Assembly (NCBI GenBank): GCA_050014495.1
Contig: JBEKDF010000003.1
Location: 32,001-96,000 of the forward strand
DNA from: Candidatus Bathyarchaeia archaeon
Lineage (GTDB): Archaea; Thermoproteota; Bathyarchaeia; TCS64
Length of the DNA stretch: 64,000 bases
Direction: 5' to 3'
The notes under the pieces were generated by a model. The model made no database searches and had not been told where the DNA came from. It saw only the letters and a program-made list of their open reading frames with translations. Shown in pieces: positions 1 to 64,000 of the stretch; within the stretch, counting starts at the first letter, position 1, and every line of letters begins with the position of its first letter. Made by a program: the position numbers and the translations under genes.

Positions 1-43
1 CTTAATGATCTTTTCTAAGAATCCGTATTAGATAATAGCGAGG

Positions 44-982
44 CTAGCTGACCATCTGTGGTTCCTCATCCGCTTTCTTATCTCTGAAGAAGAGGGAAAT
101 TAATATGAAAAACCCGATGATTCCAAGCACTATACCCATATTCCAAAGTATTGGCACCTCAATTCCAAACAATGTAGCGAATGTTTTCACACCTAGGTAT
201 GCGAGAACCAAGGCGAGACCTTTACTCAGGTACTTAAGTTCACTCATAGCGTGAGCAACTACAAAATAAAGGGCTCGTAACCCTAAGACCGCCATTATAT
301 TGCTCGTATACGCTGTGAAGAACTCACCTGTAATCGTAAGTACTGCTGGTACCGAATCAAGGGCGAACAGAATGTCCGTCGTCTCTATGACGAGCAGGAC
401 AATGATGAGAGGAGTGCATTTTAGAACCCCATCGATTTTAACCAAGAACTGGTCATCATGGTATTCTTCACATATTGGTAAGAATTTCTTTGCGAACTTG
501 ACAACGAAGTTGTCACCAGGGTTCGTCGCCTCATTGCCTCCTCTGAGAAGCTTGTACGCTGAATAGAGAAGGACTACTCCGAAGACGTATATTATCCAAT
601 TAAAGTTCTCGATGAGGTCGACGCCCACGAAGATGAAGGTAGCTCTTAATAAAATGGCCCCAAGTATCCCGAAGAATAGGGGCTTATGCTGCTTCGCAAA
701 AGGGACACCAAAATAACTGAAGATCACTATAAAGACGAATAAGTTATCGACGCTGAGAGCGAGCTCTGTGACATAAGCGGTTACATACTTTATACCCTCC
801 TCCTGCCCAAAGTTTAGGTAAATATATCCACCTAGTGAGACAGCGATACCAATTATTAGTATACTCCAGATAATATTACTATGAAGCGTTGGTTGTTTCT
901 TCTTTGGCAGGAGGTCATATACAAGTAATAATATGATAATGAGATGAAATAGGACCCAGAACAGCAGGGGGACTTCAACCAA
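44..982 (-). CDS. TerC/Alx family membrane protein
   Basis: Multi-TM protein with ELALSVDNLFVF and IETTDILFALDSVPA TerC motifs. Confidence 0.9.
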   Translation of the reverse strand: MVEVPLLFWVLFHLIIILLLVYDLLPKKKQPTLHSNIIWSILIIGIAVSLGGYIYLNFGQEEGIKYVTAYVTELALSVDNLFVFIVIFSYFGVPFAKQHKPLFFGILGAILLRATFIFVGVDLIENFNWIIYVFGVVLLYSAYKLLRGGNEATNPGDNFVVKFAKKFLPICEEYHDDQFLVKIDGVLKCTPLIIVLLVIETTDILFALDSVPAVLTITGEFFTAYTSNIMAVLGLRALYFVVAHAMSELKYLSKGLALVLAYLGVKTFATLFGIEVPILWNMGIVLGIIGFFILISLFFRDKKADEEPQMVS

Positions 983-1095
983 ATCAAATAGTCCTCCAGA
1001 TTGAATTCTCCGTGCTAAATAACCCGACCTCCTAAAAGGATTTGGGTGACTCTAATAGATGTTAAAACCGAGAAGGTCATTTTTAAACGATTGAT

Positions 1096-1758
1096 TTGTT
1101 CAAGAAGGGTAAGGTCGATCTTCAGTTTATCCGGGAGAGGCTAAACTCAAGTTTACTAAGCGACGTCCTCGATGGAATGGGAATAAGGAATCAGTGCATG
1201 GCGGAATCGATACGCCCGATGTACCCTGGAGCAGTCATAGTTGGGAACGCCCACACGATGCTTATGGTTGACATTCACGAACCTGAACAGGACACTTTCA
1301 AACTTCAGCTCGAAGGAATAGACGCTCTGAAGAAAGATGACCTCATGGTAGTCGCCTCTAATGGCTCAACATCAGCTGCCCTCTGGGGTGAGCTGCTCTC
1401 CACCGCAGCACGAATCAGGGGGGCTTCTGGCGCTGTCATCGATGGTCTCTCCAGAGATATTGGACAGATCGAGGAGATGAAATTCCCTGTTTTTGCTGCT
1501 GGCGTACGCCCGATAAGTAGCAAGGGGCGGGTAGTTTCCATTGGCTACGGATGTAGGATCAGGTGCGGGGGAGTCAACGTCGAGGAGGGGGACCTCATAG
1601 TAGGCGATATTGACGGGGTCACAGTGGTCCCTGACACTGCAGCAGAGGAGGCGGTGGAGCGTGCCCTTGAAAAAGCTACTAGCGAAAGAAAAACTAGAAA
1701 GGAGCTACTAAAGGGTTCCACACTCAGCGCTGTATATGCCAAGTATGGCACAATCTAG
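1096..1758 (+). CDS. RraA/HMG-aldolase family protein
   Basis: ALWGELLS...GAVIDG..RD motif and GDLIVGDIDGV. Confidence 0.85.
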   Translation: MFKKGKVDLQFIRERLNSSLLSDVLDGMGIRNQCMAESIRPMYPGAVIVGNAHTMLMVDIHEPEQDTFKLQLEGIDALKKDDLMVVASNGSTSAALWGELLSTAARIRGASGAVIDGLSRDIGQIEEMKFPVFAAGVRPISSKGRVVSIGYGCRIRCGGVNVEEGDLIVGDIDGVTVVPDTAAEEAVERALEKATSERKTRKELLKGSTLSAVYAKYGTI

Positions 1759-1829
1759 TGATACTCCTGTAGATTTAGCAAACTCCAAAGTAACCCCTAG
1801 GGGGCTAACGGAGCGAGCGCGATATAAAG

Positions 1830-2080
1830 GATGACAGAATAGCAGGACGAGGGTAAAGATAAACATCTTTTTCGATGTAAGGTATTTCTCTCTTGATATT
1901 AAAGAAGCTAAGAATAACACGAGTTAGTTCCTTTCTCAACTCGCAAAGATTAGAAAATGCCCTTGCGCATGATACCAGAGGAGGATCGTAGAACTTGACA
2001 TCTACTTTCTCAGTCACTATGGTTTTAGAATCTTTGTGAATCTTAAAATAGTCTAACCAATTATGAGAATCAAGCAAGGC
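1830..2080 (-). pseudogene. possible degraded PIN/VapC remnant
   Basis: LLDSHNWLDYF resembles a PIN N-terminus (xLDS.AW.EYF); continuation appears split over two frames; AT-rich. Confidence 0.25.
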
Positions 2081-3113
2081 TGAAGAGGAACCGTGGCGTC
2101 TTTGCGGTGCAACCTTCACGGCGGTAGTCGATGCTTTTTTTGACTTTGCCCGATTCGATAAGTTCGTCTAGGGTATCTATGAGAGGGTTTACGATACTAA
2201 CTCCATAGTCACGGCATAGGACATCCCATTCCTCTTGGTCTAGACCGTAAGCCTTCGCCCAATGAGTCTTATCTAGGGAGTACCATAGGCGATGGAAGTC
2301 TAGATCTGATACGCCGAGGATGCTAAGGATCCCCTCCTTGAGTATCCTCTTATTCAGCTTCAAATCAGCGACCTTGTAATCAGGGTCGAGGACTTCGACG
2401 TCGGATTTGCCACGAGTAAGCTTTATGAGGGAGTTCTTCGGTGTCTGGTAGATCTTTTTCAGGTCACTCTTGACAGGTTCGAGGCCAACCTTGCTGCTAG
2501 CCCACATAACTTCATCCTTGCCGATGCCTATGTAGCAGGGCTGCCACCTGTTTGCGAGCCAGATCGTGTCGGATTCCCTTTCGCTTATGAGGCAGAGTAA
2601 GACTTGACCTGTTAACTTTGGCATGACAATGCGTAGTGCCTCGTCGAATCCGGCGCCTTTCTTCACTTCCTCATCAATCATGTGGACAGCTACCTCGCTG
2701 TCAGTTATCCAGTCGACAGAGGGATTGTAGCTCTTAAATTTATGACCGAGTTTGAGTTTAGCCCAATGTTCCTTAAAGTTGGCGATATTACCGTTGTGCA
2801 TCATAGCAATATCTCCAGCATCATTCGTGAAGGGGTGGCACATTGTGTCAATGTCGCAGCGGGGGTCCTCGCGGGCTATGGAACTGTACCTACTGTGGCC
2901 GATACCTACATTTCCCTTGAGTTTTGTTATAATGGTAGACTTCTTCACTGAGATGACTGGTCCCGTTGCCTTCTGAATCTGTATTTTACCTTTGGGATCA
3001 ATAACACCCATACCTGTGGCGTGTGCGCCGAAGTAACCTTCCTGTAGCTCGAGAGCGTTGAGTATGAGCGGCGCTATCGACCTATAGCCAATATACCCGA
3101 CAAGCTGGCACAT
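2070..3113 (-). CDS. class II (Ntn) glutamine amidotransferase with uncharacterised C-terminal domain
   Basis: N-terminal MC, GIGHSRY, HPF, HNGNI and TDSEV motifs; no SIS or PRTase domain. Confidence 0.85.
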   Translation of the reverse strand: MCQLVGYIGYRSIAPLILNALELQEGYFGAHATGMGVIDPKGKIQIQKATGPVISVKKSTIITKLKGNVGIGHSRYSSIAREDPRCDIDTMCHPFTNDAGDIAMMHNGNIANFKEHWAKLKLGHKFKSYNPSVDWITDSEVAVHMIDEEVKKGAGFDEALRIVMPKLTGQVLLCLISERESDTIWLANRWQPCYIGIGKDEVMWASSKVGLEPVKSDLKKIYQTPKNSLIKLTRGKSDVEVLDPDYKVADLKLNKRILKEGILSILGVSDLDFHRLWYSLDKTHWAKAYGLDQEEWDVLCRDYGVSIVNPLIDTLDELIESGKVKKSIDYRREGCTAKTPRFLFSLA

Positions 3114-3204
3114 GGGGGGAGATTAATGCGCCGCTTGTATTAAGAACTGACGATTATAGTAACAAACAATCCATCAGAATGGCTGAGAAATGAGCGATTG
3201 AAGC

Positions 3205-3699
3205 CTAGGCGAGTTTAACGTTTCCCCTCTCGATGGCGGCTGCCCCAGTCCTACTCATCTCCTCTATCCCAATTGGAGCGATCCGCTTCAGGAACTCATT
3301 AATCTCATCGGTGGGTCCAGTGACCTCGGCTATTAATATCTCAGGCTCAACGTCGAGTATAAGACCGTGGTAAGCGTTCACCGTGTTAACAGCTTCGATT
3401 CGCGCAATTGGGTCTGAAGTCTTCAATTTAATCAGGAGAAGTTCCCTACTCAGCGTCCTGATGGGGTCGAGGCGCTTTACCTTGACAACATCGACCATCT
3501 TGTCGAGTTGCTCCACTATCTGGTTGAGGACACGACTTTCCGCGTCGACGACGACAGTCATTCTACTTAGAGGGCTCCCCTCGACTGGACCGACTGTTAG
3601 GCTAGTAATGTTGTATCCTCTACGCCTGAAGAGGTTGGAGACCTTGAAAAGGACGCCAGGCTTATTCTCGACAAGGAAGCTGACTGTATGCAGCGGCAT
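3205..3699 (-). CDS. ilvN: acetolactate synthase small (regulatory) subunit, copy 1
   Basis: ACT domain LVENKPGVL...FRRRGYNI, C-terminal SRTG; adjacent to ilvB. Confidence 0.93.
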   Translation of the reverse strand: MPLHTVSFLVENKPGVLFKVSNLFRRRGYNITSLTVGPVEGSPLSRMTVVVDAESRVLNQIVEQLDKMVDVVKVKRLDPIRTLSRELLLIKLKTSDPIARIEAVNTVNAYHGLILDVEPEILIAEVTGPTDEINEFLKRIAPIGIEEMSRTGAAAIERGNVKLA

Positions 3700-3700
3700 A

Positions 3701-5386
3701 TCATGCGCCTCCTAGGAGGATATCTTTGAGTCCCATGCCCGGTGGGATCATAGGGTAGACATTCTCCTCGGGGTCTATCGGAACATCGATTACTGTTGTC
3801 TGCTTCTCTTTGACGCTTCGCCTGATGGCTACTTCTATCTCCTTTATAGAGTCCACCTTTACCCCCGTTGCCCCATAGGTCTCGGCGAGCTTCGCGAAAT
3901 CTGGGTGCATTGGTCTCTTTATAGTGCTATATCTACGGTTGTAGAATAGGCGCTGCCACTGGGCGACCATTCCTAAGACGCCGTTGTTTAGTATTACGAC
4001 TGTTATGGGAAATCCCTCATCGACGGCTAGTGCTAAGTTGTTCTCCGTCATAGCGAAACTGCCATCTCCCGAGATGTTGAGGACAGGGAGATCCGGCCTC
4101 GCAGCCTTAGCCCCGATGGCTGCTGGTGTGCCCCATCCCATCGTGCCTAGTCCCCCACTTGTGAAGAACTCACCTGGGCCTCGGACATCGTAGTGCTGCG
4201 CCGCCCACATTTGGTGCTGCCCCACATCGGTGACCACAATGCTATCTGGTGGCATCGCCCTTCTGATAGCCTTGATTACCTCTGGACCCGAGAGTGGTGA
4301 GTCGCTGTCCAAGATGTTTGTTTGTGCTCTGAGCTCCGCTATACGCTTCACAAGAACGACATCAGTTGGCATTGTAGATCTCTGCTGGGCGATCTTCTCC
4401 CTAATTCCCCTGATAGCTATCTTAGCGTCCCCAACTATGCGGGTGATGCTGTCAACGTTCTTGTCTATCTCACTCCGATCGACGTCGATGTGAATTATCC
4501 TCGCGTTTGGAGCGAAGCCACTGAGGGCACCTGTTGTGCGGTCGCTGAAGCGTGCCCCGACTACGAGGAGGACGTCGGCTTCTGGTACTATGTAGTTTGC
4601 CTCGATGCGTCCATGCATGCCACAGAGACCGAGGCATAGTGGATGGTTGCTTGGTATAGCCCCCTTACCCATTAAGCTGTGAGCTACAGGCGCTTGGAGC
4701 ATTTCAGCGAGTTCAACTAACTCCATCGTTGCTCCCGAAGCTATCGCTCCCCCGCCCGCAATAATGACGGGTCTACGCGCCTTCGAGAGTAGAGTCGCAG
4801 CCCAATATATCTCCTGAGGATTAGGGTCAGTACCAGGGTGGTAACCACGGAACTCGACCTTATCTGGGAAGATCATATCTGCCCTGTCAGTCTGAGTGTC
4901 CTTTGGGATGTCGACAAGTACTGCTCCCTTCCTCCCCGTAGAAGAGAGATAAAATGCTGACTTGATGGCGTGCGGTATCTCCGCAGCCTCCATGACCTGT
5001 ATATTATGCTTGGTGACGGAGGCGGTGATACCTATTATATCAACCTCCTGGAAGGCGTCTGTGCCAACCATGTTTAATGGGACCTGCCCAGTGAGTGCAA
5101 CGACGGACGAAGAGTCGAGTTGTGCAGTTGCGAGGCCTGTTACTATGTTCGTAGCTCCCGGGCCACTCGTAACCTGCACTACGCCGGGTCTTCCGGAGAC
5201 GCGCGCGTAGCCGTCCGCCATGTGAGTGGAGCCTTGCTCATGGACTCCGCCGACGTAGCGGATCTTCGAATTAAGCAGTTCGTCGCATATTGGCATGATC
5301 GCAGCGCCAGTAATACCGAAGAGATACTCGACGCCCTCCCTCTCAAGCGCCTTCACATAAGCCTCAGCGCCAGTCATTTCAGGCAT
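3701..5386 (-). CDS. ilvB: acetolactate synthase large subunit, copy 1
   Basis: HEQG, TSGPGATN, GTDAFQE, DVGQHQMW, GDGSF...NN TPP motif; start set at MPEMTG (5386) after AAGGAG. Confidence 0.95.
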   Translation of the reverse strand: MPEMTGAEAYVKALEREGVEYLFGITGAAIMPICDELLNSKIRYVGGVHEQGSTHMADGYARVSGRPGVVQVTSGPGATNIVTGLATAQLDSSSVVALTGQVPLNMVGTDAFQEVDIIGITASVTKHNIQVMEAAEIPHAIKSAFYLSSTGRKGAVLVDIPKDTQTDRADMIFPDKVEFRGYHPGTDPNPQEIYWAATLLSKARRPVIIAGGGAIASGATMELVELAEMLQAPVAHSLMGKGAIPSNHPLCLGLCGMHGRIEANYIVPEADVLLVVGARFSDRTTGALSGFAPNARIIHIDVDRSEIDKNVDSITRIVGDAKIAIRGIREKIAQQRSTMPTDVVLVKRIAELRAQTNILDSDSPLSGPEVIKAIRRAMPPDSIVVTDVGQHQMWAAQHYDVRGPGEFFTSGGLGTMGWGTPAAIGAKAARPDLPVLNISGDGSFAMTENNLALAVDEGFPITVVILNNGVLGMVAQWQRLFYNRRYSTIKRPMHPDFAKLAETYGATGVKVDSIKEIEVAIRRSVKEKQTTVIDVPIDPEENVYPMIPPGMGLKDILLGGA

Positions 5387-5451
5387 AAATGGATACTCCT
5401 TGATACTTTTCTCGTTTCGATGATCCATAAATCGTAGTCTCGGATGGATAT

Positions 5452-5478
5452 CTAGTGGCTAAGAATACGATTCCCCAT
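5452..5478 (-). other. leader mini-ORF 2 of ilvB copy 1 (MGNRILSH)
   Basis: ATG GGG AAT CGT ATT CTT AGC CAC TAG, starting immediately after the stop of mini-ORF 1. Confidence 0.45.
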
Positions 5479-5523
5479 TCAACTATCCCCCATATTCGGG
5501 GGCTCAACAAAGCAATACCCCAT
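5479..5523 (-). other. leader mini-ORF 1 of ilvB copy 1 (MGYCFVEPPNMGDS) with internal hairpin
   Basis: 45-nt ATG..TGA unit containing the CCCCC-GAATAT-GGGGG hairpin; mirrored at 25346-25390. Confidence 0.45.
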
Positions 5524-5590
5524 GTTTCATCCTCCCAACAGGGATGTAAGCTATCCAAACAATGATTCGAATAAAAGGGTTTGGAGAAGA

Positions 5591-7246
5591 CTACTTCTGG
5601 GCTAAATTAATGACCGCGGAGACGAGCGCCTCCTCTGTGTCTGAGTGAATGATCCTTATGCGATAGAGCTCGGCGAGTCTTAGTTCCTCAGTCTTGATGG
5701 GCATGAGGGAGGCGATGAGGTATCTCGCAGAGGCGATGTCGGGGATAACATTGCTCTTCTCAATAATCTTGTTGTAGATCGGCTCATTTAAGACGACATC
5801 TATACAGAGGCGACTATCCTCGATGGTGGGGTCCATGGCAAGGATGTCAAAGTCATAATTCTTGGATGATTTCCCGATGACAATACCTGGGGCCTCAGCT
5901 TCCCAACCAGCCTCCTCAAATCCAACCTTGATCTTCTTTGATAGAAGCTCGGCCCTCCTCCGTTGGGCTGCGAGACGAAGTCTCTCCTGCAGAGGCTTGC
6001 CAAGTTCCCAGTAGTCCTTGAAAACAAGCATCATCGTCCCCACATATGCAGACATATTGGACCAGATGGTGCGATTCTGCGATACGGCGTATGGCACGTT
6101 GAGGAGGACCTCCTTTCCGTCAATTGCTACGAATACGAGGTCGGTAACGGCAGCGTTCTCCGAGACAACTATCGGGGTGTCTGCGATTCTACTCACCTCC
6201 GGTAAAGTTTCATTATCTGTTCGGGTTAATAGCCTCATTTTGATACCATTTCTCGCCATATCCTCAAGCATGGAGAGCGGTACAGGGAGCGTTGTCGCGT
6301 TCCTAGCGATAATGTCTATTGATTGACTGGCCTTAGCTATCATCTCACTGAAGATTGTCGCATACTCCTCTCGCGTAGTATAAGTCCTGATTTCAGGTGT
6401 AGCTTCCCCCGTCTTGATTGACTCTATAACGAGCTCTGCATCTGGGGCAAGGCTCCAAAGTGCATCATAGAATATCCCCAGGGCTTCCACATAGCTTGGC
6501 GCGTCTGTCCAAAGGCCTGTGTCGGAATTCGTAGTCATGCTCATGGAGTCGTCCATGGCGACTGTTGTGAGGGCTTCCCCCTTATCGATTATAGCGAATC
6601 TTATCGGATTCTGGAGGGTTATGTGACGGGTCTCAGTAAAGCTACTGTATGGCTCAACTTCCTTCCAGTTCTCTATATCAATTTGGGTGAGAATCCTGAT
6701 CTTCTTCCCTTGCCTGTTTAACGCTTTCAGTTTGTCATCAAGCCCCCATAGACTGAGGCGAGCGAGGTCACTTGTCGTTGTGACAAGCCTGACTGTCTCA
6801 TGGGTCCTGTCGTACATTTCAAGGAGAAGTTCGAGAACCTGCTGTCTACCCTGGAATATGCGGAACCTCGGCTCCTCTGGACGCTGCTCCGAACCACGGG
6901 CAAGGTTCTCCCACTCCCTTATGAAGGTGTCCTGATTTACCTCGAGATCGGTGAGCGTCTGGCGGAGACCCCCCAATTGACGGTCTATGACACTTCTCAG
7001 TGGGGCAGCGATGAACTTGACAGGCCTCCCCATGACTCGCTGGACGAACTCCTTCTCTTCTAACACCTTTAGGCTCCTGTAAGCCTTCATGCGGTTTAAG
7101 TTGAATCTCCTGGCGACAACTCGCGCGGGTGTTGGACCCGATGCTGAAAGGAAGACGTAAATTTCTGCCTCCTCCTTTTCGAGTCCAAAGCTCTTTAGCT
7201 TGCCTGCGAGCCTCTCGGTAGCCATGGTTTTGTTCTTTCCATCCAT
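5591..7246 (-). CDS. TrmB-family transcriptional regulator (wHTH, two effector-like domains, C-terminal PD-(D/E)XK-like domain)
   Basis: FGL...EAEIYVFL, Y..LK.LEEK.FV....GRP.KFIA, QGRQQV, DxxEAL repeats; C-terminal GKSSKNYDFDILA. Confidence 0.8.
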   Translation of the reverse strand: MDGKNKTMATERLAGKLKSFGLEKEEAEIYVFLSASGPTPARVVARRFNLNRMKAYRSLKVLEEKEFVQRVMGRPVKFIAAPLRSVIDRQLGGLRQTLTDLEVNQDTFIREWENLARGSEQRPEEPRFRIFQGRQQVLELLLEMYDRTHETVRLVTTTSDLARLSLWGLDDKLKALNRQGKKIRILTQIDIENWKEVEPYSSFTETRHITLQNPIRFAIIDKGEALTTVAMDDSMSMTTNSDTGLWTDAPSYVEALGIFYDALWSLAPDAELVIESIKTGEATPEIRTYTTREEYATIFSEMIAKASQSIDIIARNATTLPVPLSMLEDMARNGIKMRLLTRTDNETLPEVSRIADTPIVVSENAAVTDLVFVAIDGKEVLLNVPYAVSQNRTIWSNMSAYVGTMMLVFKDYWELGKPLQERLRLAAQRRRAELLSKKIKVGFEEAGWEAEAPGIVIGKSSKNYDFDILAMDPTIEDSRLCIDVVLNEPIYNKIIEKSNVIPDIASARYLIASLMPIKTEELRLAELYRIRIIHSDTEEALVSAVINLAQK

Positions 7247-7348
7247 CTTTTAAATTGTTCGTTCATTTGTTACAATCAATATGTACGTTCTATTGTTACT
7301 GATCTAAGGTTATCCCTGCGACACCGGAGCTAAGTTCAGGCGTGTGTC

Positions 7349-7615
7349 ATGAAGAGGCTCATACTAAGGAGCAAGGACAATTTGTGGCCGACTGTAGTGT
7401 GGCAGGGATCGCAGCTCGTCGTCTATTATTTAGGCGAAGACGAGGACGATGTCGAGATAAGGGAGACGCGCGAGTTAGATTTCGAGGAATTCTTCCTACA
7501 TCTCGACCGTGGTGGCTCAGTGTTTGTAACCATGAACCCCCACTCGGAGTTACCTTATCTCAATTGTCCTCTAGTATCAGAGCCAGGGGATGAGCTTCTT
7601 CAGGACAATTTTTGA
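7349..7615 (+). CDS. small acidic hypothetical protein upstream of TFB
   Basis: ATG-started 88-aa ORF directly upstream of and co-oriented with tfb. Confidence 0.55.
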   Translation: MKRLILRSKDNLWPTVVWQGSQLVVYYLGEDEDDVEIRETRELDFEEFFLHLDRGGSVFVTMNPHSELPYLNCPLVSEPGDELLQDNF

Positions 7616-7634
7616 ACTATGGAGCGTGTGAAAA

Positions 7635-8585
7635 ATGGAAGAAGCGTTTAGTCACGTATGTCCGAAGTGTCAAAGTACTCGTATAATCAGGGATCAGGAA
7701 GCTGGCGAAGAGGTCTGCGCGGAGTGTGGGCTCGTCATTGATTCGATTATAGATTCCGGAGCCGAGTGGAGGGCCTTCGAGTTCTCCGAGATTAGCAGAT
7801 CTAGGGCTGGCCACGCCCTAACCCCCTCCCTCTGGGATCAGGGTATGTCGACAAGCTTCAACTGTCTGAGGGACGGAACTGGGAAACCCCTGAACATGAA
7901 GGCGATCGACAAGATGTACCGGCTGAAGAAGTATGACAACCGGTCGAAGGTGAACGATACCCAGGCGAGGAACCTGAGCATCGCCATGGCTGAGCTTAGC
8001 AGACTCTCCACAGCTATTCACCTTCCTGAGAACGCGAAGAATAATGCCGCGACTCTATACAGGAAGGCCTTGAACAGGGACATGATAAGGGGTAGAAGCA
8101 TCGACTCTTTCGTCGCGGCTTGCATCTACGCCTCATGTCGCATGCATGGGATACCTAGGCCGCTTAAGACCATATCAGCTGAGAGTCATCGTGACGTCGG
8201 AGATGTGGCGAGGACCTATCGACTGCTACTTAAGGACCTGGGAATGAAGATGCCTCTCAATGAATCGGAGAAGTTTGTGCCGGGGATCGCCTCCAAACTT
8301 AATCTGAAGAGGGTAACTGAACAGATCGCGGTCGAGATACTCAGGGAAGCGAAGGCTAGACAGGAATTATCTGGGAAGGACCCCAGGGGTCTCGCAGCTG
8401 CCGCCCTCTACCTCAGCTGTGTGAAAAACAGGGACAAGAGGACACAGAAGGAGGTCGCGGAAGCTGCGGGTACTACAGAGGTTACGCTCAGGAATAGGGT
8501 TAAGGGACTCGAGGACGCCGTAGTAGCGAAGACGTTCGACCTACCTTCGATGGCTTACAACCCTATTTTAACCGCCGGAAAATAA
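7635..8585 (+). CDS. tfb: transcription initiation factor IIB
   Basis: CPKC...CAECG Zn ribbon, EWRAF B-reader, two cyclin repeats (RGRSI, GKDP.GLAAAALY, TEVTLRNR). Confidence 0.96.
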   Translation: MEEAFSHVCPKCQSTRIIRDQEAGEEVCAECGLVIDSIIDSGAEWRAFEFSEISRSRAGHALTPSLWDQGMSTSFNCLRDGTGKPLNMKAIDKMYRLKKYDNRSKVNDTQARNLSIAMAELSRLSTAIHLPENAKNNAATLYRKALNRDMIRGRSIDSFVAACIYASCRMHGIPRPLKTISAESHRDVGDVARTYRLLLKDLGMKMPLNESEKFVPGIASKLNLKRVTEQIAVEILREAKARQELSGKDPRGLAAAALYLSCVKNRDKRTQKEVAEAAGTTEVTLRNRVKGLEDAVVAKTFDLPSMAYNPILTAGK

Positions 8586-8658
8586 CTGGGATAGCTATCT
8601 ATCCCTTAGGCGATCCGGGTTTTTCTATTTATTTTGTTATGTGAATATTGATCGCAAG

Positions 8659-9591
8659 TTACAGTTGCTGGAAAACCTCATCCCTGAGGGTGGCGCAGGT
8701 CTCCTTAATCTCGCTCGGAATGCTGCTATGTGGGATCACAATCATCATCTTTAGTCCGAGGTCGCTGCAGGCACGAAGCTTCTCAACCAATACATCAGGG
8801 GTCCCAATGAAGACGTCTTCCGCCACATCTTTGATGATCTTATCCTTCGCGATCTTCTTCAGGATCTCGTCAGTTACCGCCTGTGTCTTCGTCGGAGTTA
8901 TGGTCGTGAAGCCGTGGAGGTAAAAGTCCCTCATCCGTCTTCCGTTCTTCTCTAGCTCTGGTGTGAGAGTCTTCAAATAGCCTCTGATTGCGTTCATATT
9001 CCCGCTCCCATTCATGCCATCAGCGAACTTCGCGGCGATGCTGATCATCCTTGGTTGTCTGGCTCCCACGCTGAGCCTCATTGGCCTCTGAACAGTGCTC
9101 GGTACATTCACCGCCTCCTTGAGCTTCCAGTACTTGCCCTTGAAACTGAAGACCTCGTTGTCGAACATGCCCCTCAGAATCTGGGTGGCTTCCTTGAGTC
9201 GAGTAACTCGCTCACCGGCCTCAGGCATTCCTGCGCCACCTCCCATGAGGTCATAGCCTAGGTACTCTGGTTCATTCCATCCCGCCCCAAGTATTGTCTC
9301 GTATCGTCCGCTCGTCATCACGTCTAGCGTCGTTATCATCTTAGCTAGGACAGCGGGGTTCCTCATGCTATTAAAGAGGGTTATGTGTCCGATCCTGATC
9401 TTTCTAGTCTCGACGCCTATCCCCGCTAAGGCGGTGAAGGCCTCGAGGTAAGGTTCCCTACGATCCCCACTAAGCCCCTCTATGTGATCGTTCAGGAAGA
9501 CACCGAAGAGGCCAAGTTCCTCGGCGTACCTTGAAAGCTCCAGCATGTCCGGATATGTATTTGCTGGTCTGATGTAAAGACTAAATTCCAT
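8659..9591 (-). CDS. luciferase-like (LLM) flavin/F420-dependent oxidoreductase
   Basis: AEELG...NDH, RNPAVLAKM..TLD..TSGR..LGAGW..EY motifs. Confidence 0.88.
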   Translation of the reverse strand: MEFSLYIRPANTYPDMLELSRYAEELGLFGVFLNDHIEGLSGDRREPYLEAFTALAGIGVETRKIRIGHITLFNSMRNPAVLAKMITTLDVMTSGRYETILGAGWNEPEYLGYDLMGGGAGMPEAGERVTRLKEATQILRGMFDNEVFSFKGKYWKLKEAVNVPSTVQRPMRLSVGARQPRMISIAAKFADGMNGSGNMNAIRGYLKTLTPELEKNGRRMRDFYLHGFTTITPTKTQAVTDEILKKIAKDKIIKDVAEDVFIGTPDVLVEKLRACSDLGLKMMIVIPHSSIPSEIKETCATLRDEVFQQL

Positions 9592-9922
9592 GCAGGCATG
9601 AAGTTCTCCCCGTATTTAGACGTAACCGAAATAGATTTCCAATACCTTTCACCGATCCTGAATCTCTTTAAATTCACATATCGAGGGTCCTTACGCGATG
9701 TGCCATGTGTAACACCGACGTTTACCGCATCTATAGAGCTGGAAAGGATGAGTCTGAAGAAGAGAAGAAGAAGGTTGACATCAAGCTTGTATGCGCCTCG
9801 ACGAGTATCCTAGCGGCTGTTGTCAGCCCAGCGAAATAGATACTTGATACTCACCTTATCTATGCCGTGAGAACCGTCATAGATATAGCCCCTTAGAGCC
9901 TCACATAGAAACCAGATTAACC

Positions 9923-11323
9923 TTGGCTAAGAAGCCTCACCCATACATACCTAATTCCGTCCCAGAGATAAGGGCGGAGATGCTCAGAATCGTTGGCGCG
10001 GAGAGCACGGATCAGCTCTATGCTGAAATGATCCCTGATAATCTCCTTTTAAAAAGAAATATGAATTTACCCGAGTCGTTGCCTGCTGAGCAAGACCTCA
10101 AGAAACACGTCTCAGATATTCTGGATAAGGACAGGTCCTGCTGGGATACCCTCAGTTTCCTCGGTGGAGGCTGCTGGAATCACTTCATACCACAGGTATG
10201 CGACGAGATAGCACGCCGTGGCGAGTTTCTGACCGCCTACGCAGGTGGCTACTATAGTGACCTCGGCAGATTCCAGGCGAACTGGGAGTTCCAGAGTCTC
10301 ATCTGCGAGTTGGTAGGTATGGAAGTAAGTGGCATACCGACATATGATTGGGGGAGCGGTGCTGGCAACGCGGTCAGGATGGCTTCGCGTCTCACTCGCA
10401 GAAAGGAGGTTCTTGTACCCGCGAGTATGAGTCCTGCTCGCCTATCTGTCGTAACCAACTTTTGCAATCCAACCGAATTACCCGGAGCAATCAAGGTAAT
10501 AAAAATAGACTATGATAAGAGGACTGGCGCACTCGATCTTAAAGACCTCAGGAATAAGATCAGCTCGTCGACAGCATGCGTCTACTTCGAGAACCCCGGT
10601 TACCTCGGCGTTATCGAGGATCAAGGAGAGGAAATAGCTGATATAGCGCATAAGGCTGGTGCGGAAGTCGTCGTAGGAGTCGACCCAATAAGCCTTGGGA
10701 TCCTCGCTCCACCAAGTGACTACGGTGCTGATATCGTATGTGGGGAGGTCCAGCCACTCGGCGTCCACATGATGGCGGGAGGCGGCCTCGCTGGATTCAT
10801 AGCAAGTCGGGACGAGGAACGGTATGTCGCCGAATATCCGATGCGCATCATTAGTATAACTGATACCGTCGAGAGTGGTGAACGTGGTTTTGGGCAAGCA
10901 GCGTATGAGCGGACAAGTTATATGGCCCGCGAGAAGGCGAAGGACTGGGTCGGCACAACCACCGCCCTCCACGGCATAATAGCCGCCGTCTATATGAGTC
11001 TGCTCGGTCCCCAGGGAATGAGAGATGTTGGTGAGGCAATACTACAGAAGAGCCACTATGCATTTACGAAGCTATCCGAGATCGACAATGTAGATGTAAA
11101 ATTCCCTTGCTTCTTCACCGAATTCCCTCTATGCATCGACTCCACTAGTAAGAAAGTCAACCAGGTTAACCGGATACTCCTCACTAAGAGCATCCTCGGC
11201 GGCAAAGACATCTCTAGAGAGTTCCCTGAACTTGGACAATCCGCACTGACCTGCGTAACCGAGGTTCACAGCAAGGGAGACATAGATAAGTTTGCTGAGG
11301 AGTTGGAGGCGATTCTTCGATGA
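9923..11323 (+). CDS. gcvPA: glycine dehydrogenase (decarboxylating) subunit 1, divergent
   Basis: HPYIP, SFLGGG..HFIP, EFLTAY, GADIVCGE.QPLG, REKA. Confidence 0.88.
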   Translation: MAKKPHPYIPNSVPEIRAEMLRIVGAESTDQLYAEMIPDNLLLKRNMNLPESLPAEQDLKKHVSDILDKDRSCWDTLSFLGGGCWNHFIPQVCDEIARRGEFLTAYAGGYYSDLGRFQANWEFQSLICELVGMEVSGIPTYDWGSGAGNAVRMASRLTRRKEVLVPASMSPARLSVVTNFCNPTELPGAIKVIKIDYDKRTGALDLKDLRNKISSSTACVYFENPGYLGVIEDQGEEIADIAHKAGAEVVVGVDPISLGILAPPSDYGADIVCGEVQPLGVHMMAGGGLAGFIASRDEERYVAEYPMRIISITDTVESGERGFGQAAYERTSYMAREKAKDWVGTTTALHGIIAAVYMSLLGPQGMRDVGEAILQKSHYAFTKLSEIDNVDVKFPCFFTEFPLCIDSTSKKVNQVNRILLTKSILGGKDISREFPELGQSALTCVTEVHSKGDIDKFAEELEAILR

Positions 11324-12861
11324 CTGATGTTAATGTGCGTCCATATCATGCCCCGGTCTGGAGCGAGCCATTGATACATGAACTTGGAGCAAAAGGTGAA
11401 CGGGGCGTCATCTTGCCAAGGGTGGAGCCTGAGATACAAGATGTGGTAGGAGAAACGGACTCACTCATACCAAAGGGGATGAAACGCAACACGCCACTGA
11501 ATCTTCCCGAGATCAGCCAACCCCAGGTCCTGCGACACTGGCTCCGCTTGAGCCAGATGACTCTCGGGATGGAGATGGAGATAGACCTCGGTGTAGGGAC
11601 CTGCACTATGAAATACAGTCCCAAGGTCAACGAGGAGCTCGCTGCCATGGTAGCAGGGATTCACCCTGACCAACCCGAGGAAACGATACAGGGCCTCCTA
11701 GAGGTCGCGTGGCGTTTTGGGGACATCTACCTCCGAGAGATAAGCGGGATGGATGCCTTCACATTCCAACCACCGGGTGGATCTGCAGGTGCATTCAATA
11801 ACGCTATCATAATGCGGAAATACTACGAGGAGCAGAACGAACTCGTTCAGCGCAACGAAGTTATAACGACTATTTTCAGCCACCCCTGCGACGCTGCGTG
11901 CCCTGCGACGGCTGGCTTCAAGGTGATTACACTTTATCCCGATGACGAGACAGGTTACCCCAGCATCGAGGCTCTCAAGGCAGCTGTCTCGAAGCACACA
12001 GCAGGAATATTCGTGACTAACCCCGAGGACACGGGTATCTTCAATCCACATATAGACGAATGGACGAGGATTGTCCATGAGGTAGGTGGACTTTGTGCCT
12101 ATGACCAGGCGAACCTCAATGCTCTAATGGGTATCACGCGTGCACGAGATGCTGGCTTCGATATGAGTTTCTTCAACCTCCACAAGACGTTCGGTAGCCC
12201 ACATGGGAGCAGCGGCCCAGGATCCGGTGCCGTTGGGGTTACAAAGGATCTGGCGAAGTATCTCCCGATCCCCGTCATAGTGAAGAGAGGTGATAAGTAC
12301 CATCTCGACTACGACCGCCCACACAGCATTGGTCGAGTGCGAGACTTCCTAGGCAACCTACAGGTTGTGGTCCGTGCCTACGCTTGGGCCGCAGCCATGG
12401 GGGCAGACGGTCTCAGGGAGGCTGCGGAGATCAGCATGCTGAACAACCAGTACCTCAGCGAGAGGATGAAGGAGGTCCCAGGCGTCACAAAGCCCTACGG
12501 CGGTAGGCGTCTCGACCAGGTCCGGTGGAGCCTCGACAAGCTGAAGGAGGAGACTGGCTGCGGAATAAATGAGGTCAATAAACGAGTTGTCGACTTTGGG
12601 GTCCAGAGCTTCTTTACTAGTCACCACCCGTGGGTGGTTCCCGAGCCATTCACACCTGAGCCATGCGAGACCTACAGCAAGGCGGATATCGACTACTGGA
12701 TCGCTGTGCTGAAGAAGGTCTGCCAGGAGGCATATGAGGATCCGGAGATCCTCAAAAAGGCGCCTCACAACTCTTCGATACATTCCGTAGACTCAACGCC
12801 TTTCGATGACCCGAAGAGGTGGGCGATGAGCTGGAGGGCGTACAGGAGGAAGATAAAGTGA
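11320..12861 (+). CDS. gcvPB: glycine dehydrogenase (decarboxylating) subunit 2, divergent
   Basis: GTCTMKYSPKVNE, NLHKTF.SPHG PLP-lysine motif; ATGA overlap with gcvPA. Confidence 0.9.
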   Translation: MTDVNVRPYHAPVWSEPLIHELGAKGERGVILPRVEPEIQDVVGETDSLIPKGMKRNTPLNLPEISQPQVLRHWLRLSQMTLGMEMEIDLGVGTCTMKYSPKVNEELAAMVAGIHPDQPEETIQGLLEVAWRFGDIYLREISGMDAFTFQPPGGSAGAFNNAIIMRKYYEEQNELVQRNEVITTIFSHPCDAACPATAGFKVITLYPDDETGYPSIEALKAAVSKHTAGIFVTNPEDTGIFNPHIDEWTRIVHEVGGLCAYDQANLNALMGITRARDAGFDMSFFNLHKTFGSPHGSSGPGSGAVGVTKDLAKYLPIPVIVKRGDKYHLDYDRPHSIGRVRDFLGNLQVVVRAYAWAAAMGADGLREAAEISMLNNQYLSERMKEVPGVTKPYGGRRLDQVRWSLDKLKEETGCGINEVNKRVVDFGVQSFFTSHHPWVVPEPFTPEPCETYSKADIDYWIAVLKKVCQEAYEDPEILKKAPHNSSIHSVDSTPFDDPKRWAMSWRAYRRKIK

Positions 12862-13664
12862 AGAGGCTAGAGGGTAAGGTTGCTGTTGTCACCGGTGCAG
12901 CTCAAGGGATTGGGGCGGGCATCTCGAAGGTTCTGGCGGCCAATGGTGCCACCGTATGTTTGGCGGACATTCAAGAAACTGTCGAGAAGACAGCGGAAAC
13001 GATCAGGGCGGTCGGCGGTGAGGCAAGTGCATATCGGATGGATGTCACTAAGTCAGTGGATGTTGAGCAGGGCTTCGCCAATATTGCTAAGGATCATATG
13101 CTTGTAGACATCCTCGTTAATAATGCGGGTATTTATCCAAGGCGCAAGCTGGTAGAGATGGATGAGGAGTTCCTCCATCGCCTCTTCGAGATCAACGTCT
13201 TCGGTATGTTCAGGTGTACTAAGGCGGTTCTGCCTGGCATGATGGATAGGAGGTATGGGAAGATTGTGAACATGAGCAGTGTGACAGGGCCGATGGTTGG
13301 GACACCGGCAGGTGGGCAGACAGCTTATGGCTCCTCTAAGGCAGCGGTAATTGGATTTACAAAGGCGTTGGCACTCGAGATGGCGCAGTACATGATAAAT
13401 GTGAACTGCATTCTACCCGGCTACGTTTACAGTCCCAGTGCCTTTGTGATTAGGGGGAGCCTGGGTGATGTGAACGCGGAGGCTGCGATGAGGGAGTTCG
13501 GGAGGAAGATACCTATGTGCCGACAGGGAAGTCCAGAGGATGTGGGTAATCTAGTCCTCTTCCTCGCAAGTGACGAGTCAAGCTACTTGACGGGCTCAGA
13601 GATAGTGATCGATGGGGGAAATATTCTGCAGGAGGAGTTCCTAGGTCCATACAATCCAAGATAG
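12858..13664 (+). CDS. short-chain dehydrogenase/reductase
   Basis: TGAAQGIG, NNAG, YGSSK; GTG start overlaps the gcvPB stop. Confidence 0.92.
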   Translation: MKRLEGKVAVVTGAAQGIGAGISKVLAANGATVCLADIQETVEKTAETIRAVGGEASAYRMDVTKSVDVEQGFANIAKDHMLVDILVNNAGIYPRRKLVEMDEEFLHRLFEINVFGMFRCTKAVLPGMMDRRYGKIVNMSSVTGPMVGTPAGGQTAYGSSKAAVIGFTKALALEMAQYMINVNCILPGYVYSPSAFVIRGSLGDVNAEAAMREFGRKIPMCRQGSPEDVGNLVLFLASDESSYLTGSEIVIDGGNILQEEFLGPYNPR

Positions 13665-13725
13665 AATCCATCGTGCACACTCGATTAAGTCAACGATCCA
13701 TAGCATAATAATCCGGATGCTATGG

Positions 13726-14841
13726 TCAAACCTCTTTGATTCTATAGACAACGCGTCTACCATAGTCGGTGACGACACGAGTGTAGCCGGACAGCTCCCT
13801 GTCGAGCGTAGGATCCCCCGTGTCAACCAGTAGCGGTTTACCATGGAGAGTAGCTAGCTTCGCTGGAGTCGCGACTATTACTATATTATCCTTCCCGATC
13901 GCACGGATAACTTTGGGGCTTATTTGCTGGTTGCCACGGCCGAAGACGAAGCCCTGCCCGCCGATTACGGTGACTATAATCTTCGCCCTCTTCCCGGTGA
14001 CAATGTTAATGATCTGGTCCTCATTAACGTCCGAGGCAACAATTTTTCCTCCCTTGACAACGTCGACACCAAGGAGGGTCTTAGCTAAACGGAGGTGTTC
14101 CGTTACACTGCTTATGGTGGAGCCTGGCCCTAGAACATAGAGTGTATCAGGGTCCATTTCGTCGGCGAGGTCTGCGGCTATTGCCTTGAGGTTTTCATCC
14201 TCCTGGGTTGGGCTTGCTTCCTTCGACCCCTGCACATAGGACTCCTCACTAGGGACTCGTAGGTATCCATAGAGGCGTGCACTCAGCCTATTTTCGCGGA
14301 ACGCCTCCTCGTCGATGTCCATGACCTCTGACTGCTGAACCGATGTGACCTCTCCTCTGAGGTACTTTGCAGCAAGCTCACCGGCTGCTGCTGGTGAGAC
14401 TGCGAAGACACCCGAGTGAATCTTTACTCCTGTTGGGATACCGAGTGCGGTAACCTTCCCGTCGATGGCCTCAAAGACGTCGCGGGCGGTTCCATCGCCC
14501 CCCGCGAATAAAATGAGGTCTACGCCTAAGCGAGCCATCTCGGACGCTGCAGCTTTCGTGTCTGCTGAGGTAGTCTCACCCGGTTTGATCTTCCCTAATA
14601 CTCTTGGCTCGAACCCAGCGGACAGAGCCTCGTCTTTCCCCATCTCCCCCGGATAAGTAATAAGCTCAATCTCCCCCTTTAGGGAGGTAAGGTGCTTGAG
14701 TGTCTCAACGGCCCTGGCGGGGGACGTCTCGGTGGCGCCAAGTTCCTTCGCCTTCCTCAGGGTCCTTATACCGTCGCTACCCTTCAACCCTACTCGACCA
14801 CCCATCCCCGCCACGGGGTTGACGATAAAACCGAGGCGCAC
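13726..14841 (-). CDS. ATP-NAD kinase / AcoX-like family protein
   Basis: NPVAGMGG, GGDGTARD, GIPTGVKIHS, GRGNQQIS. Confidence 0.85.
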   Translation of the reverse strand: MRLGFIVNPVAGMGGRVGLKGSDGIRTLRKAKELGATETSPARAVETLKHLTSLKGEIELITYPGEMGKDEALSAGFEPRVLGKIKPGETTSADTKAAASEMARLGVDLILFAGGDGTARDVFEAIDGKVTALGIPTGVKIHSGVFAVSPAAAGELAAKYLRGEVTSVQQSEVMDIDEEAFRENRLSARLYGYLRVPSEESYVQGSKEASPTQEDENLKAIAADLADEMDPDTLYVLGPGSTISSVTEHLRLAKTLLGVDVVKGGKIVASDVNEDQIINIVTGKRAKIIVTVIGGQGFVFGRGNQQISPKVIRAIGKDNIVIVATPAKLATLHGKPLLVDTGDPTLDRELSGYTRVVTDYGRRVVYRIKEV

Positions 14842-14967
14842 TACTAACCCTCACTGAAAAACGAGGTCGAGGATTTAAACTGAATCTAGAAATTTCGATT
14901 ATTGATAATATGTGCGCGCGACGCTCCTAAAGTCAAAGAAGACGGACACGACCAAGTAAGGGTGGAA

Positions 14968-15462
14968 CTAAACTTTCTCTGCCCTCGGTGGCTCTCCCAA
15001 AAAGACATTGGCGCCCGCAACGGGGTTACCGGCGAGTCTCCTGAATGAGTTTATCTGCCCTGTGTGCGTAAGGGCATCGGAGAACGGCCCATTTATCAGG
15101 TTCCAGAAGGGCTTATCGCGTATACGCAGCTTCCCTAGATCCTCTTCGCTCATCGCGAGCATCGCCTCCCTGAGGTCATGGATTATGCTTAAGGTCTCCT
15201 CACTCGCGGTTGGGCCATCCTTGGGCTTCTCGTAGGGCCTGTTCAATGCCGAGCTACTCACCCAATTCATGAGAGACCAGACATGGGTTACTAGCTCCTC
15301 GACGCTCATTGTGCCTTTAGCAGGGCGGAAGGTGTAGTCCTCCGCTCTAAGCCCCTCCGTCGCCCAGTAGAAGCGGAATCCGAGGCCGTCCAGCATCCTC
15401 GCTAATACTGTCGTGCTTGAGAGATGATCTGGATAAGCAGGTATCCGATAGTATTCATCCAA
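14968..15462 (-). CDS. DinB-like protein
   Basis: FRP...MS..ELVTH and DALTHTGQI..FRR motifs. Confidence 0.65.
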   Translation of the reverse strand: MDEYYRIPAYPDHLSSTTVLARMLDGLGFRFYWATEGLRAEDYTFRPAKGTMSVEELVTHVWSLMNWVSSSALNRPYEKPKDGPTASEETLSIIHDLREAMLAMSEEDLGKLRIRDKPFWNLINGPFSDALTHTGQINSFRRLAGNPVAGANVFLGEPPRAEKV

Positions 15463-15514
15463 CTCAATATCGCCTTACGTAATAGGTTCTTCACTCGTCT
15501 CTAAAAAAATGCGT

Positions 15515-16780
15515 TTAATTTGGCTGGTTGCACCAGCGGAGGATTGCTAGGGTGTAGGTCTTCGCCGCCTTTTCTAGGTTCTCTACACTAACTGACTCGT
15601 TGGCTGAGTGGGCCTCCCGCAGCTCCCCAGGACCGAAGATCATCGTTGGAGTGGAGCCGAGGTTGACGAGTAGACGCATATCGCTGCTGTAGGTCTTTCC
15701 CTCAACTTTTGGGCTGGAACCGGTAACTTCTCTGTATGCTGTTTTCACGGTCTCCATTATTGGGTGGTGGGCAGGTATCTTCGCTGGGTCAAAGCGATAC
15801 CCGTTCCAGTCGACTCTTGGCTGGTGCACCTTGAGCCATGGGTCCGCCTCCGCTGCCACCTTAATGGCGTCCTCAACCTGCCACTTAACAAGGTCGCAGG
15901 TCTCATCGGTGTGGACTCCAACGCGCCCCTCGAAGTAGAGGTTCTCGGGGACTGTCCCCGGCCATTCGCCGCCCACGATCTTACCTATGCTCACGGGGGA
16001 GGGTATGTCGTAGCCAGCGTATAGTGGGTCTTTAATGCGGGTGTTCCTCTTCGCCTCAAGCCTCTTCAAAGCATCATAGAGGGGGAGGAACTTGTCGATG
16101 GCGCTTACGCCGTCTGTGCGTATGCTCGCATGAGCCGCCTTGCCCTGGACTGTTACCCTGAATGCCATAACACCGGCATGGGCCGGGACCGCACTGAGCT
16201 CACTTGGCTCGGGAACTATCGCTGCATCAGCCCTGTAGCCCCTGAGAACAGCATCGAGGGCACCGACGCCTCCATCCTCCTCGCCGATGACGGTTTCGAG
16301 CATCACTTTACCTTTCATTTGGAATCCCGTATCAACAATCGCCTTTATCGCGTAGAGTGCCGCGACTATGCCACCTTTCATGTCGGAAGAACCACGCCCA
16401 TAGATCCTACCGTCGGAGACCGTCCCCTTCCATGGCGGATACCTCCACTTCGACTCGTCACCAGGGGAGACGACGTCAATGTGACCGTTGACTATCAGAC
16501 TCTTCCCAGACCCCTCACCGTAGCTGCCCACGACACCAATGCCCTCCATACGAGGTATGGGCATGCTGAAGGCAGGATGGCTCCTGAGTTTCTCGAAGTC
16601 GACATTCCAAGTCTCGACGCTGAGGCCTATAGCCTTCATCTTTGCTGCTATGTTTCTCTGTGCAGGGGACTCTTGCCCGCCCAAACTGTGAAATGAAATC
16701 AACTCACACAAGTATTTGACTAAGCCATCAACATCGACCGCATCGAGCACTCGTTTCTCAGCATCCTCCATAGACTTCAA
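15515..16780 (-). CDS. M20 family ArgE/DapE-like deacylase
   Basis: NGHIDVV, GRGSSDMKGG, GEEDGG, PEP, AHSANE. Confidence 0.92.
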   Translation of the reverse strand: MKSMEDAEKRVLDAVDVDGLVKYLCELISFHSLGGQESPAQRNIAAKMKAIGLSVETWNVDFEKLRSHPAFSMPIPRMEGIGVVGSYGEGSGKSLIVNGHIDVVSPGDESKWRYPPWKGTVSDGRIYGRGSSDMKGGIVAALYAIKAIVDTGFQMKGKVMLETVIGEEDGGVGALDAVLRGYRADAAIVPEPSELSAVPAHAGVMAFRVTVQGKAAHASIRTDGVSAIDKFLPLYDALKRLEAKRNTRIKDPLYAGYDIPSPVSIGKIVGGEWPGTVPENLYFEGRVGVHTDETCDLVKWQVEDAIKVAAEADPWLKVHQPRVDWNGYRFDPAKIPAHHPIMETVKTAYREVTGSSPKVEGKTYSSDMRLLVNLGSTPTMIFGPGELREAHSANESVSVENLEKAAKTYTLAILRWCNQPN

Positions 16781-16873
16781 GATTAGGATGCACCGCAGGG
16801 AATTAGAGCATTGCCCGTCGGGGAAGCGTTTAATCCGGGATCAGTGTCCCATAGCTGTGTAAAGGTGCCTGTG

Positions 16874-17899
16874 ATGAGAGCAGTCGTTAAAAGTAAACCA
16901 GAGCCCGGCGTTGAATTCGCTGAGGTGCCCAAACCCAAACCCGCTACTGACGAGGTGCTGATAGAGGTCAAGGCTGCCGCTATCTGCGGTAGTGACCTTG
17001 GGATCTATGACTATTCGCCGGCTTACTCGAAAATGAGGCTCCCTGTTGTGATGGGTCATGAGTTCTCGGGGAGGGTTGCGGAAATCGGACCACAGGTAAA
17101 GGGCTACGCTGTCTGTGACCGTGTCCTCTCCGAGTCCGTAAAATCCTGTGGGGTCTGCGCTTACTGCCACTCGGGTCACGAGAATCTTTGTGATGCCTCC
17201 ACCCTCTTCGGAATCCACACCGATGGAGGGATGGCCGAATACGTTACCGTACCCTATAAACTCCTACACCGCCTCCCCGAAGAGCTCAGCTTCGAGGAGG
17301 GTGCTCTCATCGAGCCCCTCAGCAACGCACTTCATTTCGTCAAGGATTGCACACCCATCAGACTCGGTGACTTCGTGGTTGTCCAAGGCTGTGGACCAAT
17401 AGGCATCTTCAGTGCCCAGCTCTTCCGCCTAGCAGGGGCCCAGGTGATGATAACCGGCGTCAACGTAGATATGGAGCGTTTTAAGATAGCCGAGAGAATG
17501 GGGCTTGAAACCTTCAATGTGGAGAAGGAGGACCTTGCTAAGCTAGTCCTTGAGAGGACTGGGGGTCGTGGCGCTGACATAGCCTTCGTTGCTACAGGTG
17601 CACCCTCCGCTGTGGCGCAGGCCATTCAGATAGTGAAGAAACGAGGACAAGTGACAGTGATAGGTATCTTCGGGCGCTCAGTAGAGGTCCCCATGACTCA
17701 GGTGGTCCGCAGGGAGATAACTCTGAGTGGTGCATATGACGCGAAGCCAGAGAACTTCGACCAATCCCTAAGGCTGGCGAGCAGTGGCACGATTAAGGTT
17801 AGAGAGTTAATAACACATAGGCTATCCCTTGAAAAGGCAGGGGAAGCCTTCGAGACGGCGAAGAGTCGCGTAGGATGCAAGGTCGAGTTCATCCCCTAA
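16874..17899 (+). CDS. zinc-dependent MDR alcohol/sugar dehydrogenase
   Basis: ICGSD, GHEFSG, CxxCxxCxxG..NLC, G.GPIG. Confidence 0.92.
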   Translation: MRAVVKSKPEPGVEFAEVPKPKPATDEVLIEVKAAAICGSDLGIYDYSPAYSKMRLPVVMGHEFSGRVAEIGPQVKGYAVCDRVLSESVKSCGVCAYCHSGHENLCDASTLFGIHTDGGMAEYVTVPYKLLHRLPEELSFEEGALIEPLSNALHFVKDCTPIRLGDFVVVQGCGPIGIFSAQLFRLAGAQVMITGVNVDMERFKIAERMGLETFNVEKEDLAKLVLERTGGRGADIAFVATGAPSAVAQAIQIVKKRGQVTVIGIFGRSVEVPMTQVVRREITLSGAYDAKPENFDQSLRLASSGTIKVRELITHRLSLEKAGEAFETAKSRVGCKVEFIP

Positions 17900-18164
17900 T
17901 GATACACCGTGTGTGCGCATCTTAATCGCTCGCCTATTGGGCAAGGTATAAACAGTGAGTAGCAAGCGCGAGGTCTATTTTGTTAACGAAACTAAGCTAC
18001 GCATTCTACCATTTATGAGCCATTTAGCCCTGTTTCTGTCCCACCAATACGCGACTATCACGCTTCGACGCGAGCATAAGCCTTTGGAAAACCTTTATAA
18101 TTATAGACGTGATGTAGGCTGGGTGCATCAGGCAGCCTGAGCCGATGAATAGGTTGAATCAGAG

Positions 18165-18602
18165 ATGAGCACAAGGACAGTCATAGACGCCGACGGCCTC
18201 ATTCTTGGTAGGATGGCCAGCGTCGTCGCCAAGAGGCTCCTAGCCGGCGAAACAATAGTGCTAGTTAATGCGCAGAACGTCGTAATCTCCGGCAACAAGA
18301 AAAAGTTGGTCGATGATTGGAAGGAATTCATAAAGGTCGGAGGCTTCGGCAAGGGCCCCGTCCATCACAGGAGGCCCCACGAGATCGTTCGCCGAACCGT
18401 CCGGGGGATGCTTCCTTACAGGATACCAAAGGGTGCCGCTGCCTACAAAAGACTGCACGTACACATTGGCGTTCCCGATGAGTTAGAGAAGGTGGAGAAG
18501 CAGAGCCTAACCGAGTGCCATAGCAGCAAGCTCAACAATAGATCGGCAACCGTCGGCGAACTCGCCGAGGGCATCGGCTGGAATAAGAAGGGAGTAGATT
18601 AA
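18165..18602 (+). CDS. rpl13: 50S ribosomal protein uL13
   Basis: IDADGLILGRMASVVAK, RRTVRGMLP. Confidence 0.97.
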   Translation: MSTRTVIDADGLILGRMASVVAKRLLAGETIVLVNAQNVVISGNKKKLVDDWKEFIKVGGFGKGPVHHRRPHEIVRRTVRGMLPYRIPKGAAAYKRLHVHIGVPDELEKVEKQSLTECHSSKLNNRSATVGELAEGIGWNKKGVD

Positions 18603-18603
18603 A

Positions 18604-19023
18604 TTGTCAGCGCCCGTAACTAAGAAAAAGCCTGTACTCGCAACTGGTAAACGTAAGACCGCGAAGGCACGTGTCACAGTCGAAGAGGGTAAAGGCAGGG
18701 TAAGGATCAATAATGTCCCAGTGCAGTACCACGAGCCCCTAATGGCTCGCGAGATGATTATGGAGCCCATACTCATCGCCGGCGACGTAGCCAGCAAGGT
18801 CGATATAAGTATCGAAGTGGCGGGTGGAGGTCCACTAGGCCAGGCTGAAGCGGCTCGCATGGGTTTAGCTCAGGGACTCGTCAAGTACACGAAGAGTAAG
18901 AGACTCAAGAGTACATTCATCGAGCACGACCGCACCATGCTCAGCGGTGACGCCCGTAGGAAGGAGCCTAAGAAGTTTGGTGGCCCAGGCGCACGCAGGC
19001 GAAAGCAGAAGAGTTACAGGTGA
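18604..19023 (+). CDS. rps9: 30S ribosomal protein uS9
   Basis: [25 protein letters not shown]. Confidence 0.97.
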
Positions 19024-19028
19024 CCCCC

Positions 19029-19352
19029 ATGTCCCGCTTCATTTCACCAATGGTCTTCCGTTCCGACACCATTAGGGAGGGCCGCGGCTTCAGCGTCGCT
19101 GAGGTACAGGCGGCTGGCTTGAACCCTGGAGAGGCAGAAATCCTCGGTATCCCCGTTGACCTCCGCAGGAAATCGACTCATGAGGAGAATGTCGAGATCC
19201 TCAAGGAGTATGTTGCCTCAGCTAAGGAGAATAAGTTAAAAATTTCCAAGCCAAAGCAGACCTCTAAGGGTCAGAGGGGTAGGGCCGCCCGCAGCGTCAC
19301 GAAGGCAGGTCAGAAGTCGAGGGGCCTCGTTAGAAGCATCCGTAAGAACTAG
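19029..19352 (+). CDS. rpl13e: 50S ribosomal protein eL13 with basic C-terminal extension
   Basis: [30 protein letters not shown]. Confidence 0.88.
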
Positions 19353-19432
19353 TCACATCGATCCTTCTAACAAATTATAAGTATAAACCTGCGCTAGGTT
19401 GTATAAAATGAAAAAAGAGCCTATTCTGGGCT

Positions 19433-20596
19433 CTACTTCTTCTTGACGGTCTTGAGGGACTTCTCGATCCTGTCGAGGGCCTCACCAAGAATGGCCTCGC
19501 TCGTTGCGATGGTCATTCTCATATGCATTTCGCCTTCGGGGCCAAACTCCGTGCCTGTTCCGAGGCCGACCTTCGCTTTTTCCTGCATAAGTTTAGCGAG
19601 CTCCTCGTGGGTCATCTGCACGTTGAACTTGGGGAACATGAGGTAGGTTCCCTGTAGCTCGGGTACGGTGCATCCCATCTCTGTGAACCGCTTTGTTGCG
19701 ATTCCCCTTATCTTCGTTAGTTGGTCAATGATATCCTTGATCCAGTACTCACCGTGTCTGTCGAGTGCCGCAATGGCGGCGTCGAGGCTGAGGGTCGAGG
19801 ACCCGCGCAGCACTCCCTTTGCGTGCTTCTTGAGTCCCTCCCTCATTTTAGGCGTCGCGGTGAGATACCCGCACTGAAGACCGGGTAGGCCCCAAGTCTT
19901 GCTTATGCCCCAGCTCGTCACTGTTAGGTCAGCGACCTCGGGACTGAGGGTGGCGAGGCTGATGTGCTTCTTTCCGTCGAATACTATGTCGTCCCATAGC
20001 TCGTCGACCATGATGTTGATCTTGTGGTCTACTGCGACGTCGGCGATGCCCTTCAACTCTTCCTTTGTCATGACGCGGCCGGAGGGGTTGTGGGGATTGC
20101 AGACGAATATGAGCTTGGTCTTCTTGTTCACTAGCTTTTTCAGGCCTTCGATGTCGAACTTGTAGCCGTCCTCCTCGTTAATCTTCCAGTAGGCGGGCTT
20201 CATTTGGCAAGTTTCGACGGCGGTGAAGAATGGAAAATACATGGGGTTAGTGACAACGATTTCGTCGCCCGGCTTAGCCCCGCAGTTCTGGATGGCTAGC
20301 CACATTGCGGGGATGACACCCTGGGTGACGTAGATATCATCCTTCGTGATCTTGAAGCCGTTTTTCCTATTGACTCTCTCCGCCATGACCTCTCTGGCCT
20401 TATCGTCGGTTCCATAGAGTAAGTCCTCGTCTTGAACTGCGTTGATTAGTGCCTTCTTTATGAAGGGTGCTGTCGGGAAGTCTGGGTCAGCGAGCCACAT
20501 GCCGATGACATCTGGGGGGTCGCGGTGCCATTTGATTCCCGGCGCCGCAAGCATGCCCTCAATAGTAGCTGAGTTGAGAACATCTGCATTATACAT
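19433..20596 (-). CDS. MalY/PatB-type PLP enzyme (cystathionine beta-lyase/aminotransferase)
   Basis: MWLADPDF, CNPHNPSGRV, DELW.D, SKTWGLPGL. Confidence 0.9.
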   Translation of the reverse strand: MYNADVLNSATIEGMLAAPGIKWHRDPPDVIGMWLADPDFPTAPFIKKALINAVQDEDLLYGTDDKAREVMAERVNRKNGFKITKDDIYVTQGVIPAMWLAIQNCGAKPGDEIVVTNPMYFPFFTAVETCQMKPAYWKINEEDGYKFDIEGLKKLVNKKTKLIFVCNPHNPSGRVMTKEELKGIADVAVDHKINIMVDELWDDIVFDGKKHISLATLSPEVADLTVTSWGISKTWGLPGLQCGYLTATPKMREGLKKHAKGVLRGSSTLSLDAAIAALDRHGEYWIKDIIDQLTKIRGIATKRFTEMGCTVPELQGTYLMFPKFNVQMTHEELAKLMQEKAKVGLGTGTEFGPEGEMHMRMTIATSEAILGEALDRIEKSLKTVKKK

Positions 20597-20629
20597 AATC
20601 TGTCACTTCGACATGGAAGGGTCCACCAG

Positions 20630-20866
20630 ATGGTAATAATGGTTTTGATGAGCGCGCGCGCATGGCAAACACTACATAAAGTCGTTGGCTTTAGTTCACA
20701 CAAATTCAGAAAGTCTAGAGCCAACTGGTTTGCTTCACAACCAGATGTTGATTTAAAGGGTATGCTTCAGTGGTTTGGCTGGGCTAGAATTGCGACAGCC
20801 GATTCTTATGTTGCACCAGCAAGAGAGGCAACCAAGATGAGAAAGATACTGGATAGGGTTTCGTGA
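20630..20866 (+). pseudogene. C-terminal fragment of a tyrosine recombinase/integrase
   Basis: SHKFRKSRA (HxxR), FGW and ADSY (catalytic W/Y region); N-terminal portion absent. Confidence 0.7.
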
Positions 20867-20875
20867 TGGTTTACC

Positions 20876-22535
20876 CTAACCCAATTTCTTCTGTATTACC
20901 TCTTCCTTCCTGATTATTTGTGGGGCTTCCCTGAACATATTAGATGTAGGTGGGATGTCGGGTCTTGCATTGTGAAGCAACTGCTCAATAGTTAAAATCT
21001 GAATTTTAGGATATTCGTGATTCCAGTTAGGGGCAATATATGGGTCTGTGGCTTTAACTTCTTTAACCATCTCATCTGTTGGCTCTTCAAGGGTAATGAA
21101 TAGCCCCATTACAGCACCCTGTCTTTGAACAACATCCCTTAGTTCACGAATATCCTTCATTCCAACGTGTCCAGACTTTACCTGTACAACAATTCTCTCA
21201 ACTTGAGATTCAGAGATGGGGAATCTTAGCCAACCATCAATTCCCTCATCTGCCCCCTTTCTGCCAACTCTGGGTGAAGAACTTGTTGAGCCTACTGGTC
21301 TAGCACCAATCAAAGATAGTGCCCACCACTGGAATTGATACCTATCTTTAGAAAGTTCTCTTGCTGATTCAACATCCTTTGGTTCTCCTGTGACCTGAAA
21401 ATCTGCATTAGGAAAAGACTCTATAATTCGATTCTTGATCAGATTGATGGCTAAAAACGTAATATCAATGCCAATCCAATGTCGATGTAATGTTTCTGCG
21501 GTAATAGTGGCTGTACCACATCCACAGAATGGGTCTAAAACAATATCCCCTTCATTACTACTTGTTTTGATTATTCGTTCAAGTAACTCAACTGGTTTTT
21601 GAGTTTGAAAGCCCATTCGTTCAGAACTATGTGATTGTATTGGATTTATATCAGTCCAAATATCCTGAAGAAGAACACCTTTACCTTCATCTTTATACCG
21701 CTTATATCTTGGGACACCACCAATCTTCTTTGGAAAATAAATTCTTCCTTTTCTATCTAGTTCTTCTAAATTTTCTATAGTAAATTTCCAATGATTACCT
21801 CTAATATTGGGGTCGATTCCTTTCCAAACTTTTCCGCTTTCTCCTTTTCGTGTTCCTGATGCCATAAGGTCGGATGATGTCCATTCTCTTCCATCTGGGT
21901 CTTTATTTTTATAGAATTTATCAAGATAGTCTTTATCATAATCAGAATATTGTGGATTAAATGTATAATCATTTGACTTTGTGTAAAATAGGATAGAATC
22001 GTGTATTCTACCATATTTAGTAATTTTACCTTCTCCTGAATGTGCTGATGTTCTCTTCCATATTATTTCATTCCTAAAATTCTCTATTCCAAATATTGAA
22101 TCCATTATCAATTTGAGATAGTGACTAGCGGTTGAATCACAGTGAAGATAAATAGAGCCTGTTGATTTGAGAACTCTATGAAGTTCTAATAACCGAATAT
22201 CCATCATTACTAGATATGCTAACATATCATTGATTCCTAGAAAATGTTGTAGTGCAAGAATCAAGTTAGCGACATCGTTAGGGGTTTCAAGTGTGAGATA
22301 ATCAAAGGCTTTTCTTGCCTGTGTCCCAATGCCAAGTATCTGTGAAAGCCTGAATCTGTGCTTGTGATTGTTCTCCTGTTACTTCTTTGAAAAGAATATT
22401 ATAATCAGCTTGACTGTTGAAAGGTGGGTCTAGGTAAATCAGGTCAATTGACTCATCCTGAAAGTATTTGGGATTGCGAAGAACCGCAAGATTATCCCCA
22501 TAATATAGGGTGTTTTTAAAATCTGGATGAGCCAT
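20876..22535 (-). pseudogene. N6A/N4C DNA methyltransferase fused to Mrr-like endonuclease, frameshifted
   Basis: YLDPPF motif IV in 22535-22302; VLDPFCGCGT motif I and DEGIDG...VQVKSG nuclease motif in 22264-20876; frames join at WHWDT/ARKAFDYL near 22320. Confidence 0.85.
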
Positions 22536-22736
22536 AAAGACAAATCATCATAATGGCTTAAAACAATTAGGGCAAATATTAGTTTCTTAATATCCTATAT
22601 CTAGACCACTCATTTTATATCCGACTACCCTACCACTTCCGTGAGCAAAATTGACACACAATGAAAGGGGCAAAGGTATGAAAATACGCTTACGCCTAAC
22701 CTTTTCATTATGGCAAACGCTTACGGGAGAAAATCT

Positions 22737-23015
22737 ATGATAATACTCCTCTACTTCGATTGGGTTGGTAGCAAAAAGGAGCTGAAGGAGCACGATAAGC
22801 GTATGCAGAAAGCCTGTGAGGAAACTGGGGTTAAGTACATGGGGATCCATGGTTCTATGAACCAGAAGTGGAACTACTGCTGGCTGTTTGACACTCGCAG
22901 CTATGATCACTTCATGGAAATGACAGCAAAGGTGCCGCGCCCACCACAGATGACCCATTACATAACCGAACACCTGATTCCAGTGCAGCTCCCAACCGAG
23001 CAGCCCCATCTTTAA
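22737..23015 (+). CDS. small hypothetical protein
   Basis: Plausible 92-aa ORF filling the gap between islet and pantoate kinase. Confidence 0.6.
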   Translation: MIILLYFDWVGSKKELKEHDKRMQKACEETGVKYMGIHGSMNQKWNYCWLFDTRSYDHFMEMTAKVPRPPQMTHYITEHLIPVQLPTEQPHL

Positions 23016-23029
23016 GATAGGACAAATAT

Positions 23030-23944
23030 CTAGTTTCTTCTAGAAATCACTTTAGCGCCGTCGTCATCGATCCCGACAACTACAGCTTCGTAGCTGGGGA
23101 AAGCGGTTTCGATCGCTCTAGCTGCCTCCTCTGCTTTTTCCCTTAACATGACGCTGAATGCCACTTCGCCGAACATCGCCATAGTAAACATGTAACCAGC
23201 TGATTCCATCTTATCGAACAATGTTCTAAGCTTCGGGGTCACGAGGCCTACATGCTCCGTGAATTGGCGGCTGGATCTCATGAAGTGAATAGGTGTAGGG
23301 TCTTCGGTGAGTTCATCGACGAACTTACCTCCCATCTCATTGATTCTTGCCCTTAGAGCGAGGTTAGCGAGGGCTTCTCTCGTCTTAATGGGGCCAAAGT
23401 GGACGTATACGACGCGCAGTTCCTTTGTATTTGGATATGAAATTGCTTCGCCGATACCTGGGGCGCCAGGTTTGGTGAGTATCCCGAATCCACCGCGCTC
23501 CGAGGCGAAGACGCTGCCTAATCCCGTTTTGCACTCAATTTCGGCGATATGAGCTATCTGAGCTGCTTCCACCCTCGTTAATCCTGAGCCAGCTGCTTCA
23601 TTCATGGCCAGGGCTAGGCTAAGTGCGCCTCCACCGCTGCTACCAAAGCCAGCGAAAATTGGCGTCTCTACGTAATGCTCGACGGAAATGACCTGCGGTA
23701 TAATCAGCTTCGAGAACTTCGTTAACACATTCTCTGAGACGAAGGCCTCTTCAGTAGTTTTCCCGTTGATCATTATCTTCCATTTCATTACTTTTGCGGG
23801 TTCGGCAGTAACCTTAGTGTAGACACCTAAAGCAAGACTTACACCCGAACCCCTCGATCCCTTCTTCAGTGGGTCGGTAGGTTGGTCACATATCTGGAAT
23901 AGGCCCGTTATGTGCCCTGGTGCGAAAGCTGTGGCGGTGGCCAT
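23030..23944 (-). CDS. archaeal pantoate kinase (GHMP)
   Basis: AFAPGHITGLF, GS.GSG, P..AGFGSSG, AH.AEI.CKTGLG. Confidence 0.9.
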   Translation of the reverse strand: MATATAFAPGHITGLFQICDQPTDPLKKGSRGSGVSLALGVYTKVTAEPAKVMKWKIMINGKTTEEAFVSENVLTKFSKLIIPQVISVEHYVETPIFAGFGSSGGGALSLALAMNEAAGSGLTRVEAAQIAHIAEIECKTGLGSVFASERGGFGILTKPGAPGIGEAISYPNTKELRVVYVHFGPIKTREALANLALRARINEMGGKFVDELTEDPTPIHFMRSSRQFTEHVGLVTPKLRTLFDKMESAGYMFTMAMFGEVAFSVMLREKAEEAARAIETAFPSYEAVVVGIDDDGAKVISRRN

Positions 23945-23987
23945 GGCGAATCGCGTCAGGGGTGTGGCTTGCCCGTGATAAGTCTTA

Positions 23988-25208
23988 CTACCTTAGAGAC
24001 CCATAGTCGAAGGGTCTCTTAGGGTCAGCAACGGGCGCCTTGACTGTGAATAGATCCGTGTACTTGAGGCCGGAGCCTGTGTTGAAGATGACGACGCGCT
24101 CGTTTCTTTCAACCTCCCCCTCTTCCACCATCTTCCTGAGAGCGGAGATGGTTGCAGCGCCTTCGGGGCACGCGAAGATTCCCTCTAGGCGACTTATCAG
24201 GCGGACGTCAGCCATAAGCTCATCATCAGTTACCGCGATGGCGGTTCCGCCACTTTCTCTCACCGCCTTAAGGATTAGGAAGTCGCCGAGGGCCTTCGGG
24301 ACTCTCAAACCGGACGCTAAAGTGTGTGCGTTTTCAAAAAACTCGCTCTCATCCTTTCCCTCCACAAAGGCCTTGATGATTGGGCTACAACCTTCTGCTT
24401 GGACGCTCACCATTCTGGGTCGCTCGCTCCCTATCCAACCCATCTCCTCGAGCTCGTCGAAGACCTTCCACATTCCAATGATTCCCGTGCCTCCGCCAGT
24501 GGGATAAATGATGACATCCGGCAGCTTCCAATCAAGCTGCTCCGCGACCTCGAGGCCCATCGTCTTCTTACCCTCAATCCGGTAGGGCTCTCCGAGAGTG
24601 GCTACGCTGAACCAAGCCATCTCCTGCTCACCGTCGCGGACGAGCTTCCCCGCATCGCTTATGAGACCCTTCACATAAACAACTTTAGCGCCAACAACGT
24701 CAGATTCTACAGCGTTGACCTTTGGAGCGTCCTCTGGCATGAAGACGTAAACCTCTAGACCCGCACGTGCCCCGTAGGCAGCCATCGCACCCGCAGCGTT
24801 ACCAGCTGATGGGAGTGCAACACGCTTAATTCCAAGCTCCTTCGCCCTGCTGATGGCGACGCTAAGGCCCCTCGCCTTGAAGCTACCGGTGGGGATGACT
24901 CCCTCGTCCTTGACAAGGAGGTTAGATAGACCCAGGGACTCACCTAAACGTGGTGCTGGGGTGAGTGGGGTCCACCCCTCCCCGAGGGTAACGATGTTCT
25001 GCTTTCTTTTCACCGGAAGAATCTCCATGTATCTCCACATCGAGGAGACTCTCCCAACGAGTTCCCGTTTCGTAATCGTCTCTTTCGCTGCCTCTAGGTC
25101 ATATCTAGCGAAGAGGGGTTTACCGCACTTTCTACAGACTGTCTGAACCTGATCGGCGTCGTGGAGTTCACCACACTTCGAGCACTCTAGGTGAGTTAGG
25201 TTACTCAT
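23988..25208 (-). CDS. thrC: threonine synthase
   Basis: N-terminal CxxC..CxxC, TLGEGWTP, PTGSFKARG, SAGNAA, EGKKT. Confidence 0.9.
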   Translation of the reverse strand: MSNLTHLECSKCGELHDADQVQTVCRKCGKPLFARYDLEAAKETITKRELVGRVSSMWRYMEILPVKRKQNIVTLGEGWTPLTPAPRLGESLGLSNLLVKDEGVIPTGSFKARGLSVAISRAKELGIKRVALPSAGNAAGAMAAYGARAGLEVYVFMPEDAPKVNAVESDVVGAKVVYVKGLISDAGKLVRDGEQEMAWFSVATLGEPYRIEGKKTMGLEVAEQLDWKLPDVIIYPTGGGTGIIGMWKVFDELEEMGWIGSERPRMVSVQAEGCSPIIKAFVEGKDESEFFENAHTLASGLRVPKALGDFLILKAVRESGGTAIAVTDDELMADVRLISRLEGIFACPEGAATISALRKMVEEGEVERNERVVIFNTGSGLKYTDLFTVKAPVADPKRPFDYGSLR

Positions 25209-25287
25209 GAATCCACTCCTATGGTTTACGGGTCTCGGCGGTGTTAAGTTTAGCGTGGTACAAACATCATACTGTAATTATCTTCAC

Positions 25288-25300
25288 AAACTTTTTATTT
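25288..25300 (+). promoter_or_regulatory. putative BRE/TATA box of the ilvBNC operon
   Basis: AAACTTTTTATTT upstream of the leader; similar AAACCCTTTTATT upstream of ilvB copy 1. Confidence 0.45.
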
Positions 25301-25345
25301 AGTGCCGCTTATTTCTTGGCTACATACAGTTTGGAGATTGGTTTC

Positions 25346-25390
25346 ATGGGGTATCGTTTTATCATTGCCGCCGAGTTGAGGGTGGCGTAG
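25346..25390 (+). other. leader mini-ORF 1 of ilvB copy 2 (MGYRFIIAAELRVA) with internal hairpin
   Basis: 45-nt ATG..TAG unit containing the GCCGCC-N8-GGTGGC hairpin. Confidence 0.5.
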
Positions 25391-25414
25391 ATGGGGTATC
25401 GCTTTATTCGGTAG
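25391..25414 (+). other. leader mini-ORF 2 of ilvB copy 2 (MGYRFIR)
   Basis: ATG GGG TAT CGC TTT ATT CGG TAG directly after the previous stop. Confidence 0.5.
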
Positions 25415-25521
25415 TACAACACCCGTGGAGTGTCCCCAGTTCTTAATTTGGTTTAGTTCCTCAGTGATGGGCTTAGTCGCTTGGCTTGGTCCCCGATTCT
25501 ACGATTTGGAGGAGTTCAAGT

Positions 25522-27213
25522 TTGGTTGAGATGGCTGGTACTAAGGCATTCGTAAAGTCCCTTGAGTTGGAGGGTGTGAAACACGTCTTCGGGCTACCTG
25601 GCGGAGTAGTCATCCCGTTATGCGATGAGATTCTTAACGGAGACTTCCGTTTCATCCTTGCCCGGCACGAACAGGGAGCAGCACATATGGCTGATGGATA
25701 TGCCAGAGCCACTGGGGGGGTGGGTGTTTGCCTCGCGACGTCCGGCCCAGGTGCCACTAACCTCGTCACCGGGGTAGCGTCTGCCAATATGGACTCAAGC
25801 GCAGTCGTCGCCTTCACGGGGCAAGTGACTCGTGCAACGATCGGCACCGATGCCTTCCAGGAGGTAGACATCATCGGGTGTAGCGCTTCTGTGACCAAGT
25901 ACAATATGCAGGTGAGGAAGGCCTCTGAGATACCGAGAGCGGTTAAGGTCGCTTTCCAGATCGCCTCGACGGGGAGGAGGGGTGCAGTCCTCGTAGATTT
26001 ACCTAAGGACGTCACGACCGACGTCGAGGACATCAGCTTCCCCGAGACCGTGAAGCTCAGGGGGTATCACCCCAACTATCAACCGGACCCACGCGAAGTT
26101 GAGTGGGCCGCGACGCTCCTCGCTAAGGCTCAGCGCCCCGTCGTTGTAGCCGGGGGCGGGGTCGTGAACTCCGGCGCGACACGCGAACTCGTTGCCCTTA
26201 GTGAGTACCTTATGGCGCCTACCGCAACTACCCTCATGGGCAAGGGCTCCTTCCCAGCCGACCACCCACTCAGCCTCGGCCTATGCGGGATGCATGGCAC
26301 ACAGGCAGCTAACAACCTCGTCCCCGAGGCGGACGTCCTCTTAATTGTCGGAGCGCGCCTCAGCGACAGGACGACGGGGGCAGTGAAGAGCTTCGCGCCC
26401 AACGCTAAGATTATCCACCTCGATATTGACAGGAGCGAGATCGACAAGAACGTGGAGACAGTGACTCGCGTCGTCGGGGACGCTGCCCTAGGCTTACGTG
26501 GCCTTCTCTACAACGTGAGCAAGCTCCGCGCGGGTGGTGAGGTGAGCTCCGAGTGGAGCAAGAAGGTGGCGGAATTCCGCTGCCAAGTCAACTCGAACGG
26601 TAATGGACATAAGGAGGGATATCTAAGAGCCCCCGACGTCATCAGAGCGCTCCGCAAATCACTCCCCCGTGAGTCGATCGTCACAACCGAGGTGGGGCAG
26701 TGCCAGATGTGGGCCGCGCTCCACTACGACGCCTACGACCCGAGGACCTTCTTCACTAGTGGTGGCCTCGGCACGATGGGTTGGGGTTTCCCAGCCGCCA
26801 TCGGCGTAAAGGCTGCGAGGCCCAAAGTCCCGGTCGTGGATATAGCTGGGGATGGCAGCTTTGGCATGACGGAGAACAGTATGGCGACGAGTGTCGAGGA
26901 GGACCTGCCTGTCGTAGTAGTTGTGTTGAATAATCAGATGCTAGGCATGGTCGCCCAGTGGCAGCGTCTCTTCTTTGACCACCGCTACTCTGCGGTGAAG
27001 TTGAAGGGTAACCCTAACATGGTGAAGCTTGCTGAGGCGTATGGGGCTGAGGGTGTCAGGGTAGACACCTTGGAGGCTTTCGAGTCCGCAGTGAGGCGAG
27101 CGATTAAGAGCGACGTTTCGACAGTCATCGATGTTCCGATAGACCCGGAGGAGAACGTATACCCGATAGTTCCACCTGGTGCGGGATTGAAGGACGCGCT
27201 TCTGGAGGCTTAG
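25522..27213 (+). CDS. ilvB: acetolactate synthase large subunit, copy 2
   Basis: FGLPGG, ARHEQGA, TSGPGATN, GDGSF..NN; TTG start (MVEMAG) after GGAGGAG. Confidence 0.95.
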   Translation: MVEMAGTKAFVKSLELEGVKHVFGLPGGVVIPLCDEILNGDFRFILARHEQGAAHMADGYARATGGVGVCLATSGPGATNLVTGVASANMDSSAVVAFTGQVTRATIGTDAFQEVDIIGCSASVTKYNMQVRKASEIPRAVKVAFQIASTGRRGAVLVDLPKDVTTDVEDISFPETVKLRGYHPNYQPDPREVEWAATLLAKAQRPVVVAGGGVVNSGATRELVALSEYLMAPTATTLMGKGSFPADHPLSLGLCGMHGTQAANNLVPEADVLLIVGARLSDRTTGAVKSFAPNAKIIHLDIDRSEIDKNVETVTRVVGDAALGLRGLLYNVSKLRAGGEVSSEWSKKVAEFRCQVNSNGNGHKEGYLRAPDVIRALRKSLPRESIVTTEVGQCQMWAALHYDAYDPRTFFTSGGLGTMGWGFPAAIGVKAARPKVPVVDIAGDGSFGMTENSMATSVEEDLPVVVVVLNNQMLGMVAQWQRLFFDHRYSAVKLKGNPNMVKLAEAYGAEGVRVDTLEAFESAVRRAIKSDVSTVIDVPIDPEENVYPIVPPGAGLKDALLEA

Positions 27214-27215
27214 AA

Positions 27216-27725
27216 ATGAGCGAGATGCATGTAGTCGCGTTCTTGGTCGAGAATAGGCCGGGTGTGCTGTTTAATATAAGCAACATGTTCCGTCGGAAGA
27301 ACTTCAACATCCACAGCATCACTGCTGGGACAGTGCTCGACGACGAAACGGTGAGAATAACCATCGTCGTTCAAGCAGACTCCAGAGGCGTCAACCAGGT
27401 TGTGGAACAGCTCGATAAGATGGTTGACGTGGTGGAAGTAAAGCGCCTTGACCCGCTTCGTACAGTGAACAGAGAGCTGGCACTTGTGAAGCTAACGACG
27501 ACAGACCCGATGGCGAGAGAGGATGCCCTACGGTTAGTGAACGAATACCACGGTCTGATCCTGGATATCGAGCCGGACAACCTTATAGCCGAGGTCACGG
27601 GTGAGTCTGAGGAGATAGACGCGTTCATAGAGGCTGTTATGCCCATAGGGGTGGAGGAGATCTCGAGGACGGGAGTGACAGCTATCGAGAAGGGACGGCT
27701 AAGACTAGAGAAGGGTGAGTACTGA
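27216..27725 (+). CDS. ilvN: acetolactate synthase small subunit, copy 2
   Basis: LVENRPGVL...FRRKNFNI ACT domain, SRTG. Confidence 0.93.
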   Translation: MSEMHVVAFLVENRPGVLFNISNMFRRKNFNIHSITAGTVLDDETVRITIVVQADSRGVNQVVEQLDKMVDVVEVKRLDPLRTVNRELALVKLTTTDPMAREDALRLVNEYHGLILDIEPDNLIAEVTGESEEIDAFIEAVMPIGVEEISRTGVTAIEKGRLRLEKGEY

Positions 27726-28714
27726 TGGTGAAGGTATACCACGATAAAGACATAGATGACAAGGTTCTGAAGGGGAAGACCGTGGCCGTAATCGGCTACG
27801 GTAGCCAGGGTAGGGCTCAGGCCCTCAACATGAAGGATAGCGGAGTTAATGTCGTAGTGGGTCTCCGCCCCGGAGGGAAGAGTTGGAAGCAGGCCCTAGC
27901 AGATGGCGTTAAGGTGACGACGGTCCTCGAGGCCGCACAGCAGGGGGATATAGTCCTCATGCTTGTCCCCGATATGGCGCAGCCCACAGTGTGGAAGGAA
28001 GAGGTCGCCCTAGCTATGAAGAAGGGGAAAACCCTCCAGTTCGCCCATGGATTCAACATACTGTACGGCGCTATCAAACCGCCTAAAGACGTCGACGTAA
28101 TAATGGTGGCCCCAAAGAGCCCCGGTGCAGAGCTCAGACGCCAATACGAGGCCGGCTTCGGCGTTCCATCACTTGTAAGCGTCCACCAGGATGCTTCTGG
28201 AAAGGCGTTACAGACAGCACTCGCCCTCGCGAAGTCGCTGGGCAGCGGAAAAGCAGGGGTCCTAGAGAGCACCTTCAAGGACGAAACTGAGGAGGACTTA
28301 TTTGGAGAGCAGGCTGTCCTCTGTGGTGGGGCTGACCAGCTGATCCGTAGGGGATTTAAGGTCCTCATTGATGCGGGTTATCCGCCAGAGCTAGCTTACT
28401 TCGAGGTCTGCAACGAGTTGAAGCTAATCGTTGACCTCATCTACAAGTCGGGGATAGGTGGGATGTACCGCGCTGTAAGCGACACAGCGAAGTGGGGTGG
28501 CCTCACTGTCGGCCCCGTTATCGTCGACGACCGCGTCGAGGAAAACATGAGGAAGGTGCTCAAGGACGTGCAGAGTGGTAAGTTTGCGAAGGACTGGATT
28601 GCCGAGTACAAAGATGGCTCGAAGCACTTTAAGGTCCTCATGGACGAAGTCGACGCACTGGAAATTGAGAAGGTCGGTAAGCAGATCAGGAAGATGAGTG
28701 GTCTCGAGAAGTAG
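27725..28714 (+). CDS. ilvC: ketol-acid reductoisomerase
   Basis: GYGSQG, FAHGFNI, MVAPK.PG, ETEEDLFGEQAVLCGG. Confidence 0.97.
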   Translation: MVKVYHDKDIDDKVLKGKTVAVIGYGSQGRAQALNMKDSGVNVVVGLRPGGKSWKQALADGVKVTTVLEAAQQGDIVLMLVPDMAQPTVWKEEVALAMKKGKTLQFAHGFNILYGAIKPPKDVDVIMVAPKSPGAELRRQYEAGFGVPSLVSVHQDASGKALQTALALAKSLGSGKAGVLESTFKDETEEDLFGEQAVLCGGADQLIRRGFKVLIDAGYPPELAYFEVCNELKLIVDLIYKSGIGGMYRAVSDTAKWGGLTVGPVIVDDRVEENMRKVLKDVQSGKFAKDWIAEYKDGSKHFKVLMDEVDALEIEKVGKQIRKMSGLEK

Positions 28715-28823
28715 TCCCCTCTTTAGCCGTCTCGTTTTCTTACCCACAGCGATTCTTATGAAGTAATTTTTCTTCACCTTTACTAGGTATCAGTTATATT
28801 CGGCTTGGACTTTTGGTGTATTC

Positions 28824-29471
28824 ATGCCAGAGAGGGGCCTCCACGCCGAGTTGAAGGAGTGGCTAAGGGAGCCTGGGGACCTCGTCGAGGGGACGGTCTG
28901 GGGCTACAGGGCGGACATAATCCGGGGGGACCTTCTCATCGAGATCCAGACTGGGAACTTCCCTCAGATCAGGGCGAAGCTGGTAAAGCTGCTGAAGGGG
29001 TACAGGGTCAGACTCGTGCATCCAGTCCCCGAGAGGCGGTGGGTCATTAGGGAGGTGGACGGGAAGAGGCAGCGCCGGATCTCCCCCCGTATCGGGCGGG
29101 TCGAGGAAGTCTTCAACGAGCTCATCTATTGCCCCACGCTGCCTCTGGACCCGAACTTCTCTCTTGAGGTGCTGCTCGTCCACGCCGATGAGGCGCAGTC
29201 GGTCAGGTGGAGGGGAAAGAGAAGGACTCGGTACACAGTGAAGGAGAGGCACCTCGTGAAGGTTGTCAGTAGCACCGTCTTCGAGAAGCCTGAGGCCTAC
29301 TTGAAGCTGATACCCGACATGCATGGCGCGTTCACAGCCCGCCAGCTGAGCAAGGCCACGGGGCTGAGGATCACACTAGCTCGTCGGATGGTCTACTGCC
29401 TCGCCAAGATGGGGATGTTGGAAGAGGTGGGGATTGTGGCACGCGCTAAGCTCTATCGGGTGAAAGCTTAG
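28824..29471 (+). CDS. putative PD-(D/E)XK nuclease with C-terminal winged helix
   Basis: E..LH.ELK, ADI.....IEIQT motif; C-terminal FTARQLSKATG...ARRMVYCLAKMG HTH. Confidence 0.6.
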   Translation: MPERGLHAELKEWLREPGDLVEGTVWGYRADIIRGDLLIEIQTGNFPQIRAKLVKLLKGYRVRLVHPVPERRWVIREVDGKRQRRISPRIGRVEEVFNELIYCPTLPLDPNFSLEVLLVHADEAQSVRWRGKRRTRYTVKERHLVKVVSSTVFEKPEAYLKLIPDMHGAFTARQLSKATGLRITLARRMVYCLAKMGMLEEVGIVARAKLYRVKA

Positions 29472-29562
29472 CGAGGGATACTTAATGAGTCAGTGTGCGT
29501 CTCGTATGGGCCCGAGTGCGTGAGGTAAGTTTTAACCTACGCGCTTAGATTCTAATCAAGCA

Positions 29563-29576
29563 TAATGGTACCATTA
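29563..29576. promoter_or_regulatory. perfect 14-bp palindrome TAATGGTACCATTA
   Basis: Core AATGGTACCATT recurs at 30267-30278 (one mismatch) and 30369-30380. Confidence 0.6.
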
Positions 29577-29639
29577 ATTTTGTTATTTATTTGATATTCA
29601 TACAGGAGAAGCCACAGGAGCCAGTACCTCCTAAAATCA

Positions 29640-30245
29640 ATTCCTGACTTTGTAGGTAGGTTGGAGAGTGATGTTGCTGACAGGGAGTTCCTGCAAAGCA
29701 AGGGGGTGACCCTGCATGACTTTGGCACTGATGGTGAACTACGGTGATGATGACTCTGCTGATGAGTCTGGCATCAATTGAGATGTTGCAGAATGTGTAC
29801 CGTCACCACAGGCTAGTACTGTAGTAGCTAACCACACTTTGTCAGGTACACCCATCGACAGTCATCGACACCCATCAGCAGTCACCCACAGCCACCCACC
29901 AGCAACACCCATTGCAGAGCCATCAACAAAGCCATCGACACCCATTGCAGAGTCATCGACAGCCATTGCAGAGCCATCGACAGTCACTGAAAGCCAGCGA
30001 AAGAAGCCAACAAAGAGGTCAAAGGAAGAGCCACCCGCAGTCATCGACAGTCATGGACAGTCATCGACACCCACCAGCAACAGTCAAAGAAGAGTCACCA
30101 GAGGAATAACAGACTGTCAAGGAAAGTCAGCAGAAGAAGTCATCAATAGTCACCGACAAGTCACCGAAGAAGTCAAAGGAAGACCCAGCGTCACCCATCG
30201 TCGCGCACGCACCAAGAGAGCAAACACCTGTCACCATCAGTGTGG
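29640..30245. repeat. degenerate ~10-11-bp periodic repeat tract, core (G/C)(T/C)CA, with orientation switch near 29800
   Basis: cccatcgaca gtcatcgaca cccatcagca gtcacccaca...; left part carries TGAC/TGATG; cactgatggtga (29726-29737) is the reverse complement of tcaccatcagtg (30231-30242). Confidence 0.75.
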
Positions 30246-30762
30246 TCGCTACGAATCTATCAATAAAATGGTACCAATCATAAAATCTGACTTCATGAAA
30301 CAAGCACACCAAAACTCACCACGCTTGTCGAAACGATAAGGATCATAAAGGCAAATAACCCGAAGAAGAATGGTACCATTGTCTGAGAGGAGGCGCTGCT
30401 TGTACCAGTCAGAGATCCCGAAGGTGATCCTGGGACTAAGGCTTCGATTGTTGGAGTTGATCATTATTAAGGAGGAGGCTGAGAAGGCCTGAATCGCGTA
30501 TAGGTTGTCTCACATGCCTACTCGGGGATAAACCCGGTCGGCTCAAATACTCTGATTTCAACTGGGACGCCTTATCTTACTTTCTCGACGAGGGCGAGGA
30601 CCACATCAACCATCGGTTGTACAATATGGCATACAGACCGCAAGCAAAAGTAAATCAAGAATGAAAAACTAAAAGTACCCGAATGACACTCATTTTTTTG
30701 GTCTTGAATTATTAACCTATAATTAAGCTGGTTTAATTAGACATCTTAGCATTTCTAGTTAT

Positions 30763-31485
30763 GTGGGCAACATTTTATCGTCAGTCGACTGGGGCTCCTG
30801 TCCGCTTAGCCTCCTCAAAAGTGTGAAGGAACTCAAGCCGAATAATCCAGCAATAATCCACATTAGACATACCGAGCGACCCGGCCTATCTGGGCCAAAT
30901 AGCAACAAGCTTCTGAGCACATCGAGGGGGAAAGATGCAGCCATCGAGTTTGGCGAACGCCTATCCGATGATAGGAGCTACCGCGTCTACCATACCATCG
31001 TTGATAGGTCGAAGCAGTCAGCGGAATCGATCGTCGAAGGAATAAGGAGGAGTGGAAACAAGGCAGAGATCAGTGGGGTGTTTCCCTTCCGAACATCCTA
31101 CGACCCTAAAGCTATGGACAATTATATAGACAAAGTCTTCAAAAAATGTGGAGACGAGGATTTAGCGGTTGCGGAGATGATGAACCGCTGGCTCGCAGGC
31201 TTAGCTCCTCTGGAGATATTCCGGCCCTCCAGTGAGTTCGCTAGGATGGTAGCTGAGTATACTTTGCTCCGCCTAAAAACAGCTGAGCCAGATAACATCG
31301 ATCTCTACGTCACCCACGACACATGGGTCGGAGCCACACTCTTCCACTGGTTCGGCTTACCAATTCCCCTCGATGGGATTAGGTTCCTCGATGGATTCAT
31401 ACTCCAACCCCTCGATGAGGAGATGGCGGTTTGGTTCAGGGCAAAGGCTTTGAGGATAGAGTACCCGCATTGGTGGGGTGGGTAA
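30763..31485 (+). CDS. histidine phosphatase superfamily protein
   Basis: HIRHTER (RHx motif), R.KQSA, VTHD. Confidence 0.75.
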   Translation: MGNILSSVDWGSCPLSLLKSVKELKPNNPAIIHIRHTERPGLSGPNSNKLLSTSRGKDAAIEFGERLSDDRSYRVYHTIVDRSKQSAESIVEGIRRSGNKAEISGVFPFRTSYDPKAMDNYIDKVFKKCGDEDLAVAEMMNRWLAGLAPLEIFRPSSEFARMVAEYTLLRLKTAEPDNIDLYVTHDTWVGATLFHWFGLPIPLDGIRFLDGFILQPLDEEMAVWFRAKALRIEYPHWWGG

Positions 31486-32236
31486 ATAGCTGTTTACTTA
31501 TCTCCTCGACGTCAGCGGGTGGATATCCAGAGTAGTACTTGCTGAAGTAGGCGTAGACATCACGCCCTGACTCGAGGTATCTCTTCGCCTTATTGGCCCA
31601 TTCAGCTGTCTCTATCCCCCTTTCCACCTCGACAATCCCCCTCTGTCCATTCACGGCTTTTCTGTCTCCTTCGAGGCGAATATAAGCGAAGCTGGCGGTC
31701 TCGACATTTGCAGCGTCCGACCTGTTTGTCAACGCGAGGGCGACGCCATGGTCTCTGAGTAACTTGTAGGTCTCCTCGGTGAACCAGCGCTTATTCCTGA
31801 ACTCGGCGGCGATGAGCCTCTTCTTAGGGATCTTCTCCAACAGGTCGTTGAGGGCAGTGTGAGTGGGCTTTAGGAATGGTGGAAACTGGAGGAGCATTGG
31901 CCCCAACTTCGCCCCGAGAATATCTATGTGACTGAGGAAGACCTCAAGCTTCCCCGAGTCGTAGACGAGGCCGGGGACATGGGTCACTGTCTGTGGGAAC
32001 TTTACAGCGAACCTGAAGTCATCCGGCACCGCGTCCCTCCACGCCTCAACGGTTGAAATGGAGGGTATCCTGTAGAAAGTGGCATCGACCTCGACGGAGT
32101 TCATCACTTTGGCGTACTCGGTGAGGTACTCAGTGGTCCTTGTCCCCTCTGGGTAGAGCTTACCTACCCAGAACCTGTAGCTCCACCCCATCGTGCCTAG
32201 GTAGGCTACTCGACCCGCTTCTTGAAGAGGAGCCAA
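31436..32236 (-). CDS. DUF72 family protein
   Basis: GTMGWSY..W...YP, VEVDATFYRIP, LLQFPP, EFRN..W, YIRL.G. Confidence 0.9.
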   Translation of the reverse strand: MAPLQEAGRVAYLGTMGWSYRFWVGKLYPEGTRTTEYLTEYAKVMNSVEVDATFYRIPSISTVEAWRDAVPDDFRFAVKFPQTVTHVPGLVYDSGKLEVFLSHIDILGAKLGPMLLQFPPFLKPTHTALNDLLEKIPKKRLIAAEFRNKRWFTEETYKLLRDHGVALALTNRSDAANVETASFAYIRLEGDRKAVNGQRGIVEVERGIETAEWANKAKRYLESGRDVYAYFSKYYSGYPPADVEEISKQLFTHPTNAGTLSSKPLP

Positions 32237-33597
32237 TTCTTCTCCCCAGCCTTCCTGAAGCGGACGAGCTCGTAAGGCCCCTTAAGCCGCTCTCCGTGGA
32301 TGACGAGCTCTATCTTCTCCTCCCCCCACTCCTTGGCCTCATAGATGCCTCTGTCCCATATCTTGACAGTTCCGGCGCCGTATTCGCCTTCGGGGATGAT
32401 TCCTTCGAAGCCACTGTAGTCTAGAGGGTGATCCTCAACTGCGACTGCAAGGCGCTTGTCCCCTACCTTCTCAGGGGGACCCTTTGGCACCGCCCAACTC
32501 TTCAGAACTCCGTCCCTCTCAAGGCGGAGGTCCCAGTGGAGGTGGCTCGCGTGGTGCTCCTGCACAACGTAGATGTTTTCCTTCAGCTTCGTCGCCTCCC
32601 CTACGGGCTCGGGGCTCTTTGAGAAGTTCCTTTTCGCGTTGTAGTCTTCGAGGGTCACAGGTCTCACCTGTGATAATGTGCAGTCAAGGGGTTTTTTATC
32701 GGTTCTTAGTCTGATGAAACGCGGGGCACGCAAACGGTTGTCGTCCGTTAGGTTCTGGTAACCCACCTCAGCGATGACCATTGGCTTCAGCCACGTAGAA
32801 CCAGAGGGAATGTCGGTTGCTTCGAGCTGCTGCTCCGCCGTCTTATAGGGGCGGAAGGTGGCGAGTAACTCCTGGAGTGACTTATCCGTGAACCCAGTCC
32901 CCACCCTGCCCACGAATGTGAGTTTATCCCTCTCATATAGCCCCAGCAGCAACGCCCCGAAGCTATAAGCCCTGATCCCCGTCCCCCTCGTGTAGCCGAC
33001 GACGATGCAATCCACCGTCTTGACGCTCTTCACCTTAAGCCAATCCCGGCTCCTCTCCCCGGGGCGGTATGGGCTATCAATCCTCTTCGCCACGACCCCC
33101 TCCAACCCCTTCGCTACGGCGGCCTTGTAGTAGGCTTCCCCCTCCCCGATGACGTAGCTAGAGACGACGACATGCTTTCCATCCCTAAGCGAATCCCTAA
33201 GGATTGTCTTCCTTTCGCTAAGTGGCTTACTCGTCAGAGTTATCCCGTCTTTCTCTAAAATGTCGAAGATTACGTAAGTGCAGGGTATCTCGCGAGCCTT
33301 ATGCTCTATTTCCCCCTGCTTTGAGGCTTGTAGTCGCTTCGCCACCGCTTGGAAGTCGGGCCTGCCCCCATTCATCACGATTATCTCCCCATCGATAACA
33401 ACTTTGGATGCCAACGTGGAGAGCTCTGTGAGTTCGGGGAACTTGCGGGTGATATCGTTGGAGTTCCTGCTCGTGATGCTTAGCGTCTCCCCAATTTGGG
33501 CTATGGCACGGATGCCGTCCCACTTTACCTCGAAGAGCCACCCCGATCCACTGAAGGGGGCGTCAGTGGGCTCCGCGAGCATCGGCTTGTATTTCAT
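32206..33597 (-). CDS. NHEJ ATP-dependent DNA ligase fused to a C-terminal LigD 3'-phosphoesterase domain
   Basis: EVKWDG, DGEI, FDIL, EGVVAK, WLKVK; C-terminal VQEHHASHLHWDLRLE, SWAVPKG, EDHPLDY, YGAG.V.IWD. Confidence 0.93.
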   Translation of the reverse strand: MKYKPMLAEPTDAPFSGSGWLFEVKWDGIRAIAQIGETLSITSRNSNDITRKFPELTELSTLASKVVIDGEIIVMNGGRPDFQAVAKRLQASKQGEIEHKAREIPCTYVIFDILEKDGITLTSKPLSERKTILRDSLRDGKHVVVSSYVIGEGEAYYKAAVAKGLEGVVAKRIDSPYRPGERSRDWLKVKSVKTVDCIVVGYTRGTGIRAYSFGALLLGLYERDKLTFVGRVGTGFTDKSLQELLATFRPYKTAEQQLEATDIPSGSTWLKPMVIAEVGYQNLTDDNRLRAPRFIRLRTDKKPLDCTLSQVRPVTLEDYNAKRNFSKSPEPVGEATKLKENIYVVQEHHASHLHWDLRLERDGVLKSWAVPKGPPEKVGDKRLAVAVEDHPLDYSGFEGIIPEGEYGAGTVKIWDRGIYEAKEWGEEKIELVIHGERLKGPYELVRFRKAGEKNWLLFKKRVE

Positions 33598-34391
33598 CTC
33601 TTCTTCATCTGCTGGAGTGTCTCCTCAAGCGCCACCATGAGCTCCTTGACCTCCTCCCTCTTCTCCGGCTTCTCCACTTTGATTATTTCCCCCTTCAACT
33701 TCTGTTTGATGAGCTTCTCCACGTTCTCCCTGTAGGTGTCTTTGTACTCGGTGATGTCGAACTCACCGGTGAGGTTGTCGAGGATCTTAAAGGCGAGTTC
33801 AAGCTCCTTCTTGCCCGGCTGCTTGAGCTCCTTAATATCCTTAACTGTGCCAGGGTCGATGACCTCGTTAGTGTACCTAAGCGTGGTGAGGATGAGAGCC
33901 CCCTTATAGGCATGTATAAGGACTGGGTACTCCTTCGTCCGCATCGTGTAGCGGCCTATCCCCGCCAATCCCTTCTTTTCAAGCGCCGAGTAGAGGAGCC
34001 CATAGGCGTCGCCGCTCTTGTCGGGACCCAGGATGTAGCTACTCTGGAAGTAGAGGGGATCGACCCCGAGATACTGGACGAACTTATCGACCTTTATACG
34101 GCGATCCGATTCCGGGCGTATCGCGTCGAGTTCCTCCTTTGTAAAGGTGACGAACTCACCCTTCTGCACTTCATAGCCACGGGACACGTCCCCCCACTCA
34201 ACCACCTCGTTATCGTAAGTGCAGACCCTTTGGTATCTGAGGGGGCACCCGTCCCTCTTCCTGAGGAAGTGGAAGCTGTAGCTCTGGTCCCTAATCATGG
34301 TGTAAAGCTTTACGGGCACATTTACAAGCCCAATGCTTATGGTACCGCTCCAGAAGCTCCTCCCCGGCGGAGCCTGTTCCTCTTCGCTCAA
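33594..34391 (-). CDS. ku: NHEJ DNA end-binding protein Ku
   Basis: RSFWSGTISIGLVNVPVKLY, RGYEV.KGEFV, YKDTYRE; ATGA overlap with the ligase. Confidence 0.95.
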   Translation of the reverse strand: MSEEEQAPPGRSFWSGTISIGLVNVPVKLYTMIRDQSYSFHFLRKRDGCPLRYQRVCTYDNEVVEWGDVSRGYEVQKGEFVTFTKEELDAIRPESDRRIKVDKFVQYLGVDPLYFQSSYILGPDKSGDAYGLLYSALEKKGLAGIGRYTMRTKEYPVLIHAYKGALILTTLRYTNEVIDPGTVKDIKELKQPGKKELELAFKILDNLTGEFDITEYKDTYRENVEKLIKQKLKGEIIKVEKPEKREEVKELMVALEETLQQMKKR

Positions 34392-34623
34392 GCCAAATTC
34401 CCTGTTTGAATCTCGGAACCCGCAGCCTTAACCTTTTCACAGTCTCAGTCCAGAAAATACTTGATTTGCCTTAGAAAATCCACTCGTAGTGCGCACAGGT
34501 GAGGAGATCTACGAAATTGGCCTGAAGCTCGCGACGGGAACTACTTAAGTAGCCCCGAATCTCAGCTTCGGAAAGCCTTTCTCCAGATTCTGAGGATTTT
34601 AAGGGAAAGAAGCTCTCAAGAAT

Positions 34624-35463
34624 TCAAGTCTTCTTAGTCTTCCAGAACTCCTTCCAGACGTCAACCCTGTCGAGGACATTATCTATCCTGAGCTTGCTGG
34701 GGTCTAGTCCTTTCAGCTCATCCCATGTGAGAGGGGTTGAGACCGTCGCAGTCGGAGTAGCCCTGAGACTGTAGGGGCATGCCATCGTCCGCCCATGGCC
34801 GTTCTGCGGGTAATCTAGGTAGACAGTACCAGGCCTCTTCTGCGCCTTCTCGGAGGAGACGATTCCCGTCTCTTTAGCGAGCTCAATGCCTAACTTATGG
34901 GCGTAAGCACGGGTTTCGTCAAATGTCTCCTTCCGATCCGTTGGTGCGATAATGTGTAGTCCCCTCTTTCCCGAGGTCTTCACCCATGCCTTGAGCCCCT
35001 TCTCCTTGAGCTTCTCCCTGATCAATCGGGCGACCCTTCCCGCCTCCGCCATCCCCGCTGGGGGTTGCGGGTCAAGGTCGAAGAGAATTATATCTGGGTG
35101 ATCCAGCTTATCGATCCTCGCTAGGGGAATGTGTAGTTCAAGAGCTGCGAGGTTGGCTAGCCAGATAAGGGTGTCGAGGTCGTCGCAAACTATGTAATCG
35201 AGCTCTCTACCCGCAGCCTCGGAGTAAGAGTGGTGGAGCTTCACCCAGTCGGGTGTCCCCTGTGGAGCGTCCTTGCCGTAAAAGCCCTGAGTTTCCACCC
35301 CATCCGGATACCGGGTTACGACTAGCGCCCTCTCCTCTAGGAAGGGCAACATCATGGGAGCCACCTTGATGTAGTACTTCACGACATCGAGCTTCCTGAC
35401 TCCCACAACGGGGTAGAGGACCTTCTCCAAGTTCGTGAACTGGACCCTCGTTAGCTTCTCCAT
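34624..35463 (-). CDS. NHEJ primase-polymerase (stand-alone LigD POL)
   Basis: TNLEKVLYP, RYPDG, FDLDP, KTSGKRGLH, DYPQNG.GRT..PYSLRA. Confidence 0.93.
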   Translation of the reverse strand: MEKLTRVQFTNLEKVLYPVVGVRKLDVVKYYIKVAPMMLPFLEERALVVTRYPDGVETQGFYGKDAPQGTPDWVKLHHSYSEAAGRELDYIVCDDLDTLIWLANLAALELHIPLARIDKLDHPDIILFDLDPQPPAGMAEAGRVARLIREKLKEKGLKAWVKTSGKRGLHIIAPTDRKETFDETRAYAHKLGIELAKETGIVSSEKAQKRPGTVYLDYPQNGHGRTMACPYSLRATPTATVSTPLTWDELKGLDPSKLRIDNVLDRVDVWKEFWKTKKT

Positions 35464-35540
35464 CGACTACGTATCTGAATGGAGGTTGAAAAACTGGTAC
35501 CTGCACCTCTCCCTTAAATTCGGGGATACCCCAAACTCGC

Positions 35541-35954
35541 ATGTTAGTAATGGTAACGGTTCTTTTCATCTGCGTCCACAACGCTGGGAGGAGTCAGATG
35601 GCGGAGGGTATATTCAACAGCCTATCAGGTGGTCGCCATTACGCCATCAGCGCAGGGAGCCAGCCCTCTTCCCAGGTGAATCCGGTCGTTATCCAGGCCA
35701 TGAAGGAGATTGGGATAGATATAAGCGGCAACAAGCCAAAGAAACTCACCAGCGAGATGGCTTTGCAGGCTGATCTGGCCATAACGATGGGTTGTGGTCC
35801 CGACGTATGTCCAGTAGCTGGCGGTGAGATGAGGGAGTGGGAGATAGAGGACCCACACGGTAAGCCAATAGAGGGGATCAGAATGATCAGGGATGACATA
35901 CTCCTCAGAGTGAAGGCTCTGCTGAATGAGCTAATGTCTAGCTCTTCACACTGA
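35541..35954 (+). CDS. arsC: LMW-PTP-type arsenate reductase
   Basis: VLFICVHNAGRSQMAE, ITMGCG..CP, W.IEDP. Confidence 0.88.
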   Translation: MLVMVTVLFICVHNAGRSQMAEGIFNSLSGGRHYAISAGSQPSSQVNPVVIQAMKEIGIDISGNKPKKLTSEMALQADLAITMGCGPDVCPVAGGEMREWEIEDPHGKPIEGIRMIRDDILLRVKALLNELMSSSSH

Positions 35955-36152
35955 TCTGATCGGGTTCGCCAAGCTGAGTATCGTTCGACTGTATGTAATT
36001 CAATGCGCGAGCACTAAAGATGTCAGATAGGACTACGTTTTTCTTACACGAGCTCTGAGGCCCTATCCTCGGCTTCGCATAGGTAAGAACAATTAGAGTC
36101 ATAATTTATTTAGAGTAGTCTTATATGCAGCAAAAACCTTCGATCAAATGTT

Positions 36153-37484
36153 ATGATCAAAAAAGCTATAATCATGGGCGCTGCGGGCCGTGACTTCCAT
36201 AACTTTAATGTCTTCTTCCGGGAAAACCCCTACTACGAGGTCGTAGCCTTCACCGCCGCTCAGATATCAGACCTTGATACAACCGCTGGTATCGAGAAGC
36301 GCACATATCCACCCGAGCTCGCGGGAAAACACTACCCCGAGGGTATACCGATCCATCCCGAGTCACAGCTAGAGCAGCTGATCAAAGACCTGAATGTTGA
36401 GGAGGTCTTCTTCAGCTATAGTGATGTGAGTCATCAGTACCTCATGAATGAGGGGAGCCGCGCTATTGCGGCGGGTGCAAGCTTCACCCTTCTCGGTCCT
36501 AAGGAGACGATGATTAGGTCCAAGAAGCCGGTTATCAGCGTCTGCGCCAGTAGGACTGGGAGTGGAAAGAGTCCGACGAGTAGATGGCTTGTTGATCTCT
36601 TGAAGCGAAGGGGCTTCAAGGTCGTCGTGATACGCCACCCAATGCCCTATGGCGACCTCGTTAAGCAGCGAGTGCAGCGATTCGCAACTTTAGAAGACCT
36701 AGATAAACAGGATTGCACAATCGAGGAGAGGGAAGACTACGAGCCCCACATAGAACGTGGAGCCATAGTCTATGCGGGCGTAGACTACCTCGACATTATC
36801 AAACGGGCCGAGGAGGAAGCGGATATCATAGTTTGGGATGGGGGCAACAACGACTATCCCTTTTACTGGCCTAAGATCCAAATTTGCGTCGTCGATCCAC
36901 ATAGGGCTGGAAACGAACTCACATATTACCCCGGTGAGGTAAATGTTCGCATGGCGGACATTGCAGTAATAAGCAAGGTGAACACTGCCCCTCCAGGTAA
37001 CGTGGAACAGGTTCGGAGAAACATCCTGTCAATCAACTCCCAGGCACAGATCGTTGAAACTGACATGGTTATCACCGCGGACGATGAGTCGAAGCTCCTC
37101 GGAAAGAGTGTTCTCGTCGTAGAGGATGGACCAACAGTCACACATGGAGGAATGGGCTATGGTGCTGCGACTATCAAAGCGAGGGAGCTAGAAGCGACAA
37201 TAGTCGATCCGCGCCCCTATGCAATGGGGACCATAAAACACGTTTACGAGCAGTACCCTCATCTTCAGAGGGTTCTCCCGGCTGTTGGCTACAGTCCAAA
37301 CCAGATGAAAGAACTTGAGGACACAATCAATGCCACCCCTTGCGATCTCGTGTTATTAGGAACTCCAACCGATCTACGAAGGTATCTGAAATTGAATAAA
37401 CCTGCAATGAGAGTGAGATATGAGTTGAAGGAAAGGCAGAGGTGGGAATTAGAGAGGGCAATAATAAGCAGGATGGGTACCTAG
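36153..37484 (+). CDS. P-loop ATPase of the cDPG-synthase-like / arginine synthetase (ArcE) family
   Basis: MGAAGRDFHNFN, RTGSGKS, RHPMPYG, TIEEREDYE, WDGGNND, EDGPT.THG. Confidence 0.8.
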   Translation: MIKKAIIMGAAGRDFHNFNVFFRENPYYEVVAFTAAQISDLDTTAGIEKRTYPPELAGKHYPEGIPIHPESQLEQLIKDLNVEEVFFSYSDVSHQYLMNEGSRAIAAGASFTLLGPKETMIRSKKPVISVCASRTGSGKSPTSRWLVDLLKRRGFKVVVIRHPMPYGDLVKQRVQRFATLEDLDKQDCTIEEREDYEPHIERGAIVYAGVDYLDIIKRAEEEADIIVWDGGNNDYPFYWPKIQICVVDPHRAGNELTYYPGEVNVRMADIAVISKVNTAPPGNVEQVRRNILSINSQAQIVETDMVITADDESKLLGKSVLVVEDGPTVTHGGMGYGAATIKARELEATIVDPRPYAMGTIKHVYEQYPHLQRVLPAVGYSPNQMKELEDTINATPCDLVLLGTPTDLRRYLKLNKPAMRVRYELKERQRWELERAIISRMGT

Positions 37485-37616
37485 AGGACGTTTATTGCTT
37501 GTTACTTTAATTTTGACTTATGCGGAGCACTGATCCTAAGACTCTGAAGACACATGAGCCTTAGCCTTAAAGCGTAGCGTGAGCTATGGAGACATTTGTT
37601 GTATGTTTTAGTTTTG

Positions 37617-38834
37617 TTACTCACTCCTAGCTACCTTGGGAACGTAACCACGAACAGACTCGGGACTAAATTTTAGCATCTTGCCTTCTTCTGCAGATTT
37701 GTAGGCATGCATCATGAGCCGTGTGACAAGTAGGCCATCCCCCCAATCCTCTGTCGGCATCGCGCCACCCCTAAAGCTGTCAACCATATGCCTACACTCT
37801 GCGACATAGCCGTATGCAGCTGCCTCGTCGGGGACGATGGGCATGAGGCCCTGCTCTGCGGCTTGCTTCTCGATGAAGTCCTCTGACTGCTCTGACTTTA
37901 TATTCCTACTCAGGAAGACGTTAAGTTCCTGCTGCAAACTGTTCACACTTATCGAGTACTCCGGGCCGAGGACCTCCATGCTGAGACGGAGACCGGGACC
38001 ACTGTAACACCAGCTTACATGCGTCTCTGAGAGGGCGCGCACCCCATCGTCCTCGTAGATAATATCAATGGACGCATAATCCTCAGCGGGAGTCTTAGCA
38101 TAGTCGACGGCGTGTTGCCTCCTGAGTTGGGAGAGGGCGGGTTCCCTCGTCCACTTAAGGCTCTGGGTGCTACACTGGATGGTCTTAGGCTTGAGGCTGG
38201 CTTTCGTTTTATCGGGATCGGTCAGTAGGAACCTCGACGCCTCAATGCTGTGGCAGGCCATGTCGAGTAGGACGCCTCCCCCACTCCGACGTGGATCCCA
38301 GAACCAGGCCATATGTGGGCCGCTGTGCTCCTCGGAAGCACGGGATAGATAAGGCCTCCCCGCGACCCTCGCCCCGTACCTCCAGACAGCATCTCGCCCC
38401 CTGACGACGCTCGGTGAGAAGACTTGATTCTCCAGGTATCCGTGTAGTAGACCCGTCTTCTCTACACTTTTCAGCATCTCCTCAGCCTCATCTGCTGTCC
38501 TCCCGAGGGGCTTTTCACAGGCGACGCCGACTAAATTACCCCTACCCTGCGTAGCCTCCTCAGCGATGGCTCTTACAGTCTCGAGGCGAGTATAGTTGGG
38601 GTTCATTATCCACGCCACGTTTACCTCCTTATCCTCCAAAGTGGAGTGTATGTCGGTATAGATTCTAGGCCTTGGTAGACCAAGAGACTCTATGTAGGCT
38701 GCGAGTTTCTTCGCTCCGCTCTCGTGAGGATTGTAGACCGCTGTTATATTGGCGTCCCTGACACCAGTCCAGCTTTGGGCCATGAAGCGGGCGATGAAGC
38801 CTGTACCTATGAAGGCAACGCCTAGTCTTTCCAT
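37617..38834 (-). CDS. Gfo/Idh/MocA oxidoreductase
   Basis: IGTGFIA, CEKPL, GGGVLLDMACH. Confidence 0.9.
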   Translation of the reverse strand: MERLGVAFIGTGFIARFMAQSWTGVRDANITAVYNPHESGAKKLAAYIESLGLPRPRIYTDIHSTLEDKEVNVAWIMNPNYTRLETVRAIAEEATQGRGNLVGVACEKPLGRTADEAEEMLKSVEKTGLLHGYLENQVFSPSVVRGRDAVWRYGARVAGRPYLSRASEEHSGPHMAWFWDPRRSGGGVLLDMACHSIEASRFLLTDPDKTKASLKPKTIQCSTQSLKWTREPALSQLRRQHAVDYAKTPAEDYASIDIIYEDDGVRALSETHVSWCYSGPGLRLSMEVLGPEYSISVNSLQQELNVFLSRNIKSEQSEDFIEKQAAEQGLMPIVPDEAAAYGYVAECRHMVDSFRGGAMPTEDWGDGLLVTRLMMHAYKSAEEGKMLKFSPESVRGYVPKVARSE

Positions 38835-38928
38835 GGTTGTTCTTTACACCTCCGATTGATTAAATCTGTTCGTGGAATGTGGGGCCTTTAAGTGGCTTAT
38901 AGTGGCAATTTGGGGGCTCTTATTTGGT

Positions 38929-39789
38929 TTAGCTTTGAATGCTCTGGCTCTGGGAACGCTGCTTCGATGTTGAACTGATTCTCTTGAACCCAAGTATCAG
39001 AATGAGACCCAGGATCGCCGTGAGCACGATTGTGGCACCTGAAGCCGTGTCAAGGATTATGCTTATGAGTAAACCTGCTATGACGCTGATTGTGCTGAAC
39101 ACAGGTGACAGGATGAGGGTATGTTTGAAGGAGCTGCTGACCTGCAGACTCATCAGCGCAGGGATGACTATCATCGCTGAGATGAGAAGAACTCCGACTA
39201 TAGGTATCGAGGCTATTACCACGATTCCCGTGAGGACGCTGATTAGGTAGTCGAAGAAGGAGGTGCTAATACCGGAGGCCCTTGCCTGAGACTCATCGAA
39301 GGTTGTGTACTGCAGTTCTTTATAAAAAACAAGAATGACCCCCAGAGTCAAGACTAGGACGACCCCAGCAGTGAGTATCTGTGTGGAGTCGACGAGGAGA
39401 ATGCTGCCAAAGAGCAAGCTATCTAAATTGACTCCGAAGCCCCGAGCCAGGCTCAGGAGTACTACCCCGGAGGCGAGCCCCAACTGGAGGATAACTGCCA
39501 CTGCTGCATCTCCAGAGATTTTCTTGGAGCGTGTCGACTTCGTTATCCCTATGGCGCCAACGACCACTACAACTGCTGCCGCCCAGAGAGGGACTACGTC
39601 TAGATAGTAACCAAGTGCCAGACCACCAAAAGCAGTGTGGGCGAGGCCGTCGCCAATGAGGGAAATCTTCTTCAGAACTATGAAGACGCCAAGGACACTA
39701 CTCGCCAGGGCTATGATGATGCCCACTAGGAAGGCCCTCTGAATGAAGGGCTCCATAAGTAGACTTAGGAGGCTGCTAAGCATGATCAT
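38929..39789 (-). CDS. znuB: Zn/Mn ABC transporter permease
   Basis: SLIGDGLAHTAFGG, LFGSIL, FDESQA. Confidence 0.9.
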   Translation of the reverse strand: MIMLSSLLSLLMEPFIQRAFLVGIIIALASSVLGVFIVLKKISLIGDGLAHTAFGGLALGYYLDVVPLWAAAVVVVVGAIGITKSTRSKKISGDAAVAVILQLGLASGVVLLSLARGFGVNLDSLLFGSILLVDSTQILTAGVVLVLTLGVILVFYKELQYTTFDESQARASGISTSFFDYLISVLTGIVVIASIPIVGVLLISAMIVIPALMSLQVSSSFKHTLILSPVFSTISVIAGLLISIILDTASGATIVLTAILGLILILGFKRISSTSKQRSQSQSIQS

Positions 39790-40573
39790 TGTGAGTCAGG
39801 TGCTCCAGTGGGTAGTCGCAGACTCTGCCATCCTCAGTGATCTCAATTGGGTAGTCGTACATCCTCGAGAGGACCTGATCACTGAGCTCAGAGGTCGAGC
39901 CCTGGAAGAGAAGCGAACGGTGGAGGAATGCTACCCTGTTAGTGAGTGACTTCACCACTCCTATATCGTGGGTGGAGAGCATCATAGTAATTCCTCTTAC
40001 TCTATTCAGCTCCGCGAGGATCCTATAGATCTCAACCCTGGAGGGGGAGTCCACGCCACTAGTGGGCTCGTCGAGGACGAGGAGGTCAGGGTCGCCGACG
40101 AGGGCCTTCGCCATGAGGACCCGTTGGGATTGCCCCCCCGATAGTTCCCCCATCTTTCTTCTACTTAGTTCATGGATCCCAAGCAGCCTTAGTACCTCCT
40201 CAGCCTTGTTGTAGTCCTCATGCCCGAGACGATGTAGGGGTCCTGCTCTGGGGGTACGCCCCATGAGAACCGTCTCGTAGACAGTAAAGGGGGAGTTGGC
40301 TTCGGCGGTGGCGACCTTCTGAGGGACATAGCCTACCCTACGCAGACCAGATGCGGACACGGAGCCGCCGAAGAGGCTTACTGAGCCACGCTTAGGTGGT
40401 GTCAATCCAAGCAGCACGTTCAATAGAGTCGTCTTCCCGGCTCCATTTGGCCCAATGATTCCTAGAAAATCTCCCTCGTAGATGTCGAGGGTTATGTGGC
40501 TGAGTGCGTCGACGTCTCCACCGTAGGTTACATCGACATCAACGAATCTTGCAACGGTTTTTTCACTCGACAT
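39776..40573 (-). CDS. znuC: Zn/Mn ABC transporter ATPase
   Basis: GPNGAGKT, LSGGQ, LDEPT, STHD. Confidence 0.92.
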   Translation of the reverse strand: MSSEKTVARFVDVDVTYGGDVDALSHITLDIYEGDFLGIIGPNGAGKTTLLNVLLGLTPPKRGSVSLFGGSVSASGLRRVGYVPQKVATAEANSPFTVYETVLMGRTPRAGPLHRLGHEDYNKAEEVLRLLGIHELSRRKMGELSGGQSQRVLMAKALVGDPDLLVLDEPTSGVDSPSRVEIYRILAELNRVRGITMMLSTHDIGVVKSLTNRVAFLHRSLLFQGSTSELSDQVLSRMYDYPIEITEDGRVCDYPLEHLTHNDHA

Positions 40574-41495
40574 TGTTCAGAGCCACCGTAATATTGTTGG
40601 CATCGTCACGCATAAGGGCGATGTAGTCTTTCCCCGTAACGAGATCAGTGGGGGTCAGACCCTCGATTGGGTTCATGAGGATCAGCGTTGCGTTTGTCTG
40701 CCCGCTTATGGCCTGGGGGATAGCAGTGTTCTCAAGGGACTCATATCCGACATATCGAAGGTGATACTGTTTGATTGCAGAGACTACACCCTGTATATCA
40801 CTCGGGGTAGGCTCCTCTTGGAAGGGACCCTGTATTGGGATCTGTGTGAGGTTGTAACGGCTCGCGAAGTAGGCGAAGGCCTCATGGAAAGTGACGAAGT
40901 ACTTCGTCTTCGTCGTACTGACCTCGCTTAATATCTGAGCATCTAAGGCATCGAGTTTAGCCTCATAGGTGTCAGCATTGGACCTGTAATAAGCTGCGTT
41001 TCCCGGGTCCGCCCCCATAAGAGCCGTGGCTATATTCTCTACCTGCTGCCGCGCACGAGTTGGATCGAGCCAGATATGGGGGTCAATGGTCTGACCTTGC
41101 CTCTGGAACTCTGGCGGGACGGGTAGGAGGTTTATTCCTTGACTCGTGTCAACAACGATAAGGGAGGGTCTATCTATGGCGGCGAGAAGGCGAGGTACCC
41201 AAGGCTCCAATCCCGCCCCATTGATTATGAGGATGTCCGCTGTGGCCACTTTTTCGATGTCTGAGGGAGTGGGCTCGAAATTGTGTACATCGACTGTCTC
41301 GGGGACGAGGATAGAGACATTTGCCCTGTTACCCGCCACGTTTGAGGCAAAATCATAGAGAGGATAGAATGTAGTTAGGATGGTGAGACCCCTTTCCTTA
41401 GGCTGCGGTTGCTCCGCTGATGTCAGCGCATATGCAGAGATTGCGATGGCAACAATTGCCACTGCAGATATAGTCGCAATCACTTTGAGCCTCAT
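40563..41495 (-). CDS. znuA: Zn/Mn ABC transporter substrate-binding protein
   Basis: N-terminal signal/anchor, DVHNFEPTPSD, DPHIWLDP, FHEAFAYF. Confidence 0.92.
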   Translation of the reverse strand: MRLKVIATISAVAIVAIAISAYALTSAEQPQPKERGLTILTTFYPLYDFASNVAGNRANVSILVPETVDVHNFEPTPSDIEKVATADILIINGAGLEPWVPRLLAAIDRPSLIVVDTSQGINLLPVPPEFQRQGQTIDPHIWLDPTRARQQVENIATALMGADPGNAAYYRSNADTYEAKLDALDAQILSEVSTTKTKYFVTFHEAFAYFASRYNLTQIPIQGPFQEEPTPSDIQGVVSAIKQYHLRYVGYESLENTAIPQAISGQTNATLILMNPIEGLTPTDLVTGKDYIALMRDDANNITVALNNVE

Positions 41496-41680
41496 AGTTA
41501 TGTGATATACGCACCAATTTATTAATGATTTGAATATTATTATTAATTATTGTTATATAAACAAGATTTTTTTATTAATTATAATTTTATTGATCTCTCA
41601 ACGACAATAAATGCAAAAACTAATAATAATCTGGTTTAGAAGTGGATTAAAAAGAGTACATCTAACAACCTTTTGGATAT

Positions 41681-42583
41681 TTAAAGGAGTTTTAGATCAG
41701 CAAGTATCATTGCAAGACGGTTTCTCCCTTCATCATTGAGGGGTATCTTAGGGCTCCTACTGGTTGCGGCATTGATGACCCCCCGGTGCTTTAGGGTCTC
41801 CTTCTCTATCTCAGCGGTTGCCCCAGGGCTTGAGTGGAAGAAGTCTACCCAGGGCTTGTATCTGGCGTATGCTGCATCAGCTTTTTTTAGATTACCCTTT
41901 TTGGCGTTTATCCAGATCTCCTTAATGAGGTCGGTAAGGCAGGCGCTGGGAATAGTCCCGTCAGCGCCTAGCTCTGCCTCTTGGAGGATTAGCTTAGCCG
42001 CCATTCCTCCGAATACTGTGACGCGACCAGGCATTAGGCGCTTAATATCGCGGAGCTTGTCGAGGGTGCCTGGGCCTTCTAACTTTATGCTGGCTAGGTT
42101 GCTGTGCTCATCAGCGATGTCGATGTAGGTGGTTGGGCATATGTGTATCCCTGTTGCGTCCTCGGCGTCTTGGAGCATTACTGGGAGGCTGGTGGCACTA
42201 CAGATGTCGGAGATGTGCTTTTTGACAATGGCGCGATTAGGATTATGGTTAAAGTAAGGGACCATTGCTATAATGCCATCGGCACCCCTATCCTCAGCGT
42301 GCTTCGCTAAGCGTATTGCTAGCTCGGTTCCACTGTGGCTCACCCCGAAGAGCAATGGCACACGGCCATCAACCGCTTCAACTGTTGCATCGAGGATGTC
42401 CATTCGCTCATCTTCACTGAACTTGAAGAACTCTCCCGCGATTATCCCGGGGCACAAGCCGTCCGCCCCCCACTTTATATTCGCCTCTATTTCATCGCGC
42501 ATGCCCATCACGTCTAGGTTACCTTTTACATCTGTTATGGTGCATAGGGCGGGAAAGACCCCAGCCCAATCAGGCTTGACCAT
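41681..42583 (-). CDS. DapA/DHDPS-family aldolase
   Basis: GVFPAL.T, AGEF, V.GRVP, IKLE Schiff-base lysine. Confidence 0.85.
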   Translation of the reverse strand: MVKPDWAGVFPALCTITDVKGNLDVMGMRDEIEANIKWGADGLCPGIIAGEFFKFSEDERMDILDATVEAVDGRVPLLFGVSHSGTELAIRLAKHAEDRGADGIIAMVPYFNHNPNRAIVKKHISDICSATSLPVMLQDAEDATGIHICPTTYIDIADEHSNLASIKLEGPGTLDKLRDIKRLMPGRVTVFGGMAAKLILQEAELGADGTIPSACLTDLIKEIWINAKKGNLKKADAAYARYKPWVDFFHSSPGATAEIEKETLKHRGVINAATSRSPKIPLNDEGRNRLAMILADLKLL

Positions 42584-42668
42584 GTCTTATTTAGGGCAGT
42601 CATTCCCCTTAACGGTTACCACGAAAAGTGTTTTCTAAGCCTTTGGCGGAGCCACTCTCAGTGATCCG

Positions 42669-45116
42669 ATGACGAGGCTACCCTACTCAAAAAAGAGCCT
42701 GAGAGAGATGGGCCCACAACGCAGCTACGGCCCAGAAGCGACGCAAGCCGCGTTCCTCCTCGGAGGAATCGGTACCGGAAACGTTAGCGTCGGAGCGCGG
42801 GGAGAGCTCCGTGATTGGGAGATATTCAACAGGTCGGCTAAGGGGCAGAGGATGCCATACAGCTTCTTTAGCATCGCGGTGAAAAATGAGGAAAAGGTCT
42901 ATACTCGTGTCCTCGAGTCGCGGCTGACCCCGCCTTACGCAGAGAGCCATGGTTTTCATCCTAGCACCACTGCTGGTCTCCCCCGCTTCGCCCATAGCGA
43001 GATGCGTGGCGAGTATCCCTTCTGTTGGGTTGATCTCTGGGACGATGAGCTCCCATTAAAGATCACATTGGAAGCCTTCACGCCCCTCATACCTCTAGAG
43101 CCCGATGACTCAGGCATCCCGACTGCCACTCTCACATTCATCGTCAAGAACACAGGCACGACTCCCATCGAGGCCACGATTGTTGGCAGCCTCACCAACG
43201 CCGTGGGCTATACTGGCGTCGACCAGTTTGGCGCCCTAAATACACAAGGATTCGGAGGCAACGTCAACGAACTCCGCAGAGAGCAGGGGCTCACAGGGTT
43301 ATACCTCTGGTCCAAGAAACACCCCGAGGATGACATCCTCCACGGTAGCCTCGCTTTGGTGACTACCAACAAGCACACGACTCATAAGCCTCATTGGTTA
43401 CGGAGCGGCTGGTGGGATCCACTTCGAGAGTACTGGGACGACCTCCAAGATGCCAAACTAACCCCCCACGATTACACTGATCCAAGTGAGGAAGGTAAGA
43501 CTGACATCGCAAGCATTGGTGCCACAGAGATAATTAAACCCGGTGAGGAGAAACAGTTTCGCTTCATTCTCTCATGGCATTTCCCAAATAGGGTCAAGCA
43601 CTGGGACCAGCGTCTCTGCGCCTGCGGTGGCGACTGTGAGCAGGGTATCGCTCGAAATCACTATGCGACCCGATTCATGGACGCCTGGGAGGTCGCTCGT
43701 TACGTGGTTGACAAATGGGACTACCTCGATGGTATGACCCGTGCTTTCCACGAAGCCCTGTTCAGAAGCACGCTCCCTAAAATCATCCTCGACGCCGCAT
43801 CGGCAAACATCACTGTGTTACGTAGCAACACCTGCTTCTGGCTCGAAGATGGCAAATTTCTCGCCTTCGAGGGCTGCTTCGACGACGCCGGCTGCTGCAG
43901 TGGCAGTTGCACCCACGTCTGGAACTACGAGCAGACCCTAGCCTATCTCTTCCCAACACTTGAGCGGAGCATGAGGGAAACCGAGTTCCGCAACGAGACT
44001 GATACGGATGGCAGGATGAACTTCCGCGCCAGCCACGTTTTCCCTAGCAGTATCAACTGGGACACCGCTGACCCCGCAAGCGACGGCCAGCTTGGTAGCA
44101 TAACCCGTGTATATCGTGAGTGGAAACTTTCAGGGGACACTGCGTGGATGACGGGTCTCTGGCCCCAGGTCAAGCTCAGCATGGAATATAGCATAAGAAC
44201 CTGGGATCCCGATTTAGATGGAGTCACCGGAGGTCGTCAGCACAACACATACGACATTCAGTTCTACGGTCCTAACCCTCTAACCGGCATCATTTACCTA
44301 GCTGCCCTCAGGGCAGCCAGTAAAATGGCGGAGGCTGCGGGAGACTACGAGGTCGCCGACCGCTACAGCTACCTCCTAGCTAAGGGAAGCAGGAACCTAG
44401 ATAAAGAGCTCTGGAACGGTGATTACTACGAGCAGCGCCTCCCTGACGTCGATGCATACAAATACCAACACGGTGTCGGCTGCCTAGCTGATCAGCTCCT
44501 AGGGCAACTTAACGCCCACCTCGCTGGCCTCGGATACCTCCTACCCCCGCGGAGGGTTAAGAAGGCGATAAGCGCTGTATATCATAACAATCTCCTAACC
44601 GACTTCACCCACCACGACAACTGCCAACGAACTTATGCCCTCAATGATGAGGCTGGCCTCCTCCTCTGCACTTGGCCGCGCGCGCGCGGAAGGCCCAAGA
44701 TACCCTTCCCATATAGCCACGAGGTATGGACGGGGATAGAGTACCAGGTCGCATCCCACCTAATCTGGGAGGGGCTGTTAGACGAGGGACTCGCCGTTGT
44801 GAAAGCGGTGAGAGATCGTCACGACGGTGTTAGGCGAAACCCGTGGGACGAGTTTGAGTGTGGCCACCACTACGCACGGAGCATGTCTAGCTGGGGCCTT
44901 ATCCTCGCCCTAAGTGGTTACCAGTGCGATATGGAGGATAAGAGGATCAGTTTCGACCCACGGATCAACGAGGGAGACTTCCGATGCTTCTGGAGCACCG
45001 GCAACGCTTGGGGTATTTATACACAGCAGTTGGACAAAAAGGGCAAGCTCATCTACGACATAGAAGTCCTTCACGGCGTCTTGAAAGACGTCAAGGTAAA
45101 CGGGAATACTCAATAG
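42669..45116 (+). CDS. GH116 family glycoside hydrolase
   Basis: LGGIGTG, EAFTPLIP, CTHVWNY, HNTYD, EVWTGIEY, ECGHHYARSMSSW. Confidence 0.9.
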   Translation: MTRLPYSKKSLREMGPQRSYGPEATQAAFLLGGIGTGNVSVGARGELRDWEIFNRSAKGQRMPYSFFSIAVKNEEKVYTRVLESRLTPPYAESHGFHPSTTAGLPRFAHSEMRGEYPFCWVDLWDDELPLKITLEAFTPLIPLEPDDSGIPTATLTFIVKNTGTTPIEATIVGSLTNAVGYTGVDQFGALNTQGFGGNVNELRREQGLTGLYLWSKKHPEDDILHGSLALVTTNKHTTHKPHWLRSGWWDPLREYWDDLQDAKLTPHDYTDPSEEGKTDIASIGATEIIKPGEEKQFRFILSWHFPNRVKHWDQRLCACGGDCEQGIARNHYATRFMDAWEVARYVVDKWDYLDGMTRAFHEALFRSTLPKIILDAASANITVLRSNTCFWLEDGKFLAFEGCFDDAGCCSGSCTHVWNYEQTLAYLFPTLERSMRETEFRNETDTDGRMNFRASHVFPSSINWDTADPASDGQLGSITRVYREWKLSGDTAWMTGLWPQVKLSMEYSIRTWDPDLDGVTGGRQHNTYDIQFYGPNPLTGIIYLAALRAASKMAEAAGDYEVADRYSYLLAKGSRNLDKELWNGDYYEQRLPDVDAYKYQHGVGCLADQLLGQLNAHLAGLGYLLPPRRVKKAISAVYHNNLLTDFTHHDNCQRTYALNDEAGLLLCTWPRARGRPKIPFPYSHEVWTGIEYQVASHLIWEGLLDEGLAVVKAVRDRHDGVRRNPWDEFECGHHYARSMSSWGLILALSGYQCDMEDKRISFDPRINEGDFRCFWSTGNAWGIYTQQLDKKGKLIYDIEVLHGVLKDVKVNGNTQ

Positions 45117-45210
45117 CCTTTAACAGCACACCATATAAGCAGGTAGAACCCGTCCACCAATTGTTAAAGGGGGGCAAACAACGGCTACTAGAAAACCCGC
45201 CGAATCTCAC

Positions 45211-47772
45211 ATGCAGGGTGAGGCGGAACTAGTCTCCACAACCGAGCTACTTACTCTCCCACCCGCCGAGGTCCTGAAGAAACTCGACTCGAAGGATCAG
45301 GGCCTCACCACAGAGGAAGCGGGAAAACGCCTCGAGTTGTACGGAGCGAACGAGGTCGCCGTCCGAAAGAGACGCGCGACCGCTATCGAGTTCCTCCTCC
45401 AGTTCCGCAGTCCCCTCATACTTCTACTGATATTCGCGGGTGCCGTTTCCCTATACTTCGGTGAGGCCATCGACTCTATCATAATATTCACCATTATAAT
45501 TGCGAGTGCCTCCCTCGATTTCTACCAGCAGTCGAAGGCGCACCAAGCTGCCGAGCTTCTCCGCTCAAAGCTCATATCCACTTGCACGGCCCTCAGGGAT
45601 AGTAATAAGAAGGAGGTGAAATTCACTGAGGTGGTCCCGGGGGACATCCTCTACTTCTCTGCTGGGGACATGATCCCAGCTGACTCCCGCATACTCCTCG
45701 CCAAAGACTTTTTCGTCAACCAATCAGCCCTCACCGGCGAGTCGTTCCCCGTAGAGAAGATCGCGGTTCCCCTCGTAGAAGCTGGGACATCACTCACCGA
45801 CTGGACAAACATGGCTTTCACAGGGAGCAGCGTGGTCAGCGGGACCGCAACAGCCGTCGTCGGGAGAACCGGAAGTTTCACCGAGTATGGCAAAATAGCG
45901 AAGACACTCGCCTCCCGGGGCGAAGAAACAGAGATGGAGCGAGGCCTGCGTCGCTTCGGCTACCTCATAATGCAGATAACTTTCCTCCTCGTCATCTTCG
46001 TCTTCTTCGTCAATGCTTTCTTCATGAGGGGACTCCTCGATTCCCTCCTTTTCAGCGTCGCGCTCGCCGTCGGCCTAACCCCCGAACTCCTACCCATGAT
46101 AATCTCTGTCAACCTAAGCAAAGGCGCCTTTGCCATGAGCAAACGCGGCGTCCTCGTAAAGCGTCTAAACTCAATCCAAAACTTCGGGAGCATGGACGTG
46201 CTCTGCACAGACAAAACGGGTACCCTTACTGAGAACAAGATCACCTTGGTCCTACACATCGACATCGAGGGCAGAGACGACGATAGAGTCCTAGAATATG
46301 GTTATTTAAACAGCTACTACCAAACAGGGCTCAGGAGCCCTCTCGACGAGGCAATATTGGCCTTCAGGAACGTTCTAGTATCGGACTACCAAAAAGTCGA
46401 CGAAATACCTTTCGACTTTATGAGGCGACGCGTCTCCATAGTCGTCTCCAAGAACGGGGGTAGGCTCCTGCTAACGAAGGGCGCTCCTGAAGAGATCCTG
46501 AGTGTCTGCGCCCACGCCGACATCGCTGATGGAGCCACCGACCTCATTGAGTCGGTTAAGGAGAGAATAATCACCCAGTATAGGGAGTTAAGCGCACAGG
46601 GATTCAGAGTCCTTGGCGTATCTTATAAGAAGCTAAGAGACGAGAAGCCATCCTACTCGGTAGGAGACGAGAACGATATGGTGTTCCTCGGCTTCGTGGC
46701 GTTCCTCGACCCCCCTAAGCAGACTGCGATGGAGAGCCTCAACCTCCTCAACCACGTCGGCGTCGAACTCAAGATACTTACAGGGGACAACGAGCTCGTC
46801 ACCCTCCATACATGCGAGCAGCTCGGCTTCAAGGTGAAACGCGTCGTCCTCGGCAGCGATATCGCCCAAATGGGAGATGAAGCCATTCAACGCGTCGTCG
46901 AGGAGGCAAACGTCTTCGCCAGAGTCAACCCAAGCCAAAAAGACAGGATAATGGGTGCACTCCGGAGGAATGGGCACGTAGTGGGCTTCCTAGGTGACGG
47001 CATCAACGATGCGCCAAGCCTAAAGCGCGCTGACGTCGGGATAAGCGTCGATAATGCAGTCGATGTCGCCAAGGAGAGCGCGGATATAATTCTCCTCCAG
47101 AAGGATCTCACTGTCCTCCAGAACGGGGTCATAGAGGGGCGTAGAACCTTCGGCAACACCATGAAGTACATAATGATGGGGACCAGCAGCAACTTCGGCA
47201 ACATGTTCAGTGTCGCAGGTGCCTCCCTTTTCCTCCCCTTCCTACCTATGCTCCCCACACAAATCCTCTTGAACAACCTCCTATACGACCTCAGCCAGAC
47301 CACTATCACAACTGATCACGTCGACGAGTCCTACGTCGAGAAGCCAAAGAAGATGAACATCCGATTCATCCGTCGTTTCATGATATGGTTCGGCCCGATA
47401 AGCAGCCTCTTCGATTTCCTAACCTTCTTCATCATGATGTGGGTCTTCTCCGCCTCGCAGGGACTCTTCCAAACAGGGTGGTTCCTCGAGTCCCTTACGA
47501 CGCAGACCCTCGTCGTCTTCATAATTAGGACGCAGCTAGTTCCCTTCTGGAGGAGCAGACCGAGTAAATATCTCGTGGCCACGTGTCTCGCAATACTCAT
47601 ATTTGCATTTGCGTTACCGTATACCCCCATAGGCGCTCTTTTCGGTTTCACTCCACCCCCGCTGATTTTCTATCCGCTTCTCGCTGCCCTTGTATTCACC
47701 TATCTTGCCATGGTCGAGGGTGTCAAACTCCTCTTCTACAGGAGGTACATACACCTCCTCGAAAGCGGATGA
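45211..47772 (+). CDS. mgtA: magnesium-translocating P-type ATPase
   Basis: LTGES, AVGLTPELLP, DKTGTLT, TGDN, GDGIND, SSNFGNMFSV. Confidence 0.95.
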   Translation: MQGEAELVSTTELLTLPPAEVLKKLDSKDQGLTTEEAGKRLELYGANEVAVRKRRATAIEFLLQFRSPLILLLIFAGAVSLYFGEAIDSIIIFTIIIASASLDFYQQSKAHQAAELLRSKLISTCTALRDSNKKEVKFTEVVPGDILYFSAGDMIPADSRILLAKDFFVNQSALTGESFPVEKIAVPLVEAGTSLTDWTNMAFTGSSVVSGTATAVVGRTGSFTEYGKIAKTLASRGEETEMERGLRRFGYLIMQITFLLVIFVFFVNAFFMRGLLDSLLFSVALAVGLTPELLPMIISVNLSKGAFAMSKRGVLVKRLNSIQNFGSMDVLCTDKTGTLTENKITLVLHIDIEGRDDDRVLEYGYLNSYYQTGLRSPLDEAILAFRNVLVSDYQKVDEIPFDFMRRRVSIVVSKNGGRLLLTKGAPEEILSVCAHADIADGATDLIESVKERIITQYRELSAQGFRVLGVSYKKLRDEKPSYSVGDENDMVFLGFVAFLDPPKQTAMESLNLLNHVGVELKILTGDNELVTLHTCEQLGFKVKRVVLGSDIAQMGDEAIQRVVEEANVFARVNPSQKDRIMGALRRNGHVVGFLGDGINDAPSLKRADVGISVDNAVDVAKESADIILLQKDLTVLQNGVIEGRRTFGNTMKYIMMGTSSNFGNMFSVAGASLFLPFLPMLPTQILLNNLLYDLSQTTITTDHVDESYVEKPKKMNIRFIRRFMIWFGPISSLFDFLTFFIMMWVFSASQGLFQTGWFLESLTTQTLVVFIIRTQLVPFWRSRPSKYLVATCLAILIFAFALPYTPIGALFGFTPPPLIFYPLLAALVFTYLAMVEGVKLLFYRRYIHLLESG

Positions 47773-48470
47773 TTCCCTGGGTAAATGCTTTAATCCCTCC
47801 TATGCTCTCGGATGGGAGACAAGTATTGTCATGGGATGCCGAATACTCCAAGAACAGGCAGATTTGGGGGGAGAGGCCGAGCGAGCTTGCTCTCGAAGCG
47901 GCGAAGAGGCTCATCCGCTCTAAAGGCAGGCCTATGAGGGTCCTAGATGTGGGCTGTGGCTACGGTAGGGACACAATCTACATAGCTAAGAGTCTCGGCT
48001 TCAGGATTCTCGGCATCGACATCTCAGAAAAGGCCATAGAGCTGGCGAAGGAGAACGCTGTCAACGCTCTCGCTAAGGAAGCAGAGTTCAAAGTTGTGGA
48101 CTTTCGTGAACTCCACGGCTTATTCGATGCTATCCTTGTTTCCAACCTTTATCACCTTCTCAATCCACAGGGTCGGCTCGACCTTTCCCAGCACGTGACG
48201 AGGCTTCTCGCACCTGGCGGCAGGCTCTTCCTTAACGCCATCTCTGTCCGGGACAAGGAGCACTACGGCGTAGGTACACCCGTCCTAGGGGAGGAGAATA
48301 CTTGGGTCGATGGGAAATACATCCACCTCTCAACTGAAGAGGAGCTACGCTACGAATTCGCTGCCCTCACCATCCAAGAGCTCTACGAGCACGAATATGA
48401 GGAGCCCCATCCTGGAGCGAGGACCCACAACCACTTGGCTTGGATAATTGTCGCTGAGGAGGCTGGCTAG
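47769..48470 (+). CDS. class I SAM-dependent methyltransferase
   Basis: VLDVGCGYGR, GIDIS, L.PGG.L; start uncertain (47769 or 47802). Confidence 0.85.
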   Translation: MIPWVNALIPPMLSDGRQVLSWDAEYSKNRQIWGERPSELALEAAKRLIRSKGRPMRVLDVGCGYGRDTIYIAKSLGFRILGIDISEKAIELAKENAVNALAKEAEFKVVDFRELHGLFDAILVSNLYHLLNPQGRLDLSQHVTRLLAPGGRLFLNAISVRDKEHYGVGTPVLGEENTWVDGKYIHLSTEEELRYEFAALTIQELYEHEYEEPHPGARTHNHLAWIIVAEEAG

Positions 48471-48629
48471 AATATTATAGGATCACCGAGATCATTAGGA
48501 ATTAAATACCCAGTTTGGCAGAACTATGCTGCTCGCGTAACGACTAATCAGGTGTAGAAAGAAGGCATTCAGGTAATGTTTCGAGTTCATGCATGTGGTG
48601 ATTTTTAAAATAGATTACCTTCAAAATGT

Positions 48630-48705
48630 TGGTGCGGTCGCCGGGATTCGGACCCGGGTTTCCTGCGTGGCAGGCAGGTATCCTACCAGGCTAGACTACA
48701 ACCGC
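48630..48705 (-). tRNA. tRNA-Gly(GCC), CCA encoded, intronless
   Basis: GCGGTTG acceptor stem, CCTGC-CTGCCAC-GCAGG anticodon arm, CCGGG-TCCGAAT-CCCGG T arm, ACCA end. Confidence 0.95.
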
Positions 48706-48750
48706 GTGCATCCAGAAATGTTGGGGGCTTGTATTAATCTCTTACCCTGG

Positions 48751-50715
48751 CTACTTCACGAGAAGTGGAAGCAGAAGAAGAGCCGTTAAACATACGAGTT
48801 TCATGTAGATAATTAGGCTCGGTCCAGCGACATCCTTCATAGGATCTCCGACTGTGTCCCCTACAACGGCGGCCTTGTGCGTATCGCTCCCCTTCCCGCC
48901 ATAAAGTCCTGTTTCGATGAGCTTTTTCGCGTTGTCGAGGGCAGCGCCACCGTTATTGAAGAAGACGGCGAGAGCTACCGAGGAAACCGTGATACCTAGC
49001 AGCAGTGCGACCAATGTCTCGGCGCCAAGGAGTAGCCCAACAATGACCGGAGGTATAATTGCTAATAGTCCGGGCCAGATCATCTCCTTCAGAGCAGCCC
49101 TTGTGGAGATGTCGATTGGGCGGGAGTAATCTGGCTCAACCGTCCCCTCCATGACACCGGGGATTTTGAATTGTTTTCGGACCTCATCGACCATTGTCAT
49201 TGCCGTCTTTGCTGTAGAGCCAATAGTTAGGCTCGCAACTAGGAAACTGAGTGTGACTCCTACGAAGAGAGCTGCTATGTTCCAAGGGTTGATTAGGCTC
49301 AAGCTTTTCACGCCGGCAAGCTCAAAGTAAGTGATAATGACTGCAAAGGCCGTGAGAGTCCCTGTCGTCATACTGAGTGCCTTTGTATAGGCCTTCATGC
49401 TGTTCCCTACTGCGTCGAGGAGGCCAAGGTTTTTTTCCACCCCCTTCTCGTGGGCCATCTCGCCCACGCCGTCGGCATTATCAACAATTGGTCCGAAGGC
49501 GTCGGCTGACATAATGAAGCCTATCATGAGGTCTGTGCCTATGTTAGCTAGGGCAATAGCGTATAGGCTGTTCCCCGAGATGATGTAGCTGAAGACCGCG
49601 GCGCCAATCACTCCCGAAACGGGTATTATCGGGTTCTGGAAGGCGTAGGCCAGCCCCGTAATCAGAGTGATGGCAGGTCCCCTCTGAGAGGCCTCGGCTA
49701 TCGTTCTGACGGGTTTTCCCCTATACCCTGTGTAATACTGGGCGACGAATATTGAGATTAGGACGGCGGTCAATCCACTAAGTATCGAGAGAAATATTGT
49801 CACATCGTTGAGGAGATAAATTGAAAGAGAGTAACAACCGATAGCGCAGAGAACGAATGTTGTGACCAGTCCTACTAGGATGCTTCGACTTGGATCCTTC
49901 TTTAATTGCTGGACAAGAAATACACCCGCCACTGAAGCGAGGTAACCTGCTACTGGTAGGATTATCGGGAAGATGATGGCGTTGTAGCCATATCGGCTCA
50001 CGAAGGCGGCTCCCAACATCATACCGGTTATCATGTCTCCGCTGAAGCTCTGGAAAAGATCAGCGCCCCTTCCTGCACAGTCGCCTACGTTGTCGCCAAC
50101 GAGGTCAGCGATCACTGCTGCGTTACGGGGGTCGTCCTCAGGTATTCCTTGCTCTACTTTTCCGACGAGGTCCGCACCTATGTCGGCGGCCTTTGTGAAG
50201 ATACCTCCGCCAACTTGAGCGAAGAGGGCAATTAGACTCGCCCCGAACCCGAATCCAACTAGGAGATTTGGGTCCTTTAAAAGTAGAAAGAGAAAAGTGA
50301 CACCTGCGAGGCTGATAGCCGGCACGGAGAGGCCCATAAGGCTTCCCCCCATGAAGGCTATCCTGAATGCTGTATTCGCTGAGGTCTTAGCTGAGTCGGT
50401 GACCCTAGAGTGTACCTTGACGACGAGCCTCGTTACTGAATATGATGAGAGTATCGACATCACAGCGCCGAAGACGAAGGTTGCCGCTGCCTCCCACCCT
50501 AAGAACCAGAATATTGCCACTGCAAGGATGGGAATGAATAAGAGGATGACCCTGAATTGGGTGTTCATGTAGGTCGAAGTCCCTCTCTGGATGAACTCTG
50601 AGATCTGTGTGATTCGCGAGGGCTCAATCCGATGGCTGAATATCCAGCGGTATATCAGGGTCAGTAGCGCGCCTGCAAAGACTATCGTAGCGAAGGTGAT
50701 CCATAAGGGATTCAA
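48751..50715 (-). CDS. hppA: membrane pyrophosphatase, K+-independent type
   Basis: GGGIFTKAADIGADLVGKVE, EDDPRN, DNVGD, GNSMKA (Lys determinant), GDTVGDPMKD. Confidence 0.93.
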   Translation of the reverse strand: MNPLWITFATIVFAGALLTLIYRWIFSHRIEPSRITQISEFIQRGTSTYMNTQFRVILLFIPILAVAIFWFLGWEAAATFVFGAVMSILSSYSVTRLVVKVHSRVTDSAKTSANTAFRIAFMGGSLMGLSVPAISLAGVTFLFLLLKDPNLLVGFGFGASLIALFAQVGGGIFTKAADIGADLVGKVEQGIPEDDPRNAAVIADLVGDNVGDCAGRGADLFQSFSGDMITGMMLGAAFVSRYGYNAIIFPIILPVAGYLASVAGVFLVQQLKKDPSRSILVGLVTTFVLCAIGCYSLSIYLLNDVTIFLSILSGLTAVLISIFVAQYYTGYRGKPVRTIAEASQRGPAITLITGLAYAFQNPIIPVSGVIGAAVFSYIISGNSLYAIALANIGTDLMIGFIMSADAFGPIVDNADGVGEMAHEKGVEKNLGLLDAVGNSMKAYTKALSMTTGTLTAFAVIITYFELAGVKSLSLINPWNIAALFVGVTLSFLVASLTIGSTAKTAMTMVDEVRKQFKIPGVMEGTVEPDYSRPIDISTRAALKEMIWPGLLAIIPPVIVGLLLGAETLVALLLGITVSSVALAVFFNNGGAALDNAKKLIETGLYGGKGSDTHKAAVVGDTVGDPMKDVAGPSLIIYMKLVCLTALLLLPLLVK

Positions 50716-50868
50716 TGTTCAAACCTTTGTTATTTCTAATAGGCAAATCTGTAGAGATGCTGGCTTAACATATACTCCTTGATGTGCCATTACTTGTTCG
50801 CTTTCGGGGTGGATCGAATTTAAAGTTTCTTATTATTTTTGCCTACTTTTGCCTTAATGAAAGCAAAA

Positions 50869-51405
50869 TTAGCTAAAACGACCCTGGCCTTCCCACTTCT
50901 TGAAAATTATCTCAGATGCAACCTCTGCAGCTATCCCACAGACCTTGGGACACCCCTCGTCACCATGTCCGCCGCAAGCGTAGAACGCTTCCCGTTGTGT
51001 GGTATCTCGGAGGTCGTAGCTACGTCCGTAGATCCCTCTCTGGATGTCCCAGCAGATCGTCGATTTTAATGGCTCCTTAAAGCCAAACTCCTTCTCGACA
51101 CGTCGCTGGAACTCGTTGGCTACCTTGTCGGCCTCAGCGCAGGCCGCCGTGTAGGCCGGTGTGTCGGTGATTCTACTTCGCCCCTCAACGAGGCCTACAG
51201 CCATCAACGCCCCAAGTAGTGCCCCGCATGTCTCACCACGCCTTGCGACTCCTCCACTGAGCACCGTCGCCGCACGAAAAGACTCCGCGTCACCGACTCC
51301 GAGTCCTTCCTGAAGCGCAAGTAGCACAGACTGGCTACAGCCGCTATATTTATCGTAGAAGAGGGCGCGTCTCCTAATCTCCTTCACAAATACCTCGTCG
51401 ACCAT
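50869..51405 (-). CDS. C_GCAxxG_C_C family redox-active protein
   Basis: GCSQSVL, GETCGALLG, later C and GC..VC. Confidence 0.85.
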   Translation of the reverse strand: MVDEVFVKEIRRRALFYDKYSGCSQSVLLALQEGLGVGDAESFRAATVLSGGVARRGETCGALLGALMAVGLVEGRSRITDTPAYTAACAEADKVANEFQRRVEKEFGFKEPLKSTICWDIQRGIYGRSYDLRDTTQREAFYACGGHGDEGCPKVCGIAAEVASEIIFKKWEGQGRFS

Positions 51406-51491
51406 GGGTGAGTGATGGGTGGTTTCCGATTTAAGACATGAGGAGGGGTATCACCAAGGTTTATATCGGAACATATCCGCTTCCTGGAGGA

Positions 51492-51830
51492 ATGATCGGC
51501 CTACATCTTATGCTCGACGGCTTGATGGGTACCCCAGTAACGAGTGAGATGGTTGACTCCATACTGCGCGAGCTCCCCGGTCGAATTGGCATGAAGATTA
51601 TCGCAGGGCCAGTCGTCGTGGAGGGTAACCCCTGTAACCCCGGGTGGACCGGCTTCGTCGTAATCGACAAGAGCCACATTGCAATCCACACATTCACGGA
51701 GGGTAACCGAATCAGTATAGATGTCTATAGTTGCCAGCCCTTCGACGCGGAGGAGGTAGAGCACTACCTAAGCCAGAAGATCGCATTGACCCATCTAAAC
51801 AAGAGGCTCGTCAACCGATCCGAGGCCTAG
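51492..51830 (+). CDS. pyruvoyl-dependent S-adenosylmethionine-decarboxylase-like proenzyme
   Basis: GLHLMLD, G.TGFVVI.KSHIAIHTF, IDVYSC; GGAGG RBS. Confidence 0.8.
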   Translation: MIGLHLMLDGLMGTPVTSEMVDSILRELPGRIGMKIIAGPVVVEGNPCNPGWTGFVVIDKSHIAIHTFTEGNRISIDVYSCQPFDAEEVEHYLSQKIALTHLNKRLVNRSEA

Positions 51831-51994
51831 CGAATCTCAAACACATCTTCCAACCTCTGCTCCGCCTCCTGTGCCGAACGCCTTGCAAAGAGGAGGAATA
51901 AAAAGATTTAAACTGCTATGATTAGGCGCGCGTGGGGTACCCGAGCCAAGGTTTATCAAGAATCCTTCCCAAACCGGTGATAGGTGCAATATAC

Positions 51995-52498
51995 ATGAGC
52001 AAAAAGGACGCAAAGATGGCCGAGAAGTTCAAGGAGTTATCAGTGTTAGAGAACGACTACGCAGTTAAACTCGACACCGAGGTACGCGGTTACGGGAACG
52101 AAATATTCAGAGATATTATTGGCTCAATAGCCGTAGACAGCAAGAAGCACTCCGGCCTCTTCAAGGCATGCGCCGCCATATGCAACGGGGACAGTCTCAG
52201 CCTCACGGAAGACGAGTACAACGGACTTGTCAATAGCCTCAAGAAACACGAGGCAGTCGAAGGCAACATGATAAAGACCGTCGACGACCTCCTAGCGAAG
52301 ATTAAGGACGACCGCATCAGGATGATGCTGAATCATATAAAGGGCGACGAGGTTAGGCACCACCTCCTGATCAATAACCTGACGAAGATGGTGGCGAAGA
52401 GGGAGGTAATCCTAGAGAAGGATGTTTGGAACCAGCTCTTCAAGGACGTTCTTACACATGGCCATGCTCCGCCGGATCAGTTTGAGGAACCAGAGTAA
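51995..52498 (+). CDS. ferritin/rubrerythrin-like di-iron protein
   Basis: Two E...DxxKH / E...DEVRH half-sites. Confidence 0.7.
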   Translation: MSKKDAKMAEKFKELSVLENDYAVKLDTEVRGYGNEIFRDIIGSIAVDSKKHSGLFKACAAICNGDSLSLTEDEYNGLVNSLKKHEAVEGNMIKTVDDLLAKIKDDRIRMMLNHIKGDEVRHHLLINNLTKMVAKREVILEKDVWNQLFKDVLTHGHAPPDQFEEPE

Positions 52499-52673
52499 TC
52501 TAAAAATCGAACGCATAATTATGGCCATAAAATGGAAATAAATAGAAAATACGGCCCCTTTCAATAACAGGGGCTATTTTTTATGGGAAAACTTCTTTCG
52601 TCTCTTTATAAGGGTTAAATTTAAATAAATTCCCTCTCTTACTAACTATTGCTCGAAATAACCCCAGGAAGAG

Positions 52674-54065
52674 ATGTTACTGAATAGGGAAGATTATCTG
52701 CGAGTGGAAGCAGAGTATGATGGCAGAGGGTTAGAGATTAGGCTAAACGGGGATGCCTACAGGGTCGGTTATCCCACTGGGGTCTGGGGGAGCCTTGATG
52801 AAGAAGCGAAGAAGCTCGTCACTGACCACGTCGCCTTCCTCTCGACGAACTATCTACCCATAGTCCTCGGGAAGAGGGGTGTGATCTATAACACAAGGCA
52901 ACCCATGCTGGAGAGCTTCGCCTTCAAGAGCACCGTCTATGATCTACCCAGCAGCGCCCTCCTCGACGGTCATCCAGCCGTCGAATACATCCGGCGCTAC
53001 TATAACACCGACTTCATCTACGAAGGGGGTGAGACTGTTGTCTGGAGGAAGGGGTACAAGCCAAGGGATAGGGCTATAATCAGCTTTACTAGCGGGAAGG
53101 AAAGTCTCCTAACCCTAGCGGTATGTAGGGAGCTGGGTATCGAGCCCATCCTCGTCAACGTTGTGGAGCCCTCTAATCTCTACGAAGAGAAACACAGGCG
53201 TGGTCTACTCAAGAGGATGGCAGCCGAATTCGGTGTTGAATACCACATGATTCACCACGAACCCGGGGTCTTCCACGACGGACGCAGGATGGGGTACAAG
53301 CCATCAAGCTTGGGATGGGGGAGCCAACTCCTCTACTATCTAGTTCTTTTCCTCCCCTTCCTGATCCACTCAAAGGCACGATACGTCTTCTTCGGAAATG
53401 AGAACAGCTGCGACAAGGAGGCACCCCACCCCGAGGGATTTAGGACTAATTATTGCTACGATCAGAGCAGTGGCTGGACTCAACAGCTCGACAGCGCCGC
53501 CAGAATACTCACAAATGGCTCGACGAGAGTCGGTAGCCTCGTAGGACCGCTGAACGAGATCGCTGTGACTAAAGTCCTACACGAGGGTTACCCCGAACTA
53601 GCGAAGTATCAGATGAGCTGCTTCTGCGAGGACCCACCAGCCGAGGATCACAGGTGGTGCTGTGCATGCAGCAAATGTGCGAGGACTAACGCCTTCATTC
53701 GGGGGTTGGGCTACGACCCTAAGAGGGTTGGGTTCTGGAAAGATATGTTCACTGAGGAACACGCAGGCCTCTTCTCCGCACTAAATGGCTCGCAGACCTT
53801 CGGTTTCGACCGCTCAGGGCTCGGAAGAGAGGAACAGGAGCTTGCCCTCTTTATGGCGGCGCAGAGGGAGCCAGAGAACAGATTCCTCCAGAAGTACATG
53901 AAGACAAGCATCTATAATGGCATCTCCGGTGAGGGTGGGGCTGGAAACGAGAGGTTCCGCCGCGACTACGAGTTCTACATGACCCCCCAGCCATACCCAG
54001 CCATCCCCGAGGAGCTCCGAGAAAGGGTCTACAACTTATACAACCGCATCCTACGTGGTAGCTAG
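52674..54065 (+). CDS. PP-loop ATPase-like protein with C-terminal Cys cluster (MurL/QueC-like)
   Basis: SFTSGKESL, FGNE.SC, MSC...WCCACSKC. Confidence 0.55.
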   Translation: MLLNREDYLRVEAEYDGRGLEIRLNGDAYRVGYPTGVWGSLDEEAKKLVTDHVAFLSTNYLPIVLGKRGVIYNTRQPMLESFAFKSTVYDLPSSALLDGHPAVEYIRRYYNTDFIYEGGETVVWRKGYKPRDRAIISFTSGKESLLTLAVCRELGIEPILVNVVEPSNLYEEKHRRGLLKRMAAEFGVEYHMIHHEPGVFHDGRRMGYKPSSLGWGSQLLYYLVLFLPFLIHSKARYVFFGNENSCDKEAPHPEGFRTNYCYDQSSGWTQQLDSAARILTNGSTRVGSLVGPLNEIAVTKVLHEGYPELAKYQMSCFCEDPPAEDHRWCCACSKCARTNAFIRGLGYDPKRVGFWKDMFTEEHAGLFSALNGSQTFGFDRSGLGREEQELALFMAAQREPENRFLQKYMKTSIYNGISGEGGAGNERFRRDYEFYMTPQPYPAIPEELRERVYNLYNRILRGS

Positions 54066-54337
54066 TTCAACTCAACCTCGAGAGAGTATGCAAATCGATG
54101 GAGATGCTTCCTCGACTCATATGCTAGACCAGCCCAGGTGACCCGGAACTATCTCCCTCCCCCTGAACATTTACGCACCATTTATTGTCTTGCACGCACT
54201 CATAGATAATGAAATTGAACTTAAAATATGATAATGTTAAAAGTTAGCAAGGGTTTTAGTGATTTTTATTTTAAATTTAGCAGAATTATCACATTTAAAA
54301 ATGTTTTTAAATAAAGAACGGCTAAAAAAATCTAGAC

Positions 54338-54508
54338 ATGTCCGACGACGAAAAGAAGTACCGATACCACACCGTCAACCTCCCAGAGAACTTGGCTGCG
54401 AAAATAGAGGAGGTGATCGCCAGTGGAAATCATGGCTACACTAGCGTTCCCGACTTTGTAAAAAGTGCCGTACGAAGATACCTCAGGGAACTCGGCTACC
54501 TAGTCTAG
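54338..54508 (+). CDS. small ribbon-helix-helix protein (56 aa, absent from the ORF track)
   Basis: MSDDEKKYRYHTVNLPENLAAKIEEVIASGNHGYTSVPDFVKSAVRRYLRELGYLV; TTTAAATA box upstream. Confidence 0.85.
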   Translation: MSDDEKKYRYHTVNLPENLAAKIEEVIASGNHGYTSVPDFVKSAVRRYLRELGYLV

Positions 54509-54686
54509 AATTAGACTCTCAGGCGTCTCTGGGTCGACAACTAGGATGCGCATACTTAAGTTCATTTTTATGACCCCCCATGGGTCATCCCAGATCGTTG
54601 TAAGTATTATTTGGTCATAGAACCTGGTGCCAAATATACTTAATACAGTGCTCGCATTCTAAGGGTCAAAAAAAAGAGGGAGAATC

Positions 54687-54905
54687 CTACTCCTTGATAA
54701 CATCGATTTCAGTATCCGTGTGGATTTTGGATGGGAACTTGGCAAGGTAGTGCACCCACTCTTGCGAGACCGAGTCGGGGTGTTCTCTGACAAATTCCTC
54801 GTGCTTCTTACAGTGTCTCCCCCTGCAATTTGGGTCAGCGGAGATCAACATATGCATCCTGAGGGCACCTGGTCCTTGGTCGGTCTGGAGGTTACATCCC
54901 TCCAC
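54687..54905 (-). CDS. small hypothetical protein, possibly Zn-binding
   Basis: In-frame upstream YVCPVEGC plus later His/Cys residues; start codon unclear. Confidence 0.35.
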   Translation of the reverse strand: MEGCNLQTDQGPGALRMHMLISADPNCRGRHCKKHEEFVREHPDSVSQEWVHYLAKFPSKIHTDTEIDVIKE

Positions 54906-55071
54906 GGGACAAACGTAATAAGTGTTAATTGACGATAATCAAAAGCCATTTGAACCTATAAAAAACGTGGCAAAACATCCTAAACAGAGATTACATCTAT
55001 TAAAAGCAAAAAAAATGATATTTAACGTTTAAATATCAACGTTCCCCAACCGAAACCAAGTGAAAAGAACT

Positions 55072-55290
55072 ATGTCTTACAAAGTCGAGATCGACAGGGA
55101 GACGTGCATAGCCTGTGGTGTATGCTACGGAACAGATCCCTCCCACTTCGAAGGCGATTCGGAGAGCAAATCCAAGGTAATTGGCGGAAATAGCAATGGA
55201 AAATCTGTAGGCACCTTCGACGACAGTGCTAAGGATGATGCCCAACGTGCAGCCGATTCTTGCCCTGTTTTAGCCATAACCATAACCTAA
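55072..55290 (+). CDS. monocluster ferredoxin
   Basis: CIACGVC...CP. Confidence 0.92.
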   Translation: MSYKVEIDRETCIACGVCYGTDPSHFEGDSESKSKVIGGNSNGKSVGTFDDSAKDDAQRAADSCPVLAITIT

Positions 55291-55418
55291 ATACAACTCC
55301 TTAAAACAACAAATCATTAACAGTTCCTAGATGCGAAAATAGATCTACCTTAATTATGCATCTACGCGCGCTCCCGCAACAATTAAACATCCGCGGAACA
55401 AGTCACACGCGACCCCCA

Positions 55419-56414
55419 GTGAAAGTCCTCTGTGCCGGAAGCTTCATGATAGACATTGTGGCTCCCCACTTACCAGCCATCACTCCTCCGGGAGGCCTCA
55501 TCTATGCTCCGAAGGGGATAACACTAAGCATAGGAGGCCACGCCGTCAACGTCAGTGTTGACCTTGCCCAGCTGGGACAAAGCGGCGTCGCAGCAGCTGG
55601 CTGCATTGGAGATGACATTCTTGGGAGGTACATACAGGAGACACTAGGAGCCATTGGGGTTGAAGCACGCCCCCAGGTGCTCAAATCCACACCGACAGCG
55701 AAGAACATTGCACTCACGGTGGAGGGGGAAGACCGACGGTTCATAGCCGAGCTGGCAGCAAACACACTGCTCACCCCGGATCACATCGAATTCCTCCTCA
55801 CGGAGCGACCGCGTATTTTCTTCCTTGGTACTATTGGGGGCCTAAAGTACATCGATGCAAATCTTAAGAGTCTCTTGGCTGTCGCTCACGCCTCTGGAGC
55901 CACCACCGTCGTTGATGTTATACAACCGACAGAGCCGGACTGGAGTCATCTCACGAGGGCGATGAATGGCATCGATATTCTCCACCTCAATGAGGAGGAG
56001 GCACACCAAGTTACCGGGCTCGTTGACCCAATTTCCGCAGCGAGAAGACTCAGAACTGGAGGAGCCAACACGATAATCGTCACGAAGGGCTCCTCTGGCC
56101 TCTTTGCCCTGCGAGGTGATGCGGAGATTATCATGCCTGGCTTCAGGATCGAGGAGGTTGACGCGACGGGAGCGGGGGACGCCCTCTGTGCCGGGCTCAT
56201 CCACAGTCTCATGGAGACGGGTAACCCCTCCGAAGCCTCAGAGGACGAGTTCATACATGCTTTACTCGAGGGACAGGCAGCGGGCGCGGCCTGTGTTACC
56301 TCCGCGGGGGCTACGACGTCCGTCAACTCCAAAAGCGTCAAGGCCCTGCTCCGGGAGCAGGGGGAAGCGATCTTGAACTCGGCCACTCTACGTCGAGGAA
56401 ATATATCGAAGTGA
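55419..56414 (+). CDS. PfkB carbohydrate kinase
   Basis: GGHAVNV, IGDDILG, NEEEA, DATGAGD. Confidence 0.9.
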   Translation: MKVLCAGSFMIDIVAPHLPAITPPGGLIYAPKGITLSIGGHAVNVSVDLAQLGQSGVAAAGCIGDDILGRYIQETLGAIGVEARPQVLKSTPTAKNIALTVEGEDRRFIAELAANTLLTPDHIEFLLTERPRIFFLGTIGGLKYIDANLKSLLAVAHASGATTVVDVIQPTEPDWSHLTRAMNGIDILHLNEEEAHQVTGLVDPISAARRLRTGGANTIIVTKGSSGLFALRGDAEIIMPGFRIEEVDATGAGDALCAGLIHSLMETGNPSEASEDEFIHALLEGQAAGAACVTSAGATTSVNSKSVKALLREQGEAILNSATLRRGNISK

Positions 56415-57115
56415 CTGCTATGATTGAAGGGGGGCGAAGGATACCCACGGGCTCGGCAAGTCTAGACACCCTTCTATCTGGTGGCCTAGCCATGGGAGGA
56501 GTCACCTTCGCATATGGTGAGCCCGCCACCGGTAAGACAACCCTCGCCATCAGCGCTGCAGCCAACCTCTTCCGACTCAATCACGCCGCCAAAGTATTAT
56601 ACATAGATTCGGACGCGAAGTTCACTCCCACACGACTCACACAGATGACTGGGGAAGAGGTAAGCCTCAGACGTCTCGTCTACATTCGTCCATCGACCTT
56701 CGAGGAACAAGCTGACTCCATAGACAACCTCCCAGACCAACTACAGCATGGCGACCTCGTATGCGTTGACTCCGTCACAGGTTTGTACAGAGTCGAGACG
56801 GGAGATACGCAGAAGACATTCTCAGAGAATAAGGAACTGAACAGACAGCTCGGCTCCCTTAAGGAGACTGCTCTCACAATAGGTGTCGCAGTCTTGCTCA
56901 CGGGACAGGTGAGGAGTGTCCTCGACTCCCCTGTACCCGCCATCGAACCAGTCGCACAGCGCCTCCTCCGATATTGGAGCGACACAGTCATTAGGATCGA
57001 TAGCACAGCGACCCAGGGAGTAAAACAGGTCACTCTCGAGAAACCGGAGGTCCTCAGGGGAGCGACTAGAGTCGCGATAACTCAGACGGGAATAGGAGAG
57101 GAGCAGCGTTGGTAG
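56411..57115 (+). CDS. radB: RadB-like RecA-family ATPase
   Basis: IPTGSASLD.LL.GG, YGEPATGKT, YIDSD, VDSVT.LYR; no N-terminal RadA domain. Confidence 0.75.
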   Translation: MTAMIEGGRRIPTGSASLDTLLSGGLAMGGVTFAYGEPATGKTTLAISAAANLFRLNHAAKVLYIDSDAKFTPTRLTQMTGEEVSLRRLVYIRPSTFEEQADSIDNLPDQLQHGDLVCVDSVTGLYRVETGDTQKTFSENKELNRQLGSLKETALTIGVAVLLTGQVRSVLDSPVPAIEPVAQRLLRYWSDTVIRIDSTATQGVKQVTLEKPEVLRGATRVAITQTGIGEEQRW

Positions 57116-57594
57116 ATCCGGTCATCTGGTTCTTAGATACGATATGGCTCTTCCTGCCTGCCTACTTCGCCAACGCGGCCCCTGTTCTCCTACACGGTGG
57201 CGGACCCCTCGACAGGGGAAGGAGTTGGAGTGATGGGAAGCGGATCCTCGGTGATCATAAGACCGTCTTCGGCACACTCGCGGGAATAGCCGTCGGGTCT
57301 CTCTTCGCATTAGCTCAGGGGAATTTCCTGCAGGGATCGCTCTTCGCTATAGGCGCGATAGGCGGTGACCTTGTCTTCGCGTTCATAAAGCGGCGATTGG
57401 GACTAGAGCCAGGCAAGCCTCTTCCCCTATGGGATCAGGTTGGCTTCATCATCCTAGCCATCTTTCTAGGGAGTCTAGTTATGCCTAGCCCCACGTGGCA
57501 ACAGGATGTCGCCATGATTGTAACGACTATCCCGGTACATTATGTTTCTAACCTCTTCGCATGGGGGCTAAATTGGAAGAAGGAACCATGGTAG
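57109..57594 (+). CDS. carS: CDP-archaeol synthase
   Basis: LPAYFANAAP, D.G....DG.RILGDHKT, GD...FIKRR, DQ, K.EPW. Confidence 0.92.
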   Translation: MVDPVIWFLDTIWLFLPAYFANAAPVLLHGGGPLDRGRSWSDGKRILGDHKTVFGTLAGIAVGSLFALAQGNFLQGSLFAIGAIGGDLVFAFIKRRLGLEPGKPLPLWDQVGFIILAIFLGSLVMPSPTWQQDVAMIVTTIPVHYVSNLFAWGLNWKKEPW

Positions 57595-57778
57595 AAACAG
57601 ATGATGCATTGACAAAGACCCTTAAAACATCGTTCAAGACATTAGAACAGCCGTTCTAAACCCTCTCTTTAAATGGGTTGACCCCCATTATCTACTTCGG
57701 AAAAATGGAAAATCGGTAAAGGTTTTACGCACGTAGGAGCATTAATCGAATTGGAAACTTCGGACCAGGAGGCAGTGC

Positions 57779-58345
57779 TTGTCTAAGCGTAAGATGCTGG
57801 CTGCGGAGGAGGACCTGGCTAACAAGGTCGCTGAGCTGGCGGAGAAGCGCGGCCTCACGGTCTATCAGACCGTGAACGATATCCTCGAGCAAGCGATCCG
57901 GGCAGAGGAGCAAGGCCTCAACCTGAAGGAGGCTGTTGACCGCCGAGGTGACATGGAGCATGCCCGCGAGATGGGTCTAACCTTCACAGTTGAGCACCTA
58001 TACTACCAGGTCGTTGACGCCGCTTATAGCAAGGATAAAGAGAGGATTCGTCAACTCTGGAGCGACATGGGCTTGTGGTACGGCAAGTACTTCAAGAACA
58101 AGGGAGGCGAGCCCGTCAAGGGCCTCACCGAGGCCCTCGGCTTCCTTACCCACGGCAGCCAATTCACAGCTGAGAGGGGGAAGCCGGACGAACTCATAGT
58201 CAGCTGCATAAACGAGCGCTACTCGAGGGGCTACACTGAGGTCTTCGCAACCTTTATTGAGGCGGCATTCCAAGTCCTCGGTTATAAGACCTTGGAGAAT
58301 GAGGCTAGCCGAGGGATAATACGGATACGACTCGCGAAGGAGTGA
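57779..58345 (+). CDS. hypothetical protein, N-terminal RHH-like plus V4R/H-NOX-like domain
   Basis: RKMLAAEEDL.NKV.ELA.KRG.T beta-helix-helix; W...G.WYG; paralogue of the next gene. Confidence 0.6.
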   Translation: MSKRKMLAAEEDLANKVAELAEKRGLTVYQTVNDILEQAIRAEEQGLNLKEAVDRRGDMEHAREMGLTFTVEHLYYQVVDAAYSKDKERIRQLWSDMGLWYGKYFKNKGGEPVKGLTEALGFLTHGSQFTAERGKPDELIVSCINERYSRGYTEVFATFIEAAFQVLGYKTLENEASRGIIRIRLAKE

Positions 58346-58349
58346 TGGG

Positions 58350-58934
58350 TTGACTAAGAAGCAGCCAGAGGATACGAAGCTCCTGATGCTCCCGAGTGAG
58401 CTTGTTGATAGACTGAGGGATGCCTCCAGCAGAAATGGGACCAGCCTCTCTGGCTATGCCATCGAGGTCCTAGAGGAGGCTTTGCGAGCTGAGAAACTTG
58501 GGGCTCGCCTAGGTGAGGCGGTGGAGGCTTACCGAATGGATGAAATTCACAGGGGGGCGGGGGCAATGGTCGTTCCTAGGAGCAGTCTAGGGCATCTCGT
58601 GGAGGATCTGAACGGCCACGGGGAGAATATCTCTGCCATCTGGGAGGAGGCTGGTCGATGGTATGGTCGCTTCCTGACAGGAAAGCTCGCGGGGGACGAG
58701 GTGATGCCGTTCCTCCGCAGGGACCTGCTTACTAGCTGGAACCTAGACGAGGTCGAGATATCTGATGGCGATGATGCGGTGCTAAGGTTCACGGGCTTCG
58801 GGATGTCGGAGGAGTTCACTAAACTCCTCCTTAGCTATGTCCACGGTTTAATGGAATCCCTTGGATACGCTGAGGTTGAGATAGATAGTCTACGGGGCAT
58901 GGCCACGATTAAATACATCCGACACAAAATGTGA
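58350..58934 (+). CDS. hypothetical protein, paralogue of upstream RHH-like gene
   Basis: KLLMLPSELVDRL..ASSRNGTS; shared LE.A.RAE..G..L.EAV, W..AG.WYG, LGY...E...RG. Confidence 0.6.
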   Translation: MTKKQPEDTKLLMLPSELVDRLRDASSRNGTSLSGYAIEVLEEALRAEKLGARLGEAVEAYRMDEIHRGAGAMVVPRSSLGHLVEDLNGHGENISAIWEEAGRWYGRFLTGKLAGDEVMPFLRRDLLTSWNLDEVEISDGDDAVLRFTGFGMSEEFTKLLLSYVHGLMESLGYAEVEIDSLRGMATIKYIRHKM

Positions 58935-59128
58935 TTTTTTTATATCAAGAAATCAATTTTTGATAGAATAGCATTTATTTTTGATATTTTTAAATTATGC
59001 GTTATTTAGGCTCGTTTTCGCTAGTTTATGAATAATATCGACGTGCATAGTTTTTGGTTCTCTATTTTCTTGAAAGTTGATTGAAAATACATATTTCTTG
59101 TTCTTTTTTTTTGAGACAATCCACTTTA

Positions 59129-59177
59129 CTGTATACATTGTCCATTATCTGTATACAAAGGCGGGAAGCTGTAGACA
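59129..59177. promoter_or_regulatory. three CTGTA(T/G)ACA boxes at exact 20-bp spacing
   Basis: 59129-59137, 59149-59157, 59169-59177, directly upstream of a CTTAAGTA TATA-like box. Confidence 0.65.
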
Positions 59178-59211
59178 TACGCTTAAGTATGATCACCGGG
59201 TTGTCTTCTCA

Positions 59212-59262
59212 ATCGTCGAGGTAGAGTAGGTTAGAGACTTCTCTGACCCTCTACCAGACGAT
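59212..59262 (+). promoter_or_regulatory. long 5'-UTR hairpin of the surface-protein gene
   Basis: ATCGTC/GACGAT, GGTAGAG/CTCTACC and GGTTAGAG/CTCTGACC nested pairing. Confidence 0.65.
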
Positions 59263-59284
59263 AAACAAGGTGAAAAATGAAAAA

Positions 59285-61750
59285 ATGAATGGTAAAAAAA
59301 CTCTACCATTGTTAGTAATTGCTACTCTAATGCTATCACTTCTACCTTCAATTATGTTTGCTCATGCTGCTGCATCAATCACTTCTCCAATTTTAGACAC
59401 ACACTATCAGAAAGGTGACACCATTAAAGTAATAGGTACTGGTGTGGTTTCTGGAACAACCGTCCAACTATACTGGGATGATGCCACTATCGCCTGGAAC
59501 GGCGTAAAGGGTCTCACGAACTCAACCACCGGAGCCTCGGATGGTACATTCGAGGTCTGGATGGATGTACCTGACGCCATCTATGGCGTCCACTACCTCT
59601 GGATAAAGGACTCCAGTGGCAACTTTGCGTCCCTAGAGATTCTTGTTGAACCTCTACTAGATTTGAGCTCCAGCTCAGGTCTCGTGGGAGATTCTATTAC
59701 TGCTAAAATGTCTGGTTTTGCGAAGTCCGCTGCCATCACCCTTACTTGGGATGGTAATAGCCTAACTACCGCAACAGCTAACTCACTCGGTACAGCGACA
59801 GCATCGTTCAAAATTCCAGCGGATACCTCTACACTTCACACAGTTACAGCCTATAACGTAACCGATACAACCCCACCCGTAACTGTTTCTACTACCGCTG
59901 GCTTAACTATAGGCCCCGTAATAACTGTGAGTCCTACTTCCACTAGTGTGGGTTCGCTTGTTACGATCACAGGCAGAGGCTTCTATGGCACTGCAGCCTT
60001 CATCCCCGCTGTGACACTCGTTCTTGGAACTAGTGTATTCCCCGCCTACATCACTACTACTACTCCCATAACACTTGACTCAACAGGGAGAATCAGGTTA
60101 ACCTTCGTAGTTCCCTCGGTTGTCGATACGAGTGATAGCTACGTAATTAGCATCACCGTTAGTACATACACGGCCACTGCAGACTTTGAGGTAACGGCGC
60201 TGTCAGATATCACTGTCACTCCTGAGTGGGGTGCTACGGCTTCCTCAATAACCATCACTGGTGTGAACTTCCCTAAGATTAGTGGCAAAGAAATTGACAT
60301 TACCTTAGGTACCATACCTGTTGGAACCGTAAATACTCTATCTGATGGTACATTCAGCAAGGTCTTCAGAGTTCCTGCGACTGAACTAGGTACACAGACT
60401 CTACTCGCTCAGACGGCTGACGCCTACTTGGTCTACGCTACTACTAACTTCAAGGTTGGCTCCATGAACATCATCCTAAGTGATGACTCTGGTCCAACTG
60501 GACTGAATGTTGGCATCACTGGTAATGGCTTCCAATACCCGGGATCATTTAATGCAACTATAGGCGACACGACTCTAGATGTCACTGGTACAGTTTCAAG
60601 TGCCGGTTTAATCAATGACTATTTCATGGTACCACAGTTACCGGTTGGCACCTACACAATTACTGTGTGGGATGTCGCCTCTGAGATCATGCTAACTACT
60701 CAATTCAAGATAACTTATACAACACAAGTCACACTTAATGTTCCTAGCGCACCAAACGGATATAACGTAACATTCACAGGTATAGGGTTCTCTTCTACGG
60801 CCTTGAACGATCTTAATACTCTGATCTACAACACAACTAGTACTGGCGCTACTGATTGGTGGATGCCAATCACCCTGCTTAACAAAGCAACCAACGTCGC
60901 CCTTCATGCACAAACAGATGACAACGGTAACTTCACCGCTTACTACGTCGTTGACGACTCAGATACCATAAGCAAGGGTAACTACTTATTCAACGTTACA
61001 GACGCTAGCGGCGACTATTCTGTCACCGTACCCTTCGTTGTTGGCGCCACCCACATAGTTGCTACGCCTCGGAAGGCCTCCTTCGCAATTGGGGAAACAG
61101 TCTCCTTCACGCTGGAGCACACATTCGGTTTGACAACTAGCTACTTGAAGATCTACGACCCAAGTGGGAACATATACTACCGTGGAGATCCGCTCGCCAT
61201 CTGGACGAGTGTGGGTACATACAAGGTTGCACCCTACTCAAGCCAGACCGCTGGTGGTAACCCAATGACACTCGTCGATGATGCACCTACTGGCACGTGG
61301 TCCTGGAAGTGGTACGATCCAGTCGCTGATGAGAACGTCGCAACTGGTACCTTTAATGTGACCGCTTCAGCAGCTATTCAAACTGATGTAGCGATCGCTG
61401 CCCTAGCCACACAGGTAACGGCTCTCACAAACAACTTAAACACTTTGAGCACGACCGTTAGCACCGTCTCATCCACAGTTACCGCCGCGTCTGCAGCCGC
61501 CACCGCAGCTTCACAGGCTGCAACAGCCGCCGCGACTGCAGCAACAGCAGCGAGCACCGCTGCCACCGCCGCAGGCGGGAAGGCAGATGCCGCGACCACC
61601 GCAGCGAACACAGCCGCAACCGCAGCACAGGGCGCACAGTCCGCAGTAAACGGCCTCACGACGCTAGTCTACGCAGCAATAGGCGCAAGCCTGGTGGCTG
61701 CACTAGCAGCAATCGTGGCGCTGATGCAGATCAGCCGCAAGATCGCGTAA
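59285..61750 (+). CDS. large cell-surface / S-layer-like protein
   Basis: Signal peptide, Thr-rich beta-strand Ig-like repeats (G..ITI.G.GF), several NxT/S sequons, Ala/Thr stalk, C-terminal TM plus SRKIA. Confidence 0.8.
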   Translation: MNGKKTLPLLVIATLMLSLLPSIMFAHAAASITSPILDTHYQKGDTIKVIGTGVVSGTTVQLYWDDATIAWNGVKGLTNSTTGASDGTFEVWMDVPDAIYGVHYLWIKDSSGNFASLEILVEPLLDLSSSSGLVGDSITAKMSGFAKSAAITLTWDGNSLTTATANSLGTATASFKIPADTSTLHTVTAYNVTDTTPPVTVSTTAGLTIGPVITVSPTSTSVGSLVTITGRGFYGTAAFIPAVTLVLGTSVFPAYITTTTPITLDSTGRIRLTFVVPSVVDTSDSYVISITVSTYTATADFEVTALSDITVTPEWGATASSITITGVNFPKISGKEIDITLGTIPVGTVNTLSDGTFSKVFRVPATELGTQTLLAQTADAYLVYATTNFKVGSMNIILSDDSGPTGLNVGITGNGFQYPGSFNATIGDTTLDVTGTVSSAGLINDYFMVPQLPVGTYTITVWDVASEIMLTTQFKITYTTQVTLNVPSAPNGYNVTFTGIGFSSTALNDLNTLIYNTTSTGATDWWMPITLLNKATNVALHAQTDDNGNFTAYYVVDDSDTISKGNYLFNVTDASGDYSVTVPFVVGATHIVATPRKASFAIGETVSFTLEHTFGLTTSYLKIYDPSGNIYYRGDPLAIWTSVGTYKVAPYSSQTAGGNPMTLVDDAPTGTWSWKWYDPVADENVATGTFNVTASAAIQTDVAIAALATQVTALTNNLNTLSTTVSTVSSTVTAASAAATAASQAATAAATAATAASTAATAAGGKADAATTAANTAATAAQGAQSAVNGLTTLVYAAIGASLVAALAAIVALMQISRKIA

Positions 61751-61761
61751 ACAAATCCCTA

Positions 61762-61782
61762 TCTTTCTTTTTTTTCTCATTT
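61762..61782 (+). terminator. oligo-T archaeal terminator
   Basis: TCTTTCTTTTTTTTCTCATTT just after the stop codon. Confidence 0.55.
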
Positions 61783-61842
61783 CAGATCCCCAGCGGAAGC
61801 TGGGATCACTCTTTCGACATTTTTTTAAACCACCGAGTGTAG

Positions 61843-62826
61843 GTGCGTAGGATGCTCTCCCCCGTCGTCGTTGGTGCTCTAACAGAGACGGGGGTCATCA
61901 TAATCCTCTGCGTAGGCTTCACCTTCACCTACATGGTGGAGAAGTTCCCAAACTTCGCCCACACCGCCGTCGCTACGATTGGAACCGTGTTGAGCTTCTC
62001 CCTGGTTAAGATTTACGGCGTCGAACCCTACTGGACGATTCCCTTCTCGATGGTGTTCTGTGGTCTAGTTGGGCTTCTCCTCTATGTCATGATCGTTCGC
62101 CCGATCAAGGCGACTGGGGGTCGGGAGATCACACTAACCTTCGCTTTCTTCGTCGTCGCAGTGATGATAGGATCCCTCGTCAACATGTACAGTTACTGGT
62201 TCCTCCTGAGTCAGGGTTCCCCAACCTCCGGGTTCAGCCTCGTCTCCAACGACTTCCAGTGGGGGGGATACCCCGGAATCCTCCTTGTAACACTTCCCAT
62301 CTGTGCCGTTCTAGTCGCCGCCCTGTACCTATTCCTCACAAAGATGAAGCAGGGCATCGCCTTCAGAGCCGTCGCCGAGGATGAGACCCTCGCATCAAGC
62401 CTCGGCGTAAACATCAACTTCATCCACTTACTAAGCTGGTTTATAACTGGGGCCCTCGCTGGCCTCGCAGGGGCGGTGATCCCCCTTTGGCAATACACTG
62501 GACTCGGCTACAGCGACGCATTTCTAGTGATCGTAATGTCTGGGAGCGTCATTGGTGGCCTCGGCAGCGTTGCCGGGGCAGTGATCGGAGGCTTCCTCAC
62601 CGCTGTCTCCCAGAAGGTGCTCACGGCACTAACCATAGCCGTCTTCGGCATACAAGCAGCGGACTACGAGTCTCTTTACCCCACGATCTTCATATTTATC
62701 GTACTCATGCTCGAGCCACATGGAATAATGGGAATCTTCGAGAACCCACATCACCCCATCAGGACGCTTAAGAATGATATAGCTCGTGTCATTAGTAAGT
62801 TATCAGCGTTAATCCACGCCACTTAA
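61843..62826 (+). CDS. branched-chain amino-acid ABC-type permease (LivH-like)
   Basis: GFT.TY....FPNFAH, G.AFRAVAED..LA.SLGVN, VIGGLGS..GAVIGG. Confidence 0.85.
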   Translation: MRRMLSPVVVGALTETGVIIILCVGFTFTYMVEKFPNFAHTAVATIGTVLSFSLVKIYGVEPYWTIPFSMVFCGLVGLLLYVMIVRPIKATGGREITLTFAFFVVAVMIGSLVNMYSYWFLLSQGSPTSGFSLVSNDFQWGGYPGILLVTLPICAVLVAALYLFLTKMKQGIAFRAVAEDETLASSLGVNINFIHLLSWFITGALAGLAGAVIPLWQYTGLGYSDAFLVIVMSGSVIGGLGSVAGAVIGGFLTAVSQKVLTALTIAVFGIQAADYESLYPTIFIFIVLMLEPHGIMGIFENPHHPIRTLKNDIARVISKLSALIHAT

Positions 62827-62851
62827 ATGCGATGCCGCAGTCCTTTAGGCG

Positions 62852-64000
62852 ATGCCCGAGTCGAGCGAGGGTTGGAGGAGCCTCTTCCCCTACGACCCCT
62901 ATCCTCAGCAGGTCGACTTTATGAATGATGTCGAAGGGACACTCAGCATGGGGGGCACCCTCTTCGCGGAGGCCTGCAACGGCTTCGGTAAAACCGTATC
63001 AGCCATCAGCGCTCTGCTCCCCCTCGGTAAACAGATTGTCTACGCCACAAGAACCCACGAGCAGGTCCGCCAAGTCCTGGCTGAGGTAGAAAGAATCAAC
63101 ATCCACGCCAACGCATCCTACACCGCCGTAAACCTGGCGAGCCGGGATCACCTGTGTCTGAACTCCGACTGCCGGGGTCTACCGAGCGGGGAAGCACAGG
63201 AACTCTGCGGAGTCCTTCGGAAAGAAGAGAGGTGCCCCTATAGATCCGATTTCACGGAGGCACCCACTGGGCTCCCAAAGGTACTCTCTGTTGATACCCT
63301 AATCGCCACAGGAAGAAGAGCAAGACTCTGCCCTTATTTCTTAGCCCGGAGGGTCGCCAAGACGCGACGCCTCACAGTATGCCCATATCCCTATGTATTT
63401 GATCCTAAAATTAGGCTGATGACCGGCCTCGATCTTGAGGGAAAAATGCTCGTCCTCGACGAGGGTCACAACGCTGACCAGATTAGCCAAGATACCCTAA
63501 GCGATACTCTCAGCGACCGAAGCCTAGCTGCCGCCTCAGACGAACTAAGATCCGTCGGCCTCAACAAGACCCCCCTCAGGAGACTCGAAGACCACCTAGC
63601 CGAGACTGTAACAGACCAGCCCACACTAGTTAACGCAGAGGAAGCGTACAAGAACATCGCCACAGCTCTAGGAGGAGACCTAACTACATTCACCGAACAC
63701 TACACCCCCGCTGTCGAGTCCATCCGGGAGAGGAAGGAGAAAGCCGGTGAACCACCCCTCAGCTACCTAAATGGCGTCATCAACTTCATAGAACTACTCA
63801 TCGAGAGCCGTAAAGACAAGTACATCGCCATCTATCAGAAGGGGAGATACGGCTCGAACCAGCTAGAATACCGCTGCCTCGACCCCAGCCTCGCCATAGG
63901 CCCCGTAATCACCGAATCAGCCGGCACACTCATAATGAGCGGAACTCTAAGCCCCCTCCCCCTATTCGCGGAGATCCTAGGCCTACACAGAGCCAAACTC
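62852..64000 (+). CDS. xpd: XPD/Rad3-family Fe-S helicase (runs off the window end; not in the ORF track)
   Basis: FPYDPYPQQ Q-motif, EACNGFGKT, YATRTHEQ, ASRDHLC..C..C..CPY Fe-S ligands, LDEGHN, MSGTLSP. Confidence 0.9.
   Translation, partial: MPESSEGWRSLFPYDPYPQQVDFMNDVEGTLSMGGTLFAEACNGFGKTVSAISALLPLGKQIVYATRTHEQVRQVLAEVERINIHANASYTAVNLASRDHLCLNSDCRGLPSGEAQELCGVLRKEERCPYRSDFTEAPTGLPKVLSVDTLIATGRRARLCPYFLARRVAKTRRLTVCPYPYVFDPKIRLMTGLDLEGKMLVLDEGHNADQISQDTLSDTLSDRSLAAASDELRSVGLNKTPLRRLEDHLAETVTDQPTLVNAEEAYKNIATALGGDLTTFTEHYTPAVESIRERKEKAGEPPLSYLNGVINFIELLIESRKDKYIAIYQKGRYGSNQLEYRCLDPSLAIGPVITESAGTLIMSGTLSPLPLFAEILGLHRAKL

Follow-up and report, generated by a model that had tools for sequence, protein, structure and literature searches.

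Bacterial ilv, trp and his operons use leader-peptide attenuators that read charged tRNA. For the bacterial +1 frameshift site of prfB, a 2016 review describes a P-site CUU that shifts to UUU, cites the variation between GGGG and GAGG at the site as a sign of a Shine-Dalgarno (SD) role, and ranks a slow A site as most important for +1 shifts (PMC5009743). By the account of that review, no hungry-codon frameshifting was known to yield products useful under starvation (PMC5009743), and a review of 2021 counts a single programmed frameshift studied in an archaeal chromosome, which goes in the -1 direction (PMC8211752). The leaders of several amino-acid genes in a Bathyarchaeia archaeon and its relatives carry a six-codon cassette that may be read as a hungry-codon +1 ribosomal frameshift site of prfB-like build, with a fusion or translational coupling as its output; the probability of this reading can be put at about 0.85. 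It is also quite likely that the amino-acid regulons of Bathyarchaeia share a portable hungry-codon +1 module with a swappable sensor codon, deployed in parallel as an OR arrangement (ilvB) or in series as an AND arrangement (hisG). A literature search, with supplements and most subscription papers outside its reach, found no description of the cassette.

The window, i.e., the whole stretch of 64,000 nucleotides analyzed here, holds two ilvB-ilvN pairs: copy A on the + strand, with ilvC next, and copy B on the - strand (Table 1). Each ilvB is preceded by two tandem mini-ORFs, and the first-pass annotation had described all four, with Ile, Ile, Val and Leu at codon 6 and a hairpin in both first units; the positions, sequences, codons and hairpins were all confirmed. 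That annotation had also seen CTACGATTT downstream in both leaders and proposed that it pairs with the repeat. The element is indeed present in both leaders of this genome, but it is not a conserved feature: exact matches occur in only 1/32 and 1/18 ilvB leaders of the two types, both being the window's own, and two matches were reached in 2/100 shuffles. Its double occurrence is therefore treated here as coincidence, and the proposed pairing falls with it. As an observation apart, window positions 32206-35463 (- strand) code for Ku and for LigD, the latter split into a ligase/phosphoesterase gene and a polymerase gene; the set for non-homologous end joining is thereby complete, which is uncommon in archaea.

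Table 1. Features of the two ilvB loci, in window coordinates.
Feature	Position	Strand	Remarks
TATA-like box of ilvB-ilvN-ilvC promoter (predicted)	25292-25301	+	from sequence; transcript start expected near 25322
SD-like GGAGA serving unit-1 start	25333-25337	+	from sequence
Copy A unit 1 mini-ORF	25346-25390	+	MGYRFIIAAELRVA; stop TAG
Copy A unit 1 codon 5	25358-25360	+	TTT
Copy A unit 1 sensor codon	25361-25363	+	Ile ATC
Copy A unit 1 hairpin	25367-25386	+	GCCGCC/GGTGGC; 3 nt past sensor codon
Copy A unit 2 mini-ORF	25391-25414	+	MGYRFIR; codon 5 TTT 25403-25405; sensor Ile ATT 25406-25408
Copy A +1-frame relay ORF (entry by predicted shift)	25404-25529	+	TGA 25527-25529 overlaps ilvB start
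Ribosome-binding site GGAGGAG of ilvB copy A	25508-25514	+	9 nt 5' of TTG 25522
ilvB copy A, acetolactate synthase large subunit	25522-27213	+	TIGR00118, 709.7 bits, above cut-off
ilvN (copy A), small subunit	27216-27725	+
ilvC, ketol-acid reductoisomerase, after copy A ilvN	27725-28714	+
Copy B unit 1 mini-ORF	5523-5479	-	MGYCFVEPPNMGDS; TTT then Val GTT; hairpin CCCCC/GGGGG
Copy B unit 2 mini-ORF	5478-5452	-	MGNRILSH; ATT then Leu CTT
Copy B +1 relay ORF, common to both units	5379-5510	-	TGA 5381-5379 overlaps ilvB start (ATG 5386)
ilvB copy B	3701-5386	-	TIGR00118, 690.5 bits
ilvN of copy B	3205-3699	-

The cassette has six codons: a start codon, GGG or AGG, two further codons, NTT and the sensor codon, after which the zero frame soon stops. 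Its nucleotides are near-invariant, third codon positions included, and the units of two-unit loci are spaced by multiples of three (45 in 33 loci, 42 in 9). A separate SD lies ahead of the mini-ORF start, visible as G-richness at -13 to -7 across 148 units. A strict pattern was found in 42/61 related genomes, including 36/36 of the family, against 2 control matches in the 61 genomes; a looser pattern was found in 186/401 genomes of the class, against 10 control matches. The repeats of the cassette are thus real and far beyond chance, and its distribution is patchy, with 215/401 class genomes being without the pattern. In a separate set of distant loci, 9/30 looked like chance matches. The locus set used below comprises 107 cassette loci (103 from relatives and four from this genome, leaving out 11 matches that were not listed and one that sits at the end of a contig), divided among cimA-type genes (24), ilvB resembling copy A (32) or copy B (18), valS (26) and threonine dehydratase-like, i.e., ilvA-like, genes (7). 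Among 80 listed titles of cimA loci, 74 name Bathyarchaeia or subgroups thereof, 4 are generic archaeal, and 2 (L200 and L270) come from one bacterium-titled record; the proteins of the latter resemble those of Bathyarchaeia, and the record likely reflects misbinning.

The putative shift site follows a strict rule. Codon 5 is NTT in all units, and it is TTT in 133/133 units with a purine-initial codon 6; among units with a codon 6 other than TGG, ATT is seen solely before Leu CTY codons (14/16), while before TGG, in 28 trpE cassettes, it is CTT in 13, GTT in 10, ATT in 4 and TTT in 1. For every codon 5, the P-site tRNA would retain at least two of its three pairs after a +1 slip, and the G34 tRNAs required for this re-pairing are encoded in this genome according to ARAGORN predictions. 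The same run called one tRNA Pyl (CTA) and one Stop (TTA). Codon 2 in the trpE cassettes is GGG in 14 and AGG in 14, an alternation suggesting that it is kept as an SD-like block rather than as a residue; the G(A/G)GG block forms in silico a duplex with the 16S tail of this genome at -6.1 to -8.6 kcal/mol (raw energies). The block sits 6 nt before codon 5, as against 3 nt at bacterial +1 sites. Furthermore, where codon 2 is AGG, the +1 frame has a TGA ahead of the shift site, so that this frame is not readable from upstream. A reading in which the +1 frame is entered from upstream and codes for a conserved W-G-I peptide was accordingly rejected, 14/28 trpE cassettes having TGA at the W position and the cimA gene of this genome having TAA just before it. 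A -2 shift was thought less likely, given that two T's are kept and the bases 5' of them vary.

Codon 6 tracks the pathway of the gene that it precedes. It is Ile at 24/24 cimA loci, Val at 26/26 valS loci and Ile in 12/12 units of ilvA-like genes, counts that are drawn from related genomes and are not independent trials. The ilvB leaders of the copy-A type carry Ile or Val and then Ile, those of the copy-B type in most cases Val and then Leu, and in one locus (L340, G021:C1:498056-498160) three units 45 nt apart, with Val, Leu and Ile, stand before one ilvB. The loci span 12 genera for copy-A-type ilvB, 12 for valS, 3 for copy-B-type ilvB and 1 for ilvA-like genes. The trpE set consists of the best 30 loci among 58 genomes with a match, those most similar to a cassette-bearing query, and was gathered by protein similarity with codon 6 unconstrained; codon 6 is TGG (Trp) in 28/28 of its cassettes, from seven families. 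At hisG, a His-codon unit is present in 13/20 loci of one clade, and 12 of the 13 (leaders in L465-L484) carry a further unit, which the +1 frame of the first one runs into in phase; in all 12 two-unit loci the +2 frame ends at the hisG start, and such serial His cassettes are predicted to act as an AND gate. The His cassette is absent at the 18 other hisG loci located among 30. Upstream of hisG in family f9 (L441, L445, L446, L448, L450), an inverted repeat GTGGGA...TCCCAC stands right after the TATA box and may be an operator of lineages that lack the cassette.

Across the class, a search by strict pattern for cassettes with a non-NTN codon 6 gave 23 matches in 22/401 genomes: 9 at trpE, 2 at a methyltransferase-like ORF and 12 apparently by chance. 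The second group (L123:677 and L124:1501, two genomes of the genus) has ATT followed by CCA (Pro) and a +1 fusion to the methyltransferase-like ORF, with no evident pathway match between the Pro codon and that ORF. Relaxed scans over 15 genomes (69 loci) linked the cassette to matching genes solely for Ile, Val, Leu, Trp and one His match. In this genome, no cassette precedes the ileS-like, leuS-like, leuA-type or ilvA-like genes, or thrC, which lies divergent from the ilvB copy A leader (window 23988-25208, - strand). The pathway matching bears directly on the alternative that the +1 shift is real but occurs at a fixed rate that merely dampens expression, with codon 6 being no sensor. Frameshifting at a set ratio is a recognized class in the 2016 review (PMC5009743), but a codon that tracks five different pathways is unneeded at a fixed-rate site, and this alternative is improbable.

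At cimA and at nearly all trpE loci, the gene itself lies in the +1 frame. In this genome, a cassette on another contig (C32) stands at the start of a gene of the LeuA/CimA family: its mini-ORF, MGYRFIW, is cut off immediately by a stop; the gene occupies the +1 frame, in which another stop closely precedes it and a start codon is missing. A search pattern that fixed neither start nor frame matched at least 120 cimA loci from named genomes. In all 120 of the matches listed, the gene is in the +1 frame of the cassette and the zero frame stops after 6-16 codons; among the same 120 matches listed, the mini-ORF starts with ATG in 112 and GTG in 8, 81 have no in-frame start inside 25 codons, and in the other 39 an ATG, GTG or TTG does occur in frame, its place varying from locus to locus. 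A protein-led look at 40 further 5' ends found 33 with a normal start and no cassette and 7 with a cassette variant (6 by pattern, and 1 shortened form by eye), of which 6 are without an in-frame start. At trpE, the gene is in the +1 frame of the cassette in 28 of the 30 best loci. Among 120 database homologues of the cimA product, starts are called upstream of the cassette in 54, after the first catalytic motif in 47 and between the two in 19, an inconsistency that the +1 geometry of the cassette would explain.

The product of the cassette-bearing gene is most likely CimA, the enzyme of the isoleucine route: of the 37 homologues with a name (from the 120), 32 are annotated as citramalate synthase and 4 as isopropylmalate synthase, and the product is without a His that is present, in the matching strand, in solved LeuA structures and in this genome's paralogue; the NCBIfam profiles failed to separate CimA from LeuA. 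In the cimA gene of this genome (G000 C32 ~6980-7499, - strand), codon 149 of the +1 frame is a TGA inside the gene, a position at which 23 relatives are open or cut by the locus end, and this TGA would be either a mutation or an assembly error.

At ilvB, valS and ilvA-like genes, the +1 frame is a short relay ORF rather than the enzyme. It is open to within 20 nt of the gene at 82/83 loci, against about 19/83 expected from shuffled spacers and 0/83 observed for each of the other two frames; the sole closed relay, at an ilvB locus (L047), looks on inspection like the result of a single-base indel. The relay ORFs come in 6-17 distinct lengths per gene, and their peptides differ in sequence as well. 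In most cases the relay stop overlaps the start codon of the gene, mainly by 4 or 8 nt at ilvB and ilvA-like genes, with 4-35 nt at valS. A conserved mid-relay stretch, reading ADKV or ADT in the +1 frame, is seen in most valS leaders (e.g., G000 C44 5470-5495). In this genome, the cassette on C44, with a Val codon, precedes a valS-type gene identified from its translation, and in each of the four loci of this genome the +1 frame either constitutes the gene or reaches its start. In two-unit loci, the +1 frame of unit 1 runs open into unit 2 in 41/42. The one exception is copy A of the window, where the +1 frame of unit 1 is closed, in the sequence as assembled, by TGA 25377-25379, the sequence having TTG at 25376-25379 where most close orthologues read TGG. 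Judged by frame, unit 2 (Ile) alone connects to this ilvB: its +1 frame, which the first-pass annotation had not noticed, is open for 45 codons and closes across the ilvB start (TTG 25522, ATG 25531), and ilvB orthologues have ATG or TTG at the position of the copy A start.

A second alternative, of still smaller probability, is that ribosomes initiate at a non-standard codon within the +1 frame itself, with the GGGG block as its SD and the mini-ORF competing or stalling. The Val units do have a +1-frame TTG about 7 nt after the GGGG block, and the +1 reading of codons 2-4 (W-G-I-A/V-L) has a conservative look. Nevertheless, no common start codon can be found, the triplet being TTA throughout cimA, TTT throughout trpE and TTC for His and Leu units, and a direct start gives no reason for the re-pairing rule of codons 5 and 6.

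The earlier annotation had favored a translated sensor of branched-chain amino acids keyed on codon 6, acting as a translation-coupled or RNA-structure switch. The sensor idea gains support from the conservation of the cassette upstream of orthologous ilvB genes, and also at cimA, and from its place relative to the transcription start, the units lying downstream of a TATA-like box; such a box is found 40-59 nt before the first matched unit in 86/103 loci (raw count). The RNA-structure part did not stand up. Folding of the two ilvB leaders is no better than that of shuffles (z 0.31 and 0.56), Rfam gives no match at the gathering threshold or at E-value 1, and a scan for bacterial-type terminators finds 0 sites in 25150-25620; a T-box or a ligand-binding riboswitch was rejected on the same folding and Rfam results. 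The ribosome site of ilvB shows no excess of pairing over shuffled leaders (unpaired fraction 0.39 vs 0.40 and 0.42 vs 0.43), on which ground its occlusion was rejected as the coupling mechanism. Attenuation does share with the cassette a short translated leader with a regulatory codon and a conserved hairpin, but there is a single matched codon per unit and no codon run, the folding, terminator, ribosome-site and Rfam results are as above, CTACGATTT is not conserved, and a leader that could refold is lacking at cimA and trpE, as is, for the most part, an in-frame start. Attenuation or a structural switch is thus highly unlikely, and the mechanism that the data do indicate, a +1 frameshift at codons 5-6, is absent from the first-pass annotation.

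The hairpin itself is conserved in the first units of ilvB and in the valS units, being more stable than shuffles in 21/21 and 16/16 of the former and 25/26 of the latter; such conservation was not found in the last ilvB units or at cimA. In copy A, the unit 1 hairpin also covers the unit 2 ribosome site. The valS units have a hairpin without any second unit, for which reason a role as stimulator of the frameshift is preferred for the hairpin 3' of the sensor codon and is likely.

Two explanations at the level of DNA or transcription fare worse again. Known transcriptional slippage tracts are much longer than 3-4 T. If RNA polymerase dropped one base at the site and thereby put the gene in frame, the frame geometry would be identical, but the T run at the shift site has only 3-4 T and the pathway-matched codon would go unexplained, which makes slippage very improbable. 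A DNA operator or protein-bound RNA repeat, which would suit the near-invariant nucleotides, third codon positions included, and the direct repeats, is hardly credible given that free start positions are always ATG or GTG, the spacing is a multiple of three and the relation to the gene frame is kept.

Returning to the hungry-codon +1 frameshift, the frame geometry, the codon match and the re-pairing rule are observations around which the following course of events might be envisaged. What conservation establishes is a start codon preceded by an SD, a zero frame of few codons and a pathway-matched codon 6. With the amino acid plentiful, the ribosome would read codon 6 and terminate a few codons on; with charged tRNA scarce, it would stall with the A site at codon 6 empty, and the peptidyl-tRNA on NTT could re-pair one base forward, a slip probably aided by pairing of G(A/G)GG to the 16S tail and, in first units and valS units, by the 3' hairpin. 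The shifted ribosome would then be in the frame of the enzyme itself at cimA and trpE, these genes lying in the +1 frame, or in the relay ORF that ends at the start codon of ilvB, valS and ilvA-like genes, from which relay ribosomes would reinitiate on ilvB. The upstream stop overlaps, or is close to, the downstream start, the arrangement expected for termination-reinitiation, and coupling at stop-start overlaps is demonstrated in the archaeon Haloferax (PMC6728339). Against the last of these steps, the ilvB ribosome site is a good SD without predicted occlusion and gives no sign of why ilvB would need the relay. Because the +1 frame is common to the tandem units of an ilvB leader, running short of any one of their amino acids would be enough: Val or Leu in copy B, and Val, Leu or Ile at the three-unit locus of G021.

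If this is true, the cassette would join attenuation and T-boxes as a third ribosome- or tRNA-based mode of amino-acid sensing, and it would be an example from nature of starvation frameshifting that serves a function. An 18-nt element and the swap of a single codon would make both of the gaps noted by the reviews accessible to test. It would also offer a mechanism of amino-acid control in one of the most abundant archaeal groups of sediments, and a tunable one-codon sensor could serve synthetic biology.

The closest parallel might be struck with the bacterial prfB gene for release factor 2, which likewise has a short zero frame, an SD-like block varying between GGGG and GAGG, a product in the +1 frame and a P-site codon that can re-pair one base on, with CTT before TGG in 13/28 trpE cassettes as the counterpart; in both, a slow A site would act as the sensor, by prediction in the case of the cassette. 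The differences are that prfB has a stop codon in the A site, in the RF2 gene, where the cassette has an Ile, Val, Leu, Trp or His codon; that the SD-like spacing is 3 nt in prfB and 6 nt here; and that the cassette is archaeal, tandem and spread over many genes, biosynthetic or valS, often acting, as it appears, via a relay ORF and coupling. In terms of its build, the cassette would therefore work like prfB but is not a member of that class, having a sense codon in the A site and different genes. The +1 frameshift of antizyme is similar in joining a metabolite-responsive sensor with its effector and in shifting at the end of a short ORF1, features only predicted for the cassette, but it is eukaryotic, has a stop codon in the A site, senses polyamines and concerns one gene. 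With the bacterial attenuators the cassette shares the genes and, by prediction, a charged-tRNA signal read by a leader ribosome and the multivalent input of ilv, but it has no codon runs, terminator or antiterminator, and its output would be a change of frame. The frameshifts in the ketolide-induced ermC leader and in pheL, as given in the 2016 review, resemble it in that frameshifting in a leader ORF affects the downstream gene (PMC5009743), but they are antibiotic-induced or have no known regulon, and they lack a pathway-matched modular codon. Finally, fucA1 of Saccharolobus is, as predicted for the cassette genes, an archaeal chromosomal gene needing a frameshift, although there, in the 2021 account, the direction is -1, the site is an A-rich heptamer, a single gene is concerned and no signal is known (PMC8211752).
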